DNA from: an uncultured Pelagibacteraceae bacterium
GTDB taxonomy: Bacteria; Pseudomonadota; Alphaproteobacteria; Pelagibacterales; Pelagibacteraceae
Length of the DNA stretch: 64,000 bases
Assembly: GCA_902555435.1 (NCBI GenBank)
Contig: CACDRL010000001.1
Span: 3,758 to 67,757 of the forward strand
Direction of reading: 5' to 3'
Every line of letters begins with the position of its first letter. Positions within the stretch are counted from its first letter, which is position 1. Position numbers and translations under genes: made by a program. The notes under the pieces were generated by a model, which was given only the letters and a program-made list of their open reading frames with translations, searched no databases and had not been told where the DNA came from. Below, in pieces: positions 1-64,000 of this stretch.

Positions 1-273
1 AGTGTAAGCTTCTTGGTTTGGTAACCAAATATCAGGGTGAACATCAATCTCACCTTTTCCTCTGTCAATTGCAGCATAAATTGCAGTATTGTTTCCAGGA
101 ACTAGTTCTGCTTCACCACCCATTTTGTCTATAACTACTGCAGCAAGTAAATTTGCAATTGCAGTTGCACCTGTCCAACCTGGATCTCCAATTTTAACTT
201 TTTCTGCGTTTGCAGAGAAAATTGATAAAATAGAAATTAATCCAGCTACAAGTGTAGTTTTGATTATTTTCAT
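1..273 (-). CDS. Glycine betaine/proline-type ABC transporter substrate-binding protein (ProX/OpuAC family), 5' part only, runs off the left edge
   Basis: Not in the ORF track. Manual translation from ATG at 273 (GGAG SD upstream): MKIIKTTLVAGLISILSIFSANAEKVKIGDPGWTGATAIANLLAAVVIDKMGGEAELVPG...GEIDVHPDIWLPN, a signal peptide plus OpuAC-like N-terminus. Confidence 0.8.
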   Translation of the reverse strand, partial: MKIIKTTLVAGLISILSIFSANAEKVKIGDPGWTGATAIANLLAAVVIDKMGGEAELVPGNNTAIYAAIDRGKGEIDVHPDIWLPNQEAYT

Positions 274-351
274 TTACTCTCCTTATTATTTAAAAATAAA
301 GTCTAACGCGAATTGAGATAATGAGTCAAAGAAAATCAGATACTAAAATGA

Positions 352-1125
352 TTAAATATTTTTAATAAATTCTATAATATTTTTTGATACTTCACGTGGT
401 GCCTCAATAAGAAATGAATGCTTATATTTGGGTAAAATAACTAATTTTGAATTTTTTATCTCTTTTGCCATTTTTTTATTATGTTCAGGGCTACAACCGC
501 CATCATTTTCTCCTGTCATTAACAAACATGGTGTAGTTAATTTTTTTAGCCATGAAATCATTTCCGTATTTGCATAAATTTTAAAAACGTTAAGAAAAAC
601 CTCTGGGTCTGTATCAATAACTTGTTTTAATCTGTTATTTACTAAATCAGGATTTGTTTTTATAAAGTCATCAGTAAACCATCTAGAAGTAAGATTTTGA
701 AGTGTATGTTCAATTCCAGTGCTTTCCATCTCATTAATTATTTTTAACACCTTATTTTTATCTTCTTGAGATCGACCAGCAACTGTAGAAAGTAAACCAA
801 CTGATAATACTCTATTAGGAAAATTTATTGCATAAGCAGGTGCTATCATGCCCCCTAATGAGTGACCCATAAAATGAGCTTTTTCGATATTTGTTTTTTC
901 TCTTATTTTTTCTAGGTCTAAAACTAAATCCTCTAAAGTAAAATTTTTATTTGTAACAGGCGAATTCCCATGACCTCTTAGGTCATATGTAACAACTGTA
1001 AAATATTTTGATAGTTCGGATATCATGAAACGCCAAGCATTCTTGGCCGCTCCTATTCCATGAGTTAAAAATAAAGCAGGTCCTGATCCTTGGACAGAAA
1101 AATCACAATCAATTGCATTAGACAT
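352..1125 (-). CDS. Alpha/beta hydrolase (PcaD/TgnD-like)
   Basis: HGIG oxyanion motif, GHSLGG nucleophile elbow, TGEND acid, C-terminal His; 257 aa. Confidence 0.85.
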   Translation of the reverse strand: MSNAIDCDFSVQGSGPALFLTHGIGAAKNAWRFMISELSKYFTVVTYDLRGHGNSPVTNKNFTLEDLVLDLEKIREKTNIEKAHFMGHSLGGMIAPAYAINFPNRVLSVGLLSTVAGRSQEDKNKVLKIINEMESTGIEHTLQNLTSRWFTDDFIKTNPDLVNNRLKQVIDTDPEVFLNVFKIYANTEMISWLKKLTTPCLLMTGENDGGCSPEHNKKMAKEIKNSKLVILPKYKHSFLIEAPREVSKNIIEFIKNI

Positions 1126-1131
1126 TTGATA

Positions 1132-2166
1132 TTAAGCAACTTGATATTTTAAATTTTTAAAATATGGGATTATCTCTTCACTTATTTTATGCATTGACTC
1201 TATAATTTCATTTTGTTCCTGACCAAAACTTGAACTAATTATAAATTCATCTACTCCAGACTCTGCATAAATACTCAACTTATCAATTAATTCATTTATA
1301 GTGCATATAAGTAAATTTTCTTTCATTTCTTCAAAACTTTGTTTTCTAGGTAATGGCACAATATTTCCACTTTTAACTTTACCAGGGCCAGTAAACATAT
1401 TATCAAATCTTTTATAATATTCGTAAGCAAGTCTATTTTTTTTTTCTACATCATCCTGATCTTTTGCAACAAACATCATTCTTTGCATCGAAAGTTTTAA
1501 TAATTTCCCTTTTTCACCTAATTCTTCACATCCTTCTTTAAAAGCATTAACTCTCTCCATTAAAAGTTCTTTAGTGCCTGATAGAACAGTGGACTGCACA
1601 TGAAAACCTCTTGATGCTGCATTTTTTATGCTTTTAGGATCCATTGCAGCTATCATTATAGGGACAGGTTGAGTAATAGGTCTTGGCATAATTGTTAATG
1701 CATCAAAATTATAATATTTACCTTTATAAGAAACTTCTTCCTCAGCTAACAACTTTTGAAGCACTTCCAATGATTCAATAAATTTTTCTTTTGATTTTTC
1801 TATAGGTGTGCCTAATCTTTCCATTTCCCATGGGAAAGCACCTCTAGCTACTCCTAAGATTAGTCTTCCATCTGTCAAGATGTCGGCTGTTGAAACTTCT
1901 CCAGCATATGTTCTCATATCATGCAAAGGTAAAACTGCTACGCTTGTTGATACTGAAATATTTTTTGTTAAAGCAGCAATTTTGACAGCCATCTGCAATG
2001 GTGATGGCATCATAAGTAAATTTATTAAATGATGTTCGGGGATAGAAACAGTTTTATAACCAAGTTTTTCAGCTAATATTGATTGCTCAATCATATTTTG
2101 AAAATGTATTTTTGATCCAATATTTGGATCTGGCATATAACTTGTTAAGAAATGATTAAAATCCAT
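1132..2166 (-). CDS. LLM-class (luciferase-like) flavin-dependent monooxygenase
   Basis: PEHH motif, DILTDGRLILGVARG signature; 344 aa. Confidence 0.9.
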   Translation of the reverse strand: MDFNHFLTSYMPDPNIGSKIHFQNMIEQSILAEKLGYKTVSIPEHHLINLLMMPSPLQMAVKIAALTKNISVSTSVAVLPLHDMRTYAGEVSTADILTDGRLILGVARGAFPWEMERLGTPIEKSKEKFIESLEVLQKLLAEEEVSYKGKYYNFDALTIMPRPITQPVPIMIAAMDPKSIKNAASRGFHVQSTVLSGTKELLMERVNAFKEGCEELGEKGKLLKLSMQRMMFVAKDQDDVEKKNRLAYEYYKRFDNMFTGPGKVKSGNIVPLPRKQSFEEMKENLLICTINELIDKLSIYAESGVDEFIISSSFGQEQNEIIESMHKISEEIIPYFKNLKYQVA

Positions 2167-2249
2167 TTTAAAATTATATACTTATAAATAATTAATCCAA
2201 ATAATATTTATTTCGATATTTAAAAACTACAAAAATTTATTAATTTCAA

Positions 2250-2660
2250 TTATTTTGGATTCGCTGTGAGTGTCTTTATCTCTAATATGTTTTCATTTGG
2301 ATCTTTTACAAAAAATGTTTCTTGCTCGTATTTTGTACCTTTAAATCTCAAATAAGGTTCGTCATAATATTTTGTACCACTATCTTTTAATCTTTGTTTA
2401 AGAGCATCAAAATCTTTTCTAGATAGATGTACGCCAAAATGTGGGACAGATACATTGCCCATGTCAACGTCATGTCTTTCGTTATCGAGTTTATGATCAC
2501 TTTTATGAAGAGTTAATTCATTTCCCCAAAAATCAACATCAGCCCATTCCTGTGCTGAGTTATCTAACCTGCATCCTAAGGTCTCACTATAAAACTTCTT
2601 GGCTATCTCTAAATCTCCACAAGGTATAGCTAAATGAAAACAATTTGTATTCTTATACAT
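2250..2660 (-). CDS. VOC/glyoxalase family protein
   Basis: [33 protein letters not shown] metal-binding pattern. Confidence 0.85.
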
Positions 2661-2742
2661 TTCAACCCTCTTTAAATTGCGTATTTTATTACTATATAAG
2701 GCATGTAATTTTTTTTATCAACCGCAACAAATTAAAAGAAAT

Positions 2743-3327
2743 ATGAGTGATTTTTTACAATCAATAATTGATAGAGACCCTGCTGCTAAATCAAAACTAA
2801 GTCTAATTTTAACTTATCCAGGTGTTAAAGCGGTATTCCTTCACAGAATAGCTAATTTTTTTAGTACAGCTAAATTTTATTTGATTGCAAGAATCATTTC
2901 ACAATTCTCAAGATTCTTAACAGGAATAGAAATTCATCCAAATGCAAAAATTGGAAAAAATTTATTTATTGATCACGGTATGGGAGTAGTAATTGGAGAA
3001 ACATCTGAAATTGGTGATAACGTAACTATTTATCATATGGTTACATTGGGTGGAATTGCTCCAAGTATAAATTCAAATGACCAGCGTAATATGAAAAGAC
3101 ATCCGACTATAAAAGAAGATGTGGTTATCGGATCTGGAGCGCAAGTTTTAGGGCCTGTTACTGTAGGTAGAGGCGCAAGAATTGGTGCAAATGCAGTTAT
3201 AACAAAAGATGTTCCTGAAAATTCTGTTATGGTTGGAATTCCAGCAAGAAGTGTTGGCATTGCTGATAGTGAATTTAAACCTTACGGAATAACACCTGAT
3301 AGTGATAAAAAACTAGATGATGAATAA
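2743..3327 (+). CDS. cysE: Serine O-acetyltransferase
   Basis: [34 protein letters not shown] hexapeptide region; start moved from 2677 to ATG 2743 where family similarity begins. Confidence 0.93.
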
Positions 3328-4321
3328 TACTCAAAACGACTTTATTTCAGGAATAGGAAATACTCCACTAATTAAATTAAGAGCTGCCTCTGAAATTACA
3401 GGATGTAATATTTATGGAAAAGCAGAATTTTTAAATCCTGGTGGATCAGTTAAGGATAGAGCTGCTCTTGCATTAATTAAAGATGCACAAGACAAAAAAC
3501 TAATTACTAAAGGTGGAACAGTTGTTGAAGGTACTGCTGGCAATACTGGAATTGGTTTAGGTCTATTGGGGAATTCTTTGGGTTATAAAACAATTATTGT
3601 AATGAATGACAATCAAACTCAGGAGAAAAAAGATTTACTTAGAAATCTTGGAGCTGAACTAAGACTAGTTCCACCTAAGCCTTATAAAGATGACAACAAT
3701 TTTGTTAAAGTTGCCGCAAGACTGGCGGATGAGTTAAGACCAACAAATAATAACGGTGTAATTTGGGCTAACCAGTTTGATAATACAGCAAATGCTAAAG
3801 GTCATTATGAAGGGACAGGACAAGAAATTTGGGAACAAACTGAAGGTAAAATAGATGGTTTTGTCTGCTCTTCTGGAACTGGAGGAACTATTTCTGGTGT
3901 AAGTAATGCTCTTAAAGAAAAGAACAAAGATATAAAAATTTATTTATCAGATCCAAAAGGATCAGCTCTCTATAACTATATCAAGAATGGTGAACTTAAG
4001 TCAGAAGGTGGTTCAATTACTGAAGGAATTGGATCAAGTAGAGTAACAGCTAACTTTGGTGAAGCTAAAATTGATGATGCCTACTCTATTGATGATCATG
4101 AAGCTCTACCTATTCTTTATGATCTTATTCAAAATGAAGGATTAAGTTTAGGAACTAGTTGTGGAATAAATATTGCAGGAGCTATTAGAATGGGAAAAGA
4201 ATTAGGACCTGGAAAAACCATCGTGACCATTCTTTGTGACAGAAGTGATAAATACGCAACTAAAATGTTCAATAAAAAATTCTTAGAGGAAAAAGGTTTA
4301 CCAATTCCTAAATGGTTTTAG
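3317..4321 (+). CDS. cysK: Cysteine synthase (PLP-dependent O-acetylserine sulfhydrylase)
   Basis: [21 protein letters not shown]-lysine motif, [13 protein letters not shown]; overlaps the end of cysE. Confidence 0.93.
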
Positions 4322-4734
4322 ATATAAATCTTGTCTGCTAATCCGTAACAAAGGATTGCACTTAACAAAGTTAAAATACCTGGCGCAATAATTCCTTCAT
4401 TAGATGTTTGTGGAGTATGACCTAACTTATTTATTTTAATTGTATAAATCCCCACACAAAAAGCTGAAAGATTTTGTAAAAATACTAAATTAAAAAATGC
4501 CCATGTTCCTTGAAGCCCATCAGGTCTAATAAAGCCAACCCATATTGCCATTACAACAGCACCTATAAATAAAGAACCAAAAAATCTTGTCATTCCTGCA
4601 CCAGTGTCATCGATACCAAATTTATCTAAAAATTTCTTCGTAGCGAAAACTGTCTGATATGCGTAAACAGCAAAAATCACAAAATGTACTAAAAATACAA
4701 TTAAATAAAAAATTCCATTAAATTTTTCAATCAT
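4318..4734 (-). CDS. Hypothetical membrane protein (about 4 TM)
   Basis: 138 aa with several hydrophobic segments; convergent overlap with cysK stop. Confidence 0.7.
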   Translation of the reverse strand: MIEKFNGIFYLIVFLVHFVIFAVYAYQTVFATKKFLDKFGIDDTGAGMTRFFGSLFIGAVVMAIWVGFIRPDGLQGTWAFFNLVFLQNLSAFCVGIYTIKINKLGHTPQTSNEGIIAPGILTLLSAILCYGLADKIYI

Positions 4735-4913
4735 TGTTAAACGTTATCAAAAATTAAAATTAAATAAAACAATTAATTCAACGAGTTTTACAGTCTAAAA
4801 CTGCATATCTGTCGCGCGATATAAACACAAGAGACTCCGCAATAAAAATGTAACATTCTTCACTTATAGTTCAATTATTCGGAAAGGAATATTAACAAAA
4901 AAAGGAGAAAAAA

Positions 4914-5195
4914 ATGAAAGATATATTGGTAGTAGGAAAACTAAAAGAAGGAGCCTTTGAAAAATTTATGGGCTTTATGCAATCAGATGAAGGTATGGCT
5001 GAAAGAAAAAAAGTAGCAGATGTTACTAAAACAATAGCCAGTGTCTCACCTGATAAATCAACAGTAATGTTTAAAATTGTAGTTCATGACATGGCAGCAC
5101 TTCATTCATTTATGGATGGATCAAATCCAGTTTCAAAACCTGTATTTGATGAAGTTATGGATGGTTATGAAATATACGAATTAGCTAAAGTTTAA
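4914..5195 (+). CDS. Small hypothetical protein (possible dimeric alpha/beta barrel)
   Basis: 93 aa, strong AAGGAG SD; fold is a guess from residue pattern. Confidence 0.7.
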   Translation: MKDILVVGKLKEGAFEKFMGFMQSDEGMAERKKVADVTKTIASVSPDKSTVMFKIVVHDMAALHSFMDGSNPVSKPVFDEVMDGYEIYELAKV

Positions 5196-5267
5196 AAAGA
5201 ACAGAGACTCCACATGTTGGATTTTCTCTGCTAGACTTTGTAATTAAATTATAATTAACGAGGAGGA

Positions 5268-5621
5268 ATGATGGCTGGGATAGAAGTAAAAAGTTTTGAT
5301 AAAGCAGATGAAGTGAATGATAATTTTAATAATGCAAAAATTGAAGCAGTCAAAGTCGGAAACCAAAGATTGATGAAGCTTACTTTGCAACCTGGTTGGC
5401 AATGGTCGAAAGATATAAAACCAACGGTTGGTGGTGATAGCTGTCAAGCAACACATCTAGGTATTATAATTTCTGGAGCTGTTTGTGCAAAACATAATGA
5501 CGGAACTGAACTAACTTATAAAGCTGGAGATGCATATTCAATCCAACCTGGACATGATGGATGGGTTGTAGGAGATAAGCCAGCAGTAGTATATGAATTT
5601 CATGGAATGTGGGGAGAATAA
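5268..5621 (+). CDS. Cupin domain protein
   Basis: CQATHLG and PGHDGWVVG cupin motifs; GAGGAGG SD. Confidence 0.85.
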   Translation: MMAGIEVKSFDKADEVNDNFNNAKIEAVKVGNQRLMKLTLQPGWQWSKDIKPTVGGDSCQATHLGIIISGAVCAKHNDGTELTYKAGDAYSIQPGHDGWVVGDKPAVVYEFHGMWGE

Positions 5622-5944
5622 TGTCTAAATTTTATGTAATTGGAAAGGCAAGTCCTGAGTTATTAAAAAAAATGCATGCTGACCCTACCGCAGATAGAGG
5701 TGCAGTAATGAAATCGATGTGTGATAGCTTAGGAGTAAAAGCTATAAGTTACGAATGGTTAAGAGGGCGTTTTGATGTTCTTTTCTGTGTTGAAGGAGAT
5801 TATGAAAGTGTTCTTGCTATGAAAGTAACTGTTCTAAATAGTGGAATGATGTCGGACCTGATGGTTCATGAAGTATTTGATTACAACAGTGCTTTTAAAA
5901 AAGCAGCTGATGTGTCAAAAAGTTATAAAAAACCAGGTGAATAA
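5621..5944 (+). CDS. GYD domain-like protein
   Basis: GRFD corresponds to the G.YD motif; start moved to ATG 5621 (TAATG coupling with cupin, GGGGAG SD). Confidence 0.7.
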   Translation: MSKFYVIGKASPELLKKMHADPTADRGAVMKSMCDSLGVKAISYEWLRGRFDVLFCVEGDYESVLAMKVTVLNSGMMSDLMVHEVFDYNSAFKKAADVSKSYKKPGE

Positions 5945-5959
5945 ATAGAAAGGAACAAT

Positions 5960-6280
5960 ATGTCTATATTAGAAAAATATAGTGCTGCAATAAAAAATAA
6001 AGATGAAGCAGTGATGAATGATCTTTTGCATGATGATTTTAAATTCACAATGCATAAGTCAGGGAATGTTTTGGGTAAAGGTGATGTTATCAAATGGGCA
6101 ATGAGCGGCGACATTAATCAAGATAAAGTAAGAGTTGTTTATGAAAATGACGAAGTTGGTGTTCATCATTCATTTGTTACTTTTGATGATGGAAATGTAG
6201 AGGCGGTAATGGCAGTTTATAAATATGACAACGGAAAAATTGTTAGTTTAGAAACTGGTGCTACACCAATGCCAAAATAA
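5960..6280 (+). CDS. NTF2/SnoaL-like protein
   Basis: LLHDDF.F, YENDEVGV.H, terminal KIVSLETG pattern; AAGGA SD. Confidence 0.75.
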   Translation: MSILEKYSAAIKNKDEAVMNDLLHDDFKFTMHKSGNVLGKGDVIKWAMSGDINQDKVRVVYENDEVGVHHSFVTFDDGNVEAVMAVYKYDNGKIVSLETGATPMPK

Positions 6281-6871
6281 GTGAGTGAAATTGATTTTTA
6301 TTTTTCGATAGGAAGCACATATACCTATCTATCCGTAACTAGAATACTTGATGTTGAAAAACAACATCAAGTAAAATTCAACTGGAAACCTTTTTCAGTA
6401 AGAGCAATCATGAAAGAGATGAACAATATTCCTTTTCCAAAGGATAAAATGAATAAAGTCAATTACATGTGGAGAGATATTGAAAGAAGAGCTGAGGGTT
6501 ACGGTTTTTTTGCCAAAACACCAGTACCCTATCCATTATCAGAATTTGATTTAGCAAATCAAATTGCAATTCTTGGATTTAAAGAAGGCTGGGGAGAAAA
6601 ATTTGTAATGTTGACTTATAAAAAATGGTTCCAGGAGGGTAAAGAGCCTGCAATTGATCCTAGCATTTCTGAAGTTTGTACTGAATTAAATTTAAATAAA
6701 GATGACATAATATCTAAAGCAAAGTCAGAAATTATAGAGGCACAATATAATGAAAACACAAATTCAGCTCGTGAAAATAAAATTTTTGGCAGTCCATCTT
6801 TTATAGTGAAAAATGAAGTCTTCTGGGGAGATGATCGAATGGAAGATGCCATTAAATGGTCTCTTAAATAA
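6281..6871 (+). CDS. DsbA-family 2-hydroxychromene-2-carboxylate isomerase / GST-kappa-like protein
   Basis: IDFYFSIGSTYTY, YMWRDIERRA, IFGSPSF...FWGDDR; GTG start directly after previous stop. Confidence 0.88.
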   Translation: MSEIDFYFSIGSTYTYLSVTRILDVEKQHQVKFNWKPFSVRAIMKEMNNIPFPKDKMNKVNYMWRDIERRAEGYGFFAKTPVPYPLSEFDLANQIAILGFKEGWGEKFVMLTYKKWFQEGKEPAIDPSISEVCTELNLNKDDIISKAKSEIIEAQYNENTNSARENKIFGSPSFIVKNEVFWGDDRMEDAIKWSLK

Positions 6872-6909
6872 TTATATATATTCTAATTAAATTCATTTAA
6901 AGTCACTGT

Positions 6910-7242
6910 ATGAGTCTTGCTAGTTCATATCTTTTTTTAGCTGTTGCAGTATTTTTAGGGGTTACTTCAAACAGTTTTGCAAAAAGTGCTGAAGGATTTA
7001 CACTTCTTGTTCCAAGTATAATTACAGCAATTACAATTGTTTTGTGCATGTATGCACTTTCATTAGTGATGAAAAATATTCCAATGGGTATCACTTATGC
7101 TTCATTCGCAGGATTAACAATTATTGCAACAGTTATAGTTGGTATAATTAAATATAACCAAGTTCCCAATCTTTATTCTATGATTGGATTAGCATTTATA
7201 ATTATTGGAGTTTTAATGGTTAATTTGTTAGGTAATAAATAA
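6910..7242 (+). CDS. SMR/DMT-family small multidrug transporter paralog 1
   Basis: 110 aa, 4 TM, EGFT loop, PMGITYA..AG, IG...II.GV; Gly at the usual Glu14 position. Confidence 0.85.
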   Translation: MSLASSYLFLAVAVFLGVTSNSFAKSAEGFTLLVPSIITAITIVLCMYALSLVMKNIPMGITYASFAGLTIIATVIVGIIKYNQVPNLYSMIGLAFIIIGVLMVNLLGNK

Positions 7243-7243
7243 T

Positions 7244-7579
7244 ATGAAGCCTTTGTTAGGATACTTATTTTTAGCTAACGGTATAATTTTTGGTATCGCA
7301 TCAAATAGTTTTGCTAAAATTTCTGAGGGATTCACAAAATTAACTCCTTCTGTTTTATGTATTTTATTTATGTGTATTACAATGTTTTCAATTGCAAAAG
7401 CTATGTCTGCACTTCCAGTTGGGTTTGCCTACTCAACTTATAGCGGTTTGACAGTAACAGGTGTTGTTCTTTTTGCTGTTTTAAAATTTAATCAAGTGCC
7501 TAATATTTATGGAACTATAGGAATTATTTTAATTATTATTGGTGTAGTAATGGTTAATTATCTTGGACGACTAAACTGA
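7244..7579 (+). CDS. SMR/DMT-family small multidrug transporter paralog 2
   Basis: 111 aa, 4 TM, SEGFTK, LPVGFAYS.YSG; Gly at the usual Glu14 position. Confidence 0.85.
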   Translation: MKPLLGYLFLANGIIFGIASNSFAKISEGFTKLTPSVLCILFMCITMFSIAKAMSALPVGFAYSTYSGLTVTGVVLFAVLKFNQVPNIYGTIGIILIIIGVVMVNYLGRLN

Positions 7580-7929
7580 TACTTTTTTAATATCTCAGGA
7601 AGCTGATGGCTTCCGTCTTCATTTAATGGCAAGTCATATTCATTCACAACGGTGGTAGTATCTAAAGATGAATACAAATGGGGATACATATCTCCATTAG
7701 ATGCCTGCTCCCATAATAAATGTTCAAGTTTAAAAGCATTTACTCTCAATAAAACTAGGTTTTCTTTTTTTGGATAATATTTTTTTAATGTTTCCTCAAC
7801 CTGATCCTCCTCTGAAAAATGAATATATCCATCTTTAAGATCTTTTTCAGATCCACCATAAGTCCCAGATTGTTTGGCTTTTTGCCATTCTTCTTTATCT
7901 ATTACTTTGAAAATAAATTCTAAATTCAT
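7558..7929 (-). CDS. DUF952 domain protein
   Basis: DLKDGYIHFS, YPHLY motifs. Confidence 0.85.
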   Translation of the reverse strand: MNLEFIFKVIDKEEWQKAKQSGTYGGSEKDLKDGYIHFSEEDQVEETLKKYYPKKENLVLLRVNAFKLEHLLWEQASNGDMYPHLYSSLDTTTVVNEYDLPLNEDGSHQLPEILKKYQFSRPR

Positions 7930-7930
7930 T

Positions 7931-8494
7931 TTACCAAGAAGAGTTTGGTCCTTTTAAAAATTCTAGTTCTTCTTCGGTAGATTCTCTTCCTAAAATTTCG
8001 TTTCTATGTGGATATCTGTGAAATTGTCTAATTGCTTTTGTATGATCTTGCCAAAATTTTTTTATTTCGTTGTAACCATCGTGCTCTCTTAAATATTTAT
8101 TTAATAAATAATATGCCATCTCATGATCGCTTATTTCTTCACTGTGAATTAAAGGTAACAACATAAAAAATCTTTGATTTACATTCATAGCTTCTAAATA
8201 ACCTGAATAAACTGCATCATTTACAATCAATCTGGTTTTTTGATCTTGTGCGAACGCCTTTTTGTCATTTCTAAACATATTTCGTGAAAACTGATCAAAC
8301 AAAATAACTAGTGCTAAACAACTCATAGGATTATCTTGCCAATCATCATATTCATTTTGACAAGCAAGTTCATAATCTTTCAAAAAATTATTTTTAATTT
8401 TTTTATCAAAATTTTCATCTTTTTTAAAACGCATTTCAGAAGGAGTTTCTTTAAACCAGAAATCTAAAATTGTTTGCGCTCTTTCTGGTATCAT
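7931..8494 (-). CDS. DUF924 family protein
   Basis: ILDFWF, LFDQFSRNMFR, F.RYPHRNEILGREST.EE. Confidence 0.9.
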   Translation of the reverse strand: MIPERAQTILDFWFKETPSEMRFKKDENFDKKIKNNFLKDYELACQNEYDDWQDNPMSCLALVILFDQFSRNMFRNDKKAFAQDQKTRLIVNDAVYSGYLEAMNVNQRFFMLLPLIHSEEISDHEMAYYLLNKYLREHDGYNEIKKFWQDHTKAIRQFHRYPHRNEILGRESTEEELEFLKGPNSSW

Positions 8495-9297
8495 TCAGCT
8501 AAAGGCTTTAATAGTTTTAATATTTGTTTATGATTTGTTTTATTATTTGAGACAATAATATTTCCTCCTACCACAGGATTTTTATTTCCCCATGTAGTTA
8601 CTATAGCACCACTTGCTCTCACTATTGGCATAATCGGATGGATATCCCAAATTTTGTTTGCACATTGCGCAACCATTTCAAGTCTACCTTCAGCTAGTTG
8701 ACAATATGTTAAAGCATCAAAACATGGAAATTGCATTCGTTTTATAAATTTTTGAATTTTAGATTGTTGTTTTAGAGTTAATTGATTGTGAAATGCTGCA
8801 GCTAATTTTGCATTAGCAAAATTTAATTTAGAATTAACCTTTAGTTTTCTTTTTTTATTATTTTCAAAAACGTATGCAGTATTTTTATTTACATTTAAAT
8901 AATATTTTTTCATTTTAGGAAAATTTGCTAATCCTAAAATTGGTTCCCCATCATAATTTAATGAAATCAAATTACTCCAACTAGGATTGCCTACAACATA
9001 TGATCTGGTTCCATCAATTGGGTCGATTACCCATGAAAACTCACTTTTAGTAAGTTTATGACCATACTCCTCACCAATGATCTGGTGGTTTGGAAATTTT
9101 TTTGAAATTTTAGACCTTATAAATTTTTCAAATGCTTTATCAGATGTAGTTACTGGATCATATCCTTTACCTTTCATCTTGTTGGTTATCTTGAATGGTT
9201 TATCTAATTTGGCGTAGTAAAATTTTGTTAAATCTTTAGCAAGTTGATTTAAAAAGCTTGCATATATTGGATATTTTTTTGAATCAAATTTTTTCAC
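8491..9297 (-). CDS. hisN: Inositol monophosphatase family protein, probably histidinol-phosphatase
   Basis: DPVT..D, IIGEE, WVIDPIDGT, WDI; alphaproteobacterial HisN type. Confidence 0.7.
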   Translation of the reverse strand: MKKFDSKKYPIYASFLNQLAKDLTKFYYAKLDKPFKITNKMKGKGYDPVTTSDKAFEKFIRSKISKKFPNHQIIGEEYGHKLTKSEFSWVIDPIDGTRSYVVGNPSWSNLISLNYDGEPILGLANFPKMKKYYLNVNKNTAYVFENNKKRKLKVNSKLNFANAKLAAAFHNQLTLKQQSKIQKFIKRMQFPCFDALTYCQLAEGRLEMVAQCANKIWDIHPIMPIVRASGAIVTTWGNKNPVVGGNIIVSNNKTNHKQILKLLKPLAE

Positions 9298-9364
9298 ATT
9301 GAACTCTTACTATTTAATTTATGTTGATTAAAGTTAAATTTTAAATAATCCTTACCTTTGTATT

Positions 9365-10468
9365 ATGAAAATTGAGCTAATTGAAAATAAAGTTTATTTT
9401 AATAATGGATCTGAAAAAAAAGAAATTCACCCATTCTGGTTACGTGAAAGGGCAAATGGTGAAGAATATTTAGATAAAGGAACTCAGCAAAGACTTTTTG
9501 ATCCTACTTTTCTGAGTAATAATATTTCAATAAATAGAGCCAATATTAATGAAAAATATTTAGAAGTTAATTTTAATGATGGTGTTAATTCAAAATTAGA
9601 AATAGATAAAATTGCTTCTGAGTTTTTTAAAGAAGACACTGTAATTAGATCTATAGAAAAGACTAAATGGGACTCCACTCTAAAAAATATTAAAAATTTC
9701 GAATACCAAGAAAATTTTTATGAGAGTAGAGAAATGCATGATTTGCTTGTTTCTTTCTATAAATTTGGATTTGTAGTAGTAAAAAATATTCCAACATCAA
9801 AAAATTACATCGTGGAATTTGCAAATTCTATAGGAAGTGTTCGAAGAACAAATTTTGGTGAATATTTTGATGTAAAATCTAAACCTGATCCTAACGATCT
9901 AGCTTATACATCCTTAGCTCTTGCGCCTCATACTGATAATCCCTATAGAAATCCTGTTCCTTGTATTCAGCTTTTACATTGTATTGAGAGTAAAGTTTCA
10001 GGAGGATTATCAACATTAGTAGATGGTTATACAGTTACTGAAGATTTAAAAAATGAATATCCAGAATTTTACAAAATATTAACAGAGGTAAAAGTAAGAT
10101 TTAGATTTATTGATAAAGAAGTTATTTTAGAAACAATTTCTCCTTTAGTTGAATTAAATGATGATAAAAGTTTTAAACAGGTAAGATTTAGTCCTAGATT
10201 AGACTATGTTCCTATTTTAGAAAAAGAAAAATTAGATCTTTACTATAGTGCGAGAAAAAAAATATCTGAAATGTATAATTCAGATAAATATAGAATTGAA
10301 TTTAAACTCGAGCCAAAAGACTTAATGATGATGGATAATCATAGATTACTTCATGGACGAACAGTCTATGATGCAAATGAAGGAGAAAGATTTTTACAAG
10401 GTTGTTATATCGACTACGATAGTACTGAAGGAAAATTGAGACACTTAAAAAGAAAGTTTAATCTATAG
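9365..10468 (+). CDS. Fe(II)/2-oxoglutarate dioxygenase, gamma-butyrobetaine hydroxylase-like (TauD family)
   Basis: N-terminal FWLR domain, HTDNPYR (HxD) and DNHRLLHGR motifs, RFLQGCY. Confidence 0.88.
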   Translation: MKIELIENKVYFNNGSEKKEIHPFWLRERANGEEYLDKGTQQRLFDPTFLSNNISINRANINEKYLEVNFNDGVNSKLEIDKIASEFFKEDTVIRSIEKTKWDSTLKNIKNFEYQENFYESREMHDLLVSFYKFGFVVVKNIPTSKNYIVEFANSIGSVRRTNFGEYFDVKSKPDPNDLAYTSLALAPHTDNPYRNPVPCIQLLHCIESKVSGGLSTLVDGYTVTEDLKNEYPEFYKILTEVKVRFRFIDKEVILETISPLVELNDDKSFKQVRFSPRLDYVPILEKEKLDLYYSARKKISEMYNSDKYRIEFKLEPKDLMMMDNHRLLHGRTVYDANEGERFLQGCYIDYDSTEGKLRHLKRKFNL

Positions 10469-11045
10469 AAATATTTTCTATTTGAGCTTCTGCATCTCTG
10501 ATTGATTTTTCATAATCTAAGGCCATTTGATCAGCACTAATTACTTCAATTTTTTCTATTCCAAAAAAGTTTAAAATAAATTTTAACCAAGGCGTTAAAA
10601 AATCCTCAGAGCTATTTAGTTTAGTTCCACCTGAAGTAATGACTAGATATGCTTTTTTGTTTTTTAATAACCCTTCTCTTCTACCATTAGGTTTAAATTT
10701 AAAAGTTTCCCCTATTCTAGCAGCTAAATCTGACCAAGCTTTAAGTGTTGCTGGGGGACCATAATTATAAATTGGGGCTGAAATAATAATAATGTCACTT
10801 TCTTTTAATTCTTTTACAAACTTGTCAGAAAGTTCAAACATTTTTTTATGTTCTTCTGTTTGATCTTTTTCATCAATATTCATTCCAGACTCTGTTAAGC
10901 CACTTACAAAAAGCATCTCATCATCTAAATCTCTATAAATTACCTCATCTCCTGGTTTTTTGATTTTTTCTAAAAGTTTTTTTGCTAAAGCTCTAGAAGT
11001 AGAGCCTTTCTTTCTAGCGCTGGAGTCTATTTGATAAATTTTCAT
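10458..11045 (-). CDS. azoR: FMN-dependent NADH-azoreductase/quinone reductase
   Basis: IDSSAR..GS.SR, PIYNY..PA.LKAW.D, TSGG. Confidence 0.85.
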   Translation of the reverse strand: MKIYQIDSSARKKGSTSRALAKKLLEKIKKPGDEVIYRDLDDEMLFVSGLTESGMNIDEKDQTEEHKKMFELSDKFVKELKESDIIIISAPIYNYGPPATLKAWSDLAARIGETFKFKPNGRREGLLKNKKAYLVITSGGTKLNSSEDFLTPWLKFILNFFGIEKIEVISADQMALDYEKSIRDAEAQIENISID

Positions 11046-11053
11046 TCAATAAA

Positions 11054-11761
11054 CTAACCAAAATTTTGCATAAAAGGAAAGATCTTAATTATGTAAAATC
11101 CAATTACTTGTAATTGATTAGTTAAAATCAAAGTTCCGGTTATGAGTAGAGTTATACCGCCAATTTTTGAAATTAAATTAATATTCTTTTTAAAATTTTT
11201 AGAAAATAATAAAAATCTTTGAATTAAGTATCCAGATAAGACAAAAGGAATAGCAAGACCTAATGAATAAGAAATTAACAAGATTACAGCTCTTGATAAA
11301 GTTTCTTCAATTGATGCTAAAGCTAAAATTGAACCCAAAATTGGTCCAATGCATGGTGTCCAGCCAAAACCAAAAGCAACACCAATTACATATGGAAATA
11401 GAATATTTCTTGATTCTTTTGCATCAAATCTTTTTTCAAAATTTAAATATGGAATATTGATTATTCCAATTAATTGAAGAGAAAAAATTATGATAACTAT
11501 TCCAGCTAAAATTCTTAACACTTCCGAATTTTGTAATAGTGCCTGTCCTAAAAATGATGCTGATGCACCTAAAATAACAAAAACAGTCGAGAAGCCTAAA
11601 CAAAATAAAATTAATGGAAAAATATTTATTTTTCTTTGATTTAAAATTTCTTGTAATGATTGACCGGAAATATAAGAAATATATCCAGGTATCAAAGGTA
11701 GAACACATGGAGACAAGAAACTTATAAGTCCTGCTCCAAAAGCAATTAAGTATTCAAACAT
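11054..11761 (-). CDS. ccdA: Cytochrome c biogenesis protein CcdA (DsbD TM domain)
   Basis: SFLSPCVLPLIP and FGWTPCIGPILG cysteine motifs. Confidence 0.93.
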   Translation of the reverse strand: MFEYLIAFGAGLISFLSPCVLPLIPGYISYISGQSLQEILNQRKINIFPLILFCLGFSTVFVILGASASFLGQALLQNSEVLRILAGIVIIIFSLQLIGIINIPYLNFEKRFDAKESRNILFPYVIGVAFGFGWTPCIGPILGSILALASIEETLSRAVILLISYSLGLAIPFVLSGYLIQRFLLFSKNFKKNINLISKIGGITLLITGTLILTNQLQVIGFYIIKIFPFMQNFG

Positions 11762-14452
11762 TTATCCAGTATTTTTCATTGCTGCAGAGATACCTGCAAT
11801 CGATGTCATTAAAGCATCTTCAAGAAATTTTTTATCTAAATTTTTATATTTTTTATTTGTTAATTTATTCATGACATTTGCCTGTAGTATATTTAACATC
11901 TCTGTATAATTGTTTCTTATAAATAACGCTTTTCTAAATTCTTTTCTCTCTTTTACCACTTCCTTAGGAGTAATTTTATTATGCAATTTGACCAGTGCAT
12001 CAAATTGAAATCTTAATTTTTTACCAATTCTCTTTAATGAGGCATCAGCTAAATTATTTTCATAAATAACTGATATTTCTGGATCCACCTTAGAAATTAC
12101 CATATCCAAAATATCCATGGTTGATACAAAGTATGGCCAATTTCTTTCCATATCTGTCATTGTTCTTCTAAACTTTTTAATAGAACCATATCTAAGCGCT
12201 TCAGTTGTGCCTAGCCAAGCAGGTAACATTAGTCTAATTTGCGTCCAAGCAAATACCCAAGGAATAGCTCTTAAGCTCTGAATATTGTCGACATTCTTTC
12301 TTTTGGTTGGTCTTGATCCAATAGCAAGCTTTCCAAGTGATTTATGTGGAGTAACCGTTTTGAAGTAACGAATAAAATCCTGACTTTGATTTAGATATTT
12401 TCTGTATGAAGATGTAGAAATTTCTGACATTTTTTGAATTAATTCACGCCAATTAGTTTTTGATCTTGGTGGAGGATTTAAAGAAGCATCCATTACTGAA
12501 CCGATATAGCTACAGAGGTTATATTCAGCTAAAGGTTTGTAACCGTACTTTTGTTGAATTACTTCACCTTGATCAGTAATTCTAATTTTTCCATTAACTG
12601 TACCTGAAGGTTGTGATTTTAAAGTAGCCTGAATTGGACCACCTCCTCTTCCTGGAGATCCGCCTCTACCGTGGAAGAAAACAAGATCTATCTTATATTT
12701 TTTTGCTAAATTTCTAAGCTCCTCTTGAAGTTTGTATTGATGCCAACTTGCAGATAATTTTCCAGCATCTTTACTCGAGTCCGAGTACCCAATCATCACT
12801 TCCTGTTTTGACTTAATCATTTTTCTGTACCATGGAAGTTTGAATAAATTTGTCATGACGCTGTTAGCATTTTTTAGATCATCCAAAGTTTCAAAAAGTG
12901 GCACAACTCTTAATAAATTTTTGGTTTTTGCCTGCATTTGTAAAAAATAAACTGATAAGATATCTGATGCTGTTGAAGTCATTGATATTACATATGCACC
13001 TAGGCATTCAATTGGTGTTTTTGCAATCTGTTTGAAAGTATTCCAAACTTCTTTATTTTCTTTATCTTTTAATTTTATTTTATCTACAAAAGATTTTTTT
13101 TCTTTTATAGATTTATTTAATAATTTTATTTTTTTTTCTTCAGTTAAAGAAGAATATTTTATATTTTTTTTCTTTTTAAAAATTTCGTTTAAAAGTTTTT
13201 CATGTCTATCTGCCTCTTGTCTTATATCTAATCTTGCTAAATTAATTCCAAAACACCTCACTCTTCTCATTAAATCTAATAAGTCTGCGTTTGCAATATG
13301 CTCTCCTCTATTTGCTTTTAATGAGTTTCTTACTTCTCTTAATGGAAGAGTTATTTCGTTTTTATTTTGAATTAATTTTTTTTCATCTAAAGGTACATTT
13401 TTATTTAAATGATTTTCGATTAATTGATGGGTTAGTCTTACCTTGTCTCTAATTGGTCTCAAATAAACTCTATAAGGTTCATAACTGTTTCCTGTTGCTC
13501 TTTTAATTTTTGTTGAGCATTCTTCCATTGATAAATCTTGTATCAATTTAGTAAGTTCTTTCTCATATAATTTTGCAGCTTGCCATCTAGAAAATAAAAT
13601 TACTTTCTTGGTTACTTCTGCAGTTACATTTGGATTTCCATCTCTGTCTCCGCCCATCCATGAACCAAATTGAATAGGATTAAAATCACGAGGCAAATCT
13701 TTCTTTAAATTTTTTCTAAAAATGTCGTTAAGTCTTTTGTAAACTTTAGGAATGGTATCCCACAAACTATCTTCTATTACGGCTAATCCCCATCTTGCTT
13801 CGTCTAATGGAGAAGGCTTTGTTCTTTTAAGTTCATCTGTTTTCCATATTATTGCAATTTCTGAGTATAGTTTTCTATCTAATTCGATGATTTTTGAGGG
13901 GTATTTTTTATAGAGATGTCTATGCTCCATAATTTCAGTTAAATTTGCATATTTTTGAATTAAGGTTCTTCTTTTAACTTCTGTTGGATGCGCAGTAAGA
14001 ACTATTCCAATATCTAGTTTTGTTGCTAAATTATAAATTTTATTATTTGTAATATTTTTATTTTTAAAAAGTCCCTCAATAATATCCTCAATAAATAAGT
14101 TTTGATTTTTGCTTTTAAAGTATGGATTTTCATATTCATTTAATTTTCTAGAAGCATCCAATGACTCAGCTAAATTCATTAAATTAAGGATGTGTGAAAA
14201 AGCCCTTGTGATTTTAAAAGTTTTTTCTGGTGAAAGTTTTTTTACTTCCTTTGATATTTTTGAGAAAACTTTACTTTTATTTTTGTCTGATAAAGTGCTT
14301 TTTGATAATAATCTAAATCTTTCAACAATTTGAAAAAAAACTGAACCTTCTTGATCTTTAATTACTTTTCCTAGGAATGTCCCTAATAATCTAATATCTT
14401 CTCTTAAGAGCTTTGTAGGTATTCGCTCATAGTAAAGATCTCTTTTCTTCAT
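11762..14452 (-). CDS. ppc: Phosphoenolpyruvate carboxylase
   Basis: LTAHPTE, GGDRDGNP, MIGYSDS.KDAG, FHGRGG, SLRAIPWVFAWTQ, terminal MKNTG. Confidence 0.97.
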   Translation of the reverse strand: MKKRDLYYERIPTKLLREDIRLLGTFLGKVIKDQEGSVFFQIVERFRLLSKSTLSDKNKSKVFSKISKEVKKLSPEKTFKITRAFSHILNLMNLAESLDASRKLNEYENPYFKSKNQNLFIEDIIEGLFKNKNITNNKIYNLATKLDIGIVLTAHPTEVKRRTLIQKYANLTEIMEHRHLYKKYPSKIIELDRKLYSEIAIIWKTDELKRTKPSPLDEARWGLAVIEDSLWDTIPKVYKRLNDIFRKNLKKDLPRDFNPIQFGSWMGGDRDGNPNVTAEVTKKVILFSRWQAAKLYEKELTKLIQDLSMEECSTKIKRATGNSYEPYRVYLRPIRDKVRLTHQLIENHLNKNVPLDEKKLIQNKNEITLPLREVRNSLKANRGEHIANADLLDLMRRVRCFGINLARLDIRQEADRHEKLLNEIFKKKKNIKYSSLTEEKKIKLLNKSIKEKKSFVDKIKLKDKENKEVWNTFKQIAKTPIECLGAYVISMTSTASDILSVYFLQMQAKTKNLLRVVPLFETLDDLKNANSVMTNLFKLPWYRKMIKSKQEVMIGYSDSSKDAGKLSASWHQYKLQEELRNLAKKYKIDLVFFHGRGGSPGRGGGPIQATLKSQPSGTVNGKIRITDQGEVIQQKYGYKPLAEYNLCSYIGSVMDASLNPPPRSKTNWRELIQKMSEISTSSYRKYLNQSQDFIRYFKTVTPHKSLGKLAIGSRPTKRKNVDNIQSLRAIPWVFAWTQIRLMLPAWLGTTEALRYGSIKKFRRTMTDMERNWPYFVSTMDILDMVISKVDPEISVIYENNLADASLKRIGKKLRFQFDALVKLHNKITPKEVVKERKEFRKALFIRNNYTEMLNILQANVMNKLTNKKYKNLDKKFLEDALMTSIAGISAAMKNTG

Positions 14453-15338
14453 TACTTAATATAAATTTTTTTTGTAAAACTCCTTTTGCATTTGTTTTTA
14501 CACTAAAAAAGAATCCTGAATATCTAAATTTTCGCAAATCAGCTTTGTCCATTCCTTTTGTTGCAGTTGAAACATACAGTTCTTGATTATTCTTTCCTCC
14601 AAATGCACAATTAGTTATGTTTTTAGCTGGAAATTGAATTCTATGAATTAATTTTGCTCTACTATTAAATACTGAGACACATGCCCCACGAAAATGTGCA
14701 ACCCATAAATTTTTATTTTTATCTAAAGTCATTCCGTCTGGAACTCCTTCCTCAGGTGTTAACTTTTTAAATATTTTTTTACTAATTATTTTATTATTTT
14801 TATTTATCTTAATTTTATAGATAATTTTTTTAGGACTATCAGTGTGGTAAAAGTTATGTTCATCAATAAATGCTGGACCATTTGTAATTCTATAATTTTT
14901 ATCAACTCTAGTTAATTTTAGATTTTTATCTAATTTATACAAAGATCCTTTTTCAATTTTTCTCTCTAAATTATCCATAGTACCAAACCAAAGATTTCCA
15001 GCAGGATCGGTTTTACCATCGTTTATTCTATTTAACTTTATTTTTGGCTCTATAGGTATTGATTTTAAAACTTTTTTTGATTTTAAATTTTGAATTCTTA
15101 ATTCACCTTGCAATCCTAAAATAAATATATGATCTTTTATATGAGCAATGAAACCTACTTCTTTATTAACTTTAAAGATTTTCTTTTTTTTATTTTTGAT
15201 ATTTAAAGAACAAATTTTTTTTTTCTTTATATCTACAAAATAAATACAGTTATGCTCTTTAACCCAAAGTGTTCCTTCACCTAAAGTACATCTTATTTTC
15301 CAAATTGCTTTTGGTTCTGTAGTTTTAATTTTATTCAT
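14427..15338 (-). CDS. SMP-30/gluconolactonase family sugar lactonase (XylC-like)
   Basis: LGEG, RINDGK.DP.G.LWFGTM, TNGPAF, PDGMTLD, TNCAFGG. Confidence 0.9.
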   Translation of the reverse strand: MNKIKTTEPKAIWKIRCTLGEGTLWVKEHNCIYFVDIKKKKICSLNIKNKKKKIFKVNKEVGFIAHIKDHIFILGLQGELRIQNLKSKKVLKSIPIEPKIKLNRINDGKTDPAGNLWFGTMDNLERKIEKGSLYKLDKNLKLTRVDKNYRITNGPAFIDEHNFYHTDSPKKIIYKIKINKNNKIISKKIFKKLTPEEGVPDGMTLDKNKNLWVAHFRGACVSVFNSRAKLIHRIQFPAKNITNCAFGGKNNQELYVSTATKGMDKADLRKFRYSGFFFSVKTNAKGVLQKKFILSNEEKRSLL

Positions 15339-16503
15339 TTACCTCAAACTCTTTAATAAAGTCTTCATTGGGGTTTATACCAATACCTACATTGTCTGTC
15401 ACTGATGCAAATCCATTATTATTTTTGACCTGATCTAAAATTGAAAAATTCTCTTTTGGTAAATCTGTAATAAATATATTTTTCTCTGTCGTATCAAACT
15501 CTAGCATAGATTTTGTAGGGAATAGTCCCCCTGGCATGTCGGGTTGTGCAGTCAACAAATGAAGATTTACCGCTATACTTACAGCAGATCCCCAAACATG
15601 ATTGATTACTGGAACAAAGTTAGCCTGAGCTAAAGCTGCAACCTTCAAATATTCAGTGATGCCACCTAAACCACACACCTCTGGTTGAGCTATATCAATG
15701 CATTCATTGGTAATTAATTTATTCCATCCATACTTTGTAAATTCTGCTTCACCCCCTGCCACACTGGTTGATATTTTTTTTTTCAATTCTCGATAACCAT
15801 TGTAATCTTCAGGAGCAACAGGTTCTTCAAACCAATAAATATCTAATTCATCAAGTCCTTTTCCAACATAAAGAGCATCTTTCAAATTATAAGTATGGTT
15901 AGCATCCACCATTAATTTAAAATCTTTACCTATAGAATTTCTAACTGCTTGAACTAACTTTAAATCTTCTTTTGGGCCCAATCCAACTTTCATTTTCATG
16001 GCTTTAAAATTTTTTGATTTAATTTCTTTTGACTCTTCTTGAAATAATGGAATTAATTCATCAACTGATTTTTTTTGTAACATCATTCCATATCCATACA
16101 CAGGAACTTCATTGTTACATTTTCCGCCAACAAGTTGGTAGAGAGGAGAGTTTGTTTTTTTTCCTAAGATATCCCATAGAGCTATATCCACTCCTGACAA
16201 AGCTTGTATTGGCATTCCTTTTTGACCGCTATCTCTTAAAAGATTGTAGACTTTTTGCCAGATATGTTCTTTATTCAATGGATCTTCGCCAATTACTAGA
16301 GGCTGAATTACCTTTTCAACTATATATTTATTGGCTAAAGCAATATTACCTGGACCAAAACACTCTCCCCATCCAGTAATACCTTCGTCGGTTTGTACTT
16401 CAACTAAATGAGCTGTACGGTGCTTATAATATTGTTGTGAATAACCTAATTCTTTTTCTAACTCATATTTAAGTACATGACTTTTAATAGAAGTTATTTT
16501 CAC
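15331..16503 (-). CDS. Mandelate racemase/enolase superfamily enzyme, galactarolactone cycloisomerase (Gci)-like
   Basis: KMK, DANH, WFEEP, GGE, HVWG, LEFD; recalled similarity to Agrobacterium Gci (LRD.GQ.G, HVWG). Confidence 0.8.
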   Translation of the reverse strand: MKITSIKSHVLKYELEKELGYSQQYYKHRTAHLVEVQTDEGITGWGECFGPGNIALANKYIVEKVIQPLVIGEDPLNKEHIWQKVYNLLRDSGQKGMPIQALSGVDIALWDILGKKTNSPLYQLVGGKCNNEVPVYGYGMMLQKKSVDELIPLFQEESKEIKSKNFKAMKMKVGLGPKEDLKLVQAVRNSIGKDFKLMVDANHTYNLKDALYVGKGLDELDIYWFEEPVAPEDYNGYRELKKKISTSVAGGEAEFTKYGWNKLITNECIDIAQPEVCGLGGITEYLKVAALAQANFVPVINHVWGSAVSIAVNLHLLTAQPDMPGGLFPTKSMLEFDTTEKNIFITDLPKENFSILDQVKNNNGFASVTDNVGIGINPNEDFIKEFEVNE

Positions 16504-16509
16504 AAAAAA

Positions 16510-17352
16510 TTACAAAGCAACTACTTTAGAGTTTTGCTCTCCTAGGTTTTCAATTGATAATTTCATTGTATCACCAGCTTTCAAGAATTGTTGAGGTTTC
16601 ATTCCCATACCAACTCCGGGAGGCGTACCTGTTGTAATAATATCACCCGGTTGTAATGACATAAATTTACTCAAATAAGAAACAATAATGTTAACATCAA
16701 AAATCATAGTATTAGTATTTCCAGTCTGCATTCTTTGACCATTAACATCTAAACTCATTTTTAAATTATTAATATCAGCAATTTCATCTTTGGTTACCAA
16801 GTAAGGTCCAATCGGTCCATAAGTATCATGAGATTTTCCTTTAACCCATTGACCCATCTTTTCTATTTGCCATTCTCTTTCGCTAATATCATTGACCAAA
16901 CAATATCCTAAGATGTGATCTTGTGACTGAGCTTCTGAAATATGTTTTGTATGTTTTCCAATTACAATTCCTAATTCTACTTCCCAGTCTAATTTTTTTG
17001 AACCTGAAACAATTTCAATGTCATCGTTAGGACCATTAATACAACTTGTAGCTTTCATAAAAGTAATTGGTTCAGATGGAACCTCTGCCCCTGTTTCTGC
17101 AGCGTGATCTGAAAAGTTTAAACCTATTGCAACAAATTTTCCTGGTTTTGTAATACATGAACCAATTCTTTCACTTGAAGATAATTCAGGAAGAGACGAT
17201 AAATCAGCATTTTGTAAATTTGAGATAGTTTCAAAATTTAAATGATCAGGATTTAAATCTGAAATATGTGAACTGATATCTCTGATTTTTCCATCTTTGT
17301 CTAAAGCTGCTGGTTTTTCTTGTCCTTTTTGACCTACTCTTAATAATTTCAT
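16510..17352 (-). CDS. Fumarylacetoacetate hydrolase family protein (2,4-diketo-acid hydrolase type)
   Basis: IGLNF.DH, DWEVELG, NDISER, GKS.DT, TGTPPGVG. Confidence 0.9.
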   Translation of the reverse strand: MKLLRVGQKGQEKPAALDKDGKIRDISSHISDLNPDHLNFETISNLQNADLSSLPELSSSERIGSCITKPGKFVAIGLNFSDHAAETGAEVPSEPITFMKATSCINGPNDDIEIVSGSKKLDWEVELGIVIGKHTKHISEAQSQDHILGYCLVNDISEREWQIEKMGQWVKGKSHDTYGPIGPYLVTKDEIADINNLKMSLDVNGQRMQTGNTNTMIFDVNIIVSYLSKFMSLQPGDIITTGTPPGVGMGMKPQQFLKAGDTMKLSIENLGEQNSKVVAL

Positions 17353-17373
17353 AATTGTCCTTTTGTTATTAAA

Positions 17374-18117
17374 TTATATTGAAATTCCGCCATCAACATG
17401 AATTGTACTTCCTGTTGTAAATGTTGCATCATCACTTGCTAGATAAACTGCAACTGCAGCAATCTCTTCTGCTGTACCTAATCTTCCCATGGGTTGTCTT
17501 GCTATAAAATCTTTTTTTGCCTGAACTGGATCTGGGCTCTGGTTTACTCTATCTTGCCAAGAAGGTGAAAATACTGTTCCAGGTGCAATTGAATTACATC
17601 TGATATTTTGTTTAACAAAATCTGCTGCAATCGCTTTTGTTAAACCAATAACTGCTCCCTTTGTTGTTCCATAAACAAATCTATTTGGAAAACCTTTAAA
17701 ACTTGATGCACATGAAGATATATTAATAATACTTCCACCATTTTGTTTGATCATTAAAGGTAAAATAGCTTTGCACATAAAGTACATCGACTTAACGTTT
17801 ACATTAGAAGAAAAATCCCAATCTTTTTCATCACATTCTAATATTGTTCCATGATGAACAAAACCAACAGCATTAAACAAAACATCAACCTTATCTAAAG
17901 TTTTAGTAAATTCTATAATTGCATTGTTATCAGTTGAATCTAATTTTTGCACTTTTATCTCAGGATATTCTTTATTTAAATCAGCTAAGGTTTTATCATT
18001 TAAATCGGTTGCAGTGACATGAGCGCCTTCTTTATGAAATGCAATTGCAGTTGCTTTTCCAATTCCTTGACCTGCAGCTGTTACAAGAATTTTTTTACCT
18101 TCTAATCTTCCACTCAT
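17374..18117 (-). CDS. SDR oxidoreductase, 2-keto-3-deoxy-sugar-acid 4-dehydrogenase (DHRS6/KDF dehydrogenase-like)
   Basis: TAAGQGIG, YGTTK (YxxxK), AADF...IRCN.I.PGT..SPS. Confidence 0.8.
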   Translation of the reverse strand: MSGRLEGKKILVTAAGQGIGKATAIAFHKEGAHVTATDLNDKTLADLNKEYPEIKVQKLDSTDNNAIIEFTKTLDKVDVLFNAVGFVHHGTILECDEKDWDFSSNVNVKSMYFMCKAILPLMIKQNGGSIINISSCASSFKGFPNRFVYGTTKGAVIGLTKAIAADFVKQNIRCNSIAPGTVFSPSWQDRVNQSPDPVQAKKDFIARQPMGRLGTAEEIAAVAVYLASDDATFTTGSTIHVDGGISI

Positions 18118-18983
18118 TTTTTATTTATCCTTTCGATTTCATTATAAAGTGAACTATGATCAGTGTTTCCATGACCATTATCGACAAGGGTCTTATACAT
18201 TTCTTTCACTAAATTTGAAATAGGTAAATGTGTATTATATGAATTTGCACACTCTAAAATGTTATTCATGTCTTTCAAATGAGTGTAAGTCTTACCCTTT
18301 GGACTAAAATCTTTGTCTATCATTCTTTTTCCATGAGTTTGTAAAATTTTACTATCTGCCCAACCTCCAGAAAGAGCTTTAATCAATTTATTAGGGTCAG
18401 CTCCAGCCTTTTCACACAATGTTATGGCTTCAGCAACAGCACCTATTGTAACCCCAACAACAATTTGATTTGCTAGTTTTGAAACTTGTCCACTTCCAAC
18501 TGGTCCGACTAATGTTGGGTTTCCCATTGCCTTTAAAATTTTTTCAGAATTATCAAAAACACTTTGTTCTCCACCAACCATTATAGCTAGTGAAGCTTCT
18601 TCTGCTCCAATAGTTCCTCCTGAAACTGGTGCATCTAAATAATTTACATTTTTCGATTTTAAATTTTCTCTATGTTTTATTGCTGTTGTGGGTTTAACAG
18701 AACTCATATCAATAACTGTTGAGCCAGATTTTAAGTTGTCTAAAAAATCTGTACTAGAAGTTATTGCATCAACTGCACTATCATCAGTTAACATGGTAAA
18801 AATAAAATCACTGTCCTTTACTACATTACTTATTGATTTTGAAATTTCTGCACCGAACTCTTTTAGTGGTTCTGCTTTTTCTATTGATCGATTAAAAGCT
18901 TTTAATTTAAATCCAGATTTTAATATATTTTTAGCCATTGGAAGGCCCATCAGGCCTGTTCCAATAAATCCAATTGTTATCAT
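18114..18983 (-). CDS. 3-hydroxyisobutyrate dehydrogenase / 2-hydroxy-3-oxopropionate reductase family protein
   Basis: GFIGTGLMG, DAPVSGG, KLANQ catalytic Lys. Confidence 0.88.
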   Translation of the reverse strand: MITIGFIGTGLMGLPMAKNILKSGFKLKAFNRSIEKAEPLKEFGAEISKSISNVVKDSDFIFTMLTDDSAVDAITSSTDFLDNLKSGSTVIDMSSVKPTTAIKHRENLKSKNVNYLDAPVSGGTIGAEEASLAIMVGGEQSVFDNSEKILKAMGNPTLVGPVGSGQVSKLANQIVVGVTIGAVAEAITLCEKAGADPNKLIKALSGGWADSKILQTHGKRMIDKDFSPKGKTYTHLKDMNNILECANSYNTHLPISNLVKEMYKTLVDNGHGNTDHSSLYNEIERINKK

Positions 18984-20296
18984 GGTTTAGGTTTAAATTC
19001 GTGGAAGTTTTGTGTCATTGCTTCAGGGAAGAACATAACACATGCTAATACAATTAATTGGATTACTATAAACGGTGCAAAACCTCTAAAGATATCTGTT
19101 AAAGATATATGAGGAGGAGCGACCGATTTTAAATAGAAAGCAGCGGGCCCAAATGGTGGGCTTAAAAATGAAACTTGCATGTTTACACAGAATAATATTC
19201 CGAACCAAATCGGATCAAAACCAAGTGCAATCACTATAGGTAAAAATACTGGCATTGCTAACAATACAATTCCAACCCAATCCATAAATGCTCCCATGAT
19301 TAAGAACATAATCTGCATCATGAAAATTAAATACATTGGTTTTAAATCATAAGCTAAAATTGTTTCTGCTACATATTTTGGACCACCAGCAAGAGAATAA
19401 GCTCCTGCTAAAACTGTTGCACCAAAAGTAATAGTCAAAATAGTTCCAGATGCTTTGAAAGTTCTTGTTAATGCATCTTTAAATAAAAACCATGTCAGTT
19501 CTTTTCTTGCAAAAATAATAATTAAAGTAGCAACAACACCCATTCCTGCCGCTTCAGTAATACCAGTCATTCCAGAATAAATTGAACCTAATACAATAAT
19601 TACAATTCCAATTGGTGGAAGAAGACCTGGAAGGTAAGACATTTTTTCTTTTAATGTTAAAGCTGGCTCATCACTTAATGGAGCTAAATGAGGTTGTAAC
19701 CTTGTTCTAATAAGAATGTATGTAATAATTAAACCTGAAATCATTAAACCTGGAACAATTGCTTCTTGGAATAACATGGTAATAGAAGTCTCTGTTGTTA
19801 ATCCATAAATAATTAAAACAATCGATGGAGGTATCATTGTTCCTAAAGATCCAGATGCACAAATGATACCGATAGACATGTCTTGATCATATTTAAGTCT
19901 CAACATTTGTGGTAGTGCGATTAATCCTAATAAAACTATTTCTCCTCCAATAATTCCGCTCATTGCAGCCATGATGGTTGCCATGATTGCAGTAACTACA
20001 CCTACTCCACCTCTAGTTTTTCTTAACCAAGCGTTTAAAGCATCATAAAGATCTCTTGCAATGTTCGAGCGTTCGAGCAAGGACGCCATAAAGATAAATA
20101 AAGGCACAGATAAAAATGAATAAGTAACGACTAATGAGTAATATCTTGAAAGCAATATTCCTAATGCATGCTCACCTATATATAAAAATACTAGTACTGC
20201 ACCCATAAACCCTGATGCAAAACCCATCGGAACACCTATAGATATAAGTAATAATAATCCAACTATAAGTATTATCGAAAGTGATCCAATATCCAT
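18980..20296 (-). CDS. dctM: TRAP transporter large permease
   Basis: VPLFIFM, G.LGTMIPPS, FGILF..N.Q...L.PPFG. Confidence 0.93.
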   Translation of the reverse strand: MDIGSLSIILIVGLLLLISIGVPMGFASGFMGAVLVFLYIGEHALGILLSRYYSLVVTYSFLSVPLFIFMASLLERSNIARDLYDALNAWLRKTRGGVGVVTAIMATIMAAMSGIIGGEIVLLGLIALPQMLRLKYDQDMSIGIICASGSLGTMIPPSIVLIIYGLTTETSITMLFQEAIVPGLMISGLIITYILIRTRLQPHLAPLSDEPALTLKEKMSYLPGLLPPIGIVIIVLGSIYSGMTGITEAAGMGVVATLIIIFARKELTWFLFKDALTRTFKASGTILTITFGATVLAGAYSLAGGPKYVAETILAYDLKPMYLIFMMQIMFLIMGAFMDWVGIVLLAMPVFLPIVIALGFDPIWFGILFCVNMQVSFLSPPFGPAAFYLKSVAPPHISLTDIFRGFAPFIVIQLIVLACVMFFPEAMTQNFHEFKPKP

Positions 20297-20297
20297 T

Positions 20298-20867
20298 TTA
20301 TTTCAATTCTTTAGAAGGGTCGTATTGTTTTTCTTTAGGATTTCTCCAATCAATTATTAAGTTGTTTACAGATTGAAGAGCTATAAGAAAAACACATATA
20401 AGTGTAAGTGGTTTCATAGTAGCCGGAATTGGTGGATCCCAATAAGTTGCAAATCTCTCCCAATTTATAAATGATCTATAAGCATCTTCCATGCCCCCAT
20501 AAATTACGGCTGCTGCAAAAAGAACAATAATCAAAGTACTAATTAAATCAAAAATTCTCTGTGTTGGTCTGCTAACCCAATCATATAATAATACTATTCT
20601 AATATGGCTTCTCAATCTTGTTGCATAAATTCCACCCACTAAATAACAAACACCAGCCAACCACAAACATAATTCGTTAGCCCAAAGTGTAGGCTTAAAT
20701 AAAACGTACCTCATAAATATCTCGTACATCATTACTATTACAATTACAGGAATTAGGTACTTTATTGTGTGGCTTAAAAATAAGGAAATTCTATCAATCC
20801 AATTTATTGGAAAATCATCTTTACTTGCAACTTTTTCATTCTGTTCTTGTAACTCTTTATCGATCAT
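20298..20867 (-). CDS. dctQ: TRAP transporter small permease
   Basis: 4 TM, RYV...PT.WA.EL, HIRI. Confidence 0.9.
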   Translation of the reverse strand: MIDKELQEQNEKVASKDDFPINWIDRISLFLSHTIKYLIPVIVIVMMYEIFMRYVLFKPTLWANELCLWLAGVCYLVGGIYATRLRSHIRIVLLYDWVSRPTQRIFDLISTLIIVLFAAAVIYGGMEDAYRSFINWERFATYWDPPIPATMKPLTLICVFLIALQSVNNLIIDWRNPKEKQYDPSKELK

Positions 20868-20892
20868 TAAATAAAAAAATTTTAAGTTAATA

Positions 20893-20916
20893 TGAAGGGC
20901 CTTCGCAGGCCCTTCA
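20893..20916 (-). terminator. GC-rich stem-loop after dctP (terminator or mRNA-stabilising hairpin)
   Basis: TGAAGGGCCT-TCGC-AGGCCCTTCA perfect 10-bp inverted repeat; no clean U-tract. Confidence 0.7.
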
Positions 20917-20928
20917 AGATTTTATTAA

Positions 20929-21945
20929 TTACATAATGCCATTAGCTTTCATGTAAGCTTTGTGTATTTCAATCAAAGCAGCAGCTTCTGGAGATTTAGT
21001 CTTCCATTCTTCCCAAGCAGCAAGTGCAGCTGTTCTGAATTTAAGTCTATCTTCTCTAGACCAGTCATGAAGAGTAACGCCCATTTCATTTAAAGCTTTA
21101 ACAGCTTCAGCGTTTTTTCTCTCAACTAAACTAGTAATAGTTCTTCCAGCGATTTCTATTCCTGCTTTCATAGCACCTTGCTCATGAGGCTTTAACTTGT
21201 TCCAAACTTTTGTGTTACAAGCTAAGTGGTCAGCCGGCATAGAGTGGAAACCTGGGTATGTAGCATATTTGTTTTGCTCATAGTGTCCACCAGCATAGTT
21301 AGTTGCTAAAGATGAATAGTCAGCACCATCGATTAGACCAGTTTGTAAAGCTGTAGGAACTTCACCAAAGTCCATTACGATTGGTTTTGCACCTAAAGTT
21401 GTAAAGATCATACTTTCCATTCCTGGAGGCGATCTAAATTTAAAGTCTTTCAATGAAGCAACATCTGGAATTGGTCTGCTAGAAATTAAAGACTCGTGTC
21501 CTGGTATCCACCAACCAATTAAAGTCATTCCATATTTGTTGTAAAGTGCATCAACAGCTTCTTGAGCTCCTGGGAAATTCAAGAATTCATATTGTTGGTA
21601 TGGGTTATCGTATCCACCCATTACATCACCTGCGAATTGGAAAGCTGCATTTTTACCAGTTTGGTAACCAGCACCAGTCATATCACAATCGATAATACCA
21701 GTTTGTGCAGAGTTAAATACCTCAGCAGATTTACCTGTTACTGAAGATGAGTAGAACATTTCAATTTTCAAGCTTCCACCAGAAAACATTTCTACATTTT
21801 TTGCGAACTGAGCCGCAACTTCACCATTTGGTGAACTAGCAGTAAAGTGAGTTTCAATCTTTAAAGTCTTTGCATTTGCAGAGCCAAATAAAGCAACTGA
21901 AACCATAGCCACTGCTGCTAAAGTTTTAGATATTAATTTAAACAT
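20929..21945 (-). CDS. dctP: TRAP transporter substrate-binding protein
   Basis: Signal peptide, KFRSPPG (conserved Arg), EVPTALQTG.IDG; start moved to ATG 21945 behind a GAGGA SD. Confidence 0.92.
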   Translation of the reverse strand: MFKLISKTLAAVAMVSVALFGSANAKTLKIETHFTASSPNGEVAAQFAKNVEMFSGGSLKIEMFYSSSVTGKSAEVFNSAQTGIIDCDMTGAGYQTGKNAAFQFAGDVMGGYDNPYQQYEFLNFPGAQEAVDALYNKYGMTLIGWWIPGHESLISSRPIPDVASLKDFKFRSPPGMESMIFTTLGAKPIVMDFGEVPTALQTGLIDGADYSSLATNYAGGHYEQNKYATYPGFHSMPADHLACNTKVWNKLKPHEQGAMKAGIEIAGRTITSLVERKNAEAVKALNEMGVTLHDWSREDRLKFRTAALAAWEEWKTKSPEAAALIEIHKAYMKANGIM

Positions 21946-22001
21946 TATCTTCCTCTCGTTTATGTTTTTTCGAAAGTTAATCATAAATGATTTTCTATTT
22001 C

Positions 22002-22019
22002 AATTAAATCGGTTTAATT
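22002..22019. promoter_or_regulatory. Putative LacI-family operator
   Basis: AATTAAATC|GGTTTAATT, 18-bp palindrome with one mismatch and central CG, upstream of dctP. Confidence 0.55.
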
Positions 22020-22070
22020 ATTATATATAGAAATTATATATATTTTATAAACATAGAACTTAGAATTGTT

Positions 22071-23039
22071 CTAAATTACTTCTGAAATCAAGGGTTTTTT
22101 ATTAAAAAAACAACAAATATTGTCAACTGCCATCATGCTCATTGCAAGACGTGTTTCATGTGTCGCACTACCTACGTGTGGAAGAACAAAACAGTTATCT
22201 AATTTTAAATATCTCTTATCTAAATTTGGTTCATTGTTAAATACATCTAAGCCTGCTGCATAAATTTTTTTATTTTGTAATGCATCTATCAATGCATCAT
22301 CATCAATTGTTGATCCTCTTGAAGTATTTATCACGACAGCATGTTTGGGTAATAAACTAATTGTATCTTTGTTTAAAATATATTTTGTTTCTGCAGTTGC
22401 TGGGGTGTGTATGCTTACAAAATCACAGTTTGGTAACATTGAATTTAAATCTGAATAATATTTCGCACCATCTTCTAAATCATCAGAAAGTTTATTCCTA
22501 TTGTAATAAATTATTTTCATCCCAAATGCTTTTGCACATTTAGCTGCCATTCTTCCTATTCGCCCCATGCCAATGATACCTAGAGTTTTGCCAGTGACTG
22601 AATTACCAATCATAAATTTAGTTAAATCAGGTTTTTGATTTTTCCAATTATCAGTTCTTACTAAATTATAAGCTTCACCAATTCTTCTTGATGCAGCCAA
22701 AATTAAAAGAATTGTAAGCTCTGCAACAGCTTCATTTAATACATTGGGTGTATTAGTAACTTTTATATTTTTTTCTAAAGCTGAGTTAATAGATATATTA
22801 TCGTAACCTACGCCTACCTGAGCAATAATTTTTAATTTACCATTAAGATTATTAAAAAAATTCTCTCCAATTTTATCAAATCCTGTGGAAATCATCCCAT
22901 CATAGTCGTTAATAATTTTAATTAACTCACTTTCAGGAATTGGTTCATCTTTTAGATTAAAGGTTACATCAAACTCTTTACTAAGTTTTTCTTCTGCTAA
23001 ATCTGAAATTTTTCTAGAAACTAATATCTTTTGTTTCAT
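22071..23039 (-). CDS. D-2-hydroxyacid dehydrogenase (glyoxylate/hydroxypyruvate reductase, GhrB/GyaR-like)
   Basis: VTNTP.VL, GIIGMGRIG, INTSRG, GLDVF..EP, LPHVGSAT. Confidence 0.9.
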   Translation of the reverse strand: MKQKILVSRKISDLAEEKLSKEFDVTFNLKDEPIPESELIKIINDYDGMISTGFDKIGENFFNNLNGKLKIIAQVGVGYDNISINSALEKNIKVTNTPNVLNEAVAELTILLILAASRRIGEAYNLVRTDNWKNQKPDLTKFMIGNSVTGKTLGIIGMGRIGRMAAKCAKAFGMKIIYYNRNKLSDDLEDGAKYYSDLNSMLPNCDFVSIHTPATAETKYILNKDTISLLPKHAVVINTSRGSTIDDDALIDALQNKKIYAAGLDVFNNEPNLDKRYLKLDNCFVLPHVGSATHETRLAMSMMAVDNICCFFNKKPLISEVI

Positions 23040-24824
23040 TTAATGTGAATCTCTAGGTAAACCTTTTGTGTGAGATACATCCAAATATTTTCCTCTAGAA
23101 TTAATACATGCACCATCATCCAGTTGACCTACAGTATTCCTAAATATTTCTTGCCAAGGTGTTTGGTTATTTGGTTTAAATACTTTTTTGTTTTTTCTAC
23201 GTTTTTTAAATTCAGCTTGAGAAATCAACAAATCAACTCTTCTTTTATTTAAGTCTATTTTTATTTTATCGTAAGTTTTTACAATGCCTAGATCTCCGCC
23301 TACCGCTGACTCTGGTGAAACATGAAGTATTGATGGGCTTTCTGATGTTCCGCTCTGTCTTCCATCTCCAAGAGTTGGTAAATGTCTTATTCCTTTTTTT
23401 AATAATCTGTCTGGTGGTTGCATGTTAACTACTTCTGCTGATCCAGGATAACCAACAGGTCCACAACCTCTAATAATTAATAAAGAGTTTTCATCTATTT
23501 TTAACTTCTTATCATTAAGTCTTTTATGATAATCTTCAGGACCTTCAAAAACTATAGCTTTACATTCAAAAACATTTGGATGTTTAGGATTTGATAAATA
23601 TTGATCTCTAAATTCTTTGCTGATTACTGATGTTTTCATGATAGCGGATGAGAAAAAGTTACTTTTCATAACTAAAAATCCAGCTTTTTCAGTTAATGCA
23701 TTCTTAAATGTTTTGATTACTTTATTGTCTATATCAACTTTCTTTCTTAAATTTTCTCCTACAGTTTTTCCTGTAACTGTCTTTATTTTTGTATGAATTT
23801 TTTTGTTTTTAATTAATTCTTTCATTACAGCTGGTATTGCTCCAGCTCTATGAAAACTTTCCATTAAATATTCTCCTGCGGGTTGGCAATTCACTAATAA
23901 AGGAATGTTATGCCCAAGTTTTTGCCAATCAGAAAGATCAAATTTAATTCCCATATGCTTCGCAATAGCACTTAGATGAGCTGTGCAGTTGCTTGATCCA
24001 CCAATAGCACTTGCAACCACTACTGCGTTTTCAAAAGCTTTACGTGTCATAATTTTTGAAGGAGTTAAATCTTCATGAACCATTCCAACAATTCTTTTTC
24101 CTGTTTCATAGGAAATTTGTTCTCTTTCTCTATAAGGAGCTGGAATAACTGCACCCCCTGGTAGAGACATTCCTAAAGCTTCAGCAACAGAGTTCATTGA
24201 AGAAGCTGTTCCCATAGTATTACAATGTCCAGCACTTGGTGCAGAAGATGCAACCATATCCATAAATTCTTCGTATTTAATTTCTCCTTTGGCTAACATT
24301 TTCCTTGCTTCCCAAACTACCATTCCTGAACCAGCTAATTTTCCTTTGTAAACTCCATCTAACATTGGACCACCTGATAAAACTATTGCAGGAATATTTA
24401 CCGTTGCTGCTGCCATCAAAGCAGCTGGAGTAGTTTTGTCACATCCTGTTGTTAGGATAACTCCATCAATTGGATATCCATACAAAACTTCAACTAGTGA
24501 CAAATAAGAAAGATTTCTATCCAACATTGCTGTTGGTCTTTTTCCAGTTTCTTGAATTGGGTGGGTAGGAAATTCCATTGGAATCCCACCAGCTCTTCTA
24601 ATTCCATCTTTTATTCTTTTACTCAAAGACATGAAATGCCTGTTGCATGGAGAAAGATCACTGCCAGATTGTGCTATTCCAATAATTGGATTTCCAGATT
24701 GTAATTCTTTTCTTGTAAGACCATAATTTAAATACCTTTCTAGATATAAAGCCGTCATGTCAGGGTTTTTTGGGTTATTGAACCACTGTTGACTTCGGAA
24801 ACTCTTTTTTCTTTTTTTAGGCAT
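23040..24824 (-). CDS. xylD: IlvD/Edd-family aldonate dehydratase, D-xylonate dehydratase (XylD)-like
   Basis: WF.NP...DMTALYLER, SDLSPCN, GCDKT, GHCNTMGTAS, SAEVVNMQPP, GDGRQSGT; closely matches the recalled Caulobacter XylD sequence. Confidence 0.75.
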   Translation of the reverse strand: MPKKRKKSFRSQQWFNNPKNPDMTALYLERYLNYGLTRKELQSGNPIIGIAQSGSDLSPCNRHFMSLSKRIKDGIRRAGGIPMEFPTHPIQETGKRPTAMLDRNLSYLSLVEVLYGYPIDGVILTTGCDKTTPAALMAAATVNIPAIVLSGGPMLDGVYKGKLAGSGMVVWEARKMLAKGEIKYEEFMDMVASSAPSAGHCNTMGTASSMNSVAEALGMSLPGGAVIPAPYREREQISYETGKRIVGMVHEDLTPSKIMTRKAFENAVVVASAIGGSSNCTAHLSAIAKHMGIKFDLSDWQKLGHNIPLLVNCQPAGEYLMESFHRAGAIPAVMKELIKNKKIHTKIKTVTGKTVGENLRKKVDIDNKVIKTFKNALTEKAGFLVMKSNFFSSAIMKTSVISKEFRDQYLSNPKHPNVFECKAIVFEGPEDYHKRLNDKKLKIDENSLLIIRGCGPVGYPGSAEVVNMQPPDRLLKKGIRHLPTLGDGRQSGTSESPSILHVSPESAVGGDLGIVKTYDKIKIDLNKRRVDLLISQAEFKKRRKNKKVFKPNNQTPWQEIFRNTVGQLDDGACINSRGKYLDVSHTKGLPRDSH

Positions 24825-24870
24825 AATTAATATAATGGTTTGTTTAACTTATTGGTTATATAATAAATTT

Positions 24871-26376
24871 ATGAATAATCTAATAGTTTTAAATGGCAAT
24901 GACAATGTTGGCGTAAGTCAATTTATCATACCAGAAAAAACAAAAATTGAAGGTCATGATATAAGTACATTGGATCCAATCCCTTTTGGTCATAAAGTAT
25001 GTTTAAAAGAGATTAAAAAAGGTGATCCTATTATCAAATATGATCAAATTATTGGTTTTGCATTAGATGATATTAAGCCTGGTCAGCATGTTCATTCACA
25101 TAATTTAGAATTTAGAGAGTTTAAAAGAGATTTTAAAGTCACAGATAAAAAACATATTATTGATGAAAAAGCAGACACCTTCTTTAATGGAATTTTAAGA
25201 GATAATGGACAGGTTGCTACAAGAAATTACATTGGAATTGTAAGTACTGTTAATTGCTCAGCAACTGTCACTAAGATGATCGTTGAGAGAATTAAATATT
25301 CTGACATTTTAAAAGATTACCCAAACATTGATGGCATAGTACCAATTACTCACTCTACAGGATGTGGAATGAATACTGAAAGTGAAGGAATGCAAATTTT
25401 TCAAAGAACTATTGATGGATTTAAAAATCACCCTAATTTTTCTCATGTTTTTGTTATAGGTTTAGGATGTGAATGTGCGCAAGTCAGTTTGTTTGATGAA
25501 TCATTAAAGAAACATAACCGAATTCATTTTTTAACTATCCAAGATGAAGGCGGAACTAAAAAAATAGTAGAGAAAGTATTGTCTCAAATTAAAAATTTAC
25601 TTTCAGAAGCTAATAATGTTCAAAGAACTTCTCAACCAGTAAGTCATCTTACTTTAGCTCTTCAATGTGGTGGTTCTGATGGATATTCTGGTATAACAGC
25701 AAATCCCGCATTAGGAGTCGCAGCAGATCTCTTAGTTAAAAAAGGTGGAAGTTCAATTTTATCAGAAACTCCAGAAATTTATGGAGCTGAACATTTGTTA
25801 ATTAATAGAGCTAGCTCACAAGAGACTGCTGATAAGCTTATAAAAAGAATTGAATGGTGGAGACATTATACTTCAATCAATAAAAGTTCTATGGATAACA
25901 ATCCTGCACCAGGAAATAAAAAAGGTGGTCTTACTACTATATTAGAAAAATCTTTAGGTGCTGTTGCAAAAGGAGGAAATTCTATCCTTCAAGATGTATT
26001 GCACTATGCAGAGCCTTTAAAAAACAAAGGTTTTAATTTTATGGACTCACCAGGCTATGATCCTGTATCAGTTACTGGTCAAGTCGCATCAGGTGCAAAT
26101 GTAATTTGTTTTACAACTGGACGTGGATCTTGCTTTGGTTGTAAGCCAGTACCAAGTTTAAAACTTTCTACTAACTCAGCAATGTTTGAAAGAATGTCTG
26201 AAGATATGGATATTAATTGTGGGACAATTGCTGAAGGAAAAGAAAAAGTTGAAGAAGTTGGTCAAAAAATATTTGAATTAGTTGTAAATACTGCATCAGG
26301 AAATAAATCAAAAAGTGAAATCAACGGCTACGGTGACGAGGAGTTTAATCCTTGGCAAGTTGGCGTTGTAATGTAA
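24871..26376 (+). CDS. uxaA: UxaA/GarD (altronate dehydratase) family dehydratase with N-terminal SAF domain
   Basis: PFGHK, GLGCE, LQCGGSDG.SG.TANPA.G, NP.PGN..GGL.T..EKSLG; start moved to ATG 24871. Confidence 0.8.
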   Translation: MNNLIVLNGNDNVGVSQFIIPEKTKIEGHDISTLDPIPFGHKVCLKEIKKGDPIIKYDQIIGFALDDIKPGQHVHSHNLEFREFKRDFKVTDKKHIIDEKADTFFNGILRDNGQVATRNYIGIVSTVNCSATVTKMIVERIKYSDILKDYPNIDGIVPITHSTGCGMNTESEGMQIFQRTIDGFKNHPNFSHVFVIGLGCECAQVSLFDESLKKHNRIHFLTIQDEGGTKKIVEKVLSQIKNLLSEANNVQRTSQPVSHLTLALQCGGSDGYSGITANPALGVAADLLVKKGGSSILSETPEIYGAEHLLINRASSQETADKLIKRIEWWRHYTSINKSSMDNNPAPGNKKGGLTTILEKSLGAVAKGGNSILQDVLHYAEPLKNKGFNFMDSPGYDPVSVTGQVASGANVICFTTGRGSCFGCKPVPSLKLSTNSAMFERMSEDMDINCGTIAEGKEKVEEVGQKIFELVVNTASGNKSKSEINGYGDEEFNPWQVGVVM

Positions 26377-26388
26377 TTAAAATTTCCT

Positions 26389-27252
26389 GTGCCACAACAA
26401 ACATCATTAATTAATGTAATTTTATTAGCTGCTGGTGGTTTTTTTATGTTCGTTTGTATGGACTCTACAGCAAAATATCTTGGAACTGTAATGCCTATTA
26501 CTCAAGCAATTTGGGGAAGATTTTTTTTTCACTTGTTATCTTTAATTATTTTTTTTTTAATTTTTAAGCCAAAAGTAAATTTAAAGAAAAATTTTAAAGT
26601 ACAAATAATTAGATCAATATTAATGGTTACTGCTACCACATTTATGTTCTATTCTTTGCAGAAATTTGACTTGGTAGATATTTATGTTGTTTTTTTTACA
26701 GCTCCTTTAATCGTTTCATTGCTTTCAGCATACTTTCTAAAAGATATCTTGAGTACAAAGGGCATACTTTTAATGTTATTGAGCTTTGGCTCGATTGTTT
26801 ATTCACTAGGTCCAAGCATGAGAATATTTAGTTTAGATTTAATATTCCCAATTGTTCCTCCAATTTGCTGGGCTCTTTATCAATTTTTTACCAAAGTTGT
26901 ATCAGGTGATAACGATCCATTTGCTGCTATATTTTATACTTCAATTTTAGGTGCAATAATTTTTAGTATTTTTATATTTTTTAATTGGGTGCCATTAGAG
27001 AAGAATATCTTTTGGCTTTATTTGGTAATTCTAGGTGTGGCAGGTTTTGTAAGTCATTCTTTAATTATATATGCAATACAACTTTCTAACTTGTCATTTG
27101 TAACTAATTTTCAATATTCTCAATTAGTTTGGTCTACAATTATTAATTTCTTCATTTTCGGCGTACCTTTTGATTATAATAAAATTGTTGGGGTGATAGG
27201 AATTATTGTTTTTGGTATTATGTTCATAAGAACAGAAGGTAAAAAAAGTTAA
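26389..27252 (+). CDS. DMT/EamA family permease
   Basis: About 10 TM in a duplicated EamA pattern; GTG start. Confidence 0.85.
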   Translation: MPQQTSLINVILLAAGGFFMFVCMDSTAKYLGTVMPITQAIWGRFFFHLLSLIIFFLIFKPKVNLKKNFKVQIIRSILMVTATTFMFYSLQKFDLVDIYVVFFTAPLIVSLLSAYFLKDILSTKGILLMLLSFGSIVYSLGPSMRIFSLDLIFPIVPPICWALYQFFTKVVSGDNDPFAAIFYTSILGAIIFSIFIFFNWVPLEKNIFWLYLVILGVAGFVSHSLIIYAIQLSNLSFVTNFQYSQLVWSTIINFFIFGVPFDYNKIVGVIGIIVFGIMFIRTEGKKS

Positions 27253-27266
27253 ACAGTGAGGTTTGA

Positions 27267-28124
27267 ATGAAAAATATAGGCTTTATCGGTGTTGGATATA
27301 TGGGCTATGGAATAGCTAAAAATATTCTAAAACATAAAAATAATCTTTTTGTCATTGCTAATAAAAATAGAAAACCTATTGAGAAAATTATTAGCGATGG
27401 AGCTGAAGAAGTAAAATCTTTTGAAGATTTTTCTAGTAAAAATTTAGATGCGATGTTTATGTGTGTTACCAACACTCCTATAGCAAAATTAATTTCTGAA
27501 AAAATATCTGATATTTTAGATGGTAAAACTTTAATTATTGATATCACTACTCACAATAAAACTGGCTCAATGGAAACTGAGGAAATATTCAAAGCAAAAA
27601 ATATTAATTATGTTGAATGTCCTGTAATGGGAGGACCTGTTCAAGCAGAGGAAGGTATATTAGGAGGAATTGTTGGAGCCTCAGATGAAAATTTTAAAAT
27701 TGCTGAGCCATACTTTAATTTTTTTTGTAAAGAATATTTTCACTTTGGACCTGTTGGAATGGGAGCAAAATCTAAGCTTTTAAATAATTTTTTATCCCTT
27801 GGAAATGCTGCATTAGTTAATCATTTAGCTAAAAGCGCTAAAGAAATGGGTTTAGATTTAAAAAAAGTATTTGATGTTGCAAAACTTGGTTCTGGAAATT
27901 CTGCAGCTCTAAATCGAGTTTTTGATAATCTGTTAAAAGGAGATTTTACAGGCTTTAAATTTACTGCAAGTAATTCAGTTAAAGATTTAACTTACATTCA
28001 AGATCTTTTAAAAGATTTTCCTGAGGCTGAAAGAGTTGCTGAAGTAAATAAAAACTATTTCCAAAAAGCTGTTGATGACGGTTATGGTGAAAATTTTATT
28101 AGTGAATTAATAAATAAAAAATAA
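27267..28124 (+). CDS. NAD(P)-dependent beta-hydroxyacid dehydrogenase (HIBADH/6PGDH family), second paralog
   Basis: GFIGVGYMG, ECPVMGGP, KLLNN. Confidence 0.85.
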   Translation: MKNIGFIGVGYMGYGIAKNILKHKNNLFVIANKNRKPIEKIISDGAEEVKSFEDFSSKNLDAMFMCVTNTPIAKLISEKISDILDGKTLIIDITTHNKTGSMETEEIFKAKNINYVECPVMGGPVQAEEGILGGIVGASDENFKIAEPYFNFFCKEYFHFGPVGMGAKSKLLNNFLSLGNAALVNHLAKSAKEMGLDLKKVFDVAKLGSGNSAALNRVFDNLLKGDFTGFKFTASNSVKDLTYIQDLLKDFPEAERVAEVNKNYFQKAVDDGYGENFISELINKK

Positions 28125-28259
28125 TTTTAGGAAGTAATTTAAGTTACCGGGAATCTACTAAAGCAGTAGGTTGTATTCAACAAATATATTTTTATTAAAT
28201 GTAAATAAATTTATTGAAAATAATTTTTATATAATTACCTTTTTATATGAAGGAGGTTT

Positions 28260-28289
28260 ATGTTAAAATTACTACCACCTGATACTTAG
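28260..28289 (+). other. Candidate micro-ORF MLKLLPPDT inside a structured intergenic region
   Basis: AAGGAGGT directly upstream, but SD spacing is very short; no homology support. Confidence 0.25.
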
Positions 28290-28362
28290 CTGAAGATCTT
28301 TAGATATCAAAAAACTTAAAATAATAAAATCCGTTTGGATTAAATGCCAAAGAGGCGATAAA

Positions 28363-28401
28363 AAGGGAGCTCTTTAGGTATCAACTAAAGAGCGAACCCT
28401 T
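28363..28401 (-). terminator. Rho-independent terminator for the 28407-28934 gene
   Basis: GCTCTTTAG/CTAAAGAGC 9-bp stem plus outer AAGGG/CCCTT, followed by a U-tract on the minus strand. Confidence 0.75.
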
Positions 28402-28406
28402 AAAAA

Positions 28407-28934
28407 TTAATTTTTAGACTTCAATATTTCTAGTGGAAGTGGAGCTTCTGGGTATTTTTTTTGACATAACTTTTCATAGTTTTTACAAAAACTCATGATT
28501 GTTGTTTGAACTTCTTTTTTATTTTTATTTAAAAAATTAAGCTCTTTAATTAATTCACTACAATTTTTTTCTAATTCTTTTATTTGCTCACCTGAAAAAA
28601 ATTCTCCTGTTTCTATTTCCCAATAAGTATCTTCAAGCTCATCATCACTTAAATCATTTAATTTTTTTTGTAATAATTTAATTGTTTCATCCTCAGTTTC
28701 CTTATCTCTCATGGGAGAATTCTTAAGTTTTCCAAGGCATTTATCTCTTAATCCATCAATAAAGTGAAAATAAGGTTTACCCTCTGAAAAATCTCTAAAA
28801 TGGTTTGTATTAAAATACTTATCAATAGCGGTTTCTGTTGAAACTTTTTCTTTACCTTTAATTATAGCTATTTGGACATAAACTTCTTGGCTAATATATT
28901 CTTCAATATGATCTTTAACTTTTTGAGGTATCAT
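28407..28934 (-). CDS. Hypothetical soluble protein
   Basis: 175 aa open frame, Lys/Glu-rich, own terminator; no family recognised. Confidence 0.7.
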   Translation of the reverse strand: MIPQKVKDHIEEYISQEVYVQIAIIKGKEKVSTETAIDKYFNTNHFRDFSEGKPYFHFIDGLRDKCLGKLKNSPMRDKETEDETIKLLQKKLNDLSDDELEDTYWEIETGEFFSGEQIKELEKNCSELIKELNFLNKNKKEVQTTIMSFCKNYEKLCQKKYPEAPLPLEILKSKN

Positions 28935-28947
28935 CTTTTGTAAGTAG

Positions 28948-29415
28948 CTAATGTTCTTCTCTATATCTACTGTGGCAAGCTTTACAATTACTCCACATAA
29001 ATTGTTTTAGAGTGCCTCTTATATCTTCAGCGTCTTCAATTACAGATGTAAGTTTTATCATATCATCAGATGCTTTTGTCATTAACGCATTAAAAGCATC
29101 TTTTTCCTCCCAAACAGTTGGTAAAGCTTCAGTGTCAAATTCATCTTCAGTATTTTCGGGAAATAGATCTATTAAAACTTTATAATTTTCACTCATTTCA
29201 ATCATTAGTTTTTTTGCTTTTTCAAAATCTCCTTTTGATGAAAAAGCTTGTACTCTTTTTGCTGTACTATAATTTTTACTAAACAATGCTTGCCTACTCT
29301 TAACAATATCTTCAACTGTTAACTCGGCATTACTAGATGAGACGAAAAATACGCTTAAAATTGAGAATAAAATTATTTTAATATATTTTTTTATGTGATT
29401 AAATAAATCATGCAT
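28948..29415 (-). CDS. Cytochrome c' (class II cytochrome c)
   Basis: Signal peptide, C-terminal CKACH, T.ALP.VW. Confidence 0.9.
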   Translation of the reverse strand: MHDLFNHIKKYIKIILFSILSVFFVSSSNAELTVEDIVKSRQALFSKNYSTAKRVQAFSSKGDFEKAKKLMIEMSENYKVLIDLFPENTEDEFDTEALPTVWEEKDAFNALMTKASDDMIKLTSVIEDAEDIRGTLKQFMWSNCKACHSRYREEH

Positions 29416-29937
29416 GTAACAAATACCGTAACAGAGTATGGCATTATATCAAAAGCGTTACATTGGCTCAGTGCAATTATTCTTTTTATACAAATACCTT
29501 TGGGTTTTTATCTAGTTGATTTAGATTTTGGCGAACAAAGAATAACTATTGAAGATATTCATGTTACATTAGGTTTAACCGTTTTTTATATAATTATAAT
29601 AAGATTAATAAATAATATACTTAACCCTACCCCAAAATTAGATCCAAGTATTTTTAAAGGACAAAGGTTTCTAGCAAAGATGAACCATGTACTTTTATAT
29701 ATTGCTATTTTAACAATAACAATTTCAGGAATATTAAAAAAATTATTTAATGGAGAAACATTAATAATAATTTTTAGAGAAATTCAGATTAATGAAAATT
29801 TTGATTTAGCAGATCAGTTTTATGAAATTCATATTTTTGCAAATTATACCCTTATCGGTTTAATAGCGCTTCATATAACTGCTGTTATTATTCATAAACT
29901 ATTTTTTGGGGACAATTTATTAAAAAGAATTCTTTAA
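29410..29937 (+). CDS. Cytochrome b561 family protein
   Basis: YG...K.LHWL, HVTLG, H..LY, LH..A...H heme-ligand His pattern. Confidence 0.9.
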   Translation: MHVTNTVTEYGIISKALHWLSAIILFIQIPLGFYLVDLDFGEQRITIEDIHVTLGLTVFYIIIIRLINNILNPTPKLDPSIFKGQRFLAKMNHVLLYIAILTITISGILKKLFNGETLIIIFREIQINENFDLADQFYEIHIFANYTLIGLIALHITAVIIHKLFFGDNLLKRIL

Positions 29938-29939
29938 TC

Positions 29940-30377
29940 TTAATGGCAAGCAATTCCAAACTTTTTTAATCTCCAGTAATTATAAGGCCAAGGTGTTAAA
30001 AAACCTACAATCAGCATTATTGGCACCACCCACCACGTTAAAATTGCACCTCCAGTTAACACATAATCAGTCAAGTTCATCATGATTTCCATGCTGATCA
30101 TTGAAATTAAACTCATGCCACAAGCTGTTTTGAATGCGTTAACAAAATTAAAATTTTGTGTCATTAAAATTATTGTTTCTAAAATAATACTTGTGATCAA
30201 TCCGTTAATGATTGCTAAAATCATTATTCCTAAAACTGGAAAAGGAATTTGAGTTAATTGAAAAAATAATATTGTTCCAAAATCTCCAATCGCACAACCT
30301 AGTACACACCAAGCTGTATTTTTTGCACTTCTTTTCCAGGTATGTCTACAAGACCAATGAAATGTAGTCGCTGTCAT
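29940..30377 (-). CDS. DUF4396 domain membrane protein
   Basis: T.WC.LGC.IGD, Met-rich MS.ISM..ME, PWPYNYWRL. Confidence 0.85.
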   Translation of the reverse strand: MTATTFHWSCRHTWKRSAKNTAWCVLGCAIGDFGTILFFQLTQIPFPVLGIMILAIINGLITSIILETIILMTQNFNFVNAFKTACGMSLISMISMEIMMNLTDYVLTGGAILTWWVVPIMLIVGFLTPWPYNYWRLKKFGIACH

Positions 30378-30379
30378 AA

Positions 30380-30814
30380 TTACTTACTCATATTAATTTG
30401 ATATTCATACTTATCAATAGGCCAAAAGGACTTTACATAAGCCAATATACTATCAATTTCTTTATCAGATAATTGATCTTCAAATCCTATCATTTTACCT
30501 TCATAATTTTTTACTAATTTTGCTAATCCATATTTAATTATTGCATGTAAAGTTTTATCATCATGATGCCAAGTATGACCTGTTCCGTTTAACGGAGGAG
30601 CTTTTCTATGCCCATCTTCATCCATACCTTTCCAGTTTTCAGCACCAGCTAAATTAATCATATGACAAGAAACACAATTTTTTTCATATGCAATTTTACC
30701 TCTTTCAATCATGAGTTTAGAATCAGTAGTTATTGGAAAATGATTGTGGGCACTTACTGTATTTGAAAAAGTGAATGTAAAGAAAACAATAATAAATGAA
30801 ATATGTTTAACCAT
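30380..30814 (-). CDS. Class I cytochrome c
   Basis: Signal peptide, CVSCH, APPLNGTGHTWHH, distal Met. Confidence 0.9.
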   Translation of the reverse strand: MVKHISFIIVFFTFTFSNTVSAHNHFPITTDSKLMIERGKIAYEKNCVSCHMINLAGAENWKGMDEDGHRKAPPLNGTGHTWHHDDKTLHAIIKYGLAKLVKNYEGKMIGFEDQLSDKEIDSILAYVKSFWPIDKYEYQINMSK

Positions 30815-30869
30815 AAGGATGATATGGATATTTGATTTATTATAACAAGTACATGTGTTACTTTAAGTC

Positions 30870-31553
30870 ATGATCTTTAAGCAAGTTTTTGACACGAAAT
30901 CATCAACTTACACTTACATAATTGCATCTAGTAAAGGCCGAGAAGCTGTAATAATTGATCCAGTTATAGAAAATGTTGAAAGCTATATTGGGCTACTAAA
31001 CGAATTAGATTTAAAACTAGTTAAGGTAATTGATACCCATATTCATGCTGACCATGTAACTGGTGCAAGTAAACTTAAGCAAGCAACAAATTGCTCTACG
31101 CTAATGGGGGAACACACCCCTGCTGATGCTGTAGAAATTAAAGTAAAAGATGATGAAATAATAAAAATTGATCAAATAGAAATCAAAGCGATGTATACAC
31201 CTGGTCATACTTCTGACAGTTATAGTTTCTTAATGGATAACTATTTATTTTCAGGGGATACTCTTTTAATTAATGGCACTGGTCGAACTGATTTTCAAAA
31301 TGGTAGCTCAAAAGATGCTTATAATTCTATTTTTAATAGATTATTAAAATTACCTGAGGATACCATTTTGTATCCTGGTCATGACTATAATGGCAAAGAA
31401 TCTAGTACAATTGGTAATGAAAAAAAATTTAATCCAAGATTGCAGGTTAAAAATGTTGATGAGTATGTTGAACTTATGTCAAATCTTAATTTAGCAAAAC
31501 CAAAATTAATAGATATCAATGTAAGTAAAAATATAAAATTAGGTGCTAATTAA
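30870..31553 (+). CDS. MBL-fold hydrolase, ETHE1/persulfide dioxygenase-like
   Basis: DTHIHADHVTG, TPGHT, GTGRTDFQ, YPGHDY, NPRL. Confidence 0.85.
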   Translation: MIFKQVFDTKSSTYTYIIASSKGREAVIIDPVIENVESYIGLLNELDLKLVKVIDTHIHADHVTGASKLKQATNCSTLMGEHTPADAVEIKVKDDEIIKIDQIEIKAMYTPGHTSDSYSFLMDNYLFSGDTLLINGTGRTDFQNGSSKDAYNSIFNRLLKLPEDTILYPGHDYNGKESSTIGNEKKFNPRLQVKNVDEYVELMSNLNLAKPKLIDINVSKNIKLGAN

Positions 31554-31863
31554 ATACTACAAATATTAAAAACCAATAAGAAACTAATCCAGCTGAAATT
31601 GTTGCAATAATATTTTTTGAAAAATAACCTACAATAACAGCAACTAATGCTCCAAAAATTTTGGGATCATTCATTTCTATAAAAGTTCCAAAATCATTTA
31701 TAAATATTCCTGGAAATATTATTGCTGGGAATACTGCAGAAGGAACATATTCTAACACTGCTTTAATTTTGTCTCCAAGCATATCTCTACTAATTAAAGC
31801 GATCATAGTCATTCTAGTAAAGTAAGTTAATATTCCAGCAAAAATTATTGCAGTAAGAGTCAT
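31546..31863 (-). CDS. azlD: AzlD-family membrane protein
   Basis: TYFTR, LEYVP.AVF.A; follows azlC. Confidence 0.85.
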   Translation of the reverse strand: MTLTAIIFAGILTYFTRMTMIALISRDMLGDKIKAVLEYVPSAVFPAIIFPGIFINDFGTFIEMNDPKIFGALVAVIVGYFSKNIIATISAGLVSYWFLIFVVFN

Positions 31864-32546
31864 TTTTTTAACCTCAATAACAGTGCGGCTACAAATAAAG
31901 CAATTATTGGTGAAATTATTATGTAAGATTTAAATGGAGCATCAAAAAATAATAATGAGCTTAAACCACAAGTAATCATAACAATTACATGATCTAATTT
32001 TTTTAAATCCTGAACAACAATTGCTATAAAAGTTAATGGAATAGCAAATTTTAATCCAAGTTCTTCTGGAACAAATGATCCTAAAACAATTCCTGATAAA
32101 GTTGCTATCTGCCAACAAACCCACATTGTGCAACCTGTACCAATTAAATGATAATGTAAAAATTCCTCATTTCTATTTTTTTTAAAAAATTTATTAGACT
32201 CGGCAAATCCTTGATCCACAACAACATAAGAAATTAATAATTTTTTAATGAAAGATAATTTTTCTAAATATTCAGATAACACTGCTCCATATAATAAATG
32301 TCGAGAATTTATAATTCCAACTGATGCAACTGCAACTAAACTAGATGCACCACCTGACAACAACTGTAAAAAAACTATTTGTGAAGCTCCTCCAAAAATT
32401 ATGAAAGACATCGCATAGACCAAATATGGATCAAATCCAAGTTCGACACCAATTGCTCCACAAATTATTCCAAATGGAATTACTGAAAGCATATGTGGAG
32501 AAATATCCAACATCCCTCTAGTAAATAATTGTTTTTTGGTAAGCAT
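31860..32546 (-). CDS. azlC: AzlC-family permease
   Basis: PFG...G, GASQ, IN.RHLLYG. Confidence 0.9.
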   Translation of the reverse strand: MLTKKQLFTRGMLDISPHMLSVIPFGIICGAIGVELGFDPYLVYAMSFIIFGGASQIVFLQLLSGGASSLVAVASVGIINSRHLLYGAVLSEYLEKLSFIKKLLISYVVVDQGFAESNKFFKKNRNEEFLHYHLIGTGCTMWVCWQIATLSGIVLGSFVPEELGLKFAIPLTFIAIVVQDLKKLDHVIVMITCGLSSLLFFDAPFKSYIIISPIIALFVAALLLRLKK

Positions 32547-32558
32547 TTGCTTGTTTTA

Positions 32559-33620
32559 TTAAAAACAAACTATGTGATCAATATTAATCGGTCTTTTAAT
32601 TCCAAACTTTTCATCAGCTTCATGTTGGTGTTCATGATGAGAATGAACAAAAACTGGTATTAATAATTCGCTATTAGTTTTCAAAGTATAAATAAAGTTT
32701 GTTCCTCTAAATTTTCTATCAACTACTTCAAGTTTTAGATTGCTTTTGTCATCATGCTCTAGGTCTTCTGGCTGTAATAATAATTGTACATTAGAACCTT
32801 TAGGATAATGCTTAATAAAATTTCCTTTAATTGTTCCAAGATCTTCATTTTCTAATGAATTTTCACCTGTTACTTTTGCTGGAATTAAAATTCCACGATT
32901 TAAAAAATTTACTACTTCGACAGAATTTGGAAAGTGATAAACGTTGTATGGGTCATCAAACTGTTTAATTTGACTATCTAATATAATTGCACATTTGGTG
33001 CCAAGATAAAAAGCTTCGTAAGAGTCGTGTGTAACGATTATTGTAGTAATCTTTAATTTACTTAAAATTTTTTTTAATTTTACTTGAATTTCCTCTTTAA
33101 AGCTTTGATCAACATTGGATAGTGGTTCATCTAATAGTAAAAGGTCAGGCTGTGTTAATAGTGATCTCGCAAGTGAAGCTCTTTGCGCCTCTCCTGCGCT
33201 AATTTCATGTGGATATTTTGGTAATATTTTTTCTATATCAAGGAAATCTATTATTTCTTTAAAACTAAGCTTTTTCTTTCTTTTACCTTTGTTTCTCTCA
33301 GCACCTAATAAAATATTTTTTTCAACTGTGTAATGAGGAAACAAACTGTTGTCCTGAAAAGCTAAAGATATGTTTCTATCTTCAGGTTCTACGTTTTGAT
33401 CTTTAGATGATAGCAATTTACCATTTAGTTTAATTGAACCTTTATCAATTTTTTCTAAACCAGCTATAGTTCTAAGTATTGTAGTTTTGCCAATTCCAGA
33501 TGGACCAAGAATACACAAAGTATCCCCTTCGTTTTCAATCGAAAAAGATGCATTTTTGACTTTAATCTTTCCGCCTATAGTGAAATCAACATTTTTAATC
33601 TCTAAAAAACTATCGCTCAT
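32559..33620 (-). CDS. fbpC: Fe(III) ABC transporter ATP-binding subunit
   Basis: GPSGIGKT, ISAGEAQR, LLLLDEP, HD..EA. Confidence 0.9.
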   Translation of the reverse strand: MSDSFLEIKNVDFTIGGKIKVKNASFSIENEGDTLCILGPSGIGKTTILRTIAGLEKIDKGSIKLNGKLLSSKDQNVEPEDRNISLAFQDNSLFPHYTVEKNILLGAERNKGKRKKKLSFKEIIDFLDIEKILPKYPHEISAGEAQRASLARSLLTQPDLLLLDEPLSNVDQSFKEEIQVKLKKILSKLKITTIIVTHDSYEAFYLGTKCAIILDSQIKQFDDPYNVYHFPNSVEVVNFLNRGILIPAKVTGENSLENEDLGTIKGNFIKHYPKGSNVQLLLQPEDLEHDDKSNLKLEVVDRKFRGTNFIYTLKTNSELLIPVFVHSHHEHQHEADEKFGIKRPINIDHIVCF

Positions 33621-35238
33621 TTTCCCTCAATATATATTTAGATGTAAGCATTATAAATAGAGTTGCAATCAAAATTAAAAATAGTGAAGGAACAGCTGCG
33701 GCTTCTAATAAGTCCTCTGAAGCAGATATATAAGCAGTTGTTGCAAATGTTTCAAAATTAAAAGGTCTTAAAATCAAAGTGATTGGCAGCTCTCTTATTA
33801 TTTCTAAAGAAATTAGTATTCCAACAAATAAAAGAGAATTTCTTAAGAAAGGTACATGAATATTCATAAAAGTTTTCTTTTTCGAATAACCAAGTAAATA
33901 TGAACTTTCATCAACAGAAATATTAATTTTTTCATAACCAGATTTTATTCCATTAAAAGCCAAAGAATAGAATCTTACAAAATAAACTAGAACAAGTCCT
34001 AGAATAGAACCAATAAATATTTTTTTAATGGATAAAAAACCAAGTGCTTTTACAACATTGTCATCAAACCAAGCAATAAAAGTTATAAATGCCACTGCTA
34101 AAATTACTCCTGGAATTGCATAACCAGAAATTGACAAAGTAGATAAAGCATTTAAGGTTTTATTTTTAGAAACTCTATTTCCATAATTAGAAATTAAAGA
34201 AAAAATTATTAAAACTAAGCTTGATAGTAACACCAAGTACAGAGTGTTTAATGTTAAAGTTATTACTGGAATATCAAAAAGATTTTCTGGAAATTTTAAG
34301 GTCCAGTAAAGCATTTGACTTAGTGGAAATAAAAAACTTAAGAAAAAAACTAAGAAACAAATTGAGAATGCAAAAAATGCTTTAGTTCCTGATAGTTGAA
34401 TTTTTTCTTTTTGTTTAAATCCTCCTTTAGTATTGGCGTGATACCTTGCTTTCTTTCTAGATAAATTTTCTAAAATAAATATTGCAAAAATAAATAATAG
34501 AAGAAAAAAAGATATCCTGTTTGAGAAAGCTAAGTCATCGAATGTTATCCAAGAATTATAAATACCTGTTGTTAAAGTATTTATAGAAAAAAAATCAACT
34601 GCACCAAATTCAGCTAAAGTTTCCATTGCAACTAGAGAAAGACCTGCAACAATTGCTGGTCTTGCAGCTGGTAAAATTAATGAATAGAAGGATTTTGCTT
34701 TTGAAAATCCTAAATTTCTACCTAGATCAATTAAATTTTGAGATTGATACAAGAATGATGCTCTTGAAAGAATATAAACATAAGCAAATAAGGAAAAAGA
34801 TAACGAAAGTAAAGCACCTACTAAACCATCAAATTTTGGAATATTTTGATTATAATTTGCCTCTCCAAATAGATTTTTCAATAAAGAATACAAAGTACCA
34901 TAATTCTCAAAGAAAGCTGTCAATGAATATGCATAAATATAAGGTGGTACAGCAAAAGATAAGATAAGAGCCCATTTAAAAAAATCACTAAAAGGAAATT
35001 TGTAAAAAGAAACTAGGTAAGCAGTAGTAGTTCCAATTAAAAAAGTTAAAACTAAAACGCAAATAAGTAAAATTAATGAATTTAAAATGTACTCAAACAA
35101 AAAGGTATCTTTTAATATTTGATAATAATTTGAAGTATCCTCAAAAAAACTAGTAAATACAGTAACGATTGGTATAGCTACAAAGATTGATACTAATAAC
35201 GAACTTAAAAACCAAAAATTAATTTTTTTTAAATACAC
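33610..35238 (-). CDS. fbpB: Fe(III) ABC transporter permease
   Basis: Two permease repeats, E.L..FG, ELP.T..LRP.NF.T; GTG start. Confidence 0.92.
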   Translation of the reverse strand: MYLKKINFWFLSSLLVSIFVAIPIVTVFTSFFEDTSNYYQILKDTFLFEYILNSLILLICVLVLTFLIGTTTAYLVSFYKFPFSDFFKWALILSFAVPPYIYAYSLTAFFENYGTLYSLLKNLFGEANYNQNIPKFDGLVGALLSLSFSLFAYVYILSRASFLYQSQNLIDLGRNLGFSKAKSFYSLILPAARPAIVAGLSLVAMETLAEFGAVDFFSINTLTTGIYNSWITFDDLAFSNRISFFLLLFIFAIFILENLSRKKARYHANTKGGFKQKEKIQLSGTKAFFAFSICFLVFFLSFLFPLSQMLYWTLKFPENLFDIPVITLTLNTLYLVLLSSLVLIIFSLISNYGNRVSKNKTLNALSTLSISGYAIPGVILAVAFITFIAWFDDNVVKALGFLSIKKIFIGSILGLVLVYFVRFYSLAFNGIKSGYEKINISVDESSYLLGYSKKKTFMNIHVPFLRNSLLFVGILISLEIIRELPITLILRPFNFETFATTAYISASEDLLEAAAVPSLFLILIATLFIMLTSKYILRENER

Positions 35239-35255
35239 TTTTACCCTTTTGTTTC

Positions 35256-35304
35256 AGTGAACATAATCAATAGTAGGGTAAATAACTATTGAGTTATGTT
35301 CACT
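35256..35304 (-). other. Long intercistronic RNA hairpin (19-bp stem, one bulge, 10-nt loop)
   Basis: AGTGAACATAA/TTATGTTCACT and TCAATAGT/ACTATTGA inverted repeats. Confidence 0.8.
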
Positions 35305-35313
35305 TTTTGAAAA

Positions 35314-35508
35314 TCAACTTTTTAAATCAAAAACATTAATGACATGATCAATATCATTTTTTTTGATTTCAGATAATTTTCTATTATTTATCTTTCTTTT
35401 AATTCTTTCACACTCTGACGAACACGGTTCACATGTTATCTGACCCTCAAGTGAATCGTCTTTTACAGAAGAATTATATAAATTAAAATCAAATAAATTT
35501 TTTTTCAC
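35314..35508 (-). CDS. Small protein with CxxCxxxC motif inside the iron operon
   Basis: 64 aa, GTG start with GGGGA SD 7 nt after the fbpA stop; CEPCSSEC. Confidence 0.6.
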   Translation of the reverse strand: MKKNLFDFNLYNSSVKDDSLEGQITCEPCSSECERIKRKINNRKLSEIKKNDIDHVINVFDLKS

Positions 35509-35515
35509 TTTCCCC

Positions 35516-36544
35516 TTACTTCCATCCAGCAGAAGTCATTACCTCTAATGCTGCTGCTTGATTTTTTCCGTAACTTGAAACTTTAGTTGTTAGATCTTGT
35601 TTAAAATCTAATCCTAAATTGTTCACTACTAATGGATTTGGTGATACCCCTGCAATCATCGGAAACTCAAAAGTATTATTTGTGAAATGTTCCTGAGCCT
35701 CTGGTGATAGCAAGAAGTCTACAAGTGCAATAGCATTTGCCTTATTAGGAGCTCCTTTAATTAAAGCGGCACAACTAATATTCATGTGCGTTCCTCTGTC
35801 ATTTTGATTAGGAAAAAATGCCTTAACTTTTTTAGCAGCTGCTTGTTGTTCTGCTCCTTTATTACCAGATAGCATAAGTGCTAGGTAATAAGTGTTTGCT
35901 ACAGCAATATCAGCTTCTCCAGCTGCAACTGCCATAATTTGAGCTCTGTCGTTTCCTTTTGGTGTTCTTGCCATATTTGCAACAACTCCTTTAGACCATT
36001 CAGCAGCAGCTTTCTTTCCATTATTTTCAATTAATGATGCTACAAGAGATTTGTTATAAATGTTGCTTGATTTTCTAATTACTAATCTGCCTTTCCATTT
36101 TGGATCGGCTAGACCTTCATATGTAAGACCTGATAATTCAGCACCACTTACTCTTTCTGGTGAATAGTAGATTATTCTTGCTCTCTTAGCTACTCCTACC
36201 CAGTGTGTAGTTCTAAAATTTTTTGGAACAGAAGATTTAATTGTTGGAGAAACCAAACCACTTTGAGTCATTCCTTTAGCTTTAAAAGCTCCACATCTTC
36301 CAGCATCAGCAGTGATATAAAGATCAGCAGAAGAGTCTGAGCCCTCTTCAATCATTCTTTTTTCTAATGCACCAGCCTTTCCATTAATCAGATTTACTTT
36401 AATTCCAGTTTTGTCGGTAAATTTGCTATAAAGCTCATTGTCTGCTTTGTAATGTCTTGCATTGAAGATATTTACTTCATTTGCAATTGCAAAAGATGAG
36501 ACTATTAAAGAAACAAATAAACTTATTATTGTTACTTTTTTCAT
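35516..36544 (-). CDS. fbpA: Fe(III) ABC transporter substrate-binding protein (FutA/SfuC type)
   Basis: ARHY..D..LY..F...TGIKVN, ITADAG, YN.SLVAS, ANTYY Tyr ligands. Confidence 0.93.
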   Translation of the reverse strand: MKKVTIISLFVSLIVSSFAIANEVNIFNARHYKADNELYSKFTDKTGIKVNLINGKAGALEKRMIEEGSDSSADLYITADAGRCGAFKAKGMTQSGLVSPTIKSSVPKNFRTTHWVGVAKRARIIYYSPERVSGAELSGLTYEGLADPKWKGRLVIRKSSNIYNKSLVASLIENNGKKAAAEWSKGVVANMARTPKGNDRAQIMAVAAGEADIAVANTYYLALMLSGNKGAEQQAAAKKVKAFFPNQNDRGTHMNISCAALIKGAPNKANAIALVDFLLSPEAQEHFTNNTFEFPMIAGVSPNPLVVNNLGLDFKQDLTTKVSSYGKNQAAALEVMTSAGWK

Positions 36545-36572
36545 TGTATCCTTTTCTTTACCCTATTTGATT

Positions 36573-36609
36573 TGCGAATGAGAATTATTCTCAATGCGAA
36601 TGATTATCA
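36573..36609. promoter_or_regulatory. Tandem Fur-type 7-1-7 boxes upstream of the iron operon
   Basis: TGAGAAT-T-ATTCTCA (36579-36593, perfect) and TGCGAAT-G-ATTATCA (36595-36609). Confidence 0.8.
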
Positions 36610-36665
36610 ATCGCATATTTTGTCTCAGAAAACAAGGGCTTTTTTTATATTATTTATGGGTAGGG

Positions 36666-37553
36666 TTATTTCCAGTCGCCGATTTTGCTAAATAAAAAGT
36701 TTCTAAAAGCTTGGACTCTCGCTGTATTTTTTAAAGATTGTGGGTAAACAAAGTGAGCTTCTGTTATAGGTCCTTCTACTTTTGGAAGTACTTTGATTAC
36801 GTTGTTTGAATTTGATACTAAATATTCTGGAAGTGCTGCCAATCCTACACCAGACTCAACTGCTAACAAAAGTCCCATTACACTATTTACTTTCATAATT
36901 GTTTTTCTCTTTTTACCATCGTGCATACCAATTTTTAAAGCCCAATCTGGGTTATAAACTGGAGAAGGAGCACCTTTTCCAAAAGAAATAAATTTATGTT
37001 TATTTAAATCGTTAATTGTTTTTGGCATTCCATTTTTTTCTAAGTACTTATTTGATCCATAAATATAGTACTTAATATCAACTAATTTTTTCTGAATATA
37101 ATTAAGCTGTTTCGGTCTTCTCATAAAAATTCCTATATCAGCTTGCCTTGTACTTAAATCTAATTCTTTGTCATCAAAAACTAACTCTATCTCAATCTCT
37201 GGATTAAGTCCCATAAATTCTTGAATTCTAGGTGTTAACCAGTGAGTACCAAAACTTCTTACTGTTGTTATGGTTAATTTTCCTGTTGGTTTATTCTTTT
37301 GATCACCTAAAGATGTTTCGACTTCTTTAAGTTTACTAATTACTTCATGGGCTGTTTTAAAAACATATTCACCATTTTCTGTAAGAGTTAATCCTCGTGC
37401 ATGCCTTTCAAAGAGTTGTACTTTTAAATCTTGCTCTAAAGATTGTATCTGTCTACTAATAGCCGATTGGCTTAGGTTTAAATTTACAGTAGCATTTGTG
37501 AAACTTCCAGCTTCCGCTACTGCATGAAAAATTTTTAATTTATCCCAATCCAT
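36666..37553 (-). CDS. LysR-family transcriptional regulator (VtlR/LsrB-like N-terminus)
   Basis: MDWDKLKIFHAVAEAGSFT...LSQSAISRQI..LE...LFERHARGL HTH. Confidence 0.92.
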   Translation of the reverse strand: MDWDKLKIFHAVAEAGSFTNATVNLNLSQSAISRQIQSLEQDLKVQLFERHARGLTLTENGEYVFKTAHEVISKLKEVETSLGDQKNKPTGKLTITTVRSFGTHWLTPRIQEFMGLNPEIEIELVFDDKELDLSTRQADIGIFMRRPKQLNYIQKKLVDIKYYIYGSNKYLEKNGMPKTINDLNKHKFISFGKGAPSPVYNPDWALKIGMHDGKKRKTIMKVNSVMGLLLAVESGVGLAALPEYLVSNSNNVIKVLPKVEGPITEAHFVYPQSLKNTARVQAFRNFLFSKIGDWK

Positions 37554-38554
37554 TATTTACTTAAATCAACTAATACCCTTCCAGCAATTTCACCCTTTAA
37601 AATTTTTGGATAAGTTTCAACTAATTCCTCCAAACTAACAGTTAAAACTGATTTTTCAATTAAATCAAAATCAATTAATTTAGATGCTTCACCCCAAATA
37701 AATTCTCTTCTTTTAATACTACAATTTGCAGAGTCCATTCCCCAAACCTTAATTCCTCTTAACATAAATGGTAGTAAATTAGTGTTAAGCTCGTTGCTAT
37801 TTGCATTACCGCATACCGCTATGATTCCATTTGGTTTTGTTTGAGCAATTGCATTCGCTAAAATTTTTCCACCAACAGTATCAACTACCCCATCCCATAA
37901 GCCTTTATCTATTGGTCTTGGATCTTTATCAAATTCAGCCCTATTTATAATGTTTTTAGCGCCTAATGATTTTAAATAATCAGACTTTGAATCTTTTCCT
38001 GTTACTGCGGTAACGTTGTAACCTAATTTAGTTAAAGCCATAACCGCTAAACTACCAACTCCACCTGTTGCACCAGTTACCAAAACATCATTAACTTTTT
38101 CTCCCAACAAAATACTTTCTCTTGCTTGAATAGCAAATGCACTCATTAAAGAAGTTAGACCTGCTGTTCCTAAAATCATTGCTTGTTTGCTGGTTAAACT
38201 ATTTGGTTTTTTTACTAAAAAATCTCCACTTACTTTTGCAATTTGTGAAAACCCTCCAAAAAAAACTTCTCCCACTCTAAAACCAGTAAGGATTACTTCA
38301 TCACCTTCTTTAAATTTTGAATTATCGCTTTGAATAACAGTTCCAGAAAAATCTATTCCTGGAATATGAGGATATTCTTTAACTAATCTTCCCCCATTCT
38401 TTAGAATCATTCCATCTTTAAAGTTTAAGTCTGAATAATCTACTTTTACAGTTACATCTCCGTGTTTTAAGAAACTTCTATCTAAGGATTTTACTTCACG
38501 CGAAAAATTTTCGCCTTCTTGGTTAAGGACTATCGCTTTGAATTGATCAGACAC
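37553..38554 (-). CDS. acuI: Acryloyl-CoA reductase (YhdH/AcuI family)
   Basis: LNFKDG, PHIPGID, GTAGLT, VTGATGGVGS, DTVGG. Confidence 0.8.
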   Translation of the reverse strand: MSDQFKAIVLNQEGENFSREVKSLDRSFLKHGDVTVKVDYSDLNFKDGMILKNGGRLVKEYPHIPGIDFSGTVIQSDNSKFKEGDEVILTGFRVGEVFFGGFSQIAKVSGDFLVKKPNSLTSKQAMILGTAGLTSLMSAFAIQARESILLGEKVNDVLVTGATGGVGSLAVMALTKLGYNVTAVTGKDSKSDYLKSLGAKNIINRAEFDKDPRPIDKGLWDGVVDTVGGKILANAIAQTKPNGIIAVCGNANSNELNTNLLPFMLRGIKVWGMDSANCSIKRREFIWGEASKLIDFDLIEKSVLTVSLEELVETYPKILKGEIAGRVLVDLSK

Positions 38555-38555
38555 A

Positions 38556-39176
38556 CTAATCTTTTAACGTAGTGCTGATAAATCGTAAATATCTATTTTG
38601 ATAACTCAAATCTTCTTTGAATTGACCTAAGTAAAAATTAGTCACTGTTGTTGCTTGTTCTTTTTTAATACCTCTCATGGTCATACACTGATGAGTTGAA
38701 TCTATTGTAACAGCTACACCTTTTGCATCCAAAGCTTCCATCAAAGTGTTTGCTATCTGAACTGTTAATCTTTCTTGTGTTTGTAATCTTTTTGAAAATA
38801 TTTCAACTACTCTTGCAATTTTACTTAACCCCACAACTCTTTCATTGGGTATATAGGCAACATGGGCTTTTCCTATTATTGGAGCCATATGATGTTCACA
38901 ATGACTTTGTACTGAGATGTTTTTTTGAACAACCATGTCACTGTAACCTTCGACATCACCAAAAGTTTTATCTAATACTTTTTTTGCATCCTCATTGTAA
39001 CCTTGAAAATATTCTTTGAATGCTTTTACAACTCTTTTTGGAGTTTCTAATAACCCCTCTCTCTTAGGATCTTCCCCCATCCAAGATAAAATGGTTCTAA
39101 TAGCCTCTTCAGCTTCGTGATCTGAGACCTTTTTTGTATCTAAATTTTTGTCGTCTGTGTCTTTTACTAATTTCAT
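38556..39176 (-). CDS. folE: GTP cyclohydrolase I
   Basis: GEDP.REGL.ETP.RV, SHCEHH, GLSK, LQTQER, HQCM..RG. Confidence 0.97.
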   Translation of the reverse strand: MKLVKDTDDKNLDTKKVSDHEAEEAIRTILSWMGEDPKREGLLETPKRVVKAFKEYFQGYNEDAKKVLDKTFGDVEGYSDMVVQKNISVQSHCEHHMAPIIGKAHVAYIPNERVVGLSKIARVVEIFSKRLQTQERLTVQIANTLMEALDAKGVAVTIDSTHQCMTMRGIKKEQATTVTNFYLGQFKEDLSYQNRYLRFISTTLKD

Positions 39177-39253
39177 AGCGCCTTTTTATACAGTAATTAC
39201 CTTAATTTAAAAATATTTAATATATTTAGATATGTGCTACATAATCACCCCGT

Positions 39254-39721
39254 ATGTTCAAAAAAAGAGAAAATATCTATGATATTGAAGAAGGAAGTCT
39301 TCTATCACCAAAATTTGATAATGACGGGTTAATCCCAGTTATTACTATGTGTTCAAAAACCAAGGACATTTTAATGCACGGTTATATGAATGTGGAAGCT
39401 CTTAAAAAGACAATTGAAACTAAAGAAGCACACTATTTTAGTAGATCAAGAAAAGCTATCTGGCACAAAGGTAAAACGAGTGGTTTTACGCAAAAGGTTA
39501 CTGAAATAAGAATTGATGATGATCAAGATTCTATATGGTTAACGGTTGATATTGGTGACGGAGCTAGTTGTCATGTTGGATACAGATCTTGCTTTTACAG
39601 ATCTATTCCAATGGGACCAATTGATAATGGACGAAAAGTAGAAATGAAATTTCTTGAGAAAGAAAAAAAATTTGATCCTGAAGAAGTTTATAAAGGTCAA
39701 CCTAATCCAACTAAAATTTAA
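39254..39721 (+). CDS. hisI: Phosphoribosyl-AMP cyclohydrolase
   Basis: YFSRSR..IWHKG.TSG, DDDQD, CHVGYRSCFYR. Confidence 0.95.
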   Translation: MFKKRENIYDIEEGSLLSPKFDNDGLIPVITMCSKTKDILMHGYMNVEALKKTIETKEAHYFSRSRKAIWHKGKTSGFTQKVTEIRIDDDQDSIWLTVDIGDGASCHVGYRSCFYRSIPMGPIDNGRKVEMKFLEKEKKFDPEEVYKGQPNPTKI

Positions 39722-40096
39722 ATGAGTGAAAAACAAAAAAATGTTCTAGGTGAAGACCTGGAAGAATGTTCAAATGATCCTTTAACAGGTTGGTTTCGTG
39801 ATGGTTGTTGTAATACTGACGAGAATGATCATGGACTTCATACAGTTTGCGCTAAAGTTACTACCGAATGCTTAGAGTGGATGAAAGAAGCGGGTAACGA
39901 CTTAATTACTCCTCATCCTGAATTTGGGTTTCCAGGTTTAAAAGATGGAGATGGATGGTGTTTGTGTGCAAGTTGGTATGCAAGAGCAGTTGAGGCCGGT
40001 AAAGGATGTCCAATATTTTTGAAAAGAACTCACGAAAACACTCTTAAATATGTACCTATTGAAACTTTAAAAAAGTTTGCAATAGATTTGTCCTAA
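39722..40096 (+). CDS. DUF2237 family protein
   Basis: NVLG..LE.CS.DP.TG..RDG.C, GLK.GD.WC.CA..W. Confidence 0.92.
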   Translation: MSEKQKNVLGEDLEECSNDPLTGWFRDGCCNTDENDHGLHTVCAKVTTECLEWMKEAGNDLITPHPEFGFPGLKDGDGWCLCASWYARAVEAGKGCPIFLKRTHENTLKYVPIETLKKFAIDLS

Positions 40097-40097
40097 T

Positions 40098-41717
40098 TTA
40101 CATATTTCCATATCTTGGACCACCGCTACCCTCTGGAGTAACCCAAGTAATATTTTGTGATGGTTCTTTAATATCACAAGTTTTACAATGAATACAATTT
40201 TGAGAATTAATTACAAATTTGTTTATATCATTTTCTTTTTGAACTTCATACACACCTGCAGGACAATATCTTTGAGCAGGTTCATCAAATTTTTCTAAAG
40301 TATAATTTATTGGCAAATCAGGATCTTTAAGTTTTAGATGAACTGGTTGATTGTCTGCATGATTGGTTCCTGTTAGATAAACTGAGCTTGTTTTATCAAA
40401 AGTAATTACATTATCATATTTTGGATAATCTATTTTTGGCATTTGATTTGCAGGTTTTAATGTTTCATGATCGGCATGTTTATGTTTAAGTGTAAAAGGA
40501 AGTTTTCCTCTAAATAAAATTTGATCGATACCTGTGAAAATTATTCCTAAAATTAATCCCCAGCTAAAACTAGGTTTCACATTCCGAGCTTCATAAAGCT
40601 CTTTATGTAACCAACTATTTTTAAATTTATTTTCATAAATTGATAAATCTTTGTTTTCTTTTAAATGTTCATTGATAGTTTCAGCTGCAATCATCCCGCT
40701 TTTCATTGCTGTATGAGAACCTTTAATTTTTGGCATATTCAAAATTCCAGCATCGCAACCAACTAATAAAGCTCCAGGCATAAACATTTTTGGTAAACTT
40801 TGAAATCCACCTTCAATTAAAGCTCTTGCACCGTAAGAAATCCTTTTACCACCTTCTATTATTTTTTTTATTGCCGGATGTGTTTTAAATCTCTGAAATT
40901 CATCATAAGGAGATAAATGTGGATTTTTGTAATCTAAACCAATTACATAGCCTAAAAATACTTGTTTATTTTCAGCGTGGTACATAAAGCTTCCACCATA
41001 AGTATTATTATCAAGTGGCCATCCTGCTGTATGCATAACCAGTCCTTCTTCATGATTTTTTTCATCTATTTCCCATATTTCTTTAAAACCAATTCCATAT
41101 TGCTGAGGATCTTTTCCTTTACTCAATTCAAATTTTTGAATTAATTGTTTTCCTAAATGACCTCTGCAACCTTCAGCAAATACCGTTACTTTTCCTAAAA
41201 GCTCAATCCCTGGTTCAAAACTATCTTTTTTGTTTCCCTCTTTATCTATGCCCATATCTTGAGTAGCTACTCCTTTAACAGACCCATCATCGTTATATAA
41301 AATTTCACTTGCTGGGAAACCTGGAAAAATCTCTACACCTAAACCTTCTGCTTGTTCAGCTAACCATCTGCATAGGTTAGCTAAACTAATAATATAGTTT
41401 TTGTGATTTTGTTGAACTGCTGGCAAAAGCCAAGTTGGCCAACTTAAGGATTTTGTTTTTCCTAAGAATAAAAATTTTTCTTTTGTTACTTTTGTTTTAA
41501 TTGGTGAGTTCAGTTCTCTCCAGTTAGGCAATAATTCATCTAGTGCTCTTGTCTCAAAAACATTCCCGCTTAAAATATGTGCTCCTATCTCTGAAGCTTT
41601 TTCAAGTAAGCAAACATTTAAATTTGAATCTAATTGTTTTAATTTAATTGCAGTTGCTAATCCTGATGGACCACCACCAATGATTACAACATCGTATTCC
41701 ATAGATTCTCTAGACAT
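40098..41717 (-). CDS. etfdh: Electron transfer flavoprotein-ubiquinone oxidoreductase
   Basis: GGGPSGL, HILSG, PKIKG.HTAM.SG, CPAGVYE, NCIHCKTCDIK. Confidence 0.96.
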   Translation of the reverse strand: MSRESMEYDVVIIGGGPSGLATAIKLKQLDSNLNVCLLEKASEIGAHILSGNVFETRALDELLPNWRELNSPIKTKVTKEKFLFLGKTKSLSWPTWLLPAVQQNHKNYIISLANLCRWLAEQAEGLGVEIFPGFPASEILYNDDGSVKGVATQDMGIDKEGNKKDSFEPGIELLGKVTVFAEGCRGHLGKQLIQKFELSKGKDPQQYGIGFKEIWEIDEKNHEEGLVMHTAGWPLDNNTYGGSFMYHAENKQVFLGYVIGLDYKNPHLSPYDEFQRFKTHPAIKKIIEGGKRISYGARALIEGGFQSLPKMFMPGALLVGCDAGILNMPKIKGSHTAMKSGMIAAETINEHLKENKDLSIYENKFKNSWLHKELYEARNVKPSFSWGLILGIIFTGIDQILFRGKLPFTLKHKHADHETLKPANQMPKIDYPKYDNVITFDKTSSVYLTGTNHADNQPVHLKLKDPDLPINYTLEKFDEPAQRYCPAGVYEVQKENDINKFVINSQNCIHCKTCDIKEPSQNITWVTPEGSGGPRYGNM

Positions 41718-41740
41718 AATCTAGTTTTTAACGGTAAGGA

Positions 41741-42694
41741 TTATTTTTGTATAGTGTTTAATTTGTTCAGCTCTTCCATGAACTGAGGCAAGGCTTCAAA
41801 AAGATCTGCTTCAAGACCGTAATCAGCTACACTAAAAATTGGTGCTTCACCATCTTTATTAATTGCAACTATAACTTTACTCTCTTTCATACCTGCTAAA
41901 TGCTGAATTGCTCCTGATATTCCAACAGCTATGTATAAATCTGGCACAACAACTTTTCCGGTTTGTCCAACTTGGTGATCATTACTTATATAACCTGCAT
42001 CAACTGCTGCTCTCGATGCTCCAATTGCTGCACCTAGTTTGTCAGCAATCTCTGTAATTAATTTAAAGTTATCTCCACTTTGCATACCTCTTCCACCTGA
42101 TACAACAATTCTTGCAGTTCCAAGCTCAGGTCTGTCAGATTTAATTTCTTCTCTTTTTATAAATTTTGTATTTGAAAATTCCTCAGCAGCATCAATTTTC
42201 TCAATTGGCGCTGAACCCCCTGAACTTTCACAAGGATCAAATGAAGTAGGTCTTATTGTAACACATTTTTTAGCATCATTACTTTTAACTGTTGCAAAAG
42301 CATTTCCAGCATAAATTGGTCTAACAAAAGTGTCAGATGATATTACTTTTATAATGTCGCTAACTTGTGAAGTATCAAGATGAGCTGCAATCCTTGGCAT
42401 TAAATTTTTACCAAATGTATTTGCTGAACAAATAATATGGGAATAATTTTCTGCTAACTTAACCACAACTGGAGCAAAATTTTCTGCTGTAAAATTTTCA
42501 TAGTGTGGTGCTTCAACGCTTAAGACTTTTTTAATTACTGGAAGTTCTGATAGTTGTTTTGCTGCCTCAGCACTATTATTTCCAATTAATAACGCATGAA
42601 CATCATTGTCAATTTGTGAAGCTGCTGTAGCAGCATTTAATGTAAATGGTCTTAACTCTTTATTGTTATGTTCAGCTATAAGTAAAACTGCCAT
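41741..42694 (-). CDS. etfA: ETF alpha subunit
   Basis: VVSGGRGM, GASRAAVDAG, QVGQTGK, GISGAIQHLAGM. Confidence 0.97.
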   Translation of the reverse strand: MAVLLIAEHNNKELRPFTLNAATAASQIDNDVHALLIGNNSAEAAKQLSELPVIKKVLSVEAPHYENFTAENFAPVVVKLAENYSHIICSANTFGKNLMPRIAAHLDTSQVSDIIKVISSDTFVRPIYAGNAFATVKSNDAKKCVTIRPTSFDPCESSGGSAPIEKIDAAEEFSNTKFIKREEIKSDRPELGTARIVVSGGRGMQSGDNFKLITEIADKLGAAIGASRAAVDAGYISNDHQVGQTGKVVVPDLYIAVGISGAIQHLAGMKESKVIVAINKDGEAPIFSVADYGLEADLFEALPQFMEELNKLNTIQK

Positions 42695-43443
42695 TATATT
42701 ACCTTTGCTTCATTTTTTAATTTTTGAACTAATTCTGCTACATTAGCCACTTTAATACCTGCTTTTCTTTTTGGTGGCTCTTCTACTTTAATTTGCTCTA
42801 CCCTTGGAGAAGTATCAACACCTAGGTCAGATGCAGCAATTTCTTCTATTGGTTTTTTCTTCGCTTTCATAATATTTGGAAGAGAAGCGTATCGTGGTTC
42901 GTTTAATCTTAGATCACAAGTTACAATAGCAGGAACATTTATTTCAATCGTTTCAAGTCCCTCATCTATTTCTCTAGTAACTTCTAGTTTGTTATCTTTT
43001 ACATCAATCTTTGATGCAAAAGTTGCTTGCGGCCAATTTAATAATGCACTCAACATTTGACCTGTTTGATTACAATCATCATCAATTGCTTGTTTTCCCA
43101 TAAAAACTAAATCTGGTTTTTCTTTTTCAACAACCTTTTGTAAAATTTTTGAAACAGCTAATGGTTCTAGTATTCCATCTGCTTTGACATGAATTCCTCT
43201 ATCTGCACCAACTGCTAAAGCCTTTCTAACAGTTTCTTGAGCTTTTTCTTCACCGACAGTAATTGCAACCACCTCTGTTGCCTTTCCTGCTTCTTTAATT
43301 TTCACCGCTTCTTCTATTGCATTATCATCTGGTGGATTAGTTGACATTTTTACGTTGTCTGTAACAACACCAGTACCATCTTCTTTAACTCTGATTTGAA
43401 CGTTGTAATCAATAACTCTTTTTACTGCTACTAGGATTTTCAT
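42694..43443 (-). CDS. etfB: ETF beta subunit
   Basis: [36 protein letters not shown]. Confidence 0.97.
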
Positions 43444-45875
43444 TAAGCTCTCAATAAATTATTTTCTGTATCATATGGACTTTCATCTAGAACCGTAGCG
43501 TCATACATTTCACCTAATATATCAACTTGTAATTTGTCGCCCACATTAGAACAATCAGGTTTTACCATTGCAAGAGCAATTGATTTATCTAATCTAAATC
43601 CAAACTCACCACCTGTTGCTCTTCCAACCACTTTACCGTCTTTAAATATAGGGTTGTTTCCCAAAACATCTGCATCTTTAGTATTATGAACTTCTAAAGT
43701 TACCAACTTGTTATCAAAACCTTTTTCTCTCCATTTATTAAGTGCCTCTAAACCAATAAAGTTTCCTTTATTTGGATGAATAAATCTATCTAGTCCTGAT
43801 TCATATGGAGAATATTCAATCGATAATTCTGTTCCAACTAGTTTATAAGATTTTTCTACTCTTAAACTATTCATTGCTCTGATACCAAATGGTTTAATTC
43901 CTAAATCTTTACCAGCTTCCATTAATTTATCGAAAATATGATTTTGATATTCAATTGGATGATGAAGTTCCCAGCCAAGTTCACCAACAAAATTTACTCT
44001 CATAGCATTAACTGGTGCATACCCTACATTCACATTTTTTGCAGTAAGCCACTTAAAATTTTCATTTGAAAAATCATCAGTTGAAACTTTTTGCATTAGC
44101 TGTCTAGCTTTAGGACCAGCTACAACCAATACACCTGTGCTATTAGTTAAATCTTCAAAAATTACAGACCCATCATCTGGCATCCATTTTTGTATCCAAT
44201 CATGGTCTAATCTTAAATTTGCTCCAGCTGATACTAAATAATAACTATTCTCAGCTTCTTTCATGATTGTAAATTCTGAATGCACACCACCTTTAGTATT
44301 TAATGCATGACACAAGTTTATTCTTCCAATTTTTTTTGGAAGTTTGTTGGCAACTAAATAGTCTAAAAACTCTTCTGCTTTAGGTCCTCTTATTCTGCAT
44401 TTTGCAAAAGCAGTCATATCTAAAAGACCAACATTTTCTTTTACATTTTGACATTCCTTTTTAATTGCATCAAACCATTTTGATCTTCTAAATGACCAAT
44501 CGTCTTTTTGCTCCATTCCATCTGTTGCAAAAAAGTTAGGTCTTTCCCATCCAAATTTTTGACCAAAGACTGCACCTAAATTTTTCATTCTTTCATAACA
44601 TGGAGCTGTTCTTAAGGGTCTAGCTGCCGGTCTTTCTTCATCTGGATAGTGCACTATAAATACATGACTGTACGCCTCTTCATTTTTAGCTTTCAAATAA
44701 GATTTAGTTGCATAGTTTCCATATCGTCTTGGTTCAACTCCCAACATATCGATTGTAGGTTCTCCATCTACAATCCATTCAGCAAGTTGCCAACCAGCAC
44801 CGCCTGCAGCAGTTATTCCAAAACTATGACCTTCATTAATCCAAAAATTCTTTAGTCCCCAAGCAGGTCCTACAATTGGATTTCCATCAGGTGTATAACA
44901 AATTGCTCCGTTATAAACTTTCTTAACTCCAACTTCTCCAAAAGCAGGAACTCTATGTATTGCTCCTTCAATGTGTGGAGCTAATCTATCTAAATCTTCC
45001 TGAAATAATTCGTATTCGGAATTCTTTGATGGTCCCTCAACATAACAAGCTGGTGCACCATCTTCATAAGGTCCTAATATTAATCCACCTGCTTCTTCCC
45101 TCATATACCATCTGCTATCACTATCTCTTAAAACTCCCATTTCTGGTAAACCATCTTTTTTTCTTTGTTGAATTGCAGGATGCGGTTCAGTTACGATGTA
45201 TTGATGTTCAACAGGGATGACTGGAATATCTAATCCAACCATTTCACCAGTTTGTCTTGCAAAATTTCCAGAGCAAGAAATTACATGTTCACACTCAATT
45301 GATCCTTTATCTGTTTCAACAATCCATCCATCTTTTGTTTGTCTCATTGATAGAACAGCTGTGTTCCTATAAATCTCAGCTCCTCTATTTCTTGCACCAG
45401 TAGCTAAAGCTTGTGTTAAATCTGCAGGTTGGATGTATCCATCTTCTGGGTGTTGAATTGCTCCAACTAAATCATCTGTATGACACAAAGGCCAAATTTC
45501 TTTTACTTGTTGTGGAGTTAAAAATTTTACATCCACTCCAATTGTTCGAGCAACACCTGCGTACTGATGGTACTCATCCATTCTATCTTTTGTGCTTGCT
45601 AAACGAATATTTGAAACAACACTAAAGCCAACATTTTTTCCCGTTTCTTCTTCTAAAGTTTTATAAAGATTAACAGCATATTTATGGAGCTGTCCTACTG
45701 AGTAACTCATGTTAAACAACGGCAATAAACCCGCGGCATGCCAAGTTGAACCTGAGGTTAACTCTTTTCTTTCAACGAGCACTACATCAGACCAACCCTT
45801 TTTTGCTAAATGATAAAGAGCACTAACCCCTACTACTCCACCACCAACAACTACGACTTTAGTTTTTGTTTTCAT
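43443..45875 (-). CDS. FAD/THF-dependent dimethylglycine/sarcosine dehydrogenase family protein (GcvT-fused), paralog 1
   Basis: [30 protein letters not shown]. Confidence 0.92.
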
Positions 45876-45932
45876 TTCGTGATTCCTACTAAATTTTTAT
45901 TAGTAACGAAACAAAAATGTATCTGATAATAA

Positions 45933-46409
45933 TCAAATTGAGCTACCAAGAGGGATTGGACTTGAGACCATTGTGGTCATCCAGCAATCTTTTAAAACTC
46001 CTTCGTCTGTATATTTTTCAACCTGCCAATTGAACTTATGATAAATCTTATCCTTATCTAATATGATGACCTCAAATTGAGCCCATTTGTCACTACTACC
46101 AACCTCTGTGATTGTATGACTTAGATGATTAATCATCATTTTGTAGGATGCTCCTTTAATCATTAACTTAAAATTACTTAGGGGACCTGTCACTCTTTTA
46201 TTGTTAGGGTGAGCAAAGGTCCAGGTTTGCTCTATCCCTCTGTCTTTATATTCTAAATCATTTTTTTTCAGACCATTAAGTTGAATTTCAACAACTTCTT
46301 TTGGAGTAATTTTTTTGTTTGGATTTATCAACTCTGAATATGAATAAACAGTTGTTAATAAGAGAATTAATAAAGTACTAAATATTATTCGCAGTTTTTC
46401 TAACATCAT
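45933..46409 (-). CDS. DUF4864-like exported protein
   Basis: Signal peptide, P.EVV..QL..L..N, FA.P.N, F..M....Y..M. Confidence 0.6.
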   Translation of the reverse strand: MMLEKLRIIFSTLLILLLTTVYSYSELINPNKKITPKEVVEIQLNGLKKNDLEYKDRGIEQTWTFAHPNNKRVTGPLSNFKLMIKGASYKMMINHLSHTITEVGSSDKWAQFEVIILDKDKIYHKFNWQVEKYTDEGVLKDCWMTTMVSSPIPLGSSI

Positions 46410-46947
46410 CTAAGAACTCTTGTCTTTTTGAGTCGCTCACAAAAGGTACTGCAAAATATCTTCGATAGGTAATGTTATATATGCCACACATGTGAAATAC
46501 CCCTCTTTTCAATCTTCTAATGGGTAAATTCAAAAAAAACGTAGTGATTGCAAGTCTTGGTGAACCATAAGTGCAAAAAATTACTGCTTTCTTTTTTCTT
46601 AAATTACCAATTGGATAACCATAGTTTCCAACAAGTTGTTTAAATCTAAATGCCCAAGGTGGTGCCAATACTTTATCAATCCATCCTTCAACTATTGCTG
46701 GCATTCTAAAATTCCATATTGGTGCAACTAATACAATTGTATCGCACTCCTCTATTCTCTTACGATGATCTAAAACTTCAGCGCTTGGCTCTTCTCCGGC
46801 AAATACAGGATCAAATTTTTCTTTATATAAGTCTACAACGTCTACTTTGTTACCTTTTAATTCGGAGTGTTTTATAAATTCATTTTTAATTGCTGCGTTA
46901 AACGAATTCTCATTATAATGACCGTAAACTAAGAAAATTTTTTTCAT
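46378..46947 (-). CDS. NAD(P)H-dependent flavodoxin-fold oxidoreductase (NQO-type)
   Basis: H....SFN.AI, DLY...FDP, PIW...PA...GWID.V. Confidence 0.88.
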   Translation of the reverse strand: MKKIFLVYGHYNENSFNAAIKNEFIKHSELKGNKVDVVDLYKEKFDPVFAGEEPSAEVLDHRKRIEECDTIVLVAPIWNFRMPAIVEGWIDKVLAPPWAFRFKQLVGNYGYPIGNLRKKKAVIFCTYGSPRLAITTFFLNLPIRRLKRGVFHMCGIYNITYRRYFAVPFVSDSKRQEFLDDVRKTANNI

Positions 46948-46993
46948 AATTTTTAATTAACAAAAAAAAACAAAAAAACTATAAAATTATTGA

Positions 46994-48604
46994 TTATTCT
47001 GAAGTTTTGTACTTACTATTGTTAATTATATAGACAAATAGAATTGGTAAAATAAGAGTTAGTAAAGTTACTACAATTAATAATATCCCAAGTTCTGAAT
47101 AATCAGCAGTTGTTTGGATTTCACCTGATACTTTATCTTTTACTTCTCTAGTAACTGTAAAAATTTGATTTAAATATTTAGTTCCTAAAGCACTTGCTGA
47201 AAGAGCTAAATTTGTAAAAGAAGCAAAGACTGCAAAAAAAGTTGCTTTAAGATGTGAAGGAGCATTTTTAGCAATCCAAGCTAATAATGGGATCATTGAT
47301 ACTTGTCCTAATGGAGACTCAAGTGCTGTATTAAGTATCGCAATAAATTTAGCATCAACTACACCTCCTGTTAATGAGGCAGTCCAGTTATGAAATCCAT
47401 AATACATCCCAACACTTGGTAAAAATAAAACTGCTCCAGCTATACTTAATACAACAATAATTTTTGCAATTGAGTTATTAGCCATAAATGGTCTTAATAA
47501 AACTATTCCAGCCAATGTTAAAATAGATGCTAGTAAAGATAAAATTGAAAAAAATTGTTCATTAAAACCAAGTTCATCAATTTCAAACCAAGTTAGTCCA
47601 GGTCCAGGTCCAGGCATTGCTCTAAATATAAAGATAATTACCGCAGTACCAACAATCGTTAACCTTAAATTCTCTGGTAACTCTTTGATTAGTTTAAACA
47701 TCAAAAATAAAATTATAATAACCGAACCAATAAAAACAATCTCCTGAGCAAAAGGAACTTTGAAAGATCCAATAGACAAAGTGAAAATAACAAATATTAA
47801 ACTTCCTCCGAGTATCCACCAATTAATTTTAGTTTTCTCAGATCCTCTTTCCTCTTTAAGTTCAAGTCCTTTAGATTTTAAATTTTGAATTTGTTTATTC
47901 CTTAAATATTTTGCTAAAAACACTCCCATGATTGAAACAACTGGGATAACTAATGCATATATGTAAATTTTACCATATAGAGCAATTTTAGCATTTTGTT
48001 CTAGACTATCTACGTCTCTAAATAAAATTACATTTACTAAAGCTACTAAAACTGTACCTCCAATAATTGCAAATCGACCAAGGGTTTGCATTGTTGTATG
48101 CATGATCTTAACTTGATCTTTGCTGTAATCATTTCCACTCTCATCAGTCAGTGGCACAGCTTCTACAGTCATAGCATCAGCAACGACATCTTGAATTACG
48201 TAACCAACAGGAGCTAAAATTACACTAATTACGAACCATGTCTCGACAGTGAAAATTTCCGACATGTCTTCTGTATGAATTATAAGTCCATACATAATGA
48301 GTAAACTTATCGCGATTAAAGAAGCGCCAAAGTAAACCATATAATTTTTTCTATCCCATATAAGATCAACTAAATGTCCTAGAGGCATTTTTAATGCCCA
48401 TGGAATTCCAGCCCAAAACCCAAGTCCAGCTAAAAAGGCTGCAGATAAATTTAAGTAATCTTTAACAAAAAAAGTTCCAACTATTCCAGTTAATCCAGAA
48501 ATACCAGCTGCAACATAAACCATCAAAGGAGGTAAATAAGTCCATTTAAATTGTCGGCCTAAATCTAAAAAAGTACTGTCTAAAAATTTTAAAATTTTAT
48601 TCAT
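46994..48604 (-). CDS. BT1-family folate/biopterin transporter (MFS)
   Basis: PWALK...G...D, DVVADA..VE, PL....A..AP....AT.FA...S..NL. Confidence 0.75.
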   Translation of the reverse strand: MNKILKFLDSTFLDLGRQFKWTYLPPLMVYVAAGISGLTGIVGTFFVKDYLNLSAAFLAGLGFWAGIPWALKMPLGHLVDLIWDRKNYMVYFGASLIAISLLIMYGLIIHTEDMSEIFTVETWFVISVILAPVGYVIQDVVADAMTVEAVPLTDESGNDYSKDQVKIMHTTMQTLGRFAIIGGTVLVALVNVILFRDVDSLEQNAKIALYGKIYIYALVIPVVSIMGVFLAKYLRNKQIQNLKSKGLELKEERGSEKTKINWWILGGSLIFVIFTLSIGSFKVPFAQEIVFIGSVIIILFLMFKLIKELPENLRLTIVGTAVIIFIFRAMPGPGPGLTWFEIDELGFNEQFFSILSLLASILTLAGIVLLRPFMANNSIAKIIVVLSIAGAVLFLPSVGMYYGFHNWTASLTGGVVDAKFIAILNTALESPLGQVSMIPLLAWIAKNAPSHLKATFFAVFASFTNLALSASALGTKYLNQIFTVTREVKDKVSGEIQTTADYSELGILLIVVTLLTLILPILFVYIINNSKYKTSE

Positions 48605-48608
48605 AAAA

Positions 48609-49043
48609 TTAATTACTCAAAACCGGAAAAGCCTGTCTTATTTTTAAAAAAAATTTTTGATATTCCATTTTGGTACATTTGTTTTCTACATATTCTATAT
48701 TATTTTTTTCTACTAGTTGCTTGGCATTTTCGTCTCTTATTCCAAGTTGCAACCATAATACTTTAGCTCCAATTTTTACTGTATCCTCTGCTATGCCAAA
48801 AGCTTCTTTAGAAGGTCTAAACACATCTACAATGTCTATAGGATCTTTGATATCTGTTATCGAAGCATAAACTTCCTCACCTAAAATTTTTTTACCTTTA
48901 GCTGAAGGGTTTACTGGATAAACTTTGTAACCATACTCTTGCATATATTTCATGACTATGGTTGAAGTTTTTTTTAAATCACTACTAACACCAACCATTG
49001 CAATAGATTTAGAATTTTCTAAAATTCTCTTTATGTCACTCAT
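48609..49043 (-). CDS. CoA-binding protein (YccU-like)
   Basis: IA.VG.S, GY.V.PVNP, VDVFR, LWLQLG, C.K.E. Confidence 0.92.
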   Translation of the reverse strand: MSDIKRILENSKSIAMVGVSSDLKKTSTIVMKYMQEYGYKVYPVNPSAKGKKILGEEVYASITDIKDPIDIVDVFRPSKEAFGIAEDTVKIGAKVLWLQLGIRDENAKQLVEKNNIEYVENKCTKMEYQKFFLKIRQAFPVLSN

Positions 49044-49050
49044 TTAATTA

Positions 49051-49248
49051 TTACTTTTCTTTTTTAATTTGTTCTTCACAAAATTTTCTTGCTTCATTCA
49101 AATCAGTAATTTTGGTCTCAGATAATTTTTGACTTCCTGCAATACAAGCATCTACTGCTCTCTTAAAGTTGTGATCTTTAAAATTTAATACAAAGTACAT
49201 TCCAAAAATAATAAATAAAATAATGAGTATATTTTTTTTATTCTTCAT
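49051..49248 (-). CDS. Small hypothetical membrane-anchored protein with two Cys
   Basis: 65 aa, one N-terminal hydrophobic helix; tight operon packing. Confidence 0.65.
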   Translation of the reverse strand: MKNKKNILIILFIIFGMYFVLNFKDHNFKRAVDACIAGSQKLSETKITDLNEARKFCEEQIKKEK

Positions 49249-49250
49249 TA

Positions 49251-50030
49251 TTACTTATGTTTCCAATTTGGTTTTCTTTTTTCTAAAAAAGCTGAAATAC
49301 CCTCTTTTGCATCCATAGCCATCATATTAATAGTCATCATTTTGCTAGTATACGCATAAGCTTTTCTTAAAGGCATTTCTAATTGTTTATAAAAAGCTTG
49401 CTTACCAATTTTAATGGTTAAGTTTGATTTAGATGCAATTTTTTTTGCTACCTTTAAAACTTCATCATTTAATTTTGATTTAGAAAAATGATCATTTATT
49501 AAACCAATTTCTTTTGCATAATTTGCTTTAATAGGTTCTCCTGTTAACAGCATGTGCATCATTGGTTTACGGTTAATTTTTCTACTAACCGCTACCATTG
49601 GAGTGCTGCAAAACAATCCAATATTTACACCTGGTGTCGCAAATAAAGAGTCTTTAGTGCTATATGCTAGATCACAACTTGCAACTAATTGGCAGCCTGC
49701 TGCAAAAGCTGCACCATGAACTTTTGCGATAACTGGTTTTTTTCCCTCAACAATTTGCAACATAACTTGTGAGCAAAGATTAAATAACTTTTGATATTTG
49801 TCTTTTTTTTTAAGACTTTTAACTTCTTTTAGATTGTGACCAGCACTAAATCCTTTTCCAGCACCCTCTATAATTATTACTTTTACTTTTTTATCAGTAT
49901 CTAATTTTTTTAATGATTTTAATAAATCGGAAAGATTTTTAAATGAAAGAGAATTGTATGTTTTTGGTTCATCAATTATAATTGACGAAATCTGAGAATT
50001 AATTCTCTTTATTTTAATATTACTAGTCAT
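49251..50030 (-). CDS. Enoyl-CoA hydratase/isomerase (ECHDC3-like)
   Basis: FSAGHNLKE, AAGCQLVASCD, FATPGVNIGLFCSTP. Confidence 0.92.
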   Translation of the reverse strand: MTSNIKIKRINSQISSIIIDEPKTYNSLSFKNLSDLLKSLKKLDTDKKVKVIIIEGAGKGFSAGHNLKEVKSLKKKDKYQKLFNLCSQVMLQIVEGKKPVIAKVHGAAFAAGCQLVASCDLAYSTKDSLFATPGVNIGLFCSTPMVAVSRKINRKPMMHMLLTGEPIKANYAKEIGLINDHFSKSKLNDEVLKVAKKIASKSNLTIKIGKQAFYKQLEMPLRKAYAYTSKMMTINMMAMDAKEGISAFLEKRKPNWKHK

Positions 50031-50882
50031 TTAATCAGTTAGTCCGTCGGATCTAGCCTGATTTCTTTCTATATGAATTGGTAAAACTTTACCATAAATT
50101 GCTTTTGAGTGTTCTGGGGTATTTACTCTGTAAGGATCTAATACATAAGCTGGAATACACATATATCTTGATTTTTGACCTTCTACTTTTGTTACTCTAT
50201 GCAATGTAAATCTTCCTTTAAAAATTTGAAGATCTCCAGGTTCTAATTTGAGCCGTCTTACTCTTGATCTGTCTCCCTCTAAAACTTTTTTAACCTCATC
50301 AAAATTTTCATTTCCTGGTGCTCTTATATTTGGGCAATATTCAAAAATGCCTCCTTTTTCTGGTTTCTGTATCATCAAGCTTAGAGTGAATTCACAACTA
50401 TCAAAATGCCAAGGTAAAATACCATCAGGCTCCATAACATTGTAAGCATGACAAGCTAAAGGGTCTGCCCATCTATAAATAGGAGAAATTCCTAAACATG
50501 CAGAAACAAATTTTAAAAGTTCTTCAGTTTCATAGAGATATTTCATTTCTGAATTTTTTGGAAAGCAATCTGAATTTAAATATCCATTATACCTTTCCAT
50601 AAAGTTTCTCTTTGGATGTTTTTCAGGTAAACTTGGGTCATCTTTAGCATAAAGATATGCATTGATGCTTTCTTTAGACATATAAACTTCATCAAGTTGT
50701 TTTTCTAATTCTGAATTCATTACCTCTAAAGATTTTGGTAAAATAAAATTTGGAATAGTTGAACAACTATATAGGTCTAATTCTTCCTTACATTTTTTTA
50801 CTAAATTTTTAATGATTGGAGAATTTAAATCGTGAATAGGATATCTTTTTAAATCGACAATAGTGTTTAATCTATCGTTCAT
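50031..50882 (-). CDS. Fe(II)/2OG dioxygenase of the BesD/HalD-like family, hydroxylase-type (HxD)
   Basis: PWHFD, GG.FEYCP.IR, PGDL..F.GR.TLHRVT, distal Arg. Confidence 0.75.
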   Translation of the reverse strand: MNDRLNTIVDLKRYPIHDLNSPIIKNLVKKCKEELDLYSCSTIPNFILPKSLEVMNSELEKQLDEVYMSKESINAYLYAKDDPSLPEKHPKRNFMERYNGYLNSDCFPKNSEMKYLYETEELLKFVSACLGISPIYRWADPLACHAYNVMEPDGILPWHFDSCEFTLSLMIQKPEKGGIFEYCPNIRAPGNENFDEVKKVLEGDRSRVRRLKLEPGDLQIFKGRFTLHRVTKVEGQKSRYMCIPAYVLDPYRVNTPEHSKAIYGKVLPIHIERNQARSDGLTD

Positions 50883-50888
50883 TAAAGG

Positions 50889-51263
50889 TTATTTTAGTTT
50901 ACCCTCTTCTCTCATTTGAGCTCTAATTTTGGTAGCTGAAATTTTTTGAGTTTCTTCGTCTAAAACTATTTCCTCAATTTTGTATCCAACACCTCTTCCG
51001 TAACAAATATTTGTAATATTAGGTACCAACATAATTTTAAATTGACCTTCAAATTCAGGATTTAATCTTTCTTCAATATTTTTTTTTACAGTTTCAAAAT
51101 CAAATGGATTGTCATCAACACCTTGTACATCTCTTATTTGGATACAAACTTGTCCTGTTTTTTTAATTATCTCTTTAAACAAAGTATAATGTCCATCGTG
51201 AAAAGGTTGCCATCTTCCTAGCATTTGAGCTGTTGGTTTTTTGTTATCCCATTGATATGTCAT
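50889..51263 (-). CDS. HIGH-superfamily nucleotidyltransferase (cytidyltransferase/NMNAT-like), single domain
   Basis: GRWQPFHDGH (HxGH) and ISATKIR motifs. Confidence 0.8.
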   Translation of the reverse strand: MTYQWDNKKPTAQMLGRWQPFHDGHYTLFKEIIKKTGQVCIQIRDVQGVDDNPFDFETVKKNIEERLNPEFEGQFKIMLVPNITNICYGRGVGYKIEEIVLDEETQKISATKIRAQMREEGKLK

Positions 51264-51670
51264 TTTTTAATCTCCTCAATAATTAAAGGTGCCCATTTTT
51301 TAGCATCCTGCGTTGTTACATGATAGTTAAAGTTCTTTGGATTAACAAACATTTGATTAGTATCTTCAAATCTACCTTTCTTGATAGTATCTACCCAAAC
51401 TCTAAAATCAGCTGGAAATAAGCTTCTTGCCTCAGGTGTTGGGGCTACAAAGTCTGCAATTACATAATTACCTTCTGATTTTAATTTAAGAGCAAATTCA
51501 GCCATCCTTTTAGCCTGCCTTACTCTACCCTCTTCTGAAAAATCCCAATCATTTGCTGCTTTTCTAACTTCATCAGCATTCAATCTTTTAGCATTTAATA
51601 AAGGAGCCATTTCATCTGCTAAAGTTGTTTTACCTGCACCAGGTAATCCCATTACTAAAATTATTTTCAT
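51260..51670 (-). CDS. Short P-loop kinase, adenylyl-sulfate kinase (CysC)-like
   Basis: GLPGAGKTT, LNADEVR...DWDFS.EGR.RQA.RM, ADFVAP; only 136 aa. Confidence 0.75.
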   Translation of the reverse strand: MKIILVMGLPGAGKTTLADEMAPLLNAKRLNADEVRKAANDWDFSEEGRVRQAKRMAEFALKLKSEGNYVIADFVAPTPEARSLFPADFRVWVDTIKKGRFEDTNQMFVNPKNFNYHVTTQDAKKWAPLIIEEIKK

Positions 51671-52905
51671 TAAATGTCTTCTAACGGATGATGGGACATT
51701 AATTCAAGTCCATTTTCGCCAATTAGGTATTGTTGCTCAAGTTTAACACCTTCTTTACCACCAACTTTACCAATATAACTCTCAAGTGTAATTGTCATGT
51801 TCTTCTCAAAAGTTCCACCTTCTTCTCCACCGTCAGTTGGATATCTTATTTGAGGCCACTCATCACACAAACCAATTCCATGAACCATACATGAATACCT
51901 ATTTCCATAATACTCATCAGGCAAAACCCAAGATTTTTTTATAAATTCTTTAAAACTCATTCCTGGTTTTATTAATCTAAAATTATGATCAATTTGATTT
52001 CTGGCCATTGAATATAGTTTTTTTTGCTCATCATTAAATTTATGTCCAACTACAAAGGCTCTTGATATGTCAGCACAGTATCCATAGGGACCAACCATAT
52101 CTGTATCAAAAGCAACAATTTCTCCTTGTTGCATAACTTTATTACTACTCTCTTGCATCCATGGATTTGTTCTTTCACCAGACGATAAAATCCTACACTC
52201 AATCCACTCACCTCCATTTTCAATATTCGTTTTATGTAAAATTGACCACAATTCATCTTCAGTCATTCCTGGCTTAAGATCTGATCTCATTTTTGATACA
52301 CCTTTTTCTGCAACTTCTATTGCTGCTTTCATACAAGTCAATTCATCAGGTGATTTTATTACTCTTGCTTGTTCTAAAATCAATTTTGCATCTACAACTT
52401 CAATTCCTTCTTTATTTAAAGCTGTAACCGCAGGACCATTTAAAACATCGATTGCAATTTTTTTAGTTTTAAAATAATTTTTTGATAAATCTTTAACTTC
52501 ATTTATCCATTTTAATAATTGATTGTCTGCTTGGTCTCCATTACTAAAATAATCCCATGTAATTGCTGGTCTTATTTCGTCAATTAGATTTAAATGCTTC
52601 GATAATATTTCACAATTAAAATACTCATAAAGAATAGTTGGTCCATTGACTGGTACAAAACAATATCTTGTTAAATTATGCATATTATAGACACTCATGT
52701 TCACAGTATCTAAAGCATAACGAACATTCACTGGATCAAATAGAATACAAGCCTCTAAATTGTTTTTTACTAATTCTTTTCTAACCCTATCTAAACGATA
52801 TGATCTTAACTTATCGAAATCAATCTCGTCTTCTCTTAATCTTTTTTTAGTAATAAAATTTTGTCTTGGTTTTATCTCAGGAGCTATTTTTCTACTAAAC
52901 CTCAT
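51670..52905 (-). CDS. M24 metallopeptidase-fold protein, DddP (DMSP lyase)-like
   Basis: FDP.NVRYA, GGEWIE.R..SSG.RTNPW.QE, FDTD, ADISR, HGIGLCDEWP, E/E metal ligands. Confidence 0.8.
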   Translation of the reverse strand: MRFSRKIAPEIKPRQNFITKKRLREDEIDFDKLRSYRLDRVRKELVKNNLEACILFDPVNVRYALDTVNMSVYNMHNLTRYCFVPVNGPTILYEYFNCEILSKHLNLIDEIRPAITWDYFSNGDQADNQLLKWINEVKDLSKNYFKTKKIAIDVLNGPAVTALNKEGIEVVDAKLILEQARVIKSPDELTCMKAAIEVAEKGVSKMRSDLKPGMTEDELWSILHKTNIENGGEWIECRILSSGERTNPWMQESSNKVMQQGEIVAFDTDMVGPYGYCADISRAFVVGHKFNDEQKKLYSMARNQIDHNFRLIKPGMSFKEFIKKSWVLPDEYYGNRYSCMVHGIGLCDEWPQIRYPTDGGEEGGTFEKNMTITLESYIGKVGGKEGVKLEQQYLIGENGLELMSHHPLEDI

Positions 52906-53528
52906 AATACCCTATACAAACCTAACCATGCGTTAACATCTTTGCTTGCAATGTAGTCGGATTTAAAAAATTCTACTTCTTCCCACTTCTTGCTATCTTT
53001 CAGTATATCAATTTTTTTATCAAAACCATACTCTTCATGAATTCCTTCATTAATTGTGAAACAAATTAAACCACCTGGTTTTGTTATTCTTATAAATTCA
53101 TCTAATGCGTTTGGTTTTACATGCCCAAAAGTAAATGTTCCAACACACATAACTCCACCATAAAAGTTTTCCTCAACTTCTATTGGTTTATTTAAATCAA
53201 CCTTTACTAATTTTTGATAAAGATCTTTTGGTACAGTATCTAATAAAGTTTGAGATAAATCAGCTCCATGAAAATTTTTAAAACTATATTTTTTAAGCTC
53301 CATTCCAACTAAACCTGTTCCACATCCAGCATCAAAAATTAAAGTATCTTTATTTTTCTCATATTTGTTAAATATTTCAGCGGTTTCTTTGGGTCCAGTA
53401 TAGTTCCAATCAACCATGTCTTTATTATATTTATCTTTGTCTCCCCACTCATCGTAGTACTTCATAACTTCATCTGTGGTTTTAAGTTTATAAATTGGAA
53501 TTTTGTTTCCTACGTCTTTTTGAGCCAT
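52902..53528 (-). CDS. Class I SAM-dependent methyltransferase (METTL27-like)
   Basis: YD.W...Y..D, FDAGCGTGLVG, GADLS, VGTFT.GHV. Confidence 0.88.
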   Translation of the reverse strand: MAQKDVGNKIPIYKLKTTDEVMKYYDEWGDKDKYNKDMVDWNYTGPKETAEIFNKYEKNKDTLIFDAGCGTGLVGMELKKYSFKNFHGADLSQTLLDTVPKDLYQKLVKVDLNKPIEVEENFYGGVMCVGTFTFGHVKPNALDEFIRITKPGGLICFTINEGIHEEYGFDKKIDILKDSKKWEEVEFFKSDYIASKDVNAWLGLYRVL

Positions 53529-55933
53529 TAGCTTCTCATTTTTTGACCACTTGGATCGTAAAGTGGTTCTTTAATAATTGAACAATTAAATAAATCTCCA
53601 TTTATCTCTACTTGAATTTTATTTTCAGATTTAAAGTTTTTTTGATCAACAAAAGTAAACGCTACACTTTTGTTTACAAAATGAGCAAACCCACCTGAAG
53701 TTACATAGCCAATACTTTGATCTCCATTCAAGACGGCTTCATTATTTGTTACATCAATTTCATTTGTTTCAACAATTAATGGTACGAGTTTATTTGAAGA
53801 ATTTTCCTTTTGTGCACTTTCTTTACCAATAAACTCTTTATCCCAATTTATAAAAGCATCTAAGCCTGTCTCTTTTGCAGTAAAATCAGGTCTATAATCT
53901 AAAGTCCAAGCTCCCCAATTTTTCTCCAACCTCATTGACATTAATGCTCTTCCACCAAAAGGTTTAATATTAAATTCTTTTCCAGCTTCCATTAATTCTT
54001 CATAAAGTTTTAGTTGATAGTGAGGTGCTACATAAATTTCATAACCGAGTTCGCCAGTAAATGAAATTCTATTTATTATAGCTGGAACTCCACCAACAAA
54101 CATTCTTCTAGAATCTCTAAATTTAAATTTTTCATTTGAAACATCATCTCTTACAATTTTTTCCAAAACTTTCCTTGAATTTGGTCCTGCAATAGACAAA
54201 CCATGATACTCATCAGATCTATTAGAATAACTTAAATTAAATTTATCTAAATGACTCTCAAACCAACGTCTATGCATTTCTTGAGCAGCGCCAGAGCCAA
54301 ATACCATAAATTCATTTTCATCTAAACATGCCACAGTTAGATCACCACATAATTTTCCTCTGTATGATAACATTGGGGATAAAGATATTCTTCCTGGCTT
54401 TGGAAGTCTTCCAGCCATTATGTGATCTAAAAATTTTCTAGCATCAGGACCTTTGAATTCATGTTTTGAAAAGTTAGCAACCTCGATTAAACCAACATTT
54501 TCTCTTACATTAATAACTTCTTTTGAAACATAGTCGTGTGATCTCGATCTTTTAATAGTAGGCTCTTCGTGTGCATCTTCTTTATTGTTTGCAAACCACA
54601 AAACATTTTCCAATCCAAAACTATCTCCCATAACAGCACCTTGATTTACAAAACGATCATACAGCGAAGTAGTTTTTTGTTTTCTTCCCTTTGGTAAAGT
54701 TTCGTTTGGAAAAGTCATAATAAATCTTCGCTCATAATTTTCTGAGGATTTTATTGTTCCATATTGAGGTGATGCATAATCTCCAAATCTTGCAACATCC
54801 ATTGCCCAAACATCTATTGATGGTTCTCCGTCAATAATCCATTCTGCTATACACTTTCCAACACCACCCCCTTGGCAAAATCCAGCCATAACACCAACAG
54901 CAACCCAATAATTTTTCATTCCTGGTACTGGACCAATCAAAGGACTTCCGTCTGGACCAAAAGTAAAAGGTCCATTAACTATATTTTTTATACCTGCGCG
55001 CTCTAAAGCAGGCATTCTCTCAAACCCAATTGCTAATCGATCTTCAATATTATCTAATTTTGGCTCCAATAATTCATGACCGAAATTCATTGGTGTACCT
55101 TCAACTTTCCAAGGTGTTGATTTAGGTTCATATGTTCCAAGCAACATCCCTTTTCCTTCTTGTCTAAAGTAAATATTTCCCTCAAAATCAGTTCCTATTG
55201 GCAATCTTTGATCACCCATTGCTTCAATTTCAGGAATGGATTCAGTGATTAGATAATGGTGCTCCATTGGTTGTACAGGAAGATTTAATCCAGCTAATTG
55301 CCCAACTTCTCTTGCCCATAAACCACCAGCGTTAATTACTATTTCAGCATTAATATTTCCTTTTTCAGTAAAGACATCCCAAGTCCCGTCTTCTTTTTGT
55401 TTCGTGTCCTTAACCACTGTGTGTGTGTAATATTTTCCACCATGAACTTTTGCAGCTTTTGCAAAAGCGTAAGTAACTCCTGAAGGATCAACTTCACCAT
55501 CGATAGGATCCCATAAGGCCAACAAATATCTAGATGGATCAATTAGAGGATTTTTCTTTTTAACTTCCTCTAAAGAAATAAATTCTTGGTCAAGTCCCAT
55601 GTATCTTGCTTTTGATCTTTCTCTCTTTAAATAATCAGCCCACACTTCATTTGAAGCTAAATAAAAACCTCCACTAGGTTTAAAGCCTACAGAATGACCT
55701 GACTCTTTTTCAATCTCTTTATATAATCCTATTGTGTAAGCCATCATCCGAGAAATATTTGGGTCAGAAGAAATTACATGAACATTTCCCGCTGCGTGCC
55801 ATGACGATCCTGAGGTAAGTTCGTTTCTCTCAAGTAAAATGCAATCCTTTAATCCAAATTTAGATAAATGGTAAAGAATAGAACAACCCACCACACCACC
55901 ACCTATGATTACAACTTTAGCATTTTTCTCCAT
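53528..55933 (-). CDS. FAD/THF-dependent dimethylglycine/sarcosine dehydrogenase family protein (GcvT-fused), paralog 2
   Basis: GGGVVG, TSGSSWHAAG, GPFTF.PDG, R.EK.W. Confidence 0.92.
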   Translation of the reverse strand: MEKNAKVVIIGGGVVGCSILYHLSKFGLKDCILLERNELTSGSSWHAAGNVHVISSDPNISRMMAYTIGLYKEIEKESGHSVGFKPSGGFYLASNEVWADYLKRERSKARYMGLDQEFISLEEVKKKNPLIDPSRYLLALWDPIDGEVDPSGVTYAFAKAAKVHGGKYYTHTVVKDTKQKEDGTWDVFTEKGNINAEIVINAGGLWAREVGQLAGLNLPVQPMEHHYLITESIPEIEAMGDQRLPIGTDFEGNIYFRQEGKGMLLGTYEPKSTPWKVEGTPMNFGHELLEPKLDNIEDRLAIGFERMPALERAGIKNIVNGPFTFGPDGSPLIGPVPGMKNYWVAVGVMAGFCQGGGVGKCIAEWIIDGEPSIDVWAMDVARFGDYASPQYGTIKSSENYERRFIMTFPNETLPKGRKQKTTSLYDRFVNQGAVMGDSFGLENVLWFANNKEDAHEEPTIKRSRSHDYVSKEVINVRENVGLIEVANFSKHEFKGPDARKFLDHIMAGRLPKPGRISLSPMLSYRGKLCGDLTVACLDENEFMVFGSGAAQEMHRRWFESHLDKFNLSYSNRSDEYHGLSIAGPNSRKVLEKIVRDDVSNEKFKFRDSRRMFVGGVPAIINRISFTGELGYEIYVAPHYQLKLYEELMEAGKEFNIKPFGGRALMSMRLEKNWGAWTLDYRPDFTAKETGLDAFINWDKEFIGKESAQKENSSNKLVPLIVETNEIDVTNNEAVLNGDQSIGYVTSGGFAHFVNKSVAFTFVDQKNFKSENKIQVEINGDLFNCSIIKEPLYDPSGQKMRS

Positions 55934-55941
55934 AAATTTAT

Positions 55942-57021
55942 TTATAACCTTTCTTTTTCAAAATTTACAATATTGTCTTCAAAATAAATATTTTTTAATT
56001 TGGACAATCTCTTTTGAAGAATATTTATATTTTTTTTAGTAAATGAAACTTTTTTTTGCTCTATTTCAGAAACTTGTCCCACATAGTTAATTGCATTCCA
56101 GACAGAAAAAATATTATTTAGTGAGAATTCCTTCAAATTGATAGATAAATTATTAAAGGTATATTTTAGTTTTTCTAGTTTTATTTTAAATTTATCTTTT
56201 TCTATATTTTTTTTTATTTGAGATATTAATTTTTTAGGTTCTGAATTTTTATAAAAACCATTCCTTGGATAGTAATATTTAAGAAATGATCCTGTAAAAT
56301 CTTTTCCTGATGAGTATATAAGGAACATTTTTCCCTTAAAATTTAACAAAGATAAAAGAGGTTTAATAACATTTTTTACAGTCTGAGTTAAAGGAGACCG
56401 AAGCTTAAAACATTGAGATGCAATAATAAAATCATATTTTTTTGGAATTTCACTTATATTTCTAGGTATAAAGTCTTTTAATTTTTTTTTTTGATCTTTT
56501 CTGTAAATAGTCAAAAAAATTTTTGACTTGGGTTTAATTGAACCATTTTTGTTAAAAGATAATTTCCAATTTTTTCTAATATAAGGACTTAAACTCATTA
56601 AGATCTTAGTAAAATCAATACCTTTTTTTCCAACTAATTCTAATTTTTCAAATTTTACATTGTCAGATGTAGAGTTATTTATATCTTTATAGCTACAATT
56701 AGTAATATTAAAAATTAAAGTTTTATGTTCAGCAAATCTATCCCCTAAAAAACTTAGAAGCACATTAATATCATCGATACTTATTTCTTTACCTACAACA
56801 AATATAGGTTTATTTGGCAAATATTTATGCAGACCTGACAAAAAAGTAGATATAATTGTTCCCTCACCAGTACCCGCGTCTAAAACATTAAAAATTGGTG
56901 ACCGAGTACTGATTTTTTCTATTTTTTTAAATAAATAAAAAGCAATTTTTGATTTTTCATTAGTTGAGTTTACAAATGATAAATATTTGTCTCTAGAGTC
57001 AAAAAAAGTTTTTCTCTTCAT
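55942..57021 (-). CDS. Uncharacterised SAM-binding (methyltransferase-like) protein
   Basis: FFDSRDKYL.FV...NEK, VLDAGTGEG motif I, GKEIS.DD; Lys-rich. Confidence 0.6.
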   Translation of the reverse strand: MKRKTFFDSRDKYLSFVNSTNEKSKIAFYLFKKIEKISTRSPIFNVLDAGTGEGTIISTFLSGLHKYLPNKPIFVVGKEISIDDINVLLSFLGDRFAEHKTLIFNITNCSYKDINNSTSDNVKFEKLELVGKKGIDFTKILMSLSPYIRKNWKLSFNKNGSIKPKSKIFLTIYRKDQKKKLKDFIPRNISEIPKKYDFIIASQCFKLRSPLTQTVKNVIKPLLSLLNFKGKMFLIYSSGKDFTGSFLKYYYPRNGFYKNSEPKKLISQIKKNIEKDKFKIKLEKLKYTFNNLSINLKEFSLNNIFSVWNAINYVGQVSEIEQKKVSFTKKNINILQKRLSKLKNIYFEDNIVNFEKERL

Positions 57022-57029
57022 ATTTATTA

Positions 57030-58070
57030 TTAGTATTTGATCTCCTTATTTACTTTTTTAAGAGATTTATCTGTTCCATGATGAAAATGTTTACTCATGT
57101 CTGGCATATATTTCATTGAAATTGGTTTTTTGCCAATTGCAACTGACATTTCTCTGACATGATGAGCTTCTGCGCCACAACATATACCAATAAAATTTAT
57201 TTTATTTTGAACACACTCTTTTGCAAACTCTGCCATTTCAAATCTGTTACAGAACAAATTATCTAAAGCTACAGGGAATGCATTCCCCCCAGGAATACAA
57301 CTACAACCATGATCAGTTATATTTAGAAAACCAGGTTCTTTCTCTGTTGTTCTATAAGGTACTGGAAGTCCAGCAACGTGACATGAAACTTTTTCTCTAA
57401 CTTTTTTTAATAGTTTCATTGTCATTTCAGGTCCTCGATAACAATTTAAACCAACTACATCTGCACCTAAATCTTCCATCATTTTGCAAGCATCTTCGGC
57501 GGTATGACCTTCTCTAGTTTTGTCCCCTCTAGGAATTGCAAAATTACAAACTGCAATAAGTCCAGCATCTTTAATTGCTTTTAATGCTATTTTCATTTCT
57601 TCTGTCCAATTTATTGTTTCTGCTATTACAAAATCAACACCAGCCTCTTTTGCCCAAGCTACTTGTTCTTCATACATTTGTTGACATTGTTTGTGAGTAT
57701 TAGGATCCCCTGGATCAAATACATTTGTATTAGCCACGTCTCCGCAAACCATAAGATCTAAATCTTTAAACTCAGCAGCAGCATCTTTTGCAATTTTAAG
57801 AGCACCTTTTTGCATTGGTTCTAACAAATGTTCTTTACCAATTATTCTGAGCTTTTCTCTATGACCGTAATAAGTAAATGCTTGAACAACATCAGATCCC
57901 GCTCTAATAAATTCTCTATGTAACTGAGTTACTACTTCTGGATGTTCTAAAACTACTTCTGGAACAAATGGACCTGCTGATAAATATCCTCTTCTTTCCA
58001 TTGCAAAAAGATATCCTTCAGCACACATTATTGGGCCTTCATTTAATCTAGTAATAAGATCTTTTTTCAT
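57030..58070 (-). CDS. bhmT: Betaine-homocysteine S-methyltransferase family protein
   Basis: AEGYLFAMERRGY..AG, QAFTYYGHREKL, GLNCYRGP, GICCG Zn ligands. Confidence 0.88.
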   Translation of the reverse strand: MKKDLITRLNEGPIMCAEGYLFAMERRGYLSAGPFVPEVVLEHPEVVTQLHREFIRAGSDVVQAFTYYGHREKLRIIGKEHLLEPMQKGALKIAKDAAAEFKDLDLMVCGDVANTNVFDPGDPNTHKQCQQMYEEQVAWAKEAGVDFVIAETINWTEEMKIALKAIKDAGLIAVCNFAIPRGDKTREGHTAEDACKMMEDLGADVVGLNCYRGPEMTMKLLKKVREKVSCHVAGLPVPYRTTEKEPGFLNITDHGCSCIPGGNAFPVALDNLFCNRFEMAEFAKECVQNKINFIGICCGAEAHHVREMSVAIGKKPISMKYMPDMSKHFHHGTDKSLKKVNKEIKY

Positions 58071-58081
58071 AATTTATCCTT

Positions 58082-59260
58082 TCATTTCATTATATTGTTT
58101 ACAACCCATTTGTGGAAATGATGGGTGGGATTATCCATCACAGGTGAAAAATTTCCCCCATTATAAGATGGTGACTTTCTGCCATCCTGCATTCCCTCAA
58201 TTATATTTAAATCTTCACTTTGAACTCCTTTCCAAAGTTCAAAGTTTTGTTTTCTAAGTGATTTAAATTTTTTCGAATTTGCTGCTTCATTGCCAACATA
58301 ATAAATTTCCATATGTTCTTTTGTATATTCATTATTTACTGGTTCTAGCCAGTAGGCGTAAAAATGATCTTTATGAATCCCAAGCATTACATTTGGGAAA
58401 AGAGCAACGTATTCTGCAATATGTTCTTGATCTTTTGGCCAGTTTGGGAAAGTTGGAAATTTTAAACTACTTTTAAACCTTGGATTATAAACCATAGTAC
58501 CTTGCCCAGCAAAACGATTAGGTAATCCTTGAATATGATAATGATCATCAATTTTTGAGTAAGAGTTTAATCCAGGATGAACCCACGGAAGATGATAACT
58601 TTCACAATAATTTTCTATTGCAAATTTCCAATTACATTTAGCATTTAAATTAAAATAACCATAATCGTTTGAATAAACAATTAAGTCTCTATCTTTTATT
58701 GGCCAGAATTTTTTCCATCTATCACTAAGAGGTTTAATATATTTTTCGAAATTGATTTCATTTTTGTTTAAATTTACAAAAATTAAATCTAACCAAACAT
58801 AAGATCTAACTTCCTTAAGACCGCTTTGTGCTTTGCTAAATTTATTACAATTATGTTTATTCATTCCACCAATATGAGGTGTGGCTATTAACTTGCCGCT
58901 CATGTCATATGACCAAGAATGATACGGGCATCTAATAACATTCTTAATTTTACATTTTTCTTGAAGAATCTTAAATCCTCGATGACTACAAACATTATGA
59001 AAAACTTTAATTTTATTATTTTTATCTCGTAAAATAATTAATGGAATTCCTAACAGATCAAATGGTTTCGCGTCTCCAATATTCGGTAAGGAACTGCCAA
59101 CACCAATTACTACCCATTTATTTTGAAAAATTTTTTTTCTCTCAATGGATAAATAATCTAAATCAGTATAGCACTCATTTGGTAAGCCGTGAGCTTTATG
59201 AATATTTTTATTTACTACTTTTAATTTTTTTAAATCGAGTATTTGAGATAACTTTTTCAT
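58082..59260 (-). CDS. Rieske non-heme iron oxygenase alpha subunit (choline monooxygenase/GbcA/CntA-like)
   Basis: CSH...CPYH Rieske site; ENYCESYH..WVH and EDL mononuclear Fe site. Confidence 0.9.
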   Translation of the reverse strand: MKKLSQILDLKKLKVVNKNIHKAHGLPNECYTDLDYLSIERKKIFQNKWVVIGVGSSLPNIGDAKPFDLLGIPLIILRDKNNKIKVFHNVCSHRGFKILQEKCKIKNVIRCPYHSWSYDMSGKLIATPHIGGMNKHNCNKFSKAQSGLKEVRSYVWLDLIFVNLNKNEINFEKYIKPLSDRWKKFWPIKDRDLIVYSNDYGYFNLNAKCNWKFAIENYCESYHLPWVHPGLNSYSKIDDHYHIQGLPNRFAGQGTMVYNPRFKSSLKFPTFPNWPKDQEHIAEYVALFPNVMLGIHKDHFYAYWLEPVNNEYTKEHMEIYYVGNEAANSKKFKSLRKQNFELWKGVQSEDLNIIEGMQDGRKSPSYNGGNFSPVMDNPTHHFHKWVVNNIMK

Positions 59261-59536
59261 TTCAACTTTTATTAAACCTCCTTGTTTAAGTTGGAATTAA
59301 TTAAAGCTAAATTTTTATGACTCTCTTATAATGATTTGTTGAAATACAGTCTTACAGTTTAAGATATAAACAAATTCTTTGAAAAAAAAATTTGCAGAAA
59401 ATTTCATCTAAAAACTTTATCCTTTTATAAATCTTATTTAAAGACAATTTGACTTCAACTAATGGTTGAAAGATATTTGCAATCTTTTCATTGATATGTT
59501 CTAGTGTCTAATCGAAAATTAAATAACGGAGATATA

Positions 59537-60547
59537 ATGAAAAAATTAAAAACAATTCTATTTTCCGCCCTTTTAGCATTTGGTATGACTTCTTTTGCAA
59601 ATGCTTGTGGAAAATTAGTTATCGCCGAACAAAACTGGGCATCTGCCGAGTTAATGGCAAACGTTGATAAAATCATTCTCGAAGAAGGATATGGATGTGA
59701 TGTGGAATTAGTACCCGGTGCTACTATGCCTACATTTACCTCAATGAATGATAAAGGAACTCCTGACATGAACCCTGAGCAATGGGCAAATGCAGTTTAC
59801 ACTCCTTTGAAAAAAGCGGTAAGTGAAAAAAGATTAATTATTGCAAATAAAGCTCCAATTACAGGTCTAGGAGAGGGTTGGTGGTTAAATCCAGCAGCTT
59901 TAGAAAAACATCCAGAACTTAAAGGAATGACAGCTGTTCAAATTTTAGAGCGTCCAGATTTATTTCCTGATAAAGAAGACCCGTCAAAAGGTGCTTTCAT
60001 GGGATGTCCAGCAGGTTGGGGATGTCAATTAGCTAATGCCAATTTATATAGAGCATTTGGAATGGAAAAAAAGGGTTGGAAACTTATTGATCCAGGTTCA
60101 GCTGCGGGTTTAGATGGTTCAATTGCTAAAGCATCAGACTCTGGCGAGCCATGGTTTGGATATTATTGGAATCCTACATCAATGGTTGGAAAATATAATT
60201 TACAGCCAGTAGATTTTGGTGTTCCTTTTGCAGGGAGAGATAATTGGGATAATTGTATTACTCTTGCAGAACAAGATTGTGCAGATCCAAAACCAACTGC
60301 ATGGACAAAATCTGAGGTTAACTCAATTGTAAGTGCTAACTTTGCTAAAACTGGTGGAAAAGATGTTTTAAAATATGTTGAAAGTAGAACTTTTCCAGGC
60401 CCAGTAATGAATGGAATGTTAGTTTATATGGCTGACAACCAAGCAAAAGGTTCTGATGCTGCGGTTGAGTTTTTAATTAAGCATGAAGATATTTGGACTA
60501 AGTGGGTATCTTCTAGTGCTGCAAAAAAAATCAAAAAAAGTTTATAA
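59537..60547 (+). CDS. proX: Glycine betaine/proline ABC transporter substrate-binding protein
   Basis: Signal peptide, NWASAE, GCPAGWGC, DPGS.A.LD, YYW.PT; start moved to ATG 59537 behind GGAG. Confidence 0.85.
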   Translation: MKKLKTILFSALLAFGMTSFANACGKLVIAEQNWASAELMANVDKIILEEGYGCDVELVPGATMPTFTSMNDKGTPDMNPEQWANAVYTPLKKAVSEKRLIIANKAPITGLGEGWWLNPAALEKHPELKGMTAVQILERPDLFPDKEDPSKGAFMGCPAGWGCQLANANLYRAFGMEKKGWKLIDPGSAAGLDGSIAKASDSGEPWFGYYWNPTSMVGKYNLQPVDFGVPFAGRDNWDNCITLAEQDCADPKPTAWTKSEVNSIVSANFAKTGGKDVLKYVESRTFPGPVMNGMLVYMADNQAKGSDAAVEFLIKHEDIWTKWVSSSAAKKIKKSL

Positions 60548-60558
60548 TTAACTTTTAA

Positions 60559-60587
60559 TTACGAGCCTATTTAATATAGGCTCGTAA
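60559..60587 (+). terminator. Intercistronic stem-loop after proX
   Basis: TTACGAGCCTAT-TTAAT-ATAGGCTCGTAA 12-bp inverted repeat. Confidence 0.7.
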
Positions 60588-60600
60588 AAATTTTATATTT

Positions 60601-61485
60601 ATGGAATTTTTTACTGAATTTCCAGAAATGGGAAGAAGATCCCAAATGGAGCTAAGAAAAGGTATAGATTTAGCTTTTAGAAATTTTTCAAGAGAATATG
60701 GAGATAATATAGAAGCATTTTTTGATCCATTATTATTTTTTTTAGTATCATTGGAAAAATTACTCTTATCCACACCATGGATAATAATTATTGGAACAAT
60801 TTGTGGATTAGCCTGGTTAGGTTCAAAAAGTTGGAAACTAGTTATAGGAAGTGCAATAGCTTTTTTATTAATTGGTTATTTTGGAATGTGGGAAGATTGT
60901 ATGGCAACAGTTGCAATTATTACTGTATGTACAATCATTTGTATTGTTGTTGGTATTCCAATAGGAATTGTAATGGCTAGATCAGCTAGAGCTGAAAAGG
61001 CAATACTTCCTGTATTAGATATGATGCAAACAATTCCTAGTTTTGTTTATTTGATTCCTATTTTGATGTTGTTGGGAATTGGAAAAGTTCCTGGCTTAAT
61101 TGCTGTTTGTGTCTACGCAGTTCCTCCAATTATTAGGTTAACTAATCTAGGAATTAGAGAGGTAGACAAAGAAACTTTAGAGGCTAGTGAAGCTTTTGGA
61201 GCAACTACAACTCAAAAATTAAAATCTGTTCAGATTCCACTTGCTTTACCGACTGTTTTTGCAGGCGTAAATCAAACAATAATGATGGCTCTAGCAATGG
61301 TAGTTATTGCTTCTATGATAGGTGTTAAAGGACTTGGTGTACCAATATTAAGGGCTGTTTCTAACCAATATTTAGCTCTTGGAATGATGAATGGATTAGC
61401 AATAGTGGCTCTCGCAATTGTCTTTGATAGGGTCACTCAAGAGTATGGAAGAAGAATCCAGAAGCATAGAGGTCAGATAAAATAG
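60601..61485 (+). CDS. proW: Glycine betaine/proline ABC transporter permease
   Basis: P.LD.MQT.PSFVYLIP, PP..RLT.LG, EA..AFG, AG.NQT.MMAL.MVV.ASMIG. Confidence 0.93.
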   Translation: MEFFTEFPEMGRRSQMELRKGIDLAFRNFSREYGDNIEAFFDPLLFFLVSLEKLLLSTPWIIIIGTICGLAWLGSKSWKLVIGSAIAFLLIGYFGMWEDCMATVAIITVCTIICIVVGIPIGIVMARSARAEKAILPVLDMMQTIPSFVYLIPILMLLGIGKVPGLIAVCVYAVPPIIRLTNLGIREVDKETLEASEAFGATTTQKLKSVQIPLALPTVFAGVNQTIMMALAMVVIASMIGVKGLGVPILRAVSNQYLALGMMNGLAIVALAIVFDRVTQEYGRRIQKHRGQIK

Positions 61486-61547
61486 TTGATACTTTGCTAC
61501 ATCGAATTTTCTAGACTCATATTTTAAAATAAATAAAGATCTCCTCT

Positions 61548-62276
61548 ATGAATTTTTCATTGGAAATAGGACCTAAAACAGAAATTGATACTGTTCCAGC
61601 ATTATCCGACATTTATATTACAATGCTACCTGGAGGTGATTACAAGGAAACAGCTGACAAGGCCGTAGAGCTTGTAAAAAAAGGTTTTAATCCTGTACCA
61701 CATTTTCCTGCTAGATCAATGCATGATGAAAAGGAACTTAAAGATTATGTTTCACGGTGCAAAGATGGAGGAGTTAAACAAGCTTTAATTATAGGAGGAG
61801 GTAGAGAGCCTCTTGGAAAATTTGATAGTTCGTTTCAACTTTTAGAAACAGGTTATTTTGAAAAAATGAGAATAGGAATAGCTGGACATCCAGAAGGGAG
61901 TCCTGATATATCCGACACAGAATTAGAAAAAGCAATGATAGATAAAAAGCCTTACGCTGATTATATAGTAACTCAATGGTTGCTTGATCCTCAGCCTATT
62001 ATTGATTTTATTTCTAAACAAAGCGTGCCAGTGCATGTTGGAATCACTGGGCCCTTAAAAATATCTAGCTTAATTAAATTTGCTAATATTGTTGGGGCAA
62101 AAAATTCCTTAAACTTTCTTAAATCTAATTTTAGTAAGGCGTTAGATTTATTGAAACCTAAAGACCCTAATGATTTAATTGGGAAAGTTAAATCGCACAC
62201 TGATAACTTCCACATTTATACATTCGGCGGCTTGAAGGAAACTAACAAGTGGTTGAGGGAGAATAGTTATGTCTAA
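61548..62276 (+). CDS. metF: Methylenetetrahydrofolate reductase family protein (short form)
   Basis: PVPHFPAR, GIAGHPEG, YIVTQW, HIYTFGG. Confidence 0.75.
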   Translation: MNFSLEIGPKTEIDTVPALSDIYITMLPGGDYKETADKAVELVKKGFNPVPHFPARSMHDEKELKDYVSRCKDGGVKQALIIGGGREPLGKFDSSFQLLETGYFEKMRIGIAGHPEGSPDISDTELEKAMIDKKPYADYIVTQWLLDPQPIIDFISKQSVPVHVGITGPLKISSLIKFANIVGAKNSLNFLKSNFSKALDLLKPKDPNDLIGKVKSHTDNFHIYTFGGLKETNKWLRENSYV

Positions 62277-63627
62277 TGAATTTGACTATACTAAATTAAA
62301 ACATGTTACTTCTGTTGATCAGTCAGATAGAGAAGTACCATACAATTTAAGACAAAGTGGGCCAACAAAAGTTGAAATGTTAATTTCAACAAGGGTAAGA
62401 AAATCACCTTATTGGCATTTATCAATGCAGGCAGGTTGTTGGAGAGCAACTGTATACAATCGTATTTATCACCCAAGAGGTTACGTAAAACCTGAAGATG
62501 GTGGAGCTATGGTTGAATACGATGCTATAGTAAACCATGTAACAATGTGGAACGTTGCTGTTGAAAGACAAATAAGAGTTAAGGGTCCAGATGCAGAAAA
62601 ATTTACTGACTATGTAATTACAAGAGATGCAACTAAAATTTCACCAATGAGAGCAAGATATGTAATTCTATGTAATGCATACGGTGGAGTTTTAAATGAT
62701 CCAATCCTTTTAAGAATATCTGAAGATGAATTTTGGTTTTCGTTATCAGACTCTGATATTGGAATGTATCTTCAAGGTGTAAATGCAGATGGCAGATTTG
62801 ATTGTACAATTGAAGAAATTGATGTGAGTCCAGTTCAAATTCAAGGCCCTAAATCAAAAGCATTGATGAAAGATTTATGTGGAGATCAAGTAGATTTTGA
62901 CAACATGCCTTTCTATGGATTAGCTGAAGCTAAAATTGGCGGAAGAGATGTTGTAATTTCACAATCTGGTTTCTCAGGAGAAGCTGGTTATGAAATTTAT
63001 CTAAGAAACTCTACTTTATATGCTGAAGATATGTGGAATGCTGTACTTGAAGCTGGGAAAAAACACAGCTTAATGGTTATTGCTCCTGCTCACCATAGAA
63101 GAATTCAAGCGGGTATTCTTTCATGGGGACAGGACATGGATCAACAACACAATCCATTCCAATGTAATTTAGGTTATCAAGTTTCTTTATCTGGTAAAGG
63201 AGAATGGAACAAAACTGCTGATTATGTTGGTAAGGCTGCACTAGAAAAAATGAAAGATGAATTAAAAGCAGGAAAAAAACCTTACAAACTTCAATTAGTT
63301 GGTATGGAATTAGGTGGTAAACCTATTGATAATTATGCGCCTGACTTTTGGTTAGTTTCTCCTGAAAGTGGTGGAGATCCAGTAGGATTTTTAACATCAC
63401 CTTGGTGGCATCCTGAAAAGAAAACAAACATTGCAATGGGATATGTTCCTTTTGATGGAACATTAAATTCAAATGGTTTTCCAAAAGGAAAAGTAGGAAC
63501 TAAATTTAAAGTTCATCTACCTGCAGAATATTCAGATACACCAGGAACACCTGTTGATGCTGTAGTGGTGGATATTCCATTCAAAGAGTCTTTTAACGCA
63601 AACACAAGAGAAGTTGTAAAAGGCTAA
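62269..63627 (+). CDS. GcvT/DmdA-family THF-dependent aminomethyltransferase
   Basis: R.SPYW, GPDA, NDP.LL, QIQGP, SGFSGE.GYEI, RRIQAG; overlaps the metF stop. Confidence 0.88.
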   Translation: MSNEFDYTKLKHVTSVDQSDREVPYNLRQSGPTKVEMLISTRVRKSPYWHLSMQAGCWRATVYNRIYHPRGYVKPEDGGAMVEYDAIVNHVTMWNVAVERQIRVKGPDAEKFTDYVITRDATKISPMRARYVILCNAYGGVLNDPILLRISEDEFWFSLSDSDIGMYLQGVNADGRFDCTIEEIDVSPVQIQGPKSKALMKDLCGDQVDFDNMPFYGLAEAKIGGRDVVISQSGFSGEAGYEIYLRNSTLYAEDMWNAVLEAGKKHSLMVIAPAHHRRIQAGILSWGQDMDQQHNPFQCNLGYQVSLSGKGEWNKTADYVGKAALEKMKDELKAGKKPYKLQLVGMELGGKPIDNYAPDFWLVSPESGGDPVGFLTSPWWHPEKKTNIAMGYVPFDGTLNSNGFPKGKVGTKFKVHLPAEYSDTPGTPVDAVVVDIPFKESFNANTREVVKG

Positions 63628-63636
63628 ATCTATTTA

Positions 63637-63659
63637 GGGGGAGTTATTAAAACTCCCCC
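63637..63659. terminator. GC-rich stem-loop after the GcvT-like gene
   Basis: GGGGGAGTT-ATTAA-AACTCCCCC 9-bp stem; no clear U-tract. Confidence 0.6.
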
Positions 63660-63667
63660 GAAATTCA

Positions 63668-63778
63668 ATGACAAAAGGGTTTTTAATAGCAGTTTGCATT
63701 ATTATTACGATTGCTTTAATAGTATTTCCATTAATTGTTTCATATAAAGCTCAAAAAAATAAAAGAGATAAAAATTAA
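63668..63778 (+). CDS. Small single-TM protein (36 aa)
   Basis: Not in the ORF track: MTKGFLIAVCIIITIALIVFPLIVSYKAQKNKRDKN; stop overlaps the next ATG (TAATG). Confidence 0.55.
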   Translation: MTKGFLIAVCIIITIALIVFPLIVSYKAQKNKRDKN

Positions 63779-64000
63779 TGTTTGGTGAATTTTTAAATAT
63801 AGTTTTCAAATCAATAAAATTAGATAAGACACTTTATTCTGATAACAGAAATTTTGGTGAAGCTTCAATATATTTTGCAGGCTTAATAATGATTTTAGAT
63901 GGAGTTGCTGGTGCAGTAGCAGCTAACACTATAATTAAAACTGCAATAGGAATGTCAGGTCTAACAGCAATAGTTACTTGGTTAATATGGGCTATCTTTA
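63778..64000 (+). CDS. Membrane protein, possibly YIP1-like (5' part only, runs off the right edge)
   Basis: Open frame MFGEFLNIVFKSIKLDKTLY...ASIYFAGLIMIL...WLIWAIL to the window end. Confidence 0.6.
   Translation, partial: MFGEFLNIVFKSIKLDKTLYSDNRNFGEASIYFAGLIMILDGVAGAVAANTIIKTAIGMSGLTAIVTWLIWAIF

Follow-up and report, generated by a model that had tools for sequence, protein, structure and literature searches.

In the animal enzymes PAPSS1 and PAPSS2, an N-terminal APS kinase is joined to a C-terminal ATP sulfurylase. The Aquifex Sat-CysC protein (PDB 2gks) follows the same two-step logic, combining an HxxH-type nucleotidyltransferase with an APS kinase. An HxGH transferase is combined with a P-loop kinase in NadR, which consists of an NMNAT and a ribosylnicotinamide kinase. 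Sulfur oxidisers such as Allochromatium vinosum carry a sat-aprMBA operon. SAR11 bacteria, which rank among the ocean's most abundant organisms, cannot reduce sulfate and have aprAB as core genes, yet no enzyme has been assigned in them to the conversion of APS to sulfate. In subclade Ia, aprAB and cysC are present, and sat and cysDNHIJ are absent (PMC5069961; PMC3448164). Papers from 2012 to 2025 have called the SAR11 pathway incomplete (PMC3448164, PMC5069961, PMC12636525); the APS pathway was still so termed in 2025, when aprAB were placed among the genes with the strongest purifying selection (PMC12636525).

The genes described here lie in an AT-rich window of 64,000 nucleotides, the whole stretch of DNA that was analysed, from a SAR11 genome (1.29 Mb, 94% complete) whose nearest named relative is Candidatus Pelagibacter sp. 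HIMB1495. The initial annotation had pointed out two overlapping mini-genes of 136 and 124 amino acids, one a kinase with APS-kinase motifs that is shorter than CysC, the other a transferase containing GRWQPFHDGH and ISATKIR. Open reading frames and sequence reading bear out each of these observations. The two genes, called KIN and NT below, have the following features.

KIN, 51260..51670, minus strand: compact P-loop kinase of the APS kinase family, 136 aa.
KIN motifs, 51260..51670, minus strand: Walker A GLPGAGKT, LNADEVR, DWDFSEEGRVRQAKRM and ADFVAPTP; lid about 17 residues shorter than in CysC.
NT, 50889..51263, minus strand: minimal HxGH nucleotidyltransferase, derived from the NadM type, 124 aa.
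NT motifs, 50889..51263, minus strand: GRWQPFHDGH, DNPF, the family-specific invariant YGRxVGY, and ISATKIR.
KIN/NT junction, 51260..51263, minus strand: 4-nt ATGA start/stop overlap, suggesting translational coupling.

Upstream of the pair is a gene for an M24/DddP-like protein, whose stop codon shares one base with the ATG of KIN (TAATG at 51670). A HalD-like 2OG-oxygenase gene begins 6 nt past the NT stop and is followed by an enoyl-CoA hydratase gene. The pair had been described as coupled to the DddP-like and dioxygenase genes. The packing is indeed tight here, but the arrangement is not conserved: within the genus of the window the M24 and oxygenase flanks vary and the KIN-NT pair is constant, and among 80 related loci both neighbours were found in 17 and neither in 43. 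The M24 protein scores 353 against a DddP cut-off of 600. A functional operon of KIN-NT with the DddP-like M24 protein and the HalD-like oxygenase was rejected on these grounds, the flanks being wholly different outside the genus. The tie of the pair to these two neighbours is local.

KIN matched the Pfam APS_kinase profile with 41.8 bits (cut-off 21.1) over profile positions 4-90 of 152, and missed the NCBIfam equivalog cut-offs (33.3 against 138.7 for TIGR00455). Both the half-length match and the missed cut-offs are due to the lid, whose shortening by about 17 residues relative to canonical CysC is seen in the alignment. When a profile of the KIN family was compared with the PDB, the first 23 matches (4e-13 to 8e-6) were APS kinases without exception. 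Shikimate kinase (1e-4) was the kinase type that came next, and NadR and Nrk kinases were absent from the 60 matches listed. In Foldseek comparisons the AF2 model of KIN (pLDDT 95.4) aligned with APS kinases across the whole query at a TMq of 0.82-0.85, and APS kinases made up 42 of the top 50 matches. The counterparts of the CysC motifs LDGDxxR, GFSxxDRxENxRR and FISP are LNADEVR, DFSEEGRVRQAKR and DFVAP respectively. In the alignments KIN keeps the LDGDxxR Arg, the GFS Phe and the two DRxENxRR Args, and at other conserved positions Asn is replaced by Gln and Ser by Ala. We read KIN, from its sequence and predicted fold, as a genuine compact 3′-kinase of an adenosine 5′-phospho-X nucleotide, most simply APS, and phosphorylation of the 3′ hydroxyl of APS is well supported by homology as its predicted activity.

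Matches of NT to Pfam and NCBIfam were weak and confined to its N-terminal part (CTP_transf_like, 22.3 bits, cut-off 21; the NMNAT models NF002243, 27.5 against 127, and TIGR01527, 23.4 against 181, both at positions 4-47 only), apart from a weak full-length match to archaeal PPAT (NF001985, 23 bits). The NT family profile retrieved the NadM NMNATs 1f9a and 2qjt from the PDB at about 1e-9, aligned over residues 13-75 and the ISATKIR helix (91-116). This alignment skips NadM residues 69-108 and 134-168; relative to NadM, NT is shorter by about 25 residues in the middle and by 35 at the C-terminus. The NadM motifs GRFQPFHxGH, NPF and ISxTxxR are matched in NT by GRWQPFHDGH, DNPF and ISATKIR. The best Foldseek matches of the AF2 model (pLDDT 91) were PPAT and NMNAT, with E of about 3e-3 and a TMq of 0.5 over about 78 residues. 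By its motifs and alignments NT is a truncated NadM-like enzyme of NadM ancestry, and the NadM-type match explains its ATP-binding half.

No sequence or fold tie of NT to ATP sulfurylase was found, its closest relatives being the NadM NMNATs in sequence and PPAT and NMNAT in fold. ATP sulfurylase was absent from the PDB matches of the NT profile and from the top 50 Foldseek matches of the model, and a Pfam search gave no PF01747 match for the NT of the window; a divergent relative alone gave a sub-threshold one (20.7 bits, cut-off 24.3). NT has neither the QxRNPxHxxH and VGRDHAG motifs of Sat nor its PUA-like N-domain, and there is no extra domain in its 124 aa. The family-specific loop, YGRGVGY in the window and YGRDVGY in phages, is at most reminiscent of VGRDHAG. 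The structural comparison proposed in the initial annotation thus placed KIN in the APS kinase fold, and for NT returned weak PPAT/NMNAT matches and no Sat. Reading the substrate of NT from profile or fold was tried and proved uninformative, with NadM and PPAT matched by the N-terminal half alone, Sat not retrieved and the Foldseek E-values weak.

Rare co-occurrence of the two genes would, according to the initial annotation, have spoken against a module. In a survey of 151 genomes of the SAR11 family to which the window belongs (counts include its own genome), KIN was present in 56 and NT in 71, and every KIN either adjoined NT or was fused with it. Elsewhere the overlapping junction becomes an in-frame fusion, with open frames of 258-289 aa covering both domains in genera g2, g4, g5 and g9. 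Adjacent or fused pairs in both orders were found across SAR11, SAR86, other proteobacteria and viral contigs, one example of a reverse-order fusion being P0263. A search with an NT-profile HMM gave 104 clusters at E<=1e-30, and about half of the best 150 matches were KIN-NT fusions. Relatives are encoded on more than 536 IMG/VR contigs; among the best 80 of these viral loci the genes were fused in 35 and adjacent in 34. Fused genes also occur in phages of Xylella, Xanthomonas, Stenotrophomonas and Clavibacter, and a single PHROG, phrog_10255, covers both KIN and NT proteins. The pairing is far above chance, and KIN and NT form one module. A homologue search with a fused SAR11 copy returned near-identical marine sequences only, without names, and gave no lead on function; no prior description of a small sulfurylase, of a phage PAPS cassette or of the KIN-NT family was found in the searchable literature.

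Sat (PF01747) was found in five of the 151 family genomes and in none of the 21 of the window's genus (g1), and neither CysD nor CysH was found in the genome of the window. NT was present in 54 of the 60 family genomes that carry aprA, and the six exceptions are MAGs of 62-93% completeness; it was present in 17 of the 91 aprA-negative genomes, mostly as divergent or fused copies within glycan islands, these counts being drawn from related genomes that are non-independent samples. The apr genes lie in an island of conserved order: PLP-lyase, MFS, a variable slot, aprM, aprB, aprA, p116, TauE, (YeiH), SuyBA and Xsc. KIN-NT or NT alone lies in this sulfite island in most SAR11 genera; it occupies the slot before aprM in genera g4, g5, g9, g11 and g13, and the contents of the slot are as follows.

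Genera g4, g9 and g11: KIN-NT-CADD.
Genus g13: KIN-NT-pabBAC.
Genus g5: CADD-NT, with NT directly before aprM and on the same strand as aprM-aprB-aprA.
Genus g1, that of the window: pabBAC-HIT, with KIN-NT relocated to the window locus.

In another Pelagibacteraceae lineage a more divergent KIN-NT pair stands tail-to-tail with aprA. Genomes of g5 that are 94-98% complete carry NT and aprMBA but have neither an APS kinase nor Sat, indicating that NT works without KIN beside Apr; in some g5 genomes aprMBA is deleted and NT retained. Since the unrelated pABA genes (CADD or pabBAC) share the island, its synteny alone is weak evidence. The genome of the window has a CysQ homologue near its apr island, and two strong sulfotransferases (97 and 96 bits) together with two weak ones that adjoin its full-length CysC gene. 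That cysC gene also adjoins PPDK_N/PEP-utilizer and GATase genes, an arrangement reminiscent of MeOPN genes.

Sulfur-related neighbours recur outside SAR11. Alphaproteobacterium AG-404-B13 has, in succession, xsc, a Na/Ca exchanger gene, cysQ, KIN and NT; pta, ald and an aminotransferase gene are close by, and both CysQ and Xsc score above the NCBIfam cut-offs. In SAR86 a gene for a YeiH 'sulfate exporter' precedes KIN-NT. In another locus a full-length APS kinase (PF01583, 101 bits) is followed by a divergent NT of 117 aa, with a TauE permease gene and a pyruvate-kinase barrel gene beside it. NT is fused to a canonical CysC with all motifs (PF01583, 212 bits) in cluster P0166, which has seven members on contigs of up to 36 kb, and in an OCS116 bacterium. 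Divergent modules are located in NeuB/DegT glycan islands, where they are accompanied by a pyruvate-kinase barrel gene. Both aprA and Sat were absent from five non-SAR11 carriers, so the link to Apr is lineage-specific. The survey of fusions and neighbours in bacteria and phages, which the initial annotation had suggested, shows a conserved pair in a consistently sulfur-related context.

Sulfotransferase genes are the most frequent neighbours on viral contigs: in 27 of the best 80 loci one lies upstream on the same strand, and in 14 of those 27 it is no more than 30 nt upstream of KIN. The encoded proteins are 23-100% identical to each other, and their matches to PF13469 (47.9-61.9 bits) and PF00685 (40-46 bits) are all above cut-off. 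The second commonest neighbours are 2OG oxygenases.

We propose, with a probability of about 0.5, that KIN-NT is an activated-sulfate module made up of a minimal sulfate-adenylylating enzyme and an APS kinase. The most economical reading assigns NT to the sulfate/APS step and KIN to the APS/PAPS step, because an APS-kinase-type enzyme, canonical CysC included, is repeatedly fused or paired with NT, and because the pairs adjoin genes for APS reductase, CysQ, transporters of sulfur anions and sulfotransferases, the genomes themselves having neither Sat nor CysDN. NT would interconvert ATP plus sulfate and APS plus PPi, as a NadM-derived, non-orthologous stand-in for ATP sulfurylase, and KIN would phosphorylate the 3′ hydroxyl of APS to give PAPS. 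The PAPS may feed the sulfotransferases of the genome, of which there are at least four, with CysQ clearing the PAP by-product. In SAR11 with AprMBA and without Sat or CysDN, NT may also run in reverse, converting APS to sulfate and ATP. The APS would come from organosulfonate-derived sulfite (SuyAB, Xsc) by way of AprBA, and KIN would divert part of it to PAPS. The phage pair, which is fused in most cases and frequently preceded by a sulfotransferase gene, could act as a self-contained sulfation cassette.

Among the three alternatives offered by the initial annotation, this proposal corresponds to a stripped-down system leading from sulfate through APS to PAPS, which is favoured by the sequence and fold of KIN, the CysC fusions, the aprMBA island, cysQ and the sulfotransferase cassettes; the other two did not fare as well. 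Phosphorylation and then nucleotidylation of an osmolyte found no support, because KIN resembles a 3′-kinase of an adenylylated product and not a kinase of a free metabolite. Pyridine-nucleotide salvage, in which KIN would phosphorylate nicotinamide riboside and NT adenylylate NMN as in NadR, drew its favour from the NadM ancestry of NT, that is, from the NadM NMNATs as best PDB matches and the shared motifs. In Xylella phage Bacata, the sole Salvovirus neighbourhood read, the fused gene also has a NADAR gene before it; as a linkage this was discarded, since it comes from one record and NADAR is absent from the ten commonest viral neighbour clusters scanned. Against salvage, the top matches of the KIN profile are APS kinases only, the match of NT to NadM is partial and far below the NMNAT cut-off, NadD is present in the genome of the window, and sulfur neighbours recur where NAD-related ones do not. 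We regard NAD salvage as disfavoured and improbable. A match of each gene to a characterised housekeeping enzyme, which the initial annotation had named as evidence against the module, was likewise not obtained. In one form of this idea, NT would be a PPAT replacing a missing CoaD and KIN a dephospho-CoA kinase. CoaD was not found in the assembly of the window, and NT has its weak archaeal PPAT match. NT as the missing CoaD was nevertheless rejected: canonical CoaD occurs alongside NT in each of the genus's 20 other genomes, and it is present in 121 of the 151 family genomes, so that the two are not anticorrelated and NT is not a CoaD substitute. The CoaD gap is best explained by the incompleteness of a 94%-complete assembly. 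The housekeeping genes of this genome include NadD, a RibF-like gene, CoaBC, CoaX and a CoaE-like gene that scores 61 bits, just below its cut-off of 65.55. A role in CoA synthesis is effectively refuted.

Two other explanations keep KIN close to its predicted chemistry. The pair may make a PAPS-like 3′-phospho-nucleotide donor of a group other than sulfate, NT joining an NMP to a phosphate-, sulfite-, selenate- or amidate-type nucleophile, KIN adding the 3′ phosphate and sulfotransferase-fold enzymes transferring the group. This would mirror the Campylobacter MeOPN pathway, in which a CysC homologue phosphorylates a CDP-amidate. It is consistent with a second-substrate pocket of NT that matches no assigned type in profile or Foldseek comparison, with the departures of KIN from CysC in the lid, the Asn to Gln change and the equivalog scores, with the divergent modules in glycan islands beside a pyruvate-kinase barrel gene, and with the MeOPN-like surroundings of the genome's own CysC. 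We consider it unlikely, since a canonical CysC is fused to the same NT family, the aprMBA, cysQ, TauE and YeiH contexts all indicate sulfur oxyanions, and the viral neighbour enzymes score above cut-off as sulfotransferases. Somewhat more doubtful still is an arrangement in which KIN alone takes part in sulfate activation, with APS from AprBA or host CysDN, and NT is an accessory in salvage or removal of PAP or AMP, or in regulation; the real APS-to-sulfate enzyme of SAR11 would then be the HIT protein encoded upstream of aprM. HIT enzymes are known as APS phosphorylases, and HIT could for that reason be the missing APS-consuming step; its gene immediately precedes aprM in each of the seven g1 islands examined and lies inside the island in g5. 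NT has no Sat signature. Several other points weigh against the activated-sulfate reading: AprBA could supply APS to KIN without any sulfurylase, in g1 the pair is outside the island, with HIT in its place upstream of aprM, some g5 genomes have kept NT after loss of aprMBA, and five non-SAR11 carriers have no aprA. Against an accessory NT, g5 keeps it right before aprM without any APS kinase, genus g2 and the phage cassettes have no Apr and would still need a source of APS, and tight fusion in either order suggests that the two enzymes act in succession.

If the activated-sulfate reading is correct, NT is a candidate for the absent APS-to-sulfate step, which would resolve the puzzle of aprAB without sat. 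It would complete the model in which sulfur from organosulfonates (taurine, sulfolactate and DHPS products) is exported as sulfate, would add a substrate-level ATP yield in SAR11, and would explain the supply to SAR11 sulfotransferases. That hundreds of viral contigs carry the module, in many cases downstream of a sulfotransferase gene, points to an undescribed phage-driven sulfation. A broader formulation, to which we give slightly less than an even chance, is that NT founds a NadM-derived family of minimal sulfate adenylyltransferases and closes the AprBA sulfite oxidation of SAR11 with a gain of ATP, that together with KIN it is the smallest known PAPS synthase, and that marine and soil phages mobilise a sulfotransferase-KIN-NT sulfation cassette. 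Sulfate adenylylation would then have had a second, independent origin in the HxGH superfamily.

Compared with the systems described at the outset, the module shares with NadR the combination of an HxGH transferase and a P-loop kinase, but the domain order is opposite, KIN is APS-kinase-like, and NadR is only a marginal match of NT (1lw7, E 0.075). The NadM NMNATs (PDB 1f9a, 2qjt, 1hyb) are the closest sequence relatives of NT and have its motifs and first beta-alpha-beta-alpha-beta unit in common with it; NT differs in the loss of the middle segment and C-terminal helices, in the new invariant YGRxVGY loop, and in a context of sulfur and not of NAD. Relative to the sat-aprMBA operon, NT of g5 occupies the place of sat, directly upstream of aprM-aprB-aprA and on the same strand, but the gene is not sat, and in g1 that place belongs to HIT and the pair lies elsewhere. 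KIN has the P-loop of CysC (PF01583, TIGR00455), counterparts of its LDGDxxR and FSxxxRxxxxxR motifs, and its complete core fold (TMq 0.85); it differs in its length of 136 aa against 170-200 aa, in the short lid, in the Asn to Gln and Ser to Ala changes, and in matching half of the Pfam profile with scores below the NCBIfam cut-offs. From PAPSS and the Aquifex protein the module differs in its transferase, which at 124 aa against about 390 aa has no PUA-like domain, QxRNP or GRDHAG and no family-level homology to PF01747, its activity being predicted. The kinase domains are homologous, and the kinase-first order of PAPSS is that of the common KIN-NT fusion. If the activated-sulfate reading holds, the module is a minimal version of this known two-step system.

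The module formed by the compact APS-kinase-like gene (KIN) and the small HxGH nucleotidyltransferase gene (NT) adjoins a gene for a 2OG-Fe(II) oxygenase in the window, and the DMGDH/methyltransferase cluster houses an M24 gene described as 'DddP-like'.

50031-50882, minus strand: HalD-like 2OG-Fe(II) oxygenase, directly after NT
51670-52905, minus strand: 'DddP-like' M24 protein

The M24 protein scores 353 bits against an NCBIfam DddP cut-off of 600, and it may not be a DMSP lyase. Among phage neighbours of the module, 2OG-Fe(II) oxygenases rank second commonest (viral loci L243 and L245). A putative logic of hydroxylation followed by sulfation is conceivable.

The apr islands, which run from PLP and MFS genes through a variable slot to aprM-aprB-aprA-p116-TauE-SuyBA-Xsc, can include a further gene, represented outside the window in the genome that contains it (G000).

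Contig C4, L124:6331-6726: HIT-family gene, 131 aa (PF01230, 66 bits)

In all seven apr islands examined from the window's genus, a HIT-family gene precedes aprM by about 100 nt; in the island of another SAR11 genus, g5, its homologue is placed between TauE and SuyB. The HIT-family protein may act on APS as a phosphorylase or hydrolase. Depending on genus, the slot between MFS and aprM is occupied by a CADD/TenA-like gene (PF03070/PF14518) or by pabB-pabA-pabC-like genes (islands L020, L026, L124 and L224-L233), which look like alternative p-aminobenzoate routes at one locus. Two g5 variants (L027 and L093) are without aprM-aprB-aprA-p116, and TauE follows immediately after NT.

In one complete genome of the window's genus, NT is broken up into two overlapping frames (G058:C1:283931-284301), owing to a frameshift or else to an error in the sequencing. 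A fused form was found in a g2 genome (G047).

L028:7258-8649: 463-aa fusion of an NT domain with a class-III aminotransferase, located at the end of a contig

Divergent modules pairing NT relatives with APS kinases, located in NeuB/DegT glycan islands, are always adjoined by a barrel-only pyruvate-kinase gene (PF00224, about 330 aa; L030/L131, L023, L024, L025, L029 and L087).

Canonical CoaD was not found in a search of the whole 94%-complete G000 assembly and is present in all relatives; its absence is probably an assembly gap. The same genome carries a full-length CysC locus.

Contig C6, L123:2968-9495: full-length CysC with two weak sulfotransferase-like genes, a 778-aa PPDK_N/PEP-utilizer protein, a GATase/C26 protein, NeuB and a CMP-sugar synthetase-like gene

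We take this gene set to be partly reminiscent of the Campylobacter O-methyl-phosphoramidate genes.
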